Assembly: GCF_006345805.1 (NCBI RefSeq)
Contig: NW_021835437.1
Span: 1-64,000, forward strand
Origin: Octopus sinensis
Taxonomy: Eukaryota
Direction of reading: 5' to 3'
Length of the DNA: 64,000 nucleotides
Shown piece after piece: positions 1 through 64,000 of the stretch (positions are counted from its first letter, which is position 1; each line of letters opens with the position of its first letter). The notes beneath the pieces are model-generated. The model was not told where the DNA came from and ran no database searches. It saw nothing but the letters and a program-made list of their open reading frames with translations. Made by a program: the position numbers and the translations under genes.

Positions 1-399
1 TTAAAAATTACTATCGCTAGCTTTTCTTTCCCAAACGATTAAAGTTTTTTTCTTCTTTTCTGTTGTCACTGATTTGGTGAAGAAAACTCTTTGCGTTCGA
101 AAACATTTGCCATTTTTCTACAAAAATTTTGATCTGTTTTTTAAGTAATCAGAGTTTTGCCTCTGAATCTCTTCGTGTCAAAGCACTTCTTAGTTTGATC
201 TGCTAGCAAATGTTTCAAACATAGGTACAAACACACACACATGCACATACACACATACACACACATACACACACACACTCATATATATATATATCATTGG
301 TCATCCTGGTGATATGTTACAAAACACATCTTTTGCACGGTTGAAGTTGCAGTGTAGTGGGAAAGAAGACGTAACTACACAGCCGTACCTGGGTGTGCA

Positions 400-610
400 T
401 ACAGGAATATACAACCATGAAGAAACTTACCACCGAAACGTTCCGAAAGTATGGATGGTCACACACAATCAGTGACATGCACTCTATATGCCGATGCATT
501 AACCTGAGAATCTCTTTTTTTCTTTTTGAGGTGTTTCATCAATGTAAACATGGAAAGAAGGAATATGGAGGAAATTTATGCGAATACGAAATGCGTGGAA
601 TGGTAATGAG
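400..610 (+). mobile_element. Possible very decayed mariner transposase C-terminal remnant
   Basis: KLTTETFRKYGW and a later KCVE resemble mariner motifs, but the central YSPDLAP motif is not visible. Confidence 0.25.
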
Positions 611-889
611 AACAGATCCGTGAAAGGGGAATATAATACAAAACCAAAAATGAACACAAGACAGAGATTTAGTAGGAGTTTGATAGTTAAGCATGGACTG
701 ACACGCAGCGAAGATAGCTGAGTACACTCCTTCGACGATGTGTCTCTCACTGTCTCTCTCACGTTCTCTCCCCCTCTTTCTCATTCTATATCTATGTATC
801 TATGTATCTTCCTATTTACATAGATCTTGATGTAAGTTGTGTGTGTTTGTGTGTGTATATATATACATACATACATATTATATATATAT

Positions 890-932
<43 letters not shown>

Positions 933-963
933 TATATGTATATATATACATAAATATATACAC

Positions 964-1172
964 ACAAAATTTAGGGGATTTACCACTGAAAGTGGACAGC
1001 CTGTATGCTAGATATAGACGTGGCGTCTATATCTAGCATACAGGCTGTCCACTTTTAATGGTTAGTCATCTAAATTTTGTATGTAAAAAAATTTTTAATC
1101 TTCGGATTTTTTTTATATGCTAGGCCACTGGTTTTAATTGATTAATATCAATTTCTACCCTTATTTAATTTT
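964..1172. mobile_element. Foldback (hairpin plus tail) element between (TA)n tracts, copy 1; probably Penelope-like-element (PLE) derived
   Basis: Perfect 32-bp inverted repeat (989-1020 / 1024-1055, loop TGG), extendable imperfectly to 964-1080. It is followed by a ~90-nt unpaired tail. Shares accact..gtggacagcc..tatgctaga and tail sequence with 7456-7680. Confidence 0.7.
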
Positions 1173-2297
1173 ATATATATATATATACACACACACACGG
1201 GTTGGGTTGGGCAGACAGAGAAACAGATTCAGACAGACACACAGACACACAGACTGATAGATAGAAAAATAGATAGATGCGTGTGTAATTATGGACTCAA
1301 TTAACCCGACAAAACTTCGCACTAATGTACAGTGTCTATACACGTATAACCATATGATATAGACATACATGCGTGGTTGTATGAGTTATGTGTGTTTGTC
1401 TGTGTGTTTGTGTGTGTGTTTGTGTGGTGTTGTGTGTGTGTATTGTGTGTGTGTGTGTGTGTGTGTGTGTTGTGTGTGCGTGTGTGTGTGTGTAAATAGC
1501 CTGAAGGATTCACAAACAAGCTCACTGTGCCAATTTACCTTTAAATTTAACCAAACATTATTATAATAAACATGCGATTTACATTCCGAATAACCAACCT
1601 CCGCATTTATACACGCTGTATTTGGTAAACACATGGATCCTCATACACAGACGGACATATTTCCATTTATAACACACACATACATACATATACATACATA
1701 TGTATGAGTATATATATATATATATATATATATAATTCTTATGTATATTTTTATGCATATTTATGTATATATACATGTTTATATATATATACATATATAT
1801 ATATACATATATATATACATTAACATATATATATAGATATATATATATTTATATATATATATTCTTACACGCACAGAATCTGGAGTCTATATATTATCAA
1901 GTCATATTCCACGCAAACACACTTGTGCACTTAAAAGCACCCCCATCTTACATGCAAACACATAACTTCTCCTTCTTTTTACTTTGTTGCTCCAATCATT
2001 TCTATATTTCATCTTTAGATCTGTAGTCATCTATTATGAACCCATAACAAATCGATTATCCATCAGTTCCACACACTTTCAATGGCAATTCAGAATCTAT
2101 TGAATTAAGGAAGTCTTGGAATCACGAAAGCCATCTTGGATTCGGTACAAACTAATATCACGGATGATGTAAACTCTATCGTATGTTGAGGGTTATTCGG
2201 GTCACTCATGTTTGATAACATAGAAATGAAGTCCACAAATATACTGTAGTCTCACAGTAAGTCTCACCGATTGCACTAAGGTGCTGCGGTGACGCTC

Positions 2298-2352
2298 AGG
2301 TCAAGCTAGTGTCAAGATGGGATCAAGCTGAGGTCAAGCTGAGGTCAAACTG
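2298..2352 (+). repeat. Short 11-bp tandem repeat (AGGTCAAGCTG-like, about 5 units)
   Basis: aggtca 2298, gtgtca 2309, ggatca 2320, aggtca 2331, aggtca 2342, at an exact 11-bp period. Confidence 0.8.
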
Positions 2353-2414
2353 TAGTTAATCTGCAACACTTTGCGGTGCAACATGTTTGTGTTTTAACGT
2401 TTTTCTTTCATGCT

Positions 2415-2640
2415 TTACTTGTTACAGTCGTTTTACTGCGGTCATACTGGTGCACCGCTTTCAGGGTATTAGTCAAAGAAATCGATATCAGTCAGTAAGT
2501 GTTGCTTCCTACTTTCTTTTTCTTTGTTTTAAGTCTGGTATTTTTATATTATCGGTTTGTTTTACCGAACATCAAAGACACTCGGACGTGAACAAACCAA
2601 CGTCGATTGTGAAGCGGTGGTAGGAGGACAAATACAAACG
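2415..2640 (-). mobile_element. SINE family A, 3' half (degenerate)
   Basis: Reverse complement matches the 3' half of the full copies at 26403 and 42496 (ccagcatggccgcagtcaaatgactgaaacaagtaaa-like). Confidence 0.7.
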
Positions 2641-2740
2641 CAAAGATTACACGCTTGCATACACACACCTCATACATTCGCACAAGCAAGCACGCACAAA
2701 CACAATCACACACACAAACATACACACATACGCATATATA

Positions 2741-2885
2741 TGGCCGTGTGGTAAGTAGCTTGCTTACGAACCACATGGTTCCAGATTCAGTCCCACTGCG
2801 TGCCACTTTGGACAAGTGTCTGCTACTATAGCCTCGGACCGACCAAAGGCTTGTGAGTAGATTTGGTTGAAACGGAAACCGAAAC
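2741..2885 (+). mobile_element. SINE family A, 5' half (tRNA-derived head)
   Basis: ggccgtgtggtaagtagcttgcttacgaaccacatggttccagattcagtcccactgcg..., with A-box- and B-box-like motifs; more than 10 similar copies in the window. Confidence 0.9.
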
Positions 2886-3073
2886 TACAAGTAACCCTCA
2901 CCGCCAGAAGCCATGCATACGCCGTGTCCCAGTTTTGCTCATGTAATAGTGAACTTACGTACAACAATGTGGCCTAACTATCTCAACCTCAACCCACCCC
3001 AATTGCGGAAAATTTTACAATTGCGGCGTGACTCTGGAGCAACATTTCACTGTTTGGTATTGAATTAATCTAT

Positions 3074-3289
3074 AAGGCGGCGAGCTGGCAGAAACGTTAA
3101 CACGCCGGGCGAAATGCTTTGCGGTATTTCGTCTGCCGCTATGTTCTGAGTCGACTTTGCTTTTCATCCTTTCGGGGTCGATTAAATAAGTACCAGTTAC
3201 GCACTGGGGACGATGTAATCAACTTAATCCGTTTGTCTGTCCTTGTTTGTCCTCTATGTGTTTACCCCCTCCTGGGTAGTAAAGAGATA
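3074..3289 (+). mobile_element. SINE family B with 18-bp target-site duplication
   Basis: aaggcggcgagctggcagaaacgtt head and central ttttcatcctttcggggtcgat..aagtaccag (Deu/Nin-domain-like). TSD ggtattgaattaatctat at 3056-3073 and 3290-3307. Confidence 0.92.
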
Positions 3290-3508
3290 GGTATTGAATT
3301 AATCTATTGTAAAAATAAATGCTAAGCAACACATTTTCTTCCTCTTTGCGTTGTAAGTTCAAATATCTCTGAGAGTGAGTTTACTTTTAACGTTTTGGGA
3401 TTAGATTTAGTAAACGTCACTCAATTAGTGGAGTGAATCCAATCGAGTTAAATTCTTCCTCAAACTTGCTGGCCTTCTTCCAAAATTTGAAACACTCGCA
3501 TTGCGATC

Positions 3509-3760
3509 GTGAATTGATCTGTAACAATACAGTGTTGACTAAAGTATCGCATCTAGACATTGCAGAAACCATTGCAATTTTAGCATAACGATGTAGTTAT
3601 ATGTCACGGTACGTGATATTGTATTAATTTGTTGAAGGTGAATTGATCTATTACAGAGCAGTGTTGACCGATCTCTCCCAGTGAGAGCTTGCAGAAAATA
3701 TCGCAACCATTCGCATTTGCCACGGTTTTGCGATGGTGAATGAATCATTTATAATGTCGC
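3509..3760 (+). repeat. Degenerate tandem duplication, ~130-bp period
   Basis: gtgaattgatct..cagtgttgac..ttgcagaaa appears at ~3509 and again at ~3638. Confidence 0.6.
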
Positions 3761-3934
3761 TCTGACCAATCAGTCGTAACGTAAATCTCGGTAAATATAT
3801 TCACATTTCGATATTAGATCACTGGCACAGATTGATTTTAGATTTATCTAAGTCTGTATGTAGTTGGTTAATATTTCTTGACGCGAAGTAATCATGAAGC
3901 TAAATCAACCCAGGATAAAAATAGGTTAAATTAA

Positions 3935-3994
<60 letters not shown>

Positions 3995-4499
3995 AATGTA
4001 GGTAAAGAAAATAATCATGACGCGCCCGCAGCAAATCATGACATACGCAGAGCAAATCTCGCTGCAATAAGAGTCCATCATTCTGGTGGAGGAAAACCAC
4101 GTGATTAAATAGTTTGCTTCTTAATTAGATCGTTCTCGTTCGATTACAACGTGGCGAGATTTCAAGCAACTATTTTCTGTTGTGTGAGAAAGATAGAAAA
4201 TAAAGTGAAACGAAAAGGAGTCAAGTCGCGCTGGAAGAATAAAAGATCGCCTCGGGAAGCAAGGACATAGTTGATAATATAGTCTCGAACAGATGAGATG
4301 TGAATAGAAGTAAAAGATACGAGGAAGAGGATTGTGGTTAAGAATCTCAGGATTACTCTGTTGATATACGTGTGTAATTGTTTGTGTGTGTGCATCATCT
4401 GTGTGTATGTTTGTGTGTGTATAGGTATATGTGCGCAAGGCTAGCTTGAGTCTGATGAGGCCAAACAAGAGACTTCATTCATACAAAGGCAGGCAGGGT

Positions 4500-4576
4500 G
4501 ACAGGGACAGACAGACAGATATGTAGGTAGGTGAATAGATATATATAGATAGATAGATATAGATTGATAGATAGAT

Positions 4577-4607
<31 letters not shown>

Positions 4608-4646
4608 TAGACAAATAGATAGATAGATAGATAGATAGATAGACAA

Positions 4647-4693
<47 letters not shown>

Positions 4694-4732
4694 TAGATAT
4701 AGACAGATAGATAGATAGATAAAGAGATAGAG

Positions 4733-4769
<37 letters not shown>

Positions 4770-4778
4770 TGTAGACAA

Positions 4779-4824
<46 letters not shown>

Positions 4825-4885
4825 TAGATAGATAAATAGATATAGATTAAAAAAATACATAGATAGACAGACAGACAGACAGAGA
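4500..4885. repeat. (GATA)n/(GACA)n microsatellite
   Basis: Read directly from the sequence. Confidence 0.97.
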
Positions 4886-5341
4886 AACGGACAGGGAAAA
4901 GTTACATTTGACGATATTCATAAAGAAAAACAGATAAATCGGTCGTAAAATATTTCTGGCAAAGCTCCAGAATGGACACTGCTGATGCACAATTGGTTCC
5001 ACTTATAAATGTATTGTTACTCTTTATCTCGTTGCCAAATCCCCGTCGGCCAACAAATTGCTGTCTTGTAAAAGGTGGGGTGCAACAATATTTGATTTAC
5101 GGTTAGTAATGTTTTCCCGTGACAAACAACAATCACACTTAAATACACACGATTATATATACGTATGTGTGTATGTATGCATGTGCGAAAATAAGTATGC
5201 AGCTACGTAGGTACGTTTGTGTATATATATATATATATATATATATACATTTGTGTTTGTGTGCGTGTGTGTATGTTTATGTGTAGTGTATGTCATGCTG
5301 ATATATATCTCAAATATATGTGTATCAGATTCTGAGTCTAC

Positions 5342-5372
<31 letters not shown>

Positions 5373-5771
5373 CATATCTATCTTTCAATCAATATATGTC
5401 TATATGCTATATGTGTGTGTGTGCCTGTGTCTGTATGTCTGTGTGTGTGTGTGTGTGTGCGTGTGCGTGTGTTATAACATTGTTATTTGCTTACTTACAC
5501 AGCTTTACCACATTAGGCAGAGATAGAATTTCGCCACTGTATGTAAACGAGATTTGATTCAGTGATGTATGGCTTCCGCTCGAATGTCTTCTCTTGTTGA
5601 CAAAAGTGGATAATTGAAGCTGTATGATAGAAGAGACTCAACAAAGAGGATTCCGCTACCTCTAACCCACTGGACTCCAGCTTTGAGGCCCCTAATTAAC
5701 AGAGGACATGGTACACACTGGACGCAACCTATTCTATTACTCTGTGTAAGTGTTTATACATACACTTACAT

Positions 5772-5920
5772 AGGCAGGAGTGGCTGTGTGGTAGGTAGCT
5801 TGCTTATCGACCACATGGTTCCGGGTTCAGTCTCACTGCGTGGCAAGTGTCTTCTACTATAGCCTCCGGCAGACCAATCACACTTGTGGGTGGATTTCGT
5901 AAACGGGAACTGAAAGAATG
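5772..5920 (+). mobile_element. SINE family A, 5' half
   Basis: aggcaggagtggctgtgtggtaggtagcttgc...cgggaactgaaagaa. Confidence 0.88.
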
Positions 5921-6056
5921 TATGTATATGTTTGTGTGTCTGTGTATATATACATTTACGTGTGAATATATATATGCATATTTATATAAAGATGTACATA
6001 TATACGTTTTTACACACACACACACACACACAAATATATATTATATATATACATTC

Positions 6057-6088
<32 letters not shown>

Positions 6089-6263
6089 TACATTCATATA
6101 TATATACCACACACATATATATTATATATATCTATATATATATATATATAAATACAAAATGGGACAAGAACGCAAAACATCCGGACAACTAGGTGATACT
6201 AAAAGAGACAAACAAACAGAAAGACGATACACATTTATATATAGCGGCGTACGTACACTTTGT

Positions 6264-6319
<56 letters not shown>

Positions 6320-6330
6320 ATATATATATA

Positions 6331-6545
6331 ATATAATATTAATTCGAGACAAACCCACTATTTTGCAAAACAAACAAGGAAAGACTTAATCAATACATAA
6401 AAATTTTTTATATATATTAAAAATGTTTATGTATTGATTAAGTCTCGAATTAATATTATATAATATTTTACTATAAAATTGGATTTAATCCTAAATCTGA
6501 TTTTTCCCTGTAAATTTGGATTTTATTCCCTAAATTTTTATAATA
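6331..6545. mobile_element. Foldback plus tail element in (TA)n, with an internal deletion in one arm
   Basis: 6331-6350 pairs with 6442-6461, and 6382-6401 pairs with 6426-6445. A ~85-nt unpaired tail and (TA)n follow. Confidence 0.65.
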
Positions 6546-6565
6546 TAATTATATATTATATAATA

Positions 6566-6606
<41 letters not shown>

Positions 6607-6607
6607 G

Positions 6608-6640
<33 letters not shown>

Positions 6641-7405
6641 TAGAGAGATAAATAATAGATAGATGATAGATAGATAGATAGATAGATGATAGATAGATAG
6701 ATAGATAGGTAGGTAGGTAAATAAGCATATAGATACACACATACATACATAAAGCTATACACTAATGCAGTCAACACAGATTTTAATGATTGACAATGAC
6801 GTGAAATGATGACCAACACCCACAAGTATTGTTTTCGTTATTCTGAATCGATTCCGTGACAGGTTTCATAGAAATATTGTTCTGTCGGTAGCAGATTTTC
6901 TGTCGGAAACTAGACATTCAAGAATTCATAGTTCCAGCCAAAATATTACAAAACATAATGCAAATTTATGAGGTAGCGACACATATTCTTCGAATTTGTA
7001 AGGAATATGCAGCCTAAGCCACACTTTCTCTCTTTCTCTCTCGCCCCCCCCTTCTCTCACTCTCAAATGTATTCAAATATGTGTGCATGTATACTTCTTT
7101 TTGAATGTATGTTCATATATTTATATTATATATCTGGCGGAGATCCTTATACAGAAAATTCGCTATTGACCCTGATAAACACTTTTCTCTTTCTGTTTTT
7201 TTTTTTATTTCTTTTTCCCTTTCGCTCTTTGTCTTGGATTATGTCTCTCTTAATATGTCTCTATACTCGCCATATGTGTTCACTTGTTCTCTTTTTCACT
7301 TCTTATCATAGAATCTCTTCATATACATCTGGGAGGGAATTCTCCACCTTAAACTCCCGAATACATTCATGGCCTCTTCGATTGGAATGATGCTTTTCTA
7401 CGGGG

Positions 7406-7455
<50 letters not shown>

Positions 7456-7462
<7 letters not shown>

Positions 7463-7680
7463 GGGCTAAAAACCACTATGTGGACAGCCATATGCTAGAA
7501 GTAGATCACATACGATCGTATGTGATCTAATTCTAGCATATCGCTGCCCACATAGTGGTTTTTGCCCTAATATACACATGATTGGAATTTTCTCTGATTT
7601 TTCAGATTTTGTATGCAAAGCTACAGGTTTTAAATTGATATAATTAAATTAATTATGTAATTTATATACCTCATTATTTA
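7456..7680. mobile_element. Foldback (hairpin plus tail) element in (TA)n, copy 2
   Basis: Near-perfect ~59-bp arms (7456-7515 / 7516-7574) centred on tacga|tcgta, then a ~105-nt tail similar to 1081-1172. Confidence 0.72.
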
Positions 7681-7849
7681 ATATATATATATATTATTAT
7701 ATATATATATATATATATATATATCCAGTGGGGGAGCCTAGGTGAGAAACAAGCTCTTTCTCTATGGACCAGAAATCTTGAAATAAAACTGAACAATGAC
7801 ATACATACATACGTACCCATACATATACACACATGCATACATACATACA

Positions 7850-7881
<32 letters not shown>

Positions 7882-9874
7882 CATATACTACATACATACA
7901 TACATATATACATGCATACATACATACATATATACATACATATATACAAACATGCATAAATGCATACATGCATGCATGCATATAGGCATGCATACCGAGA
8001 CTAACATTCCAGCAATAAAATCAAGTTCACAAAGTAATATCTTTTGCGAGGAAGTGAGATCGAAGCGACATCACATACACCTGGAAGGTTTTAATCCAAC
8101 ATGCTACTTAACCATATCGCCATTCCTGTGACCACATAAATCAGATCTTATGTTGACATAACACTTGATAAATGTAATTCTATATCCACAAGTAAATAAC
8201 TAAAATATAAGATTACAAATAAAACATCGCAGAGCAGAGAAACTAGAGAAGTTAGCTGTCGTACTTGAGTTTTTACTGGATCTGTATATTTAGTTAAACA
8301 ATGACCATTTTGACGTGTTAACGGGGGAATTGCAACTTCGCAATGGCCGTCTCAAATTTTATAGCCGTTAACAGTGGCTTCTGTTTCTTTTTTTTTTCTT
8401 TCCATTTATTTTCTTGCGTGTAATTTTGTTAGATTTTCGCGTATATATTTTTATATTTTTCTCTCCTTTCCTTTTCGTGGATTTGATATTTGCTTTGTAG
8501 ATTTATGCTGACGAATAATTTATTTGTTGAAGCCCTTCGTCTGTTGTTGACTAGTTTTATTACTGTTTGCTGTTTATTGTCGTTGCTTTCGTTGCCACTG
8601 TCCTTGTTGCTTTTGTTGTTATTGTTGTTGAGGTTTTTGTTTTTCTTGTTGTTTTGTCGTCGTTGTCGTCGTGTTTATCTTTTGAGATTGTAGTTATTTA
8701 ATGTTCCGTGTCAAGTCTATTTACCGTTCGTTTATTTTCCGATGATATTCAAACCTACCTCTGAATAGTTTGATGTGGTTTCGTTCAAGATACTGAAATT
8801 TCCATTTCACTCTATTTCTCATTCACTACGACCCATTTCCATTCAATCCGCTTCTTTTGCTTCCTTCTAACTCTTTATAACTCTTTCGATAACTCGATGT
8901 TATCAAGTGTTTATTATTATATACGTACGCCTATTTCATTCCTAGATATATATTATATGAACCTACGAATACAAACTTACATAAACATGACTCTGTGTGT
9001 GTATGTGTGTGTGTGTGTGTGTGTGTGTTGTGTGTGCGTGTGTGTATAAAATATTTAATTCAGAATCACTTTATTTTATTCACACACATAAGTATCTTCG
9101 AGGTCTTAATTCTAAGTGACTGGCCACAGTTTCCTTTGAACTTGTCGACTCATGTGAGTGTGAATGTCTACGTGTATGTGTATATGTGTATGTATGTATG
9201 TATGTATGTATGTATGTATGTATGTATGTATGCGTGTGCGCACGTGTGTGTGTGCATTTTTCTATGTATACGGATACATAGATAAATGGATAGATAAATA
9301 TATACATATACATATATATATATTATATATTATATATAATATAGTACATGTATATGCGTATATACATATGTATATGTGTGTTTGTGTGCATGTTTGTTTG
9401 TGTGTGTTTGTGTGAATGTGTGTGTATATGTGTTGTTTCTACATGTGAGTGGATTTATCATCTTACCTTCTTATTTATTTGTAAACAGATATAAAATATC
9501 TACATTTGCCAAGCGCAATAAGTACCGCGATGTTCATCTTATGCTTTCTGCGTAGTTGCGTAGCTATGGAGTCAATCCTTACATATATAAAAAATAATAG
9601 TCATTTTATATCTTGTACAACGAAGCTTCACATCTTGAGATATCAAGCGGTATAAAAATCCTGCATAGATGCAACTGTCACGTACACCTATGTTTACTTT
9701 TTCGTTTCCTTGTAACCCAGGACACACCAAGAAACCAAATAACAAATTCATTAACCCGTCTCCTCCCTAATCACACACGTATTTTCCCCCTAATATTTCA
9801 TTTCCTTGTTGGAACGGATTGAATTATCAGCTACCTCCAAGAGGATATATATAGTTATATATATATATAGATAT

Positions 9875-9911
<37 letters not shown>

Positions 9912-10419
9912 GATAGATAGATAGATAGATAGATAGATAAAGTTCAATTTGACACTCCACTAGATTGGACGAAAGCGCTGATATATGATATATGATTATA
10001 TGTATTAAAAAACAACGTAAATACAAATAAATATCTGTAAATATAAAACCATCCGAATTTCTGAGTACCTCATTTCTTCTAATATAAAATACCTGTACAT
10101 CATCCAAACCTTCAAATATATATATATATATATATATAAAGAAAAATAAAAAGATATATATATATATATATATCTTACAGCATGATCTCAGAGCAATCTT
10201 ATGTTGTTTGCCGCCATAGATATCTGCATGCACTCATGTACGGGTATGTGTTCTCTCTCTCACTTCCTCTGAGTATATATACATACATGCAGACGCACAC
10301 ACACACACACACATGCGTACACATCACGCACACACACACGCATATCTATATATATGTATGAATGTAAACATGTATATGCATGTGTCTTTATGTATGTAGA
10401 TAGGAGTTTTATATATATT

Positions 10420-10580
10420 AGCAGGGACAGTATTGCACTAACGATTGCGAGATCTGGGTTTCGATTCCCGGTCCTGACGTTACGTTGTGTTCCTAAGTAA
10501 TTTCACGTCGCTCTATGATCATTTCGTCATCGGACATGTGGCACATTTTGCACTACGACAAATAACATCGATTTGATGGG
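10420..10580 (+). mobile_element. SINE family C, degenerate
   Basis: B-box-like ggtttcgattccc followed by ttgtgttcctaag..tttcacgtcgctc, similar to the copies at 51597 and 60646. Confidence 0.55.
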
Positions 10581-10980
10581 AGGAAAAATTGCCGAACCAC
10601 CGTACGTCGTCCAACGACGTGAGAGTCCTTCTTCTACACACCCGAGAGAGCGAATATATCAGATCTCAAATTTTGTCTCCAACCTTGTTGCAGAGAGGCT
10701 CCTAACCCTGAAGTAGCGAAAGAAAAGTAAAATGTATAAACCATTTTTTCGTATTCTTTCCTATAACTTATAGTCTTTCGGCTTAAAATAAAAAAAACAA
10801 ATGCTATTTACATTTCTGCAAACACATACACACATATGCTCACACAAACACGCACCTACACACACACACACACACATACGCACGAACACACACGCATGAC
10901 GCAGACAAAAACCCCACATTAATATACATATGAAGGTAGCTTGGTATTTAGAAAGACAGGTATATAAAAAGATGCACTGA

Positions 10981-11030
<50 letters not shown>

Positions 11031-11047
11031 ATATTATATATATATAT

Positions 11048-11084
<37 letters not shown>

Positions 11085-11164
11085 TATATAAAAGTATATA
11101 AATATAAAGTATAAATATATCTAACCATGATCGTATACGTGTATAGTAACAATATACTTATATA

Positions 11165-11272
<108 letters not shown>

Positions 11273-11825
11273 TACATTACTTATATATATATATATGTAT
11301 GTATGTATGTATGATATATATGCATAATATATATATATATAGATACATACATACATACATACATACATATGTATATGTCACGTTTATACGAACTCATATA
11401 TCTCAATATCGCATTATATGAGATAGAGCAAGAACGTATATATGTTTGCGTATATGTACGTGTATAGATTTACCTATCAAAATCCTATTGTTCCTACACA
11501 AAAGAATGATGCCTGTCAGTTATAAAAACTCATGATCAATCAAATCCTATCTCTGCACTTTACGCATGCGCACTCCGCACTCCATTAGATATCATAAACC
11601 GACAAAATAATAAATCTGCTTCTCTGATCTCAGTTACCCTCCGTTCTAAAAATGTTTATGTTTATGTGTAACATGATTGGATGAAAATAATCTCCTTCTG
11701 CATACAGTGCCACTATTGTGCAATGTAGATTGTTCCGAGTTTTCTGATTTATTCATACCCAGGGATACGGATACGCACATATACGCAGACACCAATTCTA
11801 TATATAAATATATATATATAAATAC

Positions 11826-11876
<51 letters not shown>

Positions 11877-12229
11877 TGTGTGCTTGTGCATGCTTGTTGT
11901 GTTTTTGTGTATATATGTTTGTGTATGTGTATATATATGTATGTGTGTGAATACACACATATAAACGTATATGCATGAAGATATACACACACATACATAC
12001 ATCTTGCATACATACATGAATATATGTATATATACATATATACATCTATGCATATTTTATATATATATATATATATTAGTGTATATATATATATATATAT
12101 ATAGATATATATATATATATATACATTCATATATGTATACATAAATACATACACTACATTACATACATACAAACATACCCACATACATATACAAATATAT
12201 ATTTATGTGTATCTTTTTTCTCTTTATAT

Positions 12230-12276
<47 letters not shown>

Positions 12277-13744
12277 ATATATCTATTATATATTATATAT
12301 ATTATGTAATATATATATGCATATATGTGTGTATTTACCTTAGATTTATTTTAGTTTCTATCTAAGTTTTTCCGCCTTAATAAGCTTATGCTTATTTTCT
12401 GTACCTGAAGTTCTATATTTTTGTCATATATGTTGTGCGATGTTCTTTTGTGATAAAATGAATGTCTTTGTCTCTTAGGAGTAGAGAGAAAGGGAGGAGG
12501 GTTCAAAGACAGGAGAAAAGAGATAGAGAGACAAATGAAGTTATTTCGTAAACGAAATAGACAAACGAGCGAAATACAGAAATATATGGCTAGATAAGAG
12601 AAGAAGGAATTTGGATTGTTAATCTGTTTGTAGTTTTAGTTGGGTTAATGTGGTATGGTGTGAAACAACCCATAGAGATTTAACGGATCCGAAATAATTT
12701 GGTGAATGGAAATTTTACGAAACGTCAGTTTTAGGCGCAATGACGCTTCGTGTTCCAGTATTCAATTCCACGATGTAAAGTGGATGTGTTGCTAATATAT
12801 TTTTGATTAGGTCCCAGTCTAAGACAAGTGATTAAAATTCATTCAAAACTTTGCCGTCTCATTGTTTTTGTGGGTGTTTTGTATTTTCGTTTTTCACGAA
12901 TTGTATAGAGGTGTTACATCTAAAAGCATCGTGAAAATCGACAGACGGCAACATGTGTTTCACAAACATGTTTTTTTAATGATCTTGAGAACATACTTAC
13001 AAGCCTTCGTAAACAATGAGAGTGCTTCTTGGTTGCCATATTCAGATGAGATCGTTTATTCGTTTTCACTATTGTTCACCGCGCAGTCTCTAACATTTGT
13101 ACTGCGAAGAAGTAGACACGAGACCTAAGATTCCTAGCCTGCGCATAATCAGTCCCCAACTGTATGATGGTGCATACAGTATATGCCACTGCCGCATATA
13201 CAGTAGATTACTAGTAGGCAAAAAATACACCGCGATACTGTAATATATTTTTAGATGTTCTAACAATTTTTCGGCGTTTCTCTGGAGAAGCACAAGAAAG
13301 TCACTTGAGATCGCGAGATCAAGGCTAAAATGCCATGAGCTGTGTTACATTGTAAACTAGGACGGTGGTGTCGGGTGTTAGAAGATCCTGCTTGTAAATC
13401 AGCGCGAATTTTAATAGGTTCTCGAAAATCAGTGTCAAGAAAATAGGTGGTGTGTCTGCATAATACGGGATGTGTACGAGAATAATTCAACATGGAAGGA
13501 GTGTAGTGCGTGGGGAATAGTGTGAGAGGGGCATTGCGTGTTGGCATAGAGTTATGAGTGATGTGTGATGAGTGACTGGGATTAGAGTATTGTGGTGTGG
13601 AGTGAAATAGAGGAATATGGAGGAAAACTGAAGTGCAATGACAAACAGACACACTGATCGCTTCTGTCTTCCGCAGTCTGACGCTACTACAATCACACTG
13701 ACATATACCCCACATTAGACAGGTGTACATCTGCATAAAACTAC

Positions 13745-14142
13745 TGTCACCACCACCACCAGCACTACTACCATAAACTCAACCCCTACCAGTATCATAT
13801 ACCACCATCACTATCATTGTCGTCATCACTAACATCATAACAAACACCATTATCACCATGTCAACCGCTTTCACTACCACTACTACACCACGCCACCCCG
13901 CACCCACTACAGCTACAACTGAACAACCACCACCACCGCTATCATCACCACCAATACGACCACAATAACAGCCACCACTGCCATCAACTATCACCACCGC
14001 CATCACCACCATCAATACCATCACCACCACCACCAACATGCTAACAACTTTTACAGTCAACACAACCAGCTTCAACATCAATTCCACTATTATCACCACC
14101 AGGACCACCACCAACGATAACACTATTACCACCACCACCACT
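13745..14142. repeat. Degenerate (ACC/ATC/ACT)n low-complexity tract
   Basis: Read directly; it gives the Thr-rich and Val-rich pseudo-ORFs. Confidence 0.85.
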
Positions 14143-14400
14143 CTGCTTGTGCCATTCCTGTTGCGCTTTCATTCTTGCACAGAACTGTTAAACGCTAATC
14201 CAAATGTAATTGGTTCTCTGCAAAACAATAATGTAATTGCAGAAAGTAATTTCGGAAAAAGTTTTCCTAATTACGTCAACAGTTCTTAATGAAGTTTTGT
14301 AATGACATTGGGACCCTTGTGAGACAATCAAATTAATTAGTGAGAGGAAACGTTTCTTTTTCAAATATCTACACATCACCAAATCTACTGAGACTGTATA

Positions 14401-14445
<45 letters not shown>

Positions 14446-14866
14446 TATATATATATAATAGATAGATAATATATACATATTATACATATATATATATGTT
14501 TTTTATATATATATATTGTATGTGTGTATGTATATATATATACATACATATTTACAGGTATACCATATATATTTATATGTGTGTGTCTATATATGTAATA
14601 CCATATATATATATGTTTGTATATATGTGTGTGTATTAGTTGGACATGCATTCACATATGCATGTGCATACATACGTATCAGGAAGGATCCAAGTCCTCA
14701 TGCATAACATCTATAACAAATTTATGGTATAGGTGCACGCCTCATGAAACAAACCCTCACACATATGCACATATACACATATACACATATACACATATAC
14801 ACATATACACATATACACATATACACATATGTATATTAATATATAGATTTGTATATGTAGACTTAT

Positions 14867-14908
<42 letters not shown>

Positions 14909-16063
14909 CATATTTTTATATATATATTTGCGTGCGTACATTTATACATACATATATACATACATTCGTGCATACATCAATCATTATATACATATATAGA
15001 AACATGCATACACACATACCAACACGCAGCCCTACATACACACAGAAAGAAACAACCATCTCTTTTGGCCATATTGCGCACTTAGGCCTATGCTAATTAT
15101 GTAAGTAAACGTATTTCGGAAAGCAATTTTCTAATTGTGTATTTTGTATATTTATATAAAATTAAGACATGTTCACAATTCAATTTTACTTGCTATTTAC
15201 TTTACGTAAACTTGTTCATTATTTCTCACTCAAACTTGGCTATTAATATCTGGTCTATATTGCTTCACACTTTACGGTGAAAATTTACAAACTAGAAATA
15301 CATTTTCAACACCTTAGTTACTCTCCACATTTATCTGATACCTGAATAGAAAGACAGGCACAGTTGTGGGATTCAGAATTTCACTCTCAAATTACTTTAG
15401 CTTCGAATTTAGTTCCAGTTCGTGGCACCATGAGCGCGTCAGGCGTTTGGCTTTGCAACTGGGAACTAAATCATATCTTGATGTCTAGTGAGAGAATTTG
15501 GTGGACGCGAAAACATAGGCTATTTTCTTACAGTGGAAAACATTTGACAAATTCTTTATCAGTTTCAGTTACCATTCATCAGAGAGTCTGCGGAACAATA
15601 AAATGAAACTCTGAGGAGTGGCTTAACGGTTATATTTTTTCTTCTTTGGCTTTTATGAAAAATCATTTTTCCCCACCTTTTGTCATTCGTGTATCATTCT
15701 AATCAAATTGTTTTGCACCTATGACCTCACTTGTAAATATTATGTGTGTGTTTGTGTGTGTGTGTGTGTATGGGGTCTATTATATACGACTTGACAACAG
15801 TGTTTTCTTATTTCTTCTCTAGGCAAAAGATGCTGGTACAACAACCACCTGACCTATTTCACTTGTTCTTGTACATTTAAAGAATGAACTTCAGTGCGAT
15901 CGCAGAATATTTTCCTGTGTGCGAGTGTGAGTGCGAATGTAGGAACTGTTCCTCTCTGTGTGGTGCGTGCATGTGTTTGTGCTTGTTATCTATTTAAAAA
16001 TATGTGAAGTTTTTTTTTTCCAGCGTATCCGTTCTATAGAGGCTGAGAATATAAGATGATACG

Positions 16064-16300
16064 GGCGGCGAGCTGGCAGAATCGTTAGCACGCCGGGCGA
16101 AATGCTTAGCAATATTTCGTCTGCCGTTACATTCAGAGTTCAAATTCCGCCGAGGTTGACTTTGGTGTTCATCCTTTCGGATGATAGCGATGGGATAAGT
16201 TCCAGACGTAATTTCAATGTGGCGGTCGGTTCGATTGGGTCAAACCCTTTAAACTCGTGCTCTAGAATGGCAGGTGTCCCATTTCATAGTTGTGGGGAAA
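16064..16300 (+). mobile_element. SINE family B
   Basis: ggcggcgagctggcagaatcgttagcacgccgggcgaaatgcttagc...gttcaaattccgccgagg. Confidence 0.88.
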
Positions 16301-16324
16301 TGATATAACAAAAAACTATAAGCA

Positions 16325-16730
16325 TCAACCATCACCCATTAGTCAGGTACTCTTACTATGCATAGAGCTCAGCTTGCCAACACTTTCCAGTTCCGTCTCT
16401 GTTATGATGCCTTCATACAATCAACTAAGCGCGACACCAACCCATTTTTTGGTGGTCAATTTCTCTCTTCTCTTCAACAATTCCTGTGAGGATGCCCTTA
16501 GGCAGTAATATGTGGCGAATTGTATTTCAGCAGTTGATACCTTTGTAGACTTGCTTCTCAATAAGAAGTGTCTTTGGATTTTTCAGCTGCAAGATTGTTA
16601 TCCTCTCTTTCCAGCCTATCCTGCCCAATCTACGAAAGATTCATATCACATAAGCATCTGTCTCCTTCCCTGTTGTTCTGTATATTGTCCAACTTTCAGC
16701 TTCGTACAATATGTGTTATCATGTCTTATG
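16325..16730 (-). mobile_element. Decayed RTE-like LINE 3' end
   Basis: Minus-strand translation fragment GILTGIVEEKREIDHQKMGW resembles the RTE C-terminal motif ILxGxVEGKRxRGRPxxRW; many stops and frameshifts. Confidence 0.5.
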
Positions 16731-17272
16731 AGCTGTAGATTTATTTCATTCTGATAAATGCTATCGGCTTATTAATAAGCCGATAGAAATAAATAACATA
16801 TGACCATATTGCTTCTGAATAGAAAGTCTTTTTAACAGACCACACTCCAAGCCGTAATTCGTAATTTCAATATTAAAGCGGGTTTTAAACTCTCAAACAT
16901 ACTTATTTGTAGCAACAGCAGCAGCAACAGCGACAAAGGTAAGAAGGAAAAGAATATTAATATAATAAGGAAAATTCACGCACGTAAATAATAATATGAT
17001 TGCTAAAATGCCTACCAGGTAAGCAAATATTTAATTAAAACAATTTATCTCAAACGTTGGTCTTTGATTATTTTATATTTTCTGTTCTGCGTCTGGCTTG
17101 TATCAACTTTATGTTTTATAGACTGGTAGGCTTTTCAGAAAATAAGCAAGAAACATAAGAACACACACACACACACATAATATATATATATGAATATACA
17201 CTTATCCATCATATATAGATTATATTATAACGATATACGTACGAATATGTATGTATATATACATACTAGATA

Positions 17273-17319
<47 letters not shown>

Positions 17320-17403
17320 ATATATGATATACATGCATATACATATACATATATATATATAATATATATATTATATATATATATTAATTTATTATATAGA
17401 AGG

Positions 17404-17453
17404 AGCTCTACAGGACTAGAACTGTTTCATTCAAGAGAAATCTTCAGGAAGCT
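17404..17453 (-). ncRNA. Type I hammerhead ribozyme motif (inverted copy of 19420-19470)
   Basis: Reverse complement reads agcttc CTGAAGA tttctcttgaat GAAA cag ttctagtc ctg TA gagct. One base is missing from the 3' strand of stem I. Confidence 0.7.
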
Positions 17454-17968
17454 AGTTAACAAGAATTGTATTGGCATTTATACATTTAGGCAGGTTTAAA
17501 GGGGTGTTGGTGGGGGACTTTTTGGGGGTAGGCATAGCGCAAAATATCATACTTGGGGGAGTGGTCAAGGAGTCAGTGTTAAATTAGATAGAAGAATAAA
17601 TAAAAAAATAAAAAATATATAAAAATATATAAAAATATATATAAAAAAGAATAGAGTTTTAGGTAAATAAGGAGATTCTCACTTAACCTATGCACTATGT
17701 ATACATATATACACACACATACAAACATATATACATATACATACACACATACGTACACACACACATATATACATATATATACACTTACACACACATATAC
17801 ATATCTACACATACACATATATGTATACATACACACACTCACATGCATACACGTATACACACATGTTATATATACACACACGACCACACATACATATACA
17901 CACAGAAAATGTATGTATGTTGTGCGTATATTTGTATATGTATGTATGTATATGTATGTGTGTGTATG

Positions 17969-18023
<55 letters not shown>

Positions 18024-18761
18024 GTGGTGTGTGTGTGTGTGTATGTGTATGTATGTATATGTATATGCGTATGGTATTTTTGTATGTTTATGCATGCGCG
18101 TATATATATGTACGTATATGTATACGTGGTGTGGTGTATGTGTATAAATGTATGTATGTATGGATGTATGGATGTATGTAGTATGTATACGTATGTCTGT
18201 GTATGTTTGTATATGTATGTATGTGTATGTGTGTGTATATGTATATATATATATATGTATATGTGTATAGTATGTATGTCTATATATATATATATTTATT
18301 ATATATGTATGTATATATATGTGTGAATATGTATATATATGTATATTTATATATACATGTATGTATTTGTATGTAGGTGTATATGTATGTGTTGTATTTA
18401 TATTATGGTGTATATGTATAGACTAGCCTTCTAAGAGTGTAGACATGAATCTGTAGGTACGCGTACGTATGTGTATATACGTGAATGTATGTAGATGTAT
18501 GTATGTAGAATATAACGCGTGCGTGCGTGTATGTGTATGAGTGTACGAATGAGTGAGTGTACGCTAAAGAGTGTGCGTGAGTAAATGAGTGCTTGTTTTC
18601 CAGTAGACAGATAAATGGACTGGCTGTCATAGCCAAGATGTTTGTGACCAGCGATCAAAGATAACAAAAGTAATATAAATGAAGATATAAAATTAAATTA
18701 GGGAATGGGTCTGTATTTGTATGTGTATATATTGTGTATGTGTAGGTATGCATAGGTACAC

Positions 18762-18826
<65 letters not shown>

Positions 18827-19419
18827 GATATTATTGTGTGTATATGTGTATATATGTGTGTATATTGTGTATATAGGGACTAGTGTGCTGTGTGTGCATA
18901 TGTGTGTGTGGATAGTGTGTGTATGCGTGTATGTGAGTATTGTGTGTATGTGTATATATATTTTTCTGTGTGTATATGTATGTGTGGTCGTGTGTGTTAT
19001 AATACATTGTGTATACGTGTATGCATGTGAGTGTGTGTTGTATACATATATGTGTATGTGTAGATATGTATATGTATGTGTAAGTGTATATATATGTATA
19101 TATGTGTGTGTGTACGTATGTGTGTATGTATATGTATATATGTTTGTATGTGTGTGTATATATGTATACATATGTGCATAGGTATAAGTGAGAATCTCCT
19201 TATTTACCTAAAACTCTATTCCCTTTTTTATATATATTTTTATATATTTTTTAATATATTTTTTAATTTTGTTTATTTATTCTTCTATCTAATTTAACAC
19301 TGACTCCTTGACCACTCCCAAGTATGATATTTTGCGCTATGCCTACCCCCAAAAGTCCCCCACCACACTCCCTTTAAACCTGCCTAAATGTATAAATGCC
19401 AATACAATTCTTGTTAACT

Positions 19420-19470
19420 AGCTTCCTGAAGATTTCTCTTGAATGAAACAGTTCTAGTCCTGTAGAAGCT
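19420..19470 (+). ncRNA. Type I hammerhead ribozyme motif
   Basis: Stem I agcttc/gaagct (6 bp); core CTGAAGA 19426-19432; stem II ttc-tctt-gaa with a basal U.U; GAAA 19445-19448; stem III ACAG/CTGT; cleavage triplet GTA (after 19464). Confidence 0.85.
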
Positions 19471-19552
19471 CCTTCTATATAATAATTAATTTTACTCTAC
19501 TATGTATTGAGTACCTTATTTACTGTGGTTAACCCCGAATCAACCCGGGACC

Positions 19553-19599
<47 letters not shown>

Positions 19600-19699
19600 T
19601 GTGTGGTGTGTGTTGAGCGCATATTCTATGTTATTATTATTATTAGTTTTATTATTAAAATCAATATTATTGTTACTAACATCTTTATTAGTATTAATA

Positions 19700-21650
<1,951 letters not shown>

Positions 21651-22837
21651 ACACATATATATGCACGCACAAAATACACACGTGTGTATGTATAGCCATC
21701 CATCTACATAAACATATGTATGTATGTATGTATGTATGTACGTATGTATGTATGTATGTATGTATGTATGTATGTATGTATGTATATGTATGTATGTATA
21801 GCTAACTGTTTACCAAAAGATATCCTGATTCCTCTCAAATAAAAACTATGTTCCTTTCTTTATCGTCAACTAATGCCAGCTAGTACACCTGCTCGCTTCT
21901 CTTTCCATCTTTTGACAGCATATGAACTCAACAAAGCACATAGCCGCCATTTCTTCATTATACTGTTTCTTATGAATATTTAATTTCTTTTGTAAACAAA
22001 TTTACGTGTTTATATTTTAAAGAAATCTTTTTAATAATTTTGGAAATTGCAAAGCTCTCGATGCTATTCTCATTGTTAACGCTGCATAACCAACCTTAAT
22101 GGGTAAATTCACATCGGAAAGAAACACCGAAAACTTTTTTTGCCATTTTTCATTGCTTTGTTTAATAAGAAAATCAAACTGCCATTCTATTCTTCAAACT
22201 AAAATACGATGCTTATATCACGTCTAGTGATTTTGCTACGTTGGAAACTGTGAAGGGGGTGAGGGTAAACTGAAACCCAAAATGTGTATTCCTGAAAGCT
22301 TTAATGAAGGACCATTGGAAAAAATACAATTAACTGTTTGTGAGATAAACACGTTGTTAGAATCCGTCCAACTTCATAACAAGCAATACGTCATTGGCCG
22401 TGTGAAATATAGAAGTTATTTTTGTCTCACCCTGAAAACGTGACCCGTTTATATGTAAGACGTTTCACTTAATATACGTAGATAATATAATTGTTTACTT
22501 AGAGAGAAATAATATAATTTCACTAATTAAAATAAAAATGCTATACTCAAAGCTAAGATATTCTAAGAATATTTGTGAGCAAGTGTGTCTGTATTGATAT
22601 CAATCAACGCCTTTTAATGCTCATAGCATTTGAAATTTATGTCAATGGATAAAATAGTCATCTTAGTATATAACCAAAGTATATAAATGTCAATGGGTTG
22701 GATGTAAAATTATTATTATAATACACGCACACACATATACACATACACAGACACGCTCACACACGTATACACACACATACACACACTCACATACACATAG
22801 ACATAAATGCATATAGCTTTTACATATATCATACGTC

Positions 22838-22881
<44 letters not shown>

Positions 22882-23667
22882 ATATATATATATAGTATAT
22901 ATATATATATTATATTATATATTCTGTTCGGACAAGAAGTGTATTCGGTCGCCCCAATTACAATTTTGATATTCGTTTCCTTGGCACTCGTGCATTCTTT
23001 TCAAAGCAAGCCTAGAACTAAACGCAATAGACAAATGGATGGACATGTCTGGAAATTGAATTCTATTTAGTTCCAATGTTGGTCACACATATAGAGATAT
23101 AAGTAAATACATACATTTATAATATTTACATTACAAAATGATATGAGATCTTGACGTACCTACATGCGGTATGAGAGAGAGAGAGAGACATCAACGTTCA
23201 GGCAAAAATGGAATATTTTGCAATGTCTGTAACCGCATTTTCTATACAAATATTATATATATATACAGATGAAAGTTAAATAGCTATATTTTGTGGCTAG
23301 TCTATATTATCTTGTGTTTGTTTTAGTGTTGTGTAGTAATACCAACATTTCATCCATTATATGTTGCCTAGATCACTGTAGGTCACTATTTAGATTGTAT
23401 CCGTTATATACAATAGCTTTTTTCCGGTTTTTGTATTTGTTATCTGTAGTAGAGCTGTGAGATTTTGTGTAGAAGCGGCGAGATCTTGCAAGGGATTATT
23501 GTATTGCTTTTCTAACAGTTGAAGTCGTGCTGTTTGCGACACACATATTCTTAAATCAAATTTGCAAGTCACATCCTCTTACTACAATTTTGGAAACAAT
23601 CCTGTCGATTTTTACCTATTTATTGAAAATATAGTTTTAAATATCTCATTGCATATAAGTGCTTTTG

Positions 23668-23790
23668 TGAAGGCATGTGGTGTTATGGCTAGCACGGTGT
23701 TAAGCCCAAGATCACAAGGTCATGGTTTCAATTTTCAGATCGGATGAGTAAATCGATTCATTTCACGTTTTTCTAGTCCGCTGAGATGTG
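23668..23790 (+). mobile_element. SINE family C, degenerate head
   Basis: aaggcatgtgg..atggctag..ggtttcaatt..catttcacgtt..ctagtccgctgag, similar to 51597. Confidence 0.5.
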
Positions 23791-24147
23791 TGTACACACT
23801 TCAAAAGACTTTCGTCCTATTCAGTACAGATGTGACTTCGGTCCCTTATAGAAATTGAATAACTGGCACTTAGACTCTTAGGAATCGAGTGAACAATGTC
23901 CAAAGTACTTAATTTACATTTCTTTCATACTTAGGGCCTTTGTGCTATTTTATAAAACTATATTCCTGTCATTTTATTGCCGTTTGATAGCTGTTTAGCA
24001 CAAGTTTGTACAATTGCGCTAATTAATTTAGTACGATATCGTATGATAATATTAACAATGTGTAAATTTATTCTGTAGTTATTACCTACTGAAATCATAT
24101 CAGAGATTTTAAATATCGCTTGGTTATTTTGTTATTTTCATTGACAG

Positions 24148-24303
24148 AATACCTGACGTGTTGATTGCGTTGAATTTCTACGTGTAGAATTCGTTGGCTT
24201 CGTCTGGCAATTTATTTCTGTAAATGTTGATCAGTATTTGTCTAACTGAAAAGGTTTCTTTATCTTGAGCTGTATGTGTGTGGAGGAGAAACTAACTGCT
24301 TTA
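24148..24303 (+). other. Candidate non-coding exon
   Basis: Acceptor ttttgttattttcattgacag and donor gtaagt; stops in all three frames. Confidence 0.3.
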
Positions 24304-24499
24304 GTAAGTTAATACTTTTATCGTTCAAATACATTCTGTGTGTGTGGAAACATGACTGAGATTGATAGTGGATTTGGAAGTCAAGCTAAAAAAATTAAAA
24401 ATAAAATAAATAAATAAATAAATAAATAAACTAACAAACAGAATAACTCTTGCTGAAAATAAGTGTGAATATTGAAAGCAAAACTTATAATTTTTCTCG

Positions 24500-24556
<57 letters not shown>

Positions 24557-24667
24557 TGTGTGTGTGTGCGTGTGTATGTATGTATATTCCAAGTGTATAT
24601 ATCTGTGTGTGCGTGTGGGTGCGTGTGCATATATATATACATAAATATATATATACATGGTATATTC

Positions 24668-24732
<65 letters not shown>

Positions 24733-25063
24733 GCACGCGAATACATATACACATACATACACATATTTAGATATGTATACCACAAGAAATTTAAAAGTTA
24801 TGAAATTTTAATTATAGTTATGCACGGACACTTATCTATATCTGTATTTATGTATTAATGTATCTCTCTATATATGCGTGAATATGGTCACACATAGGTA
24901 GCAGATGGATACATAGATACACACATACACACATACATACATACAAATATACATACATATGAATAACCATACACACAAACAGCACACCACACAGACAAAC
25001 ATGCACACACAAACACAAACACACACGTATATATATACGCATAGGTGTATGTATATATATATA

Positions 25064-25137
<74 letters not shown>

Positions 25138-26402
25138 CCCACAAAACCAAGATCGACATTTCAGTGCATCAGTGTATCTCTGCAATGTGCAGGTGCAAAA
25201 TATAATTGCTTAACTCTGCAATACCCGCTTAAATTTAGTTGCGCTAATCTTCTGACTTGCTCGCACCTCCCCAGCCACTTTTATTACCACCACCAGCACC
25301 ACCACCCGCCAAATCCAATTCTGCGAACAATACTATTTTCAGTGCCATTGTTTTCGTGATTCCTATATTTCCTGGCTTTTATTTATTTTGGTTTCTTCTC
25401 TTCTTCTGCTTACGTTTACGGAATTTTCGTCAATTATTTATGTGCAGGAAATGGTGCGATGATTTCTTTTGTTTTTGCATTGTTTTATTATTATTATTAT
25501 TTTGTGGCTTTTTCTTTTTGTTTGTAGGTTAACCACATTAGTGTAGCAGACTCCGCTTACTTTGCTATTTCGGCAAAAGAATAATAATTCGAACTTCCTT
25601 TTACGATAGAATTCCTTTGTTATATCTCTGGAAGACGACGACGACGAAGCAGAAGAAGAAGAAGAAGAAGAAGAAGAAGAAGAAGAGAAGAAGAAGCATT
25701 ATAATGATGGCGATGAGAACAAAATACAACGCAAAACAAAATGTCTGCTCTAGTTATATTATTCTAAACGTTTCTTTTCATTCTCTTTTTATGAATGTTT
25801 CTCTGTTCACATTCGTAACATTATTTCCTATTTAATTTAGTTTTGTTTTCAATTTTTTTCCCCCAAAACAATATAGTTACTTCTTCGAAAATCGCTTATT
25901 TAGAGGTATGTGACTATTTTAAACAGAATTAAAATATTTCAGGTGTTACATATTGTGTATTTTTAGTTTTACAATTTGCAATATTCTACGAATATTATTA
26001 TTGGTGTGGCTGTTGTTGTTGTTGTTGATGTTTTGTTGTTTTTGTTGCTGCTCTTGTCTTTGTTTATGATGATGGTGTTGTTATTATTCATATTCACACA
26101 GCAGGTTAGATTGTGGAAAAGAAAATTCCTAACACCGAGCTCCAAACGATTAACCTTGGATGTAAAGGACTCTCCTAAGTATTCTAGCTCTCCTTGATAA
26201 CATTATTTTCTCTGAACTGTATTCTACTTCATCCTCTTTACTCTATTATCTGCTGATGTTGTAATAGGATAACAACTGTGATCAGTCGGCATCTTTCCTG
26301 AACGAATGTCGGGCGAGGACCCTTTCCCTTAAACGTCCAACAGCATATTTGCTGTTACACCAGAGGTTCGACGTAAATTATCGTCTCTCATAAACTGGGG
26401 TA

Positions 26403-26812
26403 AGGCAGGAGTTGCTATGTGGTAAGTAGCTTCCTTACCAACCACATGGTTCTAGGTTCATTCCCACTGCGTGGCACCAGGGCAAGTTTTTTCTACTATA
26501 GCCTCGGGCCGACCAAAGACTTGTGAGTGGATTTTGTAGGCGGAACCTGAAGGAAGCCCGTCGTATGTATGTATATACGTGTGTGTGTTTGTATGTGTGC
26601 GTGTGTTTATGTGTTTGTGTTTGTCCCCCCAATATCGCTTGACAACCGATAGTGGTGCGTTTACGTCCCCGTAACTTAGCGGTTCGGCAGAATAGCCCGA
26701 TAGAATAAGAACTAGGCTTACAAAGAATAAGTCCTGGAGTCGATTTGCTCGACTAAATGCAGTGCTCCAGCATGGCCGCAGTCAAATGACTGAAGCAAGT
26801 AAATTTGAAAGA
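26403..26812 (+). mobile_element. SINE family A, full length with internal (TG)n linker
   Basis: tRNA-like head, gaagcccgtcgta, (TG)n, then the 3' half ending gtcaaatgactgaagcaagtaaa. Confidence 0.93.
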
Positions 26813-27062
26813 GTAACGGTCATCAGCATCATCACCACATATTATTATATTATTATTATTATTATTATTATATTATCATTATTATCATATATCATCATTA
26901 TCATCATATCATTATTATTATCATTATTATTATATTATTATTATTATATTATTATCATTCATCATTATTATTATTATTATCATCATTATTATTATTATAT
27001 TATTATCATTATATATTATTATTATTCATATTACTATTATTATTATTATTGCTATTATTATT

Positions 27063-27181
27063 AAGGCAGCGAGGTGGGAGAATCGTTAGCACACCGAAGA
27101 AGATGCTTAGCAGTATACTGTGAGCATTCATATTCTAAGTTCAAATTCCGCCCTGGTCGAAATTGCCTTTCATCTTTTTGA
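27063..27181 (+). mobile_element. SINE family B, 5' part
   Basis: aaggcagcgaggtgggagaatcgttagcacacc...gttcaaattccgcc...gcctttcatc. Confidence 0.8.
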
Positions 27182-27412
27182 ATCTTCTGTATGCCGTATC
27201 CATCCGAAATATAAAATATTTATAAGATTGTGCCCGGCTATGATTTGTTTTCTCTGTGTATTTGTGTGTATTTGTTTGCGGGCGCGGGTGTACCTGCTTT
27301 GTTTCTGTATTGATTTTTCAGTGGGAGGGAGTTTGCATATTGGATCCTTCAATTTGAAAATCTTCAAAGATAATTTCAAAGGTCTACTTGGCAACATCAG
27401 TACATACATATA

Positions 27413-27457
<45 letters not shown>

Positions 27458-28056
27458 ACATTGCGAAGTATATTATTATGTAGGAAGATAAACATGTATC
27501 TAGATTAAATATTCAAATTTCTGTTGCAATTCTGCGACTACTGCCCGACCTACGTTTACAATAAATATTCGTACATTTAAAATCCAAACACTCAAAGGAA
27601 TACTTGCTTGAGCTTCATATATCTAAATGATTATCGATTATATATTAATATATATCTATAATCATGGGGTCAATAGCAACAAAGAATAGATCAGTTCCTT
27701 TTTCGGAGTGGTTAAAAATACTTCGTTTAGTTTCGTATATCTAATCGAATGGTCGATATATGATCATGAGGCCAGCAGGAACAAAGGATACGATCCTTTT
27801 CTTTTAAGGATTGCTTTTAATCTAAGGTAACTGAACTTTGTCACTAACGATAGACAGGTCCTCAATAAAAAAGAACGAATAATGTCTTTATCATCGCATT
27901 CCATGTCAGAACTGACTCAATAACAAACACACACACCACAAAAATACATGTGACATGAAGCTCTTATTCAATTTTCTGCCAGCGGTTTTATATGCCATAT
28001 AATATTATATATATACATACACACACATACACCATATATACATATATATATATATA

Positions 28057-28116
<60 letters not shown>

Positions 28117-28286
28117 TACAAGATATATATATATATATATTTCTGCATATATATACTATAAATACTTACACACACACGCACGCACACAAACACATGCACA
28201 GAAATATCTATCTTATATATATGTGTGGTGTGTGTGTGTATGTATATATATATATATATTATATATATACGTATACAATACATATA

Positions 28287-28443
28287 TACGACGGGTTCTT
28301 TCAGTTTCCGTCTACCAAATCAATCACAAGGCTTGGGTCGGCCCGAGGCTATAGTAGAAGACACTTGCCCAAGGTGCCACGCAGTGGGACTGAATCCGGA
28401 ACCATGTGGTTGGTAAGCAAGCTACTTAGCACACAGCCACTCC
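28287..28443 (-). mobile_element. SINE family A, 5' half, little diverged
   Basis: Close reverse-complement match to 57004-57158. Confidence 0.93.
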
Positions 28444-28562
28444 ATACATATATATACTAGTTTGAGGAAAAAGTTCGTGCCCTGTGTTAAAATGATGAAC
28501 TCAATGAACACACACACCACAAAATGCATTATTTTAACACGGCGTACGAACTTTTTCCTCCA

Positions 28563-28600
<38 letters not shown>

Positions 28601-28842
28601 TTTCAAATCTTTTACTTGTTGCGGCCATTGGGTTGATCCCAAACTGTGGCACCATCTTGAGTGTTCGGTTTTATCGAATCAAATCGTGTCTCGTACTTAT
28701 TCCTTTCTTTTTCCTTGTCAAGATTGATAGGTAGAAAGATATCGAAAGACAGAAAGAGAGATATCGAAAGAAAGAGGCAAAATCATACTATATATATACA
28801 CCTTTGCGTGTGTGTGTGTATGTGCGTGTGTGTGTGTGTGTA

Positions 28843-28885
<43 letters not shown>

Positions 28886-29527
28886 GTGTGCGTGTACCCA
28901 CGTTATACGCACCTTATCATATATATGCTTATCTGTCTTTTCTATCAATGATTATTTGCGAGTGAACACACACACATATATCTATGTGTGCATGCGGATC
29001 TCTGTCAATCTATGGCGGCGTCGAGTTTTCGGCAACGTGCGGGAGTTTGTCCGTCTGCTGTGTGTGCGTGCTCTGTGTCGTTTAGAACTCTATTTACTTC
29101 GACTACAACCAAATTGCTCACAGTTTTCCAATATTTAATCAATCTTCTACGGACTTTGCTACATGGACAATACTTCGTTTGGCGACTTCATCACCGCAAC
29201 TCTACACAATCACAAATCAAATTAGCCAAATAGTTTCGCTTTTATTTTAACTTATACTTTACGCATTTGTTGCATTTATTATTAGTTTTATTCTATTTTA
29301 TATTTGTATTATTTGGTTTTCAGTCGGATGCTTCCCATAGGAAATCAGAGAACGGCACCAATTTTTTGATTATCAGCTGATCAACGGAACAAACGGCGGA
29401 TCTGTTTCCTACTCACACGCACGCACACACACACACATATATGTATATATACTCATATAATTGTGCATATGTGTATATATATAATAGTGTGTGTGTATGT
29501 GTGTATGTGTGTTTGTGTATAGGTCTG

Positions 29528-29568
<41 letters not shown>

Positions 29569-29799
29569 GCAACTAAGCAAAGTGTTGTAGATTGATCAAT
29601 GAAAGAGCAAACTCCATACAGCTATTGAGCATCCATTTTATTCTAGTAGAATGCACTACGAAAGCATCTTCATCAGGGGCCAAAATTCCTCCAACTGTGG
29701 TACTTTGATTAACAAACAGAATTGTTTTTCTATCTTTTTCCTCTGTGTTATATCGGTTTATACGTTCCTTTGCTAATGTTTCAAAGTTAAATCGGTGTG

Positions 29800-29956
29800 C
29801 TATCAGAGTCCTTACTGCGTCGGGTAAAATATATAACGGCCTCTCTTCTTGACTGTTCGCTCTGTGTTCAAGTGCCGCCGATGCCGACTCTGCTTTTTAT
29901 GTTTCTATGTTCGATAAAATAAGTACCAGCTGAGTACTGGGGTCGTTGTAATTGAC
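29800..29956 (+). mobile_element. SINE family B, degenerate
   Basis: gttcaagtgccgccg..tcgataaaataagtaccagctgagtactggggtcg. Confidence 0.7.
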
Positions 29957-30420
29957 AAATAACACTGCAGTTATTTCCATTGGTTCCATAGTTTTGTCGG
30001 TGCGCAGAAAGTTGTTAATTAATCTTTTTCCCAAAGAACGTGTGAATGCATAAGTGTTTATTTCTTTTTTATTCTGTTTGTATCCGTTAGCAAGGCTTGT
30101 AGAGGATCGCTTGAAGCTATATATTAGACCGCAAATATTTAACAGAGCCCCTTCTCCATTCCCTCCTGGAATTATCCGTGGAAAAAGAGTGCCTGAAAGC
30201 ATACCATTTACATCTGGAAAATAAAAATTCCTTTGGAGGCGTCTTGTGTGTGTGAAGGCGTAAATCTACGACGAGTGCGATGTATTTCTGCTATGAGATA
30301 AGAAAACGATTGCTAAAATTGACAGTGAATACTCACACATATTATGTGTGTACGCAATCTCTCACACTCACAGACAGTCACTTACGCACACACAGACCTA
30401 TAAAAATACATAACCACACA

Positions 30421-30515
<95 letters not shown>

Positions 30516-30544
30516 GTGAGTGCGTGTGTGTGTGTGCATGTATA

Positions 30545-30640
30545 TATACTTATCATAAACAATTGAAGAACTGGTATCAATCTATTACGGCCGTTTCTAA
30601 CGATTTTTTAATTGATAAATGAGTACATTATATTATTATC
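30545..30640 (-). mobile_element. HHR-family element remnant (3' half of ribozyme plus tail)
   Basis: Reverse complement ..atcaattaaa..GAAA cggccg TA atagattgatacc matches the copies at 33351, 35810 and 38998. Confidence 0.6.
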
Positions 30641-30644
30641 ATAA

Positions 30645-31679
30645 ATACAATGGGATCGTGGAAAAAAGGCCGATCAATGGGGATCGTGTATCACAAAAAC
30701 GTCATAGTGTAAATAGGGGAAACAGATTAGGTTCATCCGTGGAAAGAAAAGCCTACAGAAAAGACCACGGTAACTTTGGGCAATTATGTCATGCAAAAAA
30801 ACACATTACAGTACGTGACTCTCCTTTTTCCTTTCCTTTTTTTGTCTCATAGGATTATGCTCAAGGTGGCTCCATCATTCACACGTGCCATCCTTGCTAC
30901 ATTCACCCATCTTTTTTTAAAACATTCACTAGACAAAACTTCCCTCTCTACTCTCACTTTCCTCTTCAAGTGATACTTGAAGAAGTTGATAATAGACTGA
31001 CCAGAGAGGAAAGTGTTTCTCTCTTGACCTTTCAGACGCGTCCACCAGATACATTCTTTGGCCATAGCCACAAGTACGATGAAATTGGCTCTTCCTTCCC
31101 GTTTCAAGGAAGGAGGCGCAACCATATTCACGATAGACTCGGTCGATAAACTGACTCGACCCACACGGGATAACAGTCGTTCGATATAGGCCCAAATGTC
31201 GAAAACTATTGGACACTGTACGAGTGTGTGCAGAACGGTTTCGTCGCTCTGACCGCATCTCTGGCAGGTCGATCCCGTGTTTCTGGATCTATGCCTATAG
31301 AGCTTATCCCGAACGGGTAGCGCTTCTCGATTGCACTGCCAGGCCAGGGATCTCTGGAAATTGTCGATAGGTCCCGGCCTGAAAATCTTCTTGAACAGGC
31401 GGGTCAGGTATTCCTCGTCAATGCCCAGGTTCACACCGGCATTGTCGTCGTACCTCCCCTCCACTAATCCCCTACAGAATGCTTTGGTTGTGTTGCTGTC
31501 GCTCAAGGTCGACTCGGGATGGTATAGTTGTTCGAGAGCAACGCAACACTCTCGCTGCCTTTCGTCCTTCCTCGGCCTCTTTTTGATCCACGACTGCAGT
31601 TCGGTCATGGAGACGAGCAGTGGGAAAGGGCGCTTCACAAACGGCGACCACACCTGTCCACCGTCGTCTTCGTAGAGCC

Positions 31680-31680
<1 letters not shown>
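30645..31680 (-). mobile_element. 5'-truncated L1/Tx1-like LINE: ORF2 C-terminus (zf-RVT-like zinc finger) and 3' UTR
   Basis: Uninterrupted frame 30847-31680 containing WQCNREALPVRDKL..CQRCGQSDETVLHTLVQCP (CxxC..H..C). GC-rich relative to flanks; abuts (GATA)n at the 5' truncation. Confidence 0.88.
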
Positions 31681-31742
<62 letters not shown>

Positions 31743-32082
31743 GGACAGAGAGACAGAGACAGTCAGACAGAGACAGATAGACAGACAGAGACAGACAGAC
31801 AGGCGGGCAGACAAAGAGACAGACAGACAGATAGACAGGCAGATGGATAGATAGATAGTTATATAGATAGGCAGACAGACAGACAGACAGACAAGCAGGC
31901 ACACAGTCAGACAGATAGATAGATAGATAGATAGACAGCAGACAGACAGACAGACAGACAGACAGACAGGCAGGCAGGCAGGCAGGCAGACAGGCAGACA
32001 AACAGACAGACAGATAGATAGACAGACAGACAGGTGACAGACAGATATATAGATATCCAGCTAGATAGATAGATAGATAGAG
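31680..32082. repeat. (GATA)n/(GACA)n/(GGCA)n compound microsatellite
   Basis: Read directly from the sequence. Confidence 0.97.
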
Positions 32083-32835
32083 TGGATCTTTATAATTCAT
32101 TGTCTTCGGTGTTGTGCAGTAAAATCCCACTGAATCATTTCCTGAACGATTTGCAAAACAGATACATTCACGCCACAATATAGTTCCTCGTACATACTAT
32201 GACCTTGTATCTGTAAACTGCGTTATAAGGTGGTAGGATTTGACTAGCCACATCGAGGCTGAGACAAGGGTTAACAAGATCAACGGAGCTTACAATAATA
32301 AAAGCAATTTAAACTGTAAAAAATACTTTAAAAATATCTAACACCAGACAAAAAGGCCACGGCATTTCAAGAAGACTCAAAGAAGCCTGACGTCAACAAT
32401 AAACAAACATTAAATGTAACCAGTATTGAATGAAAATCAGACAGACATATGAATCCCTCTACGTCTTTGCCTACAATAAAAACGGTCATAACAATCGCCA
32501 TTATTATTGTATCCTCCACGAGATAAAATATAATGAAAAAAGGGTCAGGCATCATCAATGGTAAATCGTAAGTTTATTGTAACAATCATAATATAAAAAA
32601 TTAATTAGAAGCGGACGAAAGTGTATGGAATGGGAAAATAATGAAATAAAAATTCAAGCTGGTCCCATATTTCCCAATAATGTAACGATTATGAGAAAAT
32701 CTGTTCCTAATCAAGAGAGTAGTATGTGTCTGCGGGTGTGTATGGGCACGTGCACGTGTATTTACATGTATATGAATATATATATATATATATATATATG
32801 AAAAAACAAGTCAAAAACAAGTTCCTTTTCAACCC

Positions 32836-32902
<67 letters not shown>

Positions 32903-33129
32903 ATATATACGTATATCCATATAGGATTAAAACATATAATACATATTTATTCATATGCGCATATTCCTTATTTGTCTACATGCATATATATGAGTGTTTA
33001 TATAATGTGTTTATGCATGTGTATATACAAATATACATACATATACCTATACATATATACACATACATATATATATAGATGTGTATATATATATATAAAT
33101 ATATATATAATATAATATAACATATATAT

Positions 33130-33173
<44 letters not shown>

Positions 33174-33214
33174 TAGAAATATGTTTTGAAAAAAAATATA
33201 AAATACAACCCTAG

Positions 33215-33280
<66 letters not shown>

Positions 33281-33319
33281 ATAATATATGCATGTATGTA
33301 TAATGCCTATAAATCGTTT

Positions 33320-33465
33320 ATACCTTATGTTGGAATTTTATATGATCATCTGCGTCTGAGGAGAGTGCTTTCTTTCAAACTGGTGTAGTATTTTCACTAT
33401 AATGTGGCCGCTTGAAGCGGCCGTAACTCATTGATACCTGGACGTCCTTGTTACGTATTCGTATT
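33320..33465 (+). mobile_element. HHR-family element, degenerate ribozyme
   Basis: tgcgt CTGAGGA (33356-33362) ... GAAG cggccg TA actca. GAAA is mutated to GAAG; (TA)n on both flanks. Confidence 0.62.
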
Positions 33466-33479
33466 ATATATATATATAG

Positions 33480-33510
<31 letters not shown>

Positions 33511-34407
33511 ATATATGAGAGGGGAATATATTGATTAAAGTCATAATTAACTGATCCTCTTGTATATTCGTTTACCCAAATCTAGGATTTCTTCAGCTCC
33601 TGATGTATATCACTTCTCTGTCGATAAATATATATTTGTGCGTGTGTCTGTGTGTGCATGTGCATTTATATATGTATGTATGTATGTATGTATTTATGTA
33701 TGTATGAAAATATACATACACATTTATACAGTGCCTTTTAGATCACAAAATTACTACGGAAGTATTCAACTTGACGGCCATACAATGTTGCCTACGTTTC
33801 GAGTAGAATAATTCTTTTGATACTAAAGATGAAAGTTGGATCGTCGTTTAATTCTCAGCAAAACTCAGGTACACATCCCGCCGCTACTGTTTTTGATCGA
33901 GTGTTAAGACATTTAACACAAACTTGGCATCAACTTGACGTTCTTTTAAGTTTGCCGGAAATATAAATACACAGATACGAATATATATATATGTGTGTAT
34001 GTGTGTGTGTGTGTGTGTGTGTGTTGCGTGTGCATGAGTGAGTGAGTGTTTTCATTTATATATTTATATATTTATATATATATATTTAAGTATATATGTA
34101 TGTACATATATACATATATATATATATATACATACCAGGAGCAAGTATTCAGGATTGTATATTTACATAGATATTAATATTGTTATTACTATCGAAGCCA
34201 AAATAAATAGTTAATAATAACACCAAAATTTATATAGGTGTTTTCAGGCCTAAACTGGCATTGTATAGCTGTAGAATTAAAATTATATCAGTGATAAGGA
34301 CGAGTACTCTTGAATTTGTTATTGTTTTCAGTGTTATTTCGGTGGTTTAAACGAGGAGTTTAGCTCTCATTTCTAGCATGTAGACGTATGTGCACGTCCT
34401 TATGATA

Positions 34408-35043
34408 TACATACATACATACATTCCTACATACATACATACATACGTACATACATACATACATACATACATACATACGTACATACATACATACATACAT
34501 ACATACATACATACATACATACATACATACATGCATACATACATACATACATACATACATACATGCATACATACATACATACATACATACATACATACAC
34601 ACATACATACATACATACACACATACATGCATACATACATACATACATACACTAATACATGCATACATACATACATACATGCATACATACATACATACAT
34701 ACATACATACATACATACATACATGCATGCATACATACATACATACATACATACATACATACATACATACATACATACATACATACATACATGCATACAT
34801 ACATACATACACACATACATACACACATACATGCATACATACATACATACATACATACATACATACATACATACACACATACATGCATACATACATACAT
34901 ACATACATACACACATACATGCATACATACATACATACATACATACATACATACATACATGCATACATACATACATACATACATACATACATACATACAT
35001 ACATACACACATACATGCATACATACATACATACATACATACA

Positions 35044-35071
<28 letters not shown>
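34408..35071. repeat. Very long (CATA)n microsatellite with CATG/CACA variants
   Basis: Read directly; about 660 bp. Confidence 0.98.
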
Positions 35072-35074
<3 letters not shown>

Positions 35075-35769
35075 TATTTATGCACACACTTATATATTCA
35101 AGTATGTGTATGTGGTTTGTTTTCCTCTCTAATTTCGAGTTTATTTTGACCGTCCCCAGTTTGGTTGCCTAGGAAGATTCATGGTTCCAGTACAATGGGG
35201 GATGGGGTCTAGGAAAATGGTTCAAACTTTTTAGAGAGCACCGACGACTTTTCACCAAGGCCACATTCCTAGCGCTCCCACCCCGACTAACCATCACATA
35301 CATAGGCCTCTTTCTGAAGCAAATTCGAAGCAACTGTATTGCACAAATAAAACTTAAACTAATAAACCCATTATTTTCTTGCTTTTACATGAAACTCCCC
35401 TCCATCATCAACCCACTTTTCTTCAACACGCCCTTTGTACTTTCCACCGGCCCCAGGCTCTACAATACCACCCACTTTGTGAACTTATAGTCTAGGAGAT
35501 TGTCTGACAATAATTGATTTATTACATTCAACTAAAATACAATTAAACGAATCCCAATGGATTTAATTCTAAATAGTTGAAGAGTACGTGCTAAATAAAA
35601 TCTAAATATAAACAACTACATCAGCGTTTCTATATTTTAACCCCATGATTTTCCTCTGCTACTCTCTATATTATACTAGGCTTAATAAGATATGCATTCT
35701 GCCACGGATATAACATAACAAAGTAATTATTTTGGTTTCTATCACTGATGTAAATTTGTTTAAAATGCT

Positions 35770-35915
35770 GTCTTTTATGCTTGTAATTTATATGGTTATT
35801 TAAACATACCGGTTTCTTTTAAATTGATGTAATGCTTACATTAATCAATTAAATGGAGCCGCTTGAAACGGCCGAATGTATTGACACCTGTACATGATTG
35901 TTACTTATTTACATT
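35770..35915 (+). mobile_element. HHR-family element, 5' core lost
   Basis: Retains the aattgat-gtaatg..catta-atcaatt hairpin and gctt GAAA cggccg; the tail ttgacacctg..ttgttacttatt matches the copies at 33320 and 38998. Confidence 0.6.
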
Positions 35916-35954
35916 CTGTGTGTGTGTGCTTGTGCATGCGTATGTGTGTGTGTA

Positions 35955-36166
35955 TCTCGGTCCGTCCCCCCACCCAGCCTCTGACAGTCAATGTTGGTTT
36001 GTTTAAGTCCACGTAACATAGCGGTTCGGCAAAAGACACCGATAGATACTGGGCTTACAGATAAGAATATGTTCTGGGGTTGAATTCAACTAAAGGCAGT
36101 GTTCCAGCATGGCCGCAGCGAAACGACTGAAACAAGTGAAATAATAAATGAATAAAAGAATAAAGA
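35955..36166 (+). mobile_element. SINE family A, 3' half
   Basis: gcggttcggcaaaagacaccgatag...ccagcatggccgcag..actgaaacaagt. Confidence 0.85.
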
Positions 36167-36205
36167 ATATATGTGTGTATGTATATATACATATATATAT
36201 GTATA

Positions 36206-36258
<53 letters not shown>

Positions 36259-37639
36259 ATATATATATATATATATAACACCAAAAACACATGTATATAT
36301 ACACACAGACACCCACACACAAACATGCATGAAGTATGTATGTATGTGAGTATTTTTCCATTTATCTGTGTATGTATCTATGCGTATCGCTTGCCTACGT
36401 ATGTGTGTCTGTATGTTTGTATGTATGTGTGAATATAAGTTTATGCTAATGTATTATATATACAAATTACTGTAAAAGATAACTGTTAATACACACATCG
36501 TTCAATAAGATCGATTTTCAATCACATGGACATGGCTATGAACCAATTTCACTGCAAAATATTTCTTTCGGCGTCGAGTAAAATCTAGTTCGTTTCTAAT
36601 GAGTTGCGTTTCGGGTAGGTTAACCCTGTGGAATAGCGTCGGAATGTCTGTAATTAGGAAATTATATATTGTGTCACGCAGAAATTACTCAAGGTTTGCA
36701 TTATAAAAGTACAAATGTTTTGCTTCCTTTTATTTTTTATTTTTATTATTTTTGTTTTTTTTCTTTAGAACAGCAAGCCACTTACATCATGAAAACATTG
36801 AGAAAGTGGTTCATATAATCGAACAGAACTCGATCATTCAAGGCTACAAATCGATGTCAGTTCCATTTGCTGTAATAACTTTCGATTATGCGTGTGCGCG
36901 TGTGTACATATGTGTGTGAGTCTGTGTTGAAAAAAACTATCTATATTTCTGTGTGTGTGAGTGAAATTGTGGAAGGGAAACATCAAGTACGTGCCTATAG
37001 CATTTACCTGCTGATGCCAGTATGGATGCGTGGATGCATGCATGGGTGTATGGTATCACTTCCTGACTGGTTTTCGCCGTGATTTTCGATTCCTCTTTCA
37101 ATTTTTTCTTACATTAGCATAATTTTACTGCCTCGTGCATATTCATGAATGAACACAGTGTCATTCATCCTAATGTTCATTCTAACAATGCACTAAGCGC
37201 AACATTATATAATTATATAATATATATTATATATATATATATATATTATATAGGGAGAGAGAGATACATATTGTGTATATATATATATATATATTATATA
37301 TTATAATATATATATATAGGGAGAGAGAGATACATTATGTGTATATTTATATATATATATCATAAGGAGAGAGATACATATATATATACATATGTAATAA
37401 GCACATATATACATACTCATATATATAGGTATGTATATATATATATAAATATATATCGATATATATATATATATATACATATATACAAATATATGTATGT
37501 GTATGTACGTTTTTGTGTTATTTCCTGAGTTTTCGTCTGTTACTGGCGAATTTAGAGCATTTGATCTTTTTCAAAGGTATGAAATGTTCTGCTACAGAAC
37601 CGTCTTGGATCTGCGTCAAAGTGGAACGCGACTATGCCT

Positions 37640-38330
37640 TGGCATCGCCATTTAGCAATAATTCTTTCTCATTGTAGAATCATTTCTCAATCTTTTCCAC
37701 GGAATCGTTCCGTGTGATGTAGTGAGTTGTACAGAACTGACATTCTTTCTGTTCCCAGCTGTAATCAGAGTTTATCTGCTATATTGGATAAACGTTTAAC
37801 TAATTGCCCTTTAAACACAACCACATCTACACCTCGTACATCTCTGAGCGATTTGGCAATATATTAAAAAGTTACGGTCTTTGAATCCCAAACCATTAGA
37901 GTATTGGTTTCTTAATCTAAACCGGGATGTTTGGCGCTATGCAATGGCGTCTAGTCTAGTGATTAATATAGCCTTCCATTCTAAATTTGTGTGCCGGATC
38001 CTCCGGGATCTTCCATATACAAATTGCTGCATACCTTTCTCAGTATCCCTCTAGGTACTAGAACTTCGATCTTTGAGCCTCTACCAGGAGTCCATCACTG
38101 AGGCATCTTTGTGCAGCGGCATTCACTTGCCTCAAGTTCTGTCGTATATTTGACGCTTTGCGACGAACATATTTGTAAATGAACCTAATGTTAAGTGCTC
38201 AGTAATCTATGTGGCTTAACACAATTTTCTGAGAAGGGCAACATGGTTTCTTCTCTTCGTGTTCTGACTGATCTCAGAATTCAACTATTCAGGCCCTAGC
38301 GCACTGATGCCTTCATATTACTACGAATAC
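37640..38330 (-). mobile_element. Decayed CR1-group LINE 3' end
   Basis: Minus-strand translation ERYAAICIWKI..RRHCIAPNIP..GLGFKD..FNILPN resembles the RT C-terminus of CR1/L2-group elements. Confidence 0.7.
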
Positions 38331-38855
38331 AAAGCAACGCAGAGGGTCTTGCACATTCCGATTGCATATGCACAACCTGTCCATAAATTACCTTTAGAAT
38401 TTGAAAAAAAATCGAAAATAGATGAAAAATAAGAACTCAGCAGAGTTTACTGAAAAACACAGCCAACCAAATAAGGGTTTTATTGGAATCATCAGAAAAC
38501 TTGTACCTGGCTGCATTATTTGCAAAGAGAGTGACTGATGGATCTCAAATTTGACAGATGAAATAAACTGTGAAAGTTATAAAGATAATTTATGAACATG
38601 TTGTTTTATATATATATATATTCAGATGAATATGGTCCTCTAGGATACACCCTAGGATACACCCTAGTTTCTCTTAGATTTGATAAACTAAATTAAAACT
38701 CATCTCCCACCCCACCCCCCACTAGTAAATCTAAATAACAGAAATTATCAGTGATAAGCAGTGTCTTTTTCGAAAAAATTTCAGTTACAACTGTGATGTT
38801 GTTGATATATAGGTGTGCGTGCGTGTGTGTGTGTGTGTGGTGTGTGTGTGTGTGT

Positions 38856-38889
<34 letters not shown>

Positions 38890-38997
38890 TGTGTGTATGT
38901 GTGTGTCTTTGTCTATCTACTTATCCTCTTGATGATTTTGGATAAAAAGAACATTATAGAAATGAGTCCTTCGAATTCAACTAAATTCTATATTTTT

Positions 38998-39086
38998 ATG
39001 TAGCTGAAGATTGCTTTACATTTTAAATTGATGTAATGTTTGTATTGTTCAATTAAATCGAGTAGCATGAAACGATCGTACTGCAT
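38998..39086 (+). ncRNA. Type I hammerhead ribozyme motif with extended stem II
   Basis: Stem I atgtag/ctgcat; CTGAAGA 39004-39010; stem II tgct/agca with a basal U.U and a ~48-nt insert; GAAA 39069-39072; palindromic stem III acgatcgt; triplet GTA (after 39080). Confidence 0.82.
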
Positions 39087-39202
39087 TACCTCTGGATTTT
39101 CTTGTTGCTTATTTTAATTATTATCACCTTATTTTAAATTCTATGGATAATACCATACTAAATTCTGGTGCCTCAACATAAGTACCATATATGTATATAT
39201 AT

Positions 39203-39362
39203 ACAATGGGCTTCTTTCAGTTTCTGTCAAACAATTCCTTTCACAAGGCTTTCATAGGCCCGATGCTATAGTAGAAGACATGGCAAAGGTGTCGAGCAGA
39301 GGAAGTGAACCCAGAACCATGTGGTTGGAAAGCAAACTTTTACCACACAACTACGCCTGCGA
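39203..39362 (-). mobile_element. SINE family A, 5' half
   Basis: gggcttctttcagtttc...ctatagtagaagac...aaccatgtggttggaaagcaaac. Confidence 0.85.
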
Positions 39363-39889
39363 CTATATGTTTGTGTGAGTGTATGTGTCTTTGTGTGTGT
39401 GCGTGTAAGAAAGAGAGTGTGCGCGCGATGGCCTGCTTGTTTGTGTGTCTCAGGTAAATTCCATAAACTAAAAAAGTGTGCCAGTGCTTGAAAGCATTCG
39501 AATTGGAACGGCCACGTGCCGGATCACGCTGATCTTGTCCAAGGTTTATGTTAAAAGTACAGCTGAATGTTATACTTTTTAAACTTACTAAACCACTTAA
39601 GTCATAAATCTATGAAGACATTTGGTTGGTGAAACTGAACGATTTTATTATTCACTTATAGAAATCGATATCACATCCATCTATTCACATATTTTAGAAA
39701 ATGCATGCCTCTGCTGTCTGTATGTGAATTGAATGAGTCTGCACGTGTATGCAAGTGTGTGTGTGGAAGGAACTGCCGACAGTGCTGCTGTAATGTTCTG
39801 TTTTTACGTACGTAAATGTATGTGGGTGAGTGTGAGCGTATGTATCTAGAGAAGAAAGTGTGTACTTCTAGTTGTTCAGTGTATTTATA

Positions 39890-40462
39890 TATATATATAT
39901 ATAATATATATATATATATGTGTGTGTGTGGTGTGTGTGTGTGTGTGTGGGTGTGTAAGAGTATGTGTGTTTGCATATGTGTGTGCGGGGATGCTTGAGT
40001 TACTCTAATATTTTTGTGTATTCTGTTTTTGTATACATTAACATAATTTCAGTGCATTATGAATATTCATGAGAGCACACGCACAGTAAGCTAGTCAATT
40101 CATCTTCATGCTGTCAGTGTAAAGAGGAAACTTGTATACATAGATTTCTATAAGTGTGTACGTGGGTCTTTGTATACATATATAGATAGACAGAGATTGA
40201 TAGATAGATAGATAGATAGATGATAGATAGATAGATTGATTGATTGATAGATAGCTAGATAGATAGCTAGCTAGATAGATAGATAGATTGATAGATAGAT
40301 AGATAGATAGATAGATAGAGTAGACTAGATAGATAGATAGATAGCAGATATGTATATATATATATAATATATATACACACAAATATATAGGATAGATATG
40401 AAATTACATATATGTGTATATATATTATATATATATATAGATATATATATATATATGTGTGT

Positions 40463-40498
<36 letters not shown>

Positions 40499-40733
40499 TA
40501 TGTGTTTGCCATATGTGTGTGCGGGGATGCTTTGAGTTACTCTAATTTTTGTGTATTCTGTTTTTGTATACATTAACATAATTTAGTGCATTATGATGAT
40601 ATTCATGAGAGCACACGCACAGTAAGCTAGTCAATTCATCTTCATGCTGTCAGTGTAAAGAGGAAACTTGTATACATAGATTTCTATAAGTGTGTACGTG
40701 GGTCTTTGTATACATATTAGATAGACAGAGATT

Positions 40734-40768
<35 letters not shown>

Positions 40769-40965
40769 GATTGATTGATAGATAGCTAGATAGATAGCTA
40801 GCTAGATAGATAGATAGATTGATAGATAGATAGATAGATAGATAGATAGAGTAGACTAGATAGATAGATAGATAGATATGTGTATATATATATAATATAT
40901 ATACACACAAATATATATGGATAGATATGAAATTACATATATGTGTATATATATATATATATATA
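39890..40965 (+). repeat. Direct tandem duplication, ~537-bp period
   Basis: gtaagagtatgtgt..gatatgaaattacatatatgtg starts at 39955 and again at 40492; the copies differ mainly by 1-3-nt indels. Confidence 0.92.
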
Positions 40966-42154
40966 CGTTTATATACGCGTATGCGTGCATGTGTTGTGTG
41001 TGAGCATCTAGTTATGTGTTTGACATATATATGTGCGCGTGTTTGCTTGTATAAACATATTTATAAAGAGAGAAAGAGGATGAAAGGGAGACAGACTGAT
41101 GGTTATATACACATGCATACATTGCACATGTATATACTTATGCACACATATGTATGCATGCAATCAATTTAGTTCAGAGAATCCATGTAATATTTTAACT
41201 TTACCCATATAAAAAAACAAGTTCTGACGGGTGGATTATCTGTCACGGTTTCTTCAATGAAATTCCAAATAATTTTTAACTTTCTACCCCGCACCCATTT
41301 ATCCTTCACTGAAACCATTGACATCTCTCACTTCCGTTGTCGATTAAGTTATATTTAATGCGTAATACAATAATTTATTTCAGGATTAAATCCTACAGTG
41401 ACACTTGTAATTGCCAAAAGTATGGAACATGTTGATATAAATTCTCACTGTTCTGTATGCTGTATAAAGTTAATGACTTTTAGACACCTCTCTAAAACTA
41501 TCAGCTGATGCCTTTTGTAATGTAAAAAGCAGCAGCCATTAATATTCTGCAAAGAATTTTATTTTGTTTTTTTTCAGTTAGTGTGAAATCGTGTTGCATG
41601 CATCACGCATGCAAGAAAACCTGTTGCTGTACGTGTTTGAACTTGAACCTTCAGTCCCTTTGTTTGTAATGTATGTGTTTCAACGTGGTCTTTCAATTGA
41701 ATATTCATTGGCATTGCGTCAGCCATGGCGAAGTCTGTGGAGAATAGTTCTATGGACAAAGCTATGATTAATTTGCATATTACTTGCTGCGACTTGAATA
41801 ATCATGTCTCTGATGAAATGAGCCATAAAGTAAATTTTACAAATATCGTGAGATGAATTGGTACATGTCCGGGTCTCTGGTTCCATTTTGATGTGTGATA
41901 TTTGTGTGACCATGTTGAATTTTGAAGGTCAAAAAATGAACGAGTGGTGGATAGGTTAATGGTATAGCAACGACAAGTTGGTTGGTGTTTTCGGTTCAAC
42001 ACTACACAGTAGAAGATAGAGAAAAAGACAGAGAAAGAGAGAGAACGTGATGAATGGACAAAGAATATTCCAGTCAAGAGAAGAAATTTTCAGATAATTA
42101 AAAACTACAGCTTTCACGTGTTTACAGACACTTGCACACTTTGCACTACGCGTT

Positions 42155-42240
42155 TGAGACTCTGATGAAACTGTAAGATGTTGTTCAAACAATCAATTAT
42201 GCGTTCACAACATCTTATAGTGGAAACAGCTGTAAGCTAA
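42155..42240 (+). ncRNA. Type I hammerhead-like motif: core intact, long stem II, weak stem I
   Basis: CTGATGA 42162-42168; 14-bp stem ctgtaagatgttgt/acaacatcttatag; GAAA 42223-42226; palindromic acagctgt; triplet GTA. Stem I has only about 2 clean bp. Confidence 0.7.
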
Positions 42241-42285
42241 TGAAGTTCATTAGATAATTGTTTATTGATTTGATCTTTTTTTCAT

Positions 42286-42319
<34 letters not shown>

Positions 42320-42445
42320 TCACACATATATAGTATCTATATATATATATGTATATATATTTGTGTATGTGCCTGTATGTGTGTATATGTAAGCGCACAT
42401 ATACATAACTAAGTATTGTATAAGCATATATATATCTATATATAA

Positions 42446-42495
<50 letters not shown>

Positions 42496-42499
<4 letters not shown>

Positions 42500-42860
42500 T
42501 GTGTGGTAAGTAGCTTGCTTACAAACTACAAGGTTCCGGGTTCAATACCACTGCATGGCAACTTGGGCAAGTGTCTTCTACTATAGCCTCGGGTCGACCA
42601 AAACCTTGTGAATAGGTTTAGTAGACGGAAACCGAAAGAAGTCTGTCATATGTGTGTGTGTGTTTGTCCTCCACTAGCGCTTAACAACCGATGCTGGCGT
42701 GTTTACGTTCTCGTAAATTAGTAGTTCGGCAAAAGAGATCGATGGAATATATACTAGGCTTACAAAGAATAAGTCCCGGGTTCGACTTGTTCAACTAAAA
42801 CGGCGATGCTCCAGCATGGCCGCAATCAAATGACTGAAAGAATTAAAAGAATAAAAGAAT
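42496..42860 (+). mobile_element. SINE family A, full length
   Basis: Head, short (TG)n linker, and 3' half ending aaatgactgaaagaattaaaagaataaaagaat. Confidence 0.93.
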
Positions 42861-43019
42861 ACAGACATATACTAACTACAAATACATGTTTATATAAATC
42901 ATCATTATTGTCAGGATCTTCAGCGTCATCAATGTTTTCATCACCATCGGCATCATCACACGAAAGATCACATTTACAACTGCAGTAACGAAAATATTTA
43001 AACTAGATATTCAAAATCG

Positions 43020-43254
43020 ACAGTGGTAATAACCGGAAGCACCACACACACACTCACATTACAGATCGCCACACCACAACCCCGCTAAGAACAACTATAT
43101 CAACAACACTCCCGTCGTTACAACCATTATTAATACCAAACACAAAACCCGCCATCATTACCACACCATCGCCATTAATAAAACCCAACGCCACTAATAT
43201 GACCACGCCATTTTCCACAAACACGGCCACAACCACTACAAACATTATCATCAC

Positions 43255-43301
<47 letters not shown>

Positions 43302-43370
43302 CATCATCATCATCGTTATCATCATCATTATCATTACGACGACCAAAGACATCACTCCCATCATCGCCAT
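43020..43370. repeat. (ACC/AAC)-rich tract ending in (CAT)n
   Basis: Read directly from the sequence. Confidence 0.85.
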
Positions 43371-43753
43371 GAATAAAAGTGTCACGCCTTATTCAAATAA
43401 CAACGTTATACTGACTATGATAATGAGCTCCAACCGAACCTCGTCGATTACGCCCACATCACCAGCAGTCAACACAGTGTCAGCATTATTGGCTCGACTT
43501 AATTTCTTACGAAATACAATCAGGTAAAAAAAGCATTTATTGTTTTATGAAAAATGCTGAAGTCAAGCTAACAAGACAAGGACCTATATTGATGTGCGTC
43601 CATATGTGTGTGTGTGCGTGGTTGTGTATGGGTGTGTATGTATATATATGTGTGTCTGTGTGTATAAATATTAATATATATATTATATATATATATACAC
43701 ACATAGATATAACAAATATATACATATACACACACACACATACACACACAAAA

Positions 43754-43802
<49 letters not shown>

Positions 43803-44087
43803 TATATATGTATGTGTGCATGTGTAGGCATGTGTGTATATTGACATAAACGCATGCGTATTGGTGTGTTTGCACTAATATATAAGTGGAAGTCTATATT
43901 TACGCTCATATCTGTGTATGCACACAAATATATATATATATATATATATATATTTACATGCATATGTATGTATGTAATTTACATACATTTACATCATATG
44001 TGTTTATCTATGCACACACACACACACAATACATACGTAAATAATATATATATATATATATGTAATATATATATATGTACATATGTA

Positions 44088-44199
<112 letters not shown>

Positions 44200-44223
44200 C
44201 TATATCTATATATTATATATATA

Positions 44224-44263
<40 letters not shown>

Positions 44264-44780
44264 GGAATTGTGTCACAAAGAGAGAAGTGAATGGGTAGTA
44301 GAAGAAGCGCTAGGATACATACGCATACATTCATACAAACAGGCAATAATACAGGCTCGCAAACATGCAAATACACAGTACGACACACATACCGACAGAG
44401 AGTCAGCAGCTCAAAATACAGACAAATAGAAATACAGAGATACAGAGAGATAGATAGAAAGAAAAACATAGAATGAGAGAGAAGGAAAGAAAGAGGAAGA
44501 TGACAGTATGTTGAACGGATATTGATAAACCAGCATAATCTGATATTAATCAATACTGCATTAAAAAAGAAACGATGTGTTTTTCTTCTTCATCGGAAAC
44601 TAACAAATAACAGAAAAATATAAACGATGATGACAATATCACATTGTTCATCGTAGGATATTAATAATATTGGCATAGGCTTGCCTGATATGTCAATATC
44701 CCCCTTGTAGGATATTGCTAGTCGTTGATATGATTGGAAATTAACCAAGACACAATAAACACAGGAAGAATATACGTATA

Positions 44781-44813
<33 letters not shown>

Positions 44814-44821
44814 GTGGTGTG

Positions 44822-44858
<37 letters not shown>

Positions 44859-45292
44859 ATTGTGTGTGCGTGTGTTTGCACATGTATTTATCTGCGTATA
44901 TATGTATATGTATACACACACACATATATATATGCTATATATTCCATTATATGCTTATATATATATATTAATATTCGTTTATATGCTTATATACTTAAAT
45001 GCATTTTCATACTTGTATTGATACATGTGCGTGTATATCCGTGTATGTATGTTTGTGTGTATGTGCGTGTGTGTGTGCGTGTGTGTATAATTAATATTAA
45101 GATTCAATACGAAGTTTGGTACTTCAACAGGCAGACGCCAGAAAGGGCCAGGCACATTAACCTAAGGTTCACAATGATGCTAGCAAAAACGAGGTTATCA
45201 AGTGTTGGTAAAATACTATAGATATGTAACTTCCAAATCCAAGTAAAATGAAATCCAAGGTAAAACAGTATGGTTCCGAATATGGCGTATGA

Positions 45293-45342
<50 letters not shown>

Positions 45343-45347
<5 letters not shown>

Positions 45348-45598
45348 ACTCAGAACTAGTGCTTGCATGGGTATGAGTAAGTATTTCACTTATATCTCGC
45401 GTATTTGCCGCTGAAGAGGTGGAAATTTCTTATTAATTAACCCCGAAATTGGACCAATACGGTAATAACGAATTTAATAGAGATTTCTATCGGTTTGTTT
45501 CGAGACGCATAAATTATAATGGTTATTGAAAAGTTTTGTCTTTTTTCCGGCATATTTGACATTAGGATTTTTCTTTTGCCCTTATCTTGAAAATTATA
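45343..45598 (+). mobile_element. ~255-bp HHR-containing element (PLE pseudo-LTR-like) inside (TA)n
   Basis: Non-microsatellite segment bounded by (TA)n on both sides, containing the HHR at 45405-45465. Confidence 0.7.
45405..45465 (+). ncRNA. Type I hammerhead ribozyme motif
   Basis: Stem I ttgccg/cggtaa; CTGAAGA 45411-45417; stem II ggtgg../cccc; GAAA 45445-45448; near-palindromic stem III attgg-a-ccaat; triplet ATA (after 45459). Confidence 0.82.
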
Positions 45599-45599
45599 C

Positions 45600-45630
<31 letters not shown>

Positions 45631-45640
45631 ATATATATAT

Positions 45641-45822
45641 AGTTAATCCAAACAAGAAAGAACAAAAAACAGAACAACGCGAGGACGTGGAGCAAATATA
45701 GTATTATTGGACGCTCAGGAAAGAAAGAACGAAGGAGGGCTTAACGTTTCGAGCGGAGCTCTTCGTCGGAAAAATAGGAGAAGGAAAGATCCAGAGAAGG
45801 GAAAACAGGGAAGACGCGGTAT
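45641..45822 (-). mobile_element. PLE pseudo-LTR-like fragment with a variant minimal HHR (45739-45773)
   Basis: Reverse complement reads ttt CCGACGA a gagc-tcc-gctc GAAA cgtt aag: a U4C core variant with palindromic aacgtt. A tail follows, ending at (TA)n. Confidence 0.6.
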
Positions 45823-45872
45823 GCATAAATACACACACTAGTACACATGCGCAGACAAGCATGCTTACTTAC

Positions 45873-46110
45873 ACTCTTGTGCTTTGAAATGGAAACACCC
45901 AGGATTCGACTGATGCAATCCTCCATTTCTACTCTGATTTTGATATATATATATGCATAATTCCTTCTTATCAGTCTCATATCACTCTCCATCTCAGCAT
46001 TTAGATAGATTCTCTGCTGCGAATCAACAGCTACGATATTTTGTGCAATTATTGTCTACCAATAATATTTTGAGATACCGACGAAAGAAGATAATTTTTG
46101 CACAAATCAT
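45873..46110 (-). other. Candidate exon (splice-site-bounded, not cleanly coding)
   Basis: Acceptor gttatttcag and donor gtaagt; every frame contains stops. Confidence 0.25.
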
Positions 46111-46494
46111 CTGAAATAACTTCAAGAAACTCGCGTATTAAATTCATTCAAAATATCATCCTTTGGTTTTGTGAGTATTCTTATATAGATATATATAGGA
46201 TTCCATGCGCCCTACAGTTGAGGTTAAAGCTGAAAGCAGATTACCATCATCCAGTCACCTTCTGGTAAAGTGGTGTGAACACATTTATATTTAGCAGAAT
46301 TATTGATTATGTTGTGCACCTTGTATTTATTTTACTTTTATCTATGTGTGTGTGTGTATGTGTGTAAGTGAATGCTCAGGTAAGTCTGTGTTTTTCTGCG
46401 TTGTCTGTGCATATCAGTGTTTATGTCCGTGCGTGAGTGTGTGTGTTTCTATATCTCTATATTTCTATTGTATCTGTGTTTGAGTCTGCGTCTT

Positions 46495-46539
<45 letters not shown>

Positions 46540-47264
46540 ATGAGTGTGTGTGTGTGTATGTATGTATATATATATACACTCATATACACACACACTCACA
46601 TACACACATATATATATATATCGTTCTTATTCACCAGACGAACAGCTAGGATACTCATCGTGGAAACCGACGTTATCTTACGATACGTGTGCAATTGTGT
46701 GTGTATTTGTGTGTGTGCGGTTGTGTGTTTGTTATACTAGTGTGTGTGTGTGTATGCAAGTGAATGGGCAAAAATAGCCCGTTTTTCTAAGGTAAATTGA
46801 GAGAACTAATAAGTTCGTATGACGTAGAAAATCCCACGTATATGTACTCACGCACCCTCACACACACCCGAATACATCCCAGCATGCACATATGCGTACA
46901 CTACACACACAGACACACACACACACATGCACGCACACATACAGTCTAATCAGACTATCACCATATTTATTTCTAGACACCAAAGATGGAAATGTCTGAC
47001 AGATAGTTGAAGCGTGGCAACAGAATAATTTGGGACAGACTTAAGGGAAATGGTGCAACGGGAACAACCGAAGCGAAGAGAGGTCATGGCACTTCCACAG
47101 TAAATCAATGGTTGCTTAAAGATTGTATTCTCGGTTTACTCACAGACGGCGGTAATATTTCATGAAACTTGGAACTTGCCAGAAAATGTTCACTAAGATT
47201 AATAGGGTCTCCAGAGTTCGCTTGTCGACCAGACTGGTGTTAAATATTTTATGATATATATATG

Positions 47265-47267
<3 letters not shown>

Positions 47268-47303
<36 letters not shown>

Positions 47304-47371
47304 GAAGAAGAGAAGAAGAAGAAGAAGAAGAAGAAGACGAAGAAGAAGAAGAAGAAGAAGAAGAAGAAGAA
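47268..47371. repeat. (AAT)n(GAA)n compound microsatellite
   Basis: Read directly from the sequence. Confidence 0.97.
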
Positions 47372-48297
47372 TGATATATATATATATATATGAACATATA
47401 TACTTAAATTCATACAATCTTACATACATACGTACGCACGTAGGAACATCCATCCATCCATGCATCCATACACACATATACATACATACATACATACATA
47501 CATACATACATACATACATACATACATACATACTTATGTACGTACATAACTATGTGTGTGTGTTTGTGTGTAGAGGAGTGTTGAGATAAGTTTGACTATT
47601 ATTCATGTCTCCTTTTTTTAGAACCGCTTAATGAATTGGTGAACAGTCAACCGCGTTGCTGAGCATAAACTTTAAAGTGGAGGTTGAGATATAGGTTGCT
47701 GAGATGGACGACAAGAAGCCATCTGAATATCGGAACAGTTATTGGGATTATTATGATTCGCGGCTGGAATCGAAACGACAACCTCATGACTGATGTTCAC
47801 TTCTCTGTGACATGGACAGCTGCAACGGAGAAGATAAAGCCCTAGCCAGCATGAAATGGCACTTCAAATAACGACCCATTTGATAAGGATACATAAGGCA
47901 CGTGCATCACAACCATTTGTGCACGACATGATAAATTTTTTTTCAGATTGAGTGGCTCATCCATTAAAAAGATCCCTGAATAAGGTTTATTTAAGGATTT
48001 ACGGATGAACGAAACACCCATGTTTCCAATGATGAATTAACCAAACCCCAAAGAATTCCTCTCAACACATGGCTATAATGCTCTCCCACTACTTCTGCTC
48101 GTGATCAGAGATGCACATATCGTCAGCCACTAAGGGACATGGTCAACTGGTTAAGGTCAAACAACTGAGAAGCAAATCTGTGATGTTGAGCAGAATATTT
48201 GCTGTAGCCCATGTTTTATACCAAGACAAAACAATGTATATGATAACACTTCCAATCATTTAAGATCAGAAGCCATGAAGCCACTACCTGGTACTAT

Positions 48298-49600
48298 ATT
48301 ATTATTATATGTTTGACTTTTGCTTTGCATTCGTACAAGTTGATTCCAAGTTTTACCCAGAGACTTCAAGAGGCAACAAGCTAGAAGTTCAAGTTGGTGT
48401 TATGGCTATGGTGTCATACATTTAATTTTGTACGTAGTAATGTTCTAGAGAATGTTTAAGAAATCATAAGAAAATCATAAGTCTGTTTTAAAATTTGAGA
48501 TTACATTAACAGTATTTTACATTAACAGGTATTGTTTTAGTCTTGAGGTTCCACATTTTGCCAATCTCTATTTCAAGATCGTTATACTTGCTCAGTTTTT
48601 GGTAGGTCTTCACAGATACATTTATGCTGACTAGGACAGTCATCTGAATGAGGAGGCATTACTTTTGTCTGAAGTCTTTCAATTTTATGCCTGGCCTATT
48701 CGCATCTAGCATTCTGTCAGTTTGAACGGGGAAGATCTAGAGGAGTAAGATGTGATCATTTCCAAGCACCGGAAGTGATTAGTGTTTCCACCAGTTTTTT
48801 ATCATGGAGCAGGTCCATCCTTTTGCAAATTACCCAGTGAATATGCTGTGCAGCTCTACGATGCCTGTTGAGATACTGTGTATAAGCATCTGGAGACAGC
48901 ATGATCAATGGCTTTATTTTGTTGTTTACACAGCCGACATCTTGTGCTACAGTCGTTCTTTAATATGTTGGCCAGGTAGCTCCTTGTAGGTACGCATTGA
49001 TCTTGGGCAGCTATAATAAACCCTTCTGTTTCTGATTTTAAGCGAGAAGATACTAACCATTGATGGGTAAAGGCTTTGCCAAAATCGGCATTATTCGCTC
49101 TCTTTGGGTATTTGCTATTGAGAGGTTTTTCTTGCCATTTATCAGTAAGAGTATCTAAGGCAGCAGTTTTAGCACGGGTTTTCATACGCTTAGCTTTTTC
49201 TGTGCTTGTTTTCAGTACGTCTAATTCTGGGATTTCTTGTATTTGGAATTCACTTAGATATTCCTTTGCTTCTTTTGTTACTGAGTATGATGCTTTCTTG
49301 TTTTCATTCTTTGAGACAAGTTTTAACATCTAGTCATCAGTTTTTCAGGTAAGCATTTAGGCCAATTGTGGAAATCTTCATTGGTAATTCCAGTTGTAAA
49401 AGTCCACAGCCAGCCTCTTTTCTTGGCAGATAAAGTCGTTCTATATCTGCCTTAGGGTGGTGCATTCTATCCATTGTCAGCAGTTTTCGTATTTTTCTGT
49501 CAAGATTACATATTTCAGTAATTGACCAGTTAACGATATTGAAACTGTAAGTCACGACAGGTATGGCTAAAGCATTGATCGCTTCGATCCTGTTTCTCGC
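48298..49600 (-). mobile_element. 5'-truncated R4/Dong-like non-LTR retrotransposon (restriction-like endonuclease type) between (TAA)n tracts
   Basis: LDRKIRKLLTM..HHPKADIERLYLPRKEAGCGL; LKSETEGFIIAAQDQ; CRLC..H..C zinc knuckle; degenerate NRP(D)..KLSKY endonuclease motifs. (ATT)n at both ends; several stops. Confidence 0.88.
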
Positions 49601-50058
49601 ATTATTATTATTATTATTGTTGTTGTTGTTGTTGTTGATGTTATTATTATTATTATCATCATCATCATTATCATCATCATAGTTGTTGTCGTTGTCGCCG
49701 TCGCCGTCATCATCATCATCATCATGGTATTTATATTATCTTTCTTCAGCTTCTACGTCGTCTTCATCTTCTTCCCTTCTTTCCCCTTCCCCTCCTCATC
49801 CCTCTCCTCCTCCACCCCCTCCGATCGTCATACTTCCTAATCTTCAATTTCTTCTTCTTCTTCATATTCTCTCGAATATTCCTCTTGTGTCGTGCACATG
49901 TTAGCCTCTTTCGCCATTGTTGTTTTTGTTGCTGCTGTTGTTGTTCGTGGTGTTGCAGTTGTTGCTGTAGTAGTAATTGTTGTTGTTGTGTAATCTTTGA
50001 ATTCTTTCTTCTCCAATGCTGCCAACAATGACCAATAAGCATCATTAGAATTCTATAG

Positions 50059-50072
50059 GTTGCTATGGTAAC
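50059..50072. promoter_or_regulatory. RFX X-box-like motif
   Basis: GTTGCTATGGTAAC fits the RFX palindromic consensus and lies in a locally CpG-containing unique segment. Confidence 0.5.
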
Positions 50073-50360
50073 GGTCCGTCGTACAAGAACAGCTGCCGCT
50101 CACTCGACTCTTTGCATCGCAGCAGACGCTTTCCTTCCTATGTTTCACTCTTTTTCTCTTCTAAGATATTTTGTCTCTCTCTACACGTAGCTCGGTGTAA
50201 TTGTGTGTGTATGGGAATGTTACTGCGCGCGCACGTGTGCGTATGTATGTGTGTATGCATGCATGCATGTATGTATGTGTGTGGGTGCATATATATGTGT
50301 GTGTGTGTATGTGTGTGTTTAGGTGTATTGTGGGTGTGTGTGTGTGTGTGCATGTGTATA

Positions 50361-50414
<54 letters not shown>

Positions 50415-50444
50415 AGATAGAAACAGAGAGAGAGATCATATTGA

Positions 50445-50660
50445 TTAAGTGTTTCAGTCATTGGAGTGCGGTCATCCTGTAGGATATAGTCGAACCATTC
50501 GACAGCATACTTGGTCTGGCACTAATTCCATCGGTGTTTTTTGCCGAACCACTAGGGATATGACATAGTAGAAGTTATTTACCGAAGGTTCCACGCAATG
50601 GGAGTGAACCCGGAACCCTGTAGTTTGGAAGAAAACGTCTTATCATTTAGCGGCAACTGC
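50445..50660 (-). mobile_element. SINE family A, degenerate and internally deleted
   Basis: gtttcagtcattggagtgcggtcat..ttttgccgaacc..gggagtgaacccggaacc. Confidence 0.7.
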
Positions 50661-50746
50661 TACTTGATAGATACATGCATGTGCGCGCGCGCGTGTGTGA
50701 ACCAGTGTGTTATATGATGATATTGATATTACGACTACACACTTGC

Positions 50747-50807
50747 CTTCCTCAATCATCAGACAAAGTTGGTCATGGTTTTTGTTTTCCGATTTATTAT
50801 CGGACAT
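50747..50807 (-). CDS. Candidate first coding exon of an unidentified gene (MSDNKSENKNHDQLCLMIEE, phase 1)
   Basis: ATG in aaactATG context, non-repetitive open frame, ending at AG|GCAAGT (GC-type donor). No homology recognised. Confidence 0.3.
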
Positions 50808-51596
50808 AGTTTCTGGCGTCGCATTACGAGTTTCAACAAAGTTTTCAGTGGATATTTCACTCCAAGTTAATACTGAATTTTGTTGATACAAGTTATATAT
50901 ACAAATGTATTGCGTTGATAAGAATCAAGTCGGTGAAGTTTACGTTTGTTGGCAACATTGGAGAAGAAAGAATTCAAAGATTACAGAAGTTTACCCTTGT
51001 GGAAATTGTTTTAAAATATTGTAAACTCAAGAATGTCTACGAATACAAAAGGATTAGAAAGAACGTGTGTGAATATTGTAGTTTAAATTCTTAAGTATTT
51101 CACTGGTGGTGTTGTAATATTGTGGTGTTAAAGGTGATACTTACATAAGTGCAAGCATTTAGTGAAGTATTTTTACAAACATTACATTCGGTAAAGACAT
51201 TTGTGATGAAATATATTCGCCGAAAATCTATAATTTATTAACCTTAAATCAGCGGAGAACTTATTCACTCTACAGTCATAAAAACATGCCATTGTCTCTA
51301 AAGACAAAATATTTGTGAATCTGTATATGCGTATCGAAGTATCCGTATGTATGCAAGTGGAATGGTGCTGAACATGTACATGATTGGTTCTGTCTCTATA
51401 ATTATATTATTCTATTCTTTTACTCGTTTCAGACATAATAAATTTCTTTAAGTGTTAACGGTTCCCAGAAGAAACGTAAATATAACGGTAAAAACAGGGA
51501 GATAAGCGAATCTATCACACACACACACACACGCACACACACGCACATACACATACATCATACACACACACAAAAGTGTGGGTGTGTGGGTGTGTG

Positions 51597-51872
51597 AAGG
51601 TGCGTCACCCGGTGGTTAAAGCGTTGCACTCACGAAATTAAGATCGTAGTTTCAATTCCCACATCAGCTGCACATTGTGTTTTGAGCTAAACAGTTCATT
51701 TCACGTTGCTGCAGTTCACTCAAATGCAGACTGATAACTTTGCGCCAATCAGAAGGAGTGTTGAACACGTGGTCTAGCCAATGGCGTAGCATCATTTATA
51801 AAGCTAAAACGATGAAAAGTGCATTTTGACCAGCGATATATGAAAAGCTCCCATTGACTGGTCGATCCCTGA
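51597..51872 (+). mobile_element. SINE family C
   Basis: aaggtgcgt..gtggttaaagcgttgcactcacga..gtttcaattccc head, then ttgagctaaacagttcatttcacgttgctgcagttcactc. Confidence 0.75.
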
Positions 51873-51949
51873 ATTACGAGATTTAGAATAAATATTTGTA
51901 TTATATATGTGTGTGCGTGTGTGTACACATATGTATATATACATATGCA

Positions 51950-51993
<44 letters not shown>

Positions 51994-52198
51994 TATATAT
52001 ATTAATATATATATATATATATAAACTTTTGTATGTTTCAGTGACTGGAATGCCACCACCCTGCCCAGTGCCTTGCAGCTTTTTAACCGGGGAAATCTTA
52101 TTTTCTAAACTTAGCCTACTACTCCATCGAACTCCATTGTCACACTGGCAACATCGATTATCAAATTCTCAATTGTATGCATGTAAATATACATATAC

Positions 52199-52262
<64 letters not shown>

Positions 52263-52887
52263 ATGAATACATACATGCATGCACGCACGCACACACATAG
52301 ATATAAATTACTACTCATGCTTCTTGAAATTAATCAATTTTCTAAAATGCATAAATAACTGCAAAATATAAAGCGCATACGTTACGCTTAAGAACCATAG
52401 TGAGTTGGTGAGTTATGATGCGTGCGTGCGTACGTACCTGTATGTGTATGTGTGTTACTAAGAATCCTTGCACAAGACTGAAATAAATCAGGAGTGGTAG
52501 ATCAAGGAAATGATTGTTTTTGCTACGAGCGATTCTGTTTTACGAAGTCTTTATGTTTATTATATTTCCCAGCCTTACTGTCTGTGTTTTAACTCTCATT
52601 TGCTAATCTCTTCTCTCTTGCAGTGACTATCTCTCGACCTATCTTTCAGTCTGCACATCTCACGATTTATCTATTTATTTGTTTATTCATTTATGTGTCT
52701 GTTTTTTCTGCCTGCCTGTGTATATGTATTAAATAAGATTTCACTTTGACTCTCTTTTCTTCTCCCTTTGAATCAGCTAATATTGAACTACGCCTCTCTG
52801 TGTATGAGCATATATAAATATATAGATGTGTGTGTGTGCATGCACATATCTATACTATATATATACGCGTATATAATATTATATATA

Positions 52888-52946
<59 letters not shown>

Positions 52947-52951
<5 letters not shown>

Positions 52952-53177
52952 CTTTACTATCACAAGGGTTAAACACAGAGGGGACAAACCAAGGACAGAC
53001 AAACGGATTAAGAAGATTACAATCAACCAGTGCGTAACTGGTACTTAATTTATCGACCCCGAAAGGATGAAAGGCAAAGTCGACCTCGGCGGAATTTGAA
53101 CTCAGAACGTAACGGCAGACGAAATACGGCTACGCATTTCGCCCGGCGTGCTAACGTTTCTGCCAGCTCGCCGCCTT
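52947..53177 (-). mobile_element. SINE family B, full length, inserted in (TA)n
   Basis: Close reverse-complement match to 3074-3289, including the segment deleted in that copy. Confidence 0.93.
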
Positions 53178-53944
53178 ATATATATATATATACATACACA
53201 TACGCACAGACGAAAGCGTACATATATTTATATACAGATAGACACATAGAATTCTCTATGGAACGTGATCGACGAACAAGTGCCTACGTGGAATGATTGT
53301 GTGGATATAATTAATAAAATGTCTGTGTGTTCTAGACGTTGTATATGGTATGCTAGCTAGCAGGACTTTAACGTAGCCATCATGTATCAGATGATGGTTA
53401 CAATATAGAAAGCTAGATAGCAATCAGTACACGTCACATGACTATTTGCGCATTCAACGCATCACTTATATTCCCATAGACAAGTCAAGCTAAAAATTAT
53501 AGCAATTCTCTTTTCTCTTCTCTCATTGTCTGTCTATGTCTCTCTCTTTCTTTCACACTCTATCACACACCCGCGCACACACCCACAAACACAGAAACAC
53601 ACTCATATCAACAGATACATACAAATGCTCATACGCACACAGACGCAAAGTGGTTTTCGAAAGAGAAAAACAAAGAATTGTACAATTATGTATATGCATA
53701 CAAGCACATTTACATTAATGTGTGTGTGTGTGTGTGTGCGTGCGTATGTGTATGAGTTCATGTTAATGTATGTATAGCGATAGATAGACAACTATATACA
53801 AGATGGAAAGGTATATATGTATGGATGTGTGTAATGGTTGAGACTATATGGATATATTTACATATATGTACACACACACACACACACACACACCACACAC
53901 ACACATATATATATATATACATATGTGTGTGTGTATTTTATTAT

Positions 53945-54150
53945 TTTATTATTTTAATTGTTTCAGTCATTTGAGTGTGGCCATGCTGGAGCACCGCAGT
54001 TAGTCGAGCAAATGAACACAGGACTTAATCTTTGTAAGCCTAGTGCTTATTCTATCGGTCTCTTTCTCCGAACCACTAAGTTATGGGGATGTAAACGCAC
54101 CAGCATCGATTTCCAAATGATGATGTTGGGTGGACAAACACAGATACACA
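53945..54150 (-). mobile_element. SINE family A, 3' half
   Basis: tgtttcagtcatttgagtgtggccatgctggagcacc...ccgaaccactaagtta. Confidence 0.87.
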
Positions 54151-54166
54151 AACATTTACACACGCT

Positions 54167-54234
<68 letters not shown>

Positions 54235-54459
54235 ATCCCTCCTTAATGGAGTGAGCAAATTCTTTTACATCAATTTACAATTGTTTCATCAACATTCGAC
54301 CTGGAAAATGTTGCTATATTATTGTATGACATGTTTCACTATGGATTTCTCGAGGGATTTGCGGTGGATCATTCTATGATCTTGATCATTTGTCAATTAC
54401 TATGAATGCTAGAATGGAGAATTATTAATTTTATTTTATTCCTATTTTTCCTCTTTCAG

Positions 54460-54525
54460 AGCTTTTATTGTTTTATTTTCATGGTTCACGCAAGTAGTGA
54501 CACGGGAATTGTGATCGAGATCCAG
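54460..54525 (+). other. Candidate 66-nt exon (open in phase 0: SFYCFIFMVHASSDTGIVIEIQ)
   Basis: Long polypyrimidine acceptor ..tttttcctctttcag and donor CAG|gtgcgt. Confidence 0.35.
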
Positions 54526-56143
54526 GTGCGTAGTAATTTCTTTTAGTCTGTGAGGTGTGCTGACACATTAATTACTTCTCTTTTTCTATCTCCTGCATTA
54601 GTATATACTTAGGCGTCCAGGTGCATGTAGAGGTCTGGCTGCTGGATTTAGTAATAACTAACGCTGACTTCTCTACTAACAACTATACAGGCTGCCTGCG
54701 TACCTTACAACCCTATGAAAGTAACGTCTCAGATGCCTGTCGTTTAAAACGAATAAATATACACATGCTATTACCTAAGTATAGGATTTATACATTTTCT
54801 GCACACAGAGAACGATATAATCTGCTCATTTATTCAATTGTTTTATGTTTATCTTTTCCACTATTCCTCCTCATAAGTATTGAACGGCGGATTTAAATTG
54901 TGGTTTATTCTGTATTTATTACTTTTTTTATGTTTTATTATATTATTTTATTTCCTGGTTTTTATTTGTGACATGCATGTGTGTCAATCTAAACACACCT
55001 ACTGGCTACAGGTATAAATTGGTGAGAAAATATATTCAGGATTCTGATGTGCTCATATTCGATTGCTGCGATATAAATACACATCATGCGCCATACAGTA
55101 GTTAAAAATATATTATGTAACAATATGCTAAAGTTGATGAAACAATTGTAAATTGATGTAATAGAAATTTTGCTCAATCTACACTACTTGATAATTATAT
55201 TGATCCTACGGATATCATGAGGATTCGGAAACATCATCAGTAGAAAATCAAAAACCCATTAATAGTCATACCGAATAACCTGTAACTGTTGATGAGTTTA
55301 CAAGGGTAAAAATAACAGGGTTAACATCCACGTGAAAATGATACACAGGCACGCGCACACATACATGCATAGATATACATGTATACATATACATAATACA
55401 TGCAAATATGCACATGCACAGACTCTAAATACTGCATGTATACAAACATGGAAAACTACCCTGTTAATGAAGGCGTCTTAGATCTGCATTAGAAACCGGA
55501 TCTTTCTCTATTGGCAAAAAATCATGAAAAATGAATAATGACATACATACATACATACATACATACATACATTTCTGCATATATTTTCTTTTGTAATTCA
55601 ACTTTTGAAACTGACATTGTCATTAGAGTCGGTCATTCTGCCAATGCGAACACACGCTGGAAAACACTTCATTTTACAGATAATTGTTTCATTTAGAAAC
55701 AGCACAACTGCAGTTTATCTTCCTATATTTCCATACACTTGCATTTCCCAATTTTCCGCATACACATATGTGTATATGGGCTTCTATCTACGTTCCCGTA
55801 CGATGGCTTCCCGGGTTTTCATATTTGTATATACAAATACATATGTTTATATACTTAAGAATTTTCACAATTTTTGAATGATAAAAGAACGTTCGTTAAA
55901 AGGAGTGCGTATACCATGGTAATGAAGACTATTGAAATCTCTGTTAAGTAATTTTATCGCTTTAGTGATTTAATAATCGAATTAGAGTTTATAAATGGAG
56001 CTTATAAAGTTCTGTAGAAAATGGTAAATATTTCAATGCCTTATTGAAATGATAATATTCAATATACGCTTTTATGTTCCGATAATTACAAACTGCTGAT
56101 TAATGTATGTTTATAGATGCCAATACGTGTGGGTTTGTGTGTT

Positions 56144-56175
<32 letters not shown>

Positions 56176-56352
56176 CATCTATGTGTGTATGTGTGTGTGT
56201 GTATGTGTGTGAATGTATATGTATATAAATATAGATATATAGATGCGTTTTAATGTAGAAAGGTGAATGCATGAAAGTATGAGTTCCACTCGTTCTCTAT
56301 CTCTATATCTCTTTCTTTCTCTTTCTCTGTCTGTCTGTCAGTCTCTCTCTCT

Positions 56353-56410
<58 letters not shown>

Positions 56411-56473
56411 GCGGATAATGCCGGATTAATCTCATGCTTCAACTTAAGTACCAAATTCAACTGAATCTCAATT

Positions 56474-56845
56474 AGGCTGGGGCGTTGCTCTGTGGTAAGA
56501 AGTTTGTTTCCTAGCCACATCGTCCCACGTTCAGTCCCACCGAGAGGCACCTACTGCTGCAGTTTTCTTCTATAATCTTGAGCAGAGTAAAGCCTTCTGA
56601 GTGGATTGGGTTGATGTCTGTATATTCGTGAGTTTGTTAAGTCTGCGCGTGTGAGTTTGTGCGTTTGTATCAGTTTTTCTCTTCTCTCACCACTTGTCAA
56701 CCGGTGTTTGTGTGTTTACGTCCCATTAATCTAGCGTTTTGGTGGAAGGCCTCGATAGAAGAAGTACCAGGTTTAATAATATGTATCGGTCGACTACAAT
56801 TCTTGAAGACTGCACAACAGCATGGTTATAATCTAAAAACTAGTA
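56474..56845 (+). mobile_element. SINE family A, full length, old
   Basis: ctgtggtaagaagtttg..gttcagtcccac..gtttacgtccc..gatagaagaagtaccagg. Confidence 0.78.
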
Positions 56846-56908
56846 GTGTTTAGTTTTTAGACTAATCGAATGCGAGAGAACGACCATATGTGCATATGCG
56901 TGCGTGTG

Positions 56909-56952
<44 letters not shown>

Positions 56953-56953
56953 C

Positions 56954-56992
<39 letters not shown>

Positions 56993-57003
56993 CATATATG
57001 TGA

Positions 57004-57158
57004 GCGGCTGTGTGGTAAGTAGCTCTCTTACGAACCACATGGTTTCCGCTTCTGTTCCACTGCGTGGCACCTTGGGCAAGTGTCTTCTACTATAGCCTCG
57101 GACCAATCAAAACCTTGTGAGTGGATTTGGTAGACGGAAACTGAAAGAAGCCCGTCGT
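57004..57158 (+). mobile_element. SINE family A, 5' half
   Basis: ggctgtgtggtaagtagc...ggaaactgaaagaagcccgtcg. Confidence 0.92.
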
Positions 57159-58058
57159 GTATACATGTATATGTGTGTGTGCGTGCGTGTATGTGTGTGT
57201 ACGTGCTTGTAGGTTTATATATTTATATATAAGTGTGCATCCATTGAATATGTTCGTTAAAATGAATTCATAAGCAATTGTTATTAAAATTAACTTTTCA
57301 AGTAAAGTGTATGTTGGCTAACTATCGGGCTGGTTGCCTGGCTGCCTGGCAAACCTGGGTGTCTGTCTGTCTGGCTGTTACATAATTCAATTAGCGCTCA
57401 TGAATGGATCAGATAAAATTCCTAAAGAATGCCGAAAAGATATGAATGCCAGCATGAAATGCTAATATCCAAAGAATGATGCTACATTCTTACAATTGAA
57501 AACTGTTCATAAAAAATAAAAAAACTAACAATATAAGCATGAAGCGATGTATATGAAGGAGAAGGTAAGGTTGGTGGTATATATCATGTCCATGCATATA
57601 TATGTGCACGCGCACGCGAAAACACACAGACATACGCATTCACCAACACATATATGTGCAAAAACGCACGTACACATGATCGCTTTCTCACACTCGGTAC
57701 ATTTAGTTTCCTCTCTCTCCACAAATATGTATATCTTTCCATTTGTGAGTGCATCCGTGTGTATGCTTAATTAAAAACTTATGGACGTATATATATCTGT
57801 ACATATATAATTATTCCTCTGGTTATATATATATATATGTGTGTAAGTGGTGTGAATCAATATTTATAGGCATATTCCATGTGCACGTATATATATGTTT
57901 ACATTTAGTTTTACACACTCACACTCAGACACACACACACACACATACGCACACACATATATATGTATATATGTATATATGTATGTATGTATGTATGCAT
58001 GTATATATTAACATAGACGCGCATATTCATGCGTACAAATATAGACAGACAGGTACAC

Positions 58059-58098
<40 letters not shown>

Positions 58099-58100
58099 GA

Positions 58101-58181
<81 letters not shown>

Positions 58182-58229
58182 CAGACAGATACTGAGAAGG
58201 TGGGATATATCAGCTAGAAAATTAATGTT

Positions 58230-58280
<51 letters not shown>

Positions 58281-58984
58281 CTGTGTGTTTGTCTAAGTGA
58301 GTATGCTTATCAGCAAAAAGTGAATATGGTAATATGCAACATGCAATATGGTATTTAATATATAAATGTCAACAGCACAATGCTGCTTCCTTCTGACAGA
58401 GCTGCCAATGAGAAGATGTTTACCATTACAGATCAAGATGGTTACGTGGAAACAACATTATTTATCTGTAAGCAGATGATACGATGGAGATGTGAATAAA
58501 GAAGAAACAAGCGCTCATCCACATGTAGACACACGCACACACACACACAAATACACACATACATAGAAACTCTCATACACACACATACACACACACACAC
58601 ACACACATATATATAAATCGATGGGTGAATGAATTATCCTGTATATATATATATATATAATGTTTAATCTTTCCATAATATGTAATTTTTTCTATATGGT
58701 ATAATTTAATTTTTCATTATTGAATTGATAAAAGGTGTTTTTTTTTCTAATTTATATATACATATAAGTTGGTATCAGTGTTTGCATGCATGCATGGATG
58801 TATATACGTGTTCATGTATGTATGTTTGCTCTGTACAAGCGTACGAAACTTTAAGCCGTATGGAGCAGTCAAGCTGTTAGTAAATAATATATGTATATAC
58901 ATATATCCATAAAAATATGTATGTGTATATACGTAAATATATATACATGTACGCATGCACCATACTAAGAGTAATTTGCTGTAC

Positions 58985-59416
58985 CAATACGACCATTCTG
59001 AAGAAAAAGGATGAGATCAAGGCCGTTCCAATAGCAAATGGTGTCTCCAAGCTCTCTAGGTAACGTGCATCTGTCCAAGAAACATTGCTTCTCCTGTAAA
59101 TCACGGAAGCCACTCACAGTGCATAGGATTATGGAGACGATCATCTGCGAGAAAGCATGAGCGCCGTATGTGTTCCTGAAGCAGAACCCGGGAACAGGGA
59201 CGACAGAGACATCGGCAGATGTATTTAAGGCCTTGGCGGCTTATTTGATAATGTCAAGAAGAGGACTGGTGTTCATAGCGTCGTCAGGTATGGAGAAGCA
59301 GCGACTTCTGACACGAAGGCAGCTGAAGTTTTCGTGCGTCAAGTCCGTCAGCATATCGCAGCCGCGGGTTACATCGCACAACAGGTATTCATCTGTGGTG
59401 AAGCTGGCCTCTATTT
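58985..59416 (+). mobile_element. Tigger/pogo DNA transposase remnant (HTH region to first catalytic motif)
   Basis: TILKKKDEIKAV..IICEKA..VFKA / FDNVKKRTGVHSVVRYGEAATSDTKAAE..GYIAQQVFICGEAGLY (compare QVFNxDETGL). Contains stops and a frameshift. Confidence 0.88.
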
Positions 59417-59596
59417 ATATATATATAGAAAAATTTCCCTGAAGAACCTGCATAGATAGATAGATAGATAGATAGATCCAGGATTACCCGTGGTCGCTAT
59501 GTCCCCCTGACAGGCCTAGATTCTATCTCGGCCATTTAGAAAACGACCATGCACCAAATATAACGAAATATAGTTATATATATATATATATATGTG

Positions 59597-59630
<34 letters not shown>

Positions 59631-59889
59631 TGTTGTTGTGTGTGTGTGTGTATGTGTGTGTGTGTGTGTGTTTACACATGGATCCATCTGTAAATATCAT
59701 CACCACCTTCTACTTTGGACTCTTATTCTAGACGACGTCAATTAATTACAAATAACCGCCAAAATAATAGGGTTGCCATCTGGCGAGGTTTTCATGAGAG
59801 AACTTTCGACAAGTTACAATCTATCAATTACTCTCTTTCTCTCCCTCCCTCCGTCTTCATTTCTTTATCTCAGTATATATATATAAGTG

Positions 59890-59932
<43 letters not shown>

Positions 59933-59978
59933 ATATATATATAATTATATATATAGATATATATATATATATATACTA

Positions 59979-60012
<34 letters not shown>

Positions 60013-60059
60013 TAGATATATATATATATATATATATATATAACCATATATATATATGT

Positions 60060-60090
<31 letters not shown>

Positions 60091-60177
60091 CGTATATATA
60101 TATAAATATATATGTATACATATATATATATATATCTATACATATATAATATATATATATATATAATATACGTATAT

Positions 60178-60211
<34 letters not shown>

Positions 60212-60221
60212 ATATATATAT

Positions 60222-60374
60222 GCGTTGCTGTGTGGTAACAAGCTTACTTCCCAACCACATGGTCCGGGATCAGTCTCTCTGCGTGGTTCCTTGGGCAAGT
60301 ATCTTCTACAGCCTCTAGCTGACCCAAGCCTTGTAAGTGGATTTTGTTGTCCGAAAGTGAAAGGAGCCCATGTA

Positions 60375-60418
<44 letters not shown>

Positions 60419-60628
60419 TATGTATTTGTGTCAGTGTTTGTGTCCTCCCCCATCATCACTTGACAACCGATGTTGGTGGGATTATATCCCCGTAACTTAG
60501 CGGTTCGGCAAAATGGGGCGAGATTATAAGTACTAGGCTTACGAAGTCGTAGGTGCGATTTTGACTGAAAAAGCCAGTGCTCCATCATGGCCGCAGTCAA
60601 ATGACTGAAGCAAATAGATGAATAAAGA
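60222..60628 (+). mobile_element. SINE family A, full length with (TG)n linker
   Basis: Head, linker and 3' half as at 26403. Confidence 0.9.
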
Positions 60629-60645
60629 GTACATACGTATATACA

Positions 60646-60916
60646 TAGGAGACCCACTTCGGTCATGACACATGGGATTGCACTTAGAAAGTTACCCTCC
60701 CAAGCAGAAGTCCGGACAAGGTTGTTTATGGAAGACCAGCAGTCACCCATGCATACAATACTCCCCTCTCCACGCCACCAGTGTTATCCAAGGGAAAGGC
60801 AAAGGGGCCGATGCTTAGCACCAGTGATGTCGCAACTCATTTCTACAAACTGAGTTAACTGGAGCAACGTAAAATAAAGTGTCTTGCTCAAGAACCACTG
60901 AGCCATGCACCTTCAT
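60646..60916 (-). mobile_element. SINE family C-related copy with an internally deleted head
   Basis: Reverse complement reads tgaaggtgcatggctcagtggtt-cttgagcaagacactttattttacgttgctccagttaactcag, then a distinct 3' region. Confidence 0.72.
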
Positions 60917-61133
60917 ATATGTACATGCATATATATATATATATATACATATATATATAATGTAAAAAATATATATGCATATACACATACATGTACGTAC
61001 TTATATATGTATATACACATATATTACGTTTTTTTTTTGACGTCCTGTACCCATATATGCATGTTTAAATACATATATATTTAAGTATGCAAATGTATGT
61101 ATATATGCACATACATATATACAAACATATATT

Positions 61134-61299
61134 GGCGCAGGAGTGGCTGTGTAGTAAGTAGCTTGCTTACCAGCCACATGGTTCCGGGGATTGAGTCCCA
61201 CTGCGTGGAGCCGGGTCAAGTGTCTTCTACTATAGCCTCGGGCCGACCAAAACCTTGTGAGTGGAATTGGTAGACAGAAACAAAAAGAAGACGGTCGTA
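61134..61299 (+). mobile_element. SINE family A, 5' half
   Basis: ggcgcaggagtggctgtgtagtaagtagcttgcttaccagccacatggttccggg. Confidence 0.92.
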
Positions 61300-61733
61300 T
61301 ATATACATACATACATACATACTACTACAACATACAATACATATATATATATATATATATATATATCTATTATATATATATATATATATAATATATATAT
61401 GCTCGCTCATTTGCGTGTGCCTGTACGTGGGTGTCTTTTAATGTTTGGTGCACATGCGAAATCAAAAGCAAGTAAGTCTTCCGATTCCTCTTGTTCTGAG
61501 ATTGTCCTCTTTAAATCAGCGTCTAAGTCTTTTCATACTATACAGAAGCCGTAACACAGAAAGACAACAATCACTGAACGGAATCCTGTAATTCTGTTTG
61601 AGGACCTATTGATCTAGCGTTTGTATTAGACCAGAAACAAATATCAGAGCATCCAATATGCTTTTACTGCGTATGGAGATACACACATGCACATATACAT
61701 GTGTGTGTGTGTAGATATTTAGATAGATAAATG

Positions 61734-61815
<82 letters not shown>

Positions 61816-61834
61816 AAGATAGATAGATAGGTGT

Positions 61835-62040
61835 TTTTTACTCGTTTCACTCATTCGACTACACTCATGATGAGTTTAGTCCAACAATTCGACATTATTA
61901 CGTATTGTTAAGCCTGGTACTTACTACATCGGGTTATTTTGCCGAACCGCTAATGTATGGGGGTCTTGATGAAGCCAACACTTGCTCTCAAGTGGTAGGA
62001 TATCACACACGCAAAGGGACATGAACACACACATACACAC

Positions 62041-62104
<64 letters not shown>

Positions 62105-62262
62105 CAGCTCGCTTCCACATATTATCTGTCTACCAAAATCACTCATAAAACATTGTTTGATCTCGGCTATGTTATAAGAGAAGGCATTTAACAAACGTAC
62201 CACACAGTAGGATTGAGCCCAAAACTCCGTAGTTGAAAGCAAGTTTTCCTAATCACTCAGCT
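61835..62262 (-). mobile_element. SINE family A, full length, old, with expanded (TA)n linker
   Basis: 3' half at 61835-62020 and head at 62105-62262, both on the minus strand. Confidence 0.75.
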
Positions 62263-63029
62263 TCGTACTATATTATATATAGAAACGCACGTTGTATCAT
62301 CAGTAGTAGAACTATTATATTTATACAAGAAATTCATTTAAAATTTTCACATGACACTATTTCATTTATTTCAATTTCGCCACTAGACAGTCCGAATCAG
62401 TAAAAATCTCTGCTTCTGTTTTTGTTTCTCATCATGAACATGTCTAAAAGTTTCAAACAGCGAAAGCATGTTTGATCTCCTGAAACGACTCTCAGTTATT
62501 GGCACATTAAACTTGACCGTCAAACGCAACAGAAGAAATAAAACATTGTCTGAATATAGGAACGTGTCATTAAATTCGTTTTATAACCGCACATGGTTTT
62601 CATGTCCAATTTCCTATTTATAATGGCCGTGAGTTCATTATATTTTCGTTAAACCTGCTTATTACACTTGCCTTGCTAGCTGTACGTTTGTTTTCAATCT
62701 AGCGTTCATAAAAGATTTTATGAAGATAATGATGCGAAATAATCAATTACATCAACACACGGCCTTAGATGGCGTCAACTTTGACAAGCATGTACAACTA
62801 AATACAAAGAAATTAATATGAAGTCTACATTAGTTTGCGATTAGACGTTACTTCTTCCCCGTCTCCGACCAGTTCTCTGTTCTCTGAGCAGTATTTCACG
62901 CTTTAGAAATCTTTAACTATAGCCATCTTAATCTTACTAAACTGTAAATACGTACCACAGTGAAGTTTACCGGTTGAACCACCAGGGTTATTGTGAAATT
63001 CAGAACTGAATTTAACAAGTGAAATATCT

Positions 63030-63615
63030 GAGACGTGTCGCCGACATCTCAGCATCATGTATGCAATAACTATGAATATTAATTCGCTAGCTGTGCAGAA
63101 CGATTAAGACAATTAAGGAATCTATGGTGAAGCAGTTAGCTTCGTCTCCACCTGGTTTCGGTTTCAGCCCCATTTACTGCAAATGTAAAGCAAGACCGAT
63201 GACGTCCAACACGTCAGCTGTGCAGAAGTTTAAAGATGGTGGAGGCAACACTGTATGGTTAAGTATTTCGGTTTGTAACTACGCGGTTTCAGTTTCAGTC
63301 CCAACGCACGTCCTTAATAACGTTACAAGTCGCAACGTGTGACCCGCATCAGCATCTCAGCTCTTCCATGCGATGACGTATAACTTTCAAACTGTCAGCT
63401 AAGCAGAGATTTAAAGACATTATGCACAATGTTAGACAGTTAGAATCGGAAGTAAAAGACTTCGGTTCAATCACGCTGCACAACCTACATAAAATTAAAC
63501 AAGAACTGAAACATGTCACCAGTTTTTAAATGGTTAGTTGTGCAGAAATGTAAAGAGGTTAGAGGCAAGAATATAAGGTTACGTGGTGAGCTTCAGGTTC
63601 CGTTTCATTACATTT
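63030..63615 (+). repeat. Decayed four-unit tandem array of leader motif plus tRNA/SINE-head-like sequence
   Basis: agctgtgcagaa..taaaga-like motif at ~63089, 63216, 63397 and 63536, each followed by A-box-like and B-box-like sequence. Confidence 0.65.
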
Positions 63616-64000
63616 CATAAATAAAAACGTAAAAAGAACCAACGCAATAAGAGGACAATCCCAGAGTAAAGGCTACCAATTTACTACTTAAAACGTAACA
63701 AAACCAAATGACTGACATTAGCTATATCTTAAATCGTTATTACATTATATAGGAAGAAATAACAGAAAATATCAGTTCAATGGTTGGATTCCAGCGCCGA
63801 ATCTAATATCAAGTATTCTTATTAATAGTCATCTGTGTGGCGCAATGAGTCTGTTGAATAAAAATGTATATAGCATGTTTTTACACATGGTCACGTGGCA
63901 TGGAATACCAACAAAAACGTGCAAAATTCCGAGATGAATCACAGATGAGTTCTAAAGATAAATTCCAAGAAAGAGAGTTCAATGGTTTTACAGATGTGTA

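Follow-up and report, generated by a model that had tools for sequence, protein, structure and literature searches.

Octopus hairpin insertions are head-to-head copies of Penelope-type retrozymes, likely primed on both target strands

Introduction

The window analysed here, the first 64,000 nucleotides of Octopus sinensis contig NW_021835437.1, holds two elements that each fold into a long hairpin with an unpaired tail, which raises the question of how such hairpins are made and what sets the point at which they turn. An initial annotation proposed that the turning point was defined by a ribozyme, with reverse transcription stopping in stem III of a hammerhead and the cDNA priming itself there. 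The origin of tandem and inverted structures in Penelope-like elements is stated to be unresolved in the consulted portion of PMC8557442. In a literature search that did not extend to subscription papers such as the 2005–2008 Penelope structure papers, no article listed dealt with twin priming by Penelope elements or with the families described below, and the word 'ribozyme' is absent from the main text, as retrieved, of the octopus repeat-annotation paper PMC13282606.

Two truncated head-to-head insertions lie in the window

Element 1 consists of a hairpin at 964–1080 with an unpaired tail to 1172, and element 2 of a hairpin at ~7459–7571 with an unpaired tail to 7680; runs of (TA)n border both elements on either side. 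Thus both foldbacks are present where the initial annotation had placed them, and its description of an inverted repeat with a one-sided tail and (TA)n flanks is supported. Their folding energies are -82 kcal/mol (z = -18) and -78 kcal/mol (z = -17), respectively, with 0/200 shuffles folding as well as either hairpin. Self-BLAST gave arm-to-arm identities of 87% for element 1 and 92% for element 2 (a divergence of 8–13%), compared with 62% between the full units of the two families to which they belong, which agrees with the earlier observation that arms are closer to each other than between copies. A junction made separately for each insertion is supported as well. The apices read GACGTGGCGTC at 1017–1027 in element 1 and ACGATCGTA at 7512–7520 in element 2. 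Each hairpin is a head-to-head insertion truncated at the 5' end, and the two derive from related families that are both non-coding. Their parts, together with a further motif in the window, are as follows, where sites 1 and 2 are fixed 3' end sites of the unit.

856–963, no strand: element 1 left flank, (TA)n-rich
964–1021, minus strand: inverted arm of element 1, spanning ~446 down to 384 of the family-1 unit, with site 1 at its outer end
1017–1027, no strand: element 1 junction at a native GACGTC palindrome (unit 383–388), not stem III
1022–1085, plus strand: element 1 sense arm to site 1, unit ~383–446
1086–1172, plus strand: element 1 tail from site 1 to site 2, ~85 nt, followed by (TA)n
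7409–7458, no strand: element 2 left flank, (TA)n
7456–7515, minus strand: inverted arm of element 2, spanning the family-2 unit from ~442–451 (site 1) down to 378
7512–7520, no strand: junction of element 2, located within TTTGATCGT at its native GATC palindrome (unit ~378)
7516–7580, plus strand: element 2 sense arm to approximately site 1
7581–7680, plus strand: tail of element 2, ~100 nt up to site 2, with (TA)n next to it at 7681–7724
38999–39085, plus strand: type I hammerhead-shaped motif, assigned to a third family whose insertions share this architecture; parent of neither hairpin

The parent families are non-coding units with a hammerhead motif

Units of the two hairpin families are 505–550 bp long (505, 528 and 550 bp as measured), non-coding and present in hundreds to thousands of copies. 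No coding frame is common to the units among frames of at least 130 aa, and they carry no RT plus GIY-YIG ORF. Tandem arrays range from dimers to 6-mers (L174, L042, L198, L368, L381), and natural tandem copies carry full units with the arrangement CTGATGA...GAAAC-palindrome-GTA/GTC. Stem III is fully self-complementary in 125 of 145 such motifs from the fetched loci, stem I covaries between families, and the core and stems I–III are conserved in ~50 family-1 copies. Rfam returned a weak Hammerhead_1 match to a family-2 copy (18.8 bits, below the gathering score), no hammerhead match to a family-1 copy and, for the whole window, only microsatellite-driven miRNA matches among the best 150 of 331. 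Judged from sequence, support exists for the proposed Penelope-type parentage and for a type I hammerhead in the full unit whose stem III is palindromic, and the insertions are head-to-head copies of Penelope-type retrozymes, an already known kind of element. Most insertion ends in the family copies inspected carry (TA)n, a raw observation, and such flanks mask target-site duplications. No holder of the family sequence was listed among RNA sources, which has no bearing on expression either way.

The hammerhead previously annotated at 39 kb stands in part: CTGAAGA at 39004, GAAACG at 39069 and ACGATCGT at 39072, read from the sequence, give a type I-shaped motif, but its folding energy is no better than that of shuffles. 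Since the full units of the two hairpin families have no BLAST match to this motif, it represents a third family.

Autonomous Penelope-like copies are present in the genome, with a 717-aa frame between direct repeats and TA flanks (motifs read by eye), and Pfam gave no RT match on this frame. Among 50 RT-bearing loci, sampled from the 6,097 candidates that a single RT query gave, none had terminal repeats matching families 1 or 2, the sole match (L311) being a known insertion itself, and local alignment scores between these repeats and the families were at shuffle level. This lack of a sequence link to an autonomous element across the 50 loci counts against the explanation favoured below.

Insertion ends pair two fixed sites

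The unit contains two fixed 3' end sites, 80–100 nt apart, and end-unbiased insertions have one end at each in 42/44 cases: 29/30 internally anchored insertions (p = 3e-8 against a 50% ceiling for independent choice) and 13 of the 14 ribozyme-anchored insertions with both ends at a site. The outer end of the inverted arm is at site 1 in 49/59 and 30/38 cases. Some plain insertions end at site 1 and others at site 2, so site 1 itself behaves as a start site. The site-1 arm, which lacks the tail, exceeds the site-2 arm in 5' reach by >12 nt in 40 of 74 insertions, with the remainder level (18) or with the site-1 arm shorter (16); where it is longer, each arm holds sequence absent from the other. 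The same asymmetry is also present in young copies.

Paired end sites and a longer tail-less arm fit twin target-primed reverse transcription and would not be produced by simple snap-back; alleles common to both arms, multimers on both arms and the autonomous Penelope-like copies in the genome likewise count in favour of twin priming. The hairpins are likely to be the work of a Penelope-like RT that copied the RNA of the unit at a (TA)n target, using both of its strands after each had been nicked. A Penelope-like RT/GIY-YIG protein would act in trans and both target strands would be nicked, with one cDNA started from site 2, and so carrying the tail, and the other from site 1. The two antisense cDNAs would stop variably and join 3'-to-3' through short microhomology, for which native palindromes would be the best suppliers, and when both stopped at the same place a near-perfect hairpin would result, as in the window; such level hairpins are a minority, at 20/97 of older copies and 12/30 of a younger sample. 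Junction microhomology averages 2.2–2.5 nt against 0.7 nt, the observed value being inflated by the extension method. The ribozyme would merely process the RNA into monomers or circles, rather than set the turning point.

The principal alternative, which we regard as unlikely, is snap-back at arbitrary short palindromes, in which cDNA started at site 2 folds back, copies itself and is resolved at site 1, with later central deletions producing the asymmetry. The consulted text of PMC3846280 had already proposed that Penelope elements self-prime where their inverted junctions are palindromic. In favour of snap-back, level junctions are ~2-fold more frequent than chance (12 vs 5.6 and 8 vs 3.0; p = 0.006 each), 12/30 young copies have a loop of <= 12 nt, junctions recur at native hairpins (unit 357–374 in family 1, 341–357 in family 2), and the two hairpins of the window both have level junctions. 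Alleles are also common to both arms, polymorphic columns being concordant and discordant in ratios of 160:33 (72 discordant expected) and 279:9 (112 expected). However, the commonest asymmetry, 40 against 16, is opposite to that of internal snap-back, site 1 acts as a start site, and both arms can be multimers of independent length (L368, L381).

Some of these observations count against twin priming as well: the excess of level junctions, higher in young copies, is also expected from snap-back with central deletion, one end per site is also expected from snap-back with cutting at site 1, and allele sharing could come from one active subfamily at a time, the distance between the arms of an insertion being smaller than that to the nearest other insertion in only 5/20. 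The pairing of end sites makes twin priming and snap-back directly testable against each other with a 500-nt RNA.

A more specific form of the twin-priming reading, which we advance tentatively, is that each insertion may arise in one coupled step: a dimer of a Penelope-like RT would prime both target strands with the same multimeric or circular retrozyme RNA as template, one cDNA always starting from site 1 and the other from site 2, and strand displacement or rolling-circle copying would let both arms cover the same sequence. If true, one mechanism would account for three features of Penelope-like elements, namely their tail, inverted repeat and partial tandems.

Hairpin apices lie away from hammerhead stem III

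The model of the initial annotation, in which RT stops in stem III and self-primes there, predicts a ribozyme at the apex, whereas the predicted cleavage site lies 116 nt upstream of it in element 1 and 105 nt in element 2. Longer copies read TTTTGACGTC and TTTGATCGT at the apex positions, and in neither family does a hammerhead core stand directly upstream, an outcome that the initial annotation had itself named as refuting its model. Both apices are short native palindromes, GACGTC in element 1, whose apex had been taken for stem III plus GTC, and GATC in element 2. For the latter the letters of stem III plus GTA were read correctly, but ACGATCGT arises there because mirroring GATCGT necessarily spells it, and not from stem III.

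Nor do apices accumulate at stem III, junctions being scattered across the unit: 4/48 arms that reach the GAA-stem III-cleavage interval end inside it, compared with 157/998 in equal intervals downstream (Fisher p = 0.22), which is no enrichment. Genuine stem III fold-backs do occur, in 2 of 173 family-1 matches listed (L002 and one more), in L398, and in L401 and L402 of family 3, the family of the 39-kb motif; this family has none among the first 100 matches listed and, genome-wide, 2 exact loci against 1,730 matches. Stem III fold-backs are therefore real but rare, and stem III is no hot spot. The model is refuted for both window copies and as a general rule, leaving its central claim of a ribozyme-defined turning point unsupported and the explanation as a whole highly improbable.

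A decayed second hammerhead at the apex was also considered and rejected; CTGAATT occurs ~45 nt upstream in both families but lacks the core GA, and family 2 also has no GAAA there. Single copies (L039, L048, L211, L308) suggested that 5' ends accumulate at the cleavage site, but the rate over all copies counted did not bear this out.

It is equally hard to credit that the hairpin is itself the mobile unit of a MITE-like or foldback DNA transposon. Short length, non-coding sequence, high copy number, inverted repeats and TA flanks would suit this, but junctions vary between copies, copies are 5'-truncated and tandem, and the inverted arm is missing in 26/85 and 28/66. Moreover, among the matches listed the element-1 apex type recurs in 0/100 and the element-2 type at 1 locus in 100, and there are neither fixed terminal inverted repeats nor a constant internal structure, which supports the initial annotation on this point. 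Least probable of all is an assembly or library chimera or a read fold-back artefact: no short-read contig listed bridges the element-1 apex, a point weakened by its repeat sequence, but the arms differ by 8–13%, outer ends occupy fixed positions, and contigs of two public runs (from one study, possibly the source of the assembly) contain joints between opposite strands of the family.

Comparison with known systems

In L1 twin priming both target strands prime cDNA and the products are joined head-to-head by microhomology; there, the segments are non-overlapping and the location of the second primer varies. In the octopus copies, by contrast, the second site is fixed and the two arms overlap.

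Animal non-LTR retrozymes occur singly or in tandem arrays, as AT-rich units that lack coding sequence and each contain one type I hammerhead (PMC7229834; bioRxiv 10.64898/2026.07.22.740005), and in the portions consulted they are proposed to be non-autonomous derivatives of Penelope-like elements (Cervera and de la Pena 2020, PMC7229834; Li et al. 2026). The octopus units are likewise non-coding and AT-rich, single or tandem, with a type I hammerhead motif each, but at 505–550 bp they exceed the 150–450 bp given in the retrieved text, a descriptive range and not a strict criterion. They also differ in a long stem II insert and in that truncated head-to-head insertions make up most of the copies; the text of PMC7229834 as retrieved does not use the word 'inverted'. 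Being short and abundant, the octopus families form a large natural record of integration events, and their copies seed many inverted repeats of 60–400 bp, a possible source of putative double-stranded RNA.

With EN+ Penelope-like elements, as described in the sections consulted, the octopus insertions have in common partial tandems, an adjacent inverted truncated copy and a tail at one end only (PMC8557442, PMC3846280), as well as palindromes at inverted junctions and AT-rich or microsatellite targets (Craig et al. 2021; Arkhipova et al. 2013). An inverted truncated repeat with a one-sided tail and a (TA)n target is thus the published Penelope-like signature. However, the octopus units have no ORF, their tail is 80–100 nt long compared with 30–40, and no matching autonomous pLTR was present among the 50 loci searched.

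A biochemical parallel comes from a lizard Penelope-like protein, which in vitro cleaves the two target strands, extends each of them and initiates at a pair of sites that bound the tail (PMC11167929), and insertion of the PAc Poseidon element requires no ribozyme cleavage, according to the text consulted (Frangieh et al. 2024, PMC11167929). The octopus insertions resemble this system in having a tail bounded by two RT start sites and in the cutting and extension of both strands, which for them is the likely reading. In PMC11167929, as retrieved, the two sites are not paired per insertion and inverted copies are not explained, whereas here the pairing was counted in genomic copies, and its near-strictness ties the in vitro result of two start sites to inverted copies.

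Hairpin insertions and their repeat units

Both hairpins claimed in the initial annotation were recovered at their positions in the window sequence, with folds of -82 kcal/mol (z ~ -18) for element 1 and -78 kcal/mol (z ~ -17) for element 2 relative to 200 shuffles.

Hairpin and hammerhead-like features of the window
964-1172: element 1; 964 pairs with 1080, unpaired tail beyond, (TA)n on both sides
7456-7680: element 2; ~7459 pairs with ~7571, unpaired tail beyond, (TA)n on both sides
38999-39085: type I hammerhead-shaped motif, family 3

All six differences between the element 1 arms (964-988 versus 1056-1080) lie in the outer 25 bp, one at a family polymorphism position, and the inner 36 bp are perfect; this pattern could stem from conversion close to the apex, or from the use of two templates. 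The inverted repeats at 59874-60165 (~106 nt, 86%) are the longest in the window.

Using the right arm and tail of each element to search the 2.72 Gb genome, we detected 2,274 candidates with element 1 and 1,107 with element 2, defining non-coding families 1 and 2, respectively, and a family 1 17-mer had 3,114 exact genome matches. Natural tandem copies gave unit lengths of 528 bp (L174), 550 bp (L042) and, in a younger subfamily, 505 bp (L368), with the units of the two families being colinear at 62% identity. Each unit carries one CTGAYGA...GAAAC-palindrome-GTA/GTC motif, and stem III was self-complementary in 125 of 145 such motifs in fetched loci, which is the dimer-type design described in PMC4209133. 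The stems III proper are ACTAATTAGT, ACCAATGGT, ACCGGT and variants. Rfam scored a family 2 copy as Hammerhead_1 below threshold, and its search of a family 1 copy gave no hammerhead match.

The 39-kb motif is a member of a third family, separate from both hairpin families. Family 3 (window 38712-39190) has 2,465 candidates in the genome, with the same inverted architecture and end sites only ~20 nt apart, and a decayed relative lies at 35817-35910 (76% over 95 nt).

Coupling of the two outer ends

The outer ends lie at two sites separated by 80-100 nt, the inverted, tail-less arm usually ending at site 1 and the tail, formed by the stretch between them, at site 2. Of 40 loci chosen by an internal motif among the first 100 matches listed, 30 had the head-to-head form, and 29 of the 30 paired an end at site 1 with an end at site 2; the lone exception appears truncated. 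Likewise, 13 of 14 ribozyme-anchored loci having both ends at a site showed one per site, a count that leaves out nine further loci with an end elsewhere. Independent choice would give such pairing in at most 50% of cases.

Both arms of one insertion have subfamily alleles and rare variants in common, and in some insertions near-identical multimers occupy both arms. Head-to-head arrays at L368 1646-5421 (~5+2 units) and L381 1292-3891 (~1+4 units) are each at least 99% alike by substitutions within the array, as would be expected of rolling-circle copying of one RNA. Among 74 single-unit insertions, leaving out tandem rows and four others, the site-1 arm extended further 5' in 40, was level in 18 and shorter in 16. 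Level junctions, where both arms stop at the same place, were ~twofold above chance in the junction census and numbered 12 among the 30 insertions of the younger sample. Snap-back followed by central deletion, the main rival to priming at two sites, may account for part of this level class, both window copies included, but the commonest asymmetry runs the opposite way and site 1 is also an end of plain insertions, which have no inverted arm.

Position of the apices relative to stem III

The initial annotation read both apices as hammerhead stem III, at which the cDNA would stop and self-prime. On full units, however, they fall more than 100 nt 3' of the cleavage site, at TTTTGACGTC (116 nt) for element 1 and TTTGATCGT (105 nt) for element 2. 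GATCGTA mirrored about GATC spells ACGATCGTA, therefore the letters shared with stem III of the 39-kb motif follow of necessity.

The census used exact tail patterns, with 100 listed of 353 matches giving 97 rows (89 after removing duplicates) for family 1, and 70 loci from 100 listed of 215 matches giving 73 rows (69) for family 2. After seven complex or cut rows were dropped (L092, L155, L114, L152; L181, L260, L200), there were 59 inverted and 26 plain insertions in family 1, and 38 and 28 in family 2, with mapping accurate within a few bases and inverted arms <20 nt escaping detection. The expected pile-up at stem III did not appear: 1 of 28 (family 1) and 3 of 20 (family 2) arms reaching the GAA-stem III-cleavage interval ended inside it, together 4 of 48, compared with 157 of 998 in equal-sized downstream windows (p = 0.22). 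Of 303 family 1 matches at the cleavage site genome-wide, 173 were listed, and two stem III fold-backs were recognised by eye among these. Family 3 showed none among 100 matches listed; an exact-palindrome search of family 3, which mutated fold-backs escape, gave two fold-back loci versus 1,730 matches. Level junctions recurred at other native hairpins, which lie ~70-90 nt 3' of the cleavage site. The feature and its superfamily were correctly recognised, but its turning point was misplaced.

Of 26 family 1 arms at risk, five (L111, L115, L120, L136, L143) terminate at unit 192-211, on the 5' strand of stem I of the hammerhead or in its core, against 0-2 in neighbouring windows; this excess was noted post hoc and could mark a pause or start site.

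Penelope-like copies and a proposed mechanism

Autonomous Penelope-like copies occur in the genome, where 6,097 candidates were detected. L341 (3464-5614, minus strand) and L342 contain a 717-aa open frame between ~260-bp direct repeats with TA flanks, and a hammerhead-like motif with a CCGAAGA core variant. RT and GIY-YIG motifs were recognised by eye in this frame, which had no match in Pfam; two other frames gave weak Pfam GIY-YIG matches. None of 50 RT-bearing loci matched family 1 or 2 as an autonomous partner. Downstream of RT matches, L328, L338, L346 and L350 have hammerhead-like motifs with ACCAATGGT-like stems III, whose letters are those of one family 1 subfamily, with no wider similarity.

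We propose that a Penelope-like protein, supplied in trans, would nick both (TA)n target strands, with one cDNA primed at site 1 and one at site 2, and that these two antisense cDNAs would be joined head to head via microhomology, most easily at palindromes. Overlapping arms would require strand displacement, a template in multimeric or circular form, or a pair of RNAs from one subfamily, among which the data make no choice. Two-strand, two-site priming agrees with the in vitro behaviour of the Poseidon Penelope-like protein PAc, for which PMC11167929 describes cutting and extension of both target strands, two start sites that bound the tail, a predicted dimer, and ribozyme cleavage that is dispensable.

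Comparison with known systems

PMC8557442 describes truncated copies in inverted orientation, tails on one side only and a bias towards microsatellites in Penelope-like elements, PMC3846280 interprets palindromes at inverted junctions as self-priming, and PMC7229834 treats hammerhead tandem units as non-LTR retrozymes, recently linked to Penelope-like elements (bioRxiv 2026.07.22.740005). Our literature search, of limited coverage and confined to main texts, found no account of these families or of end-site pairing. The worth of these insertions is that coupling between their two ends can be counted, and compared with published families their units and tails are longer.
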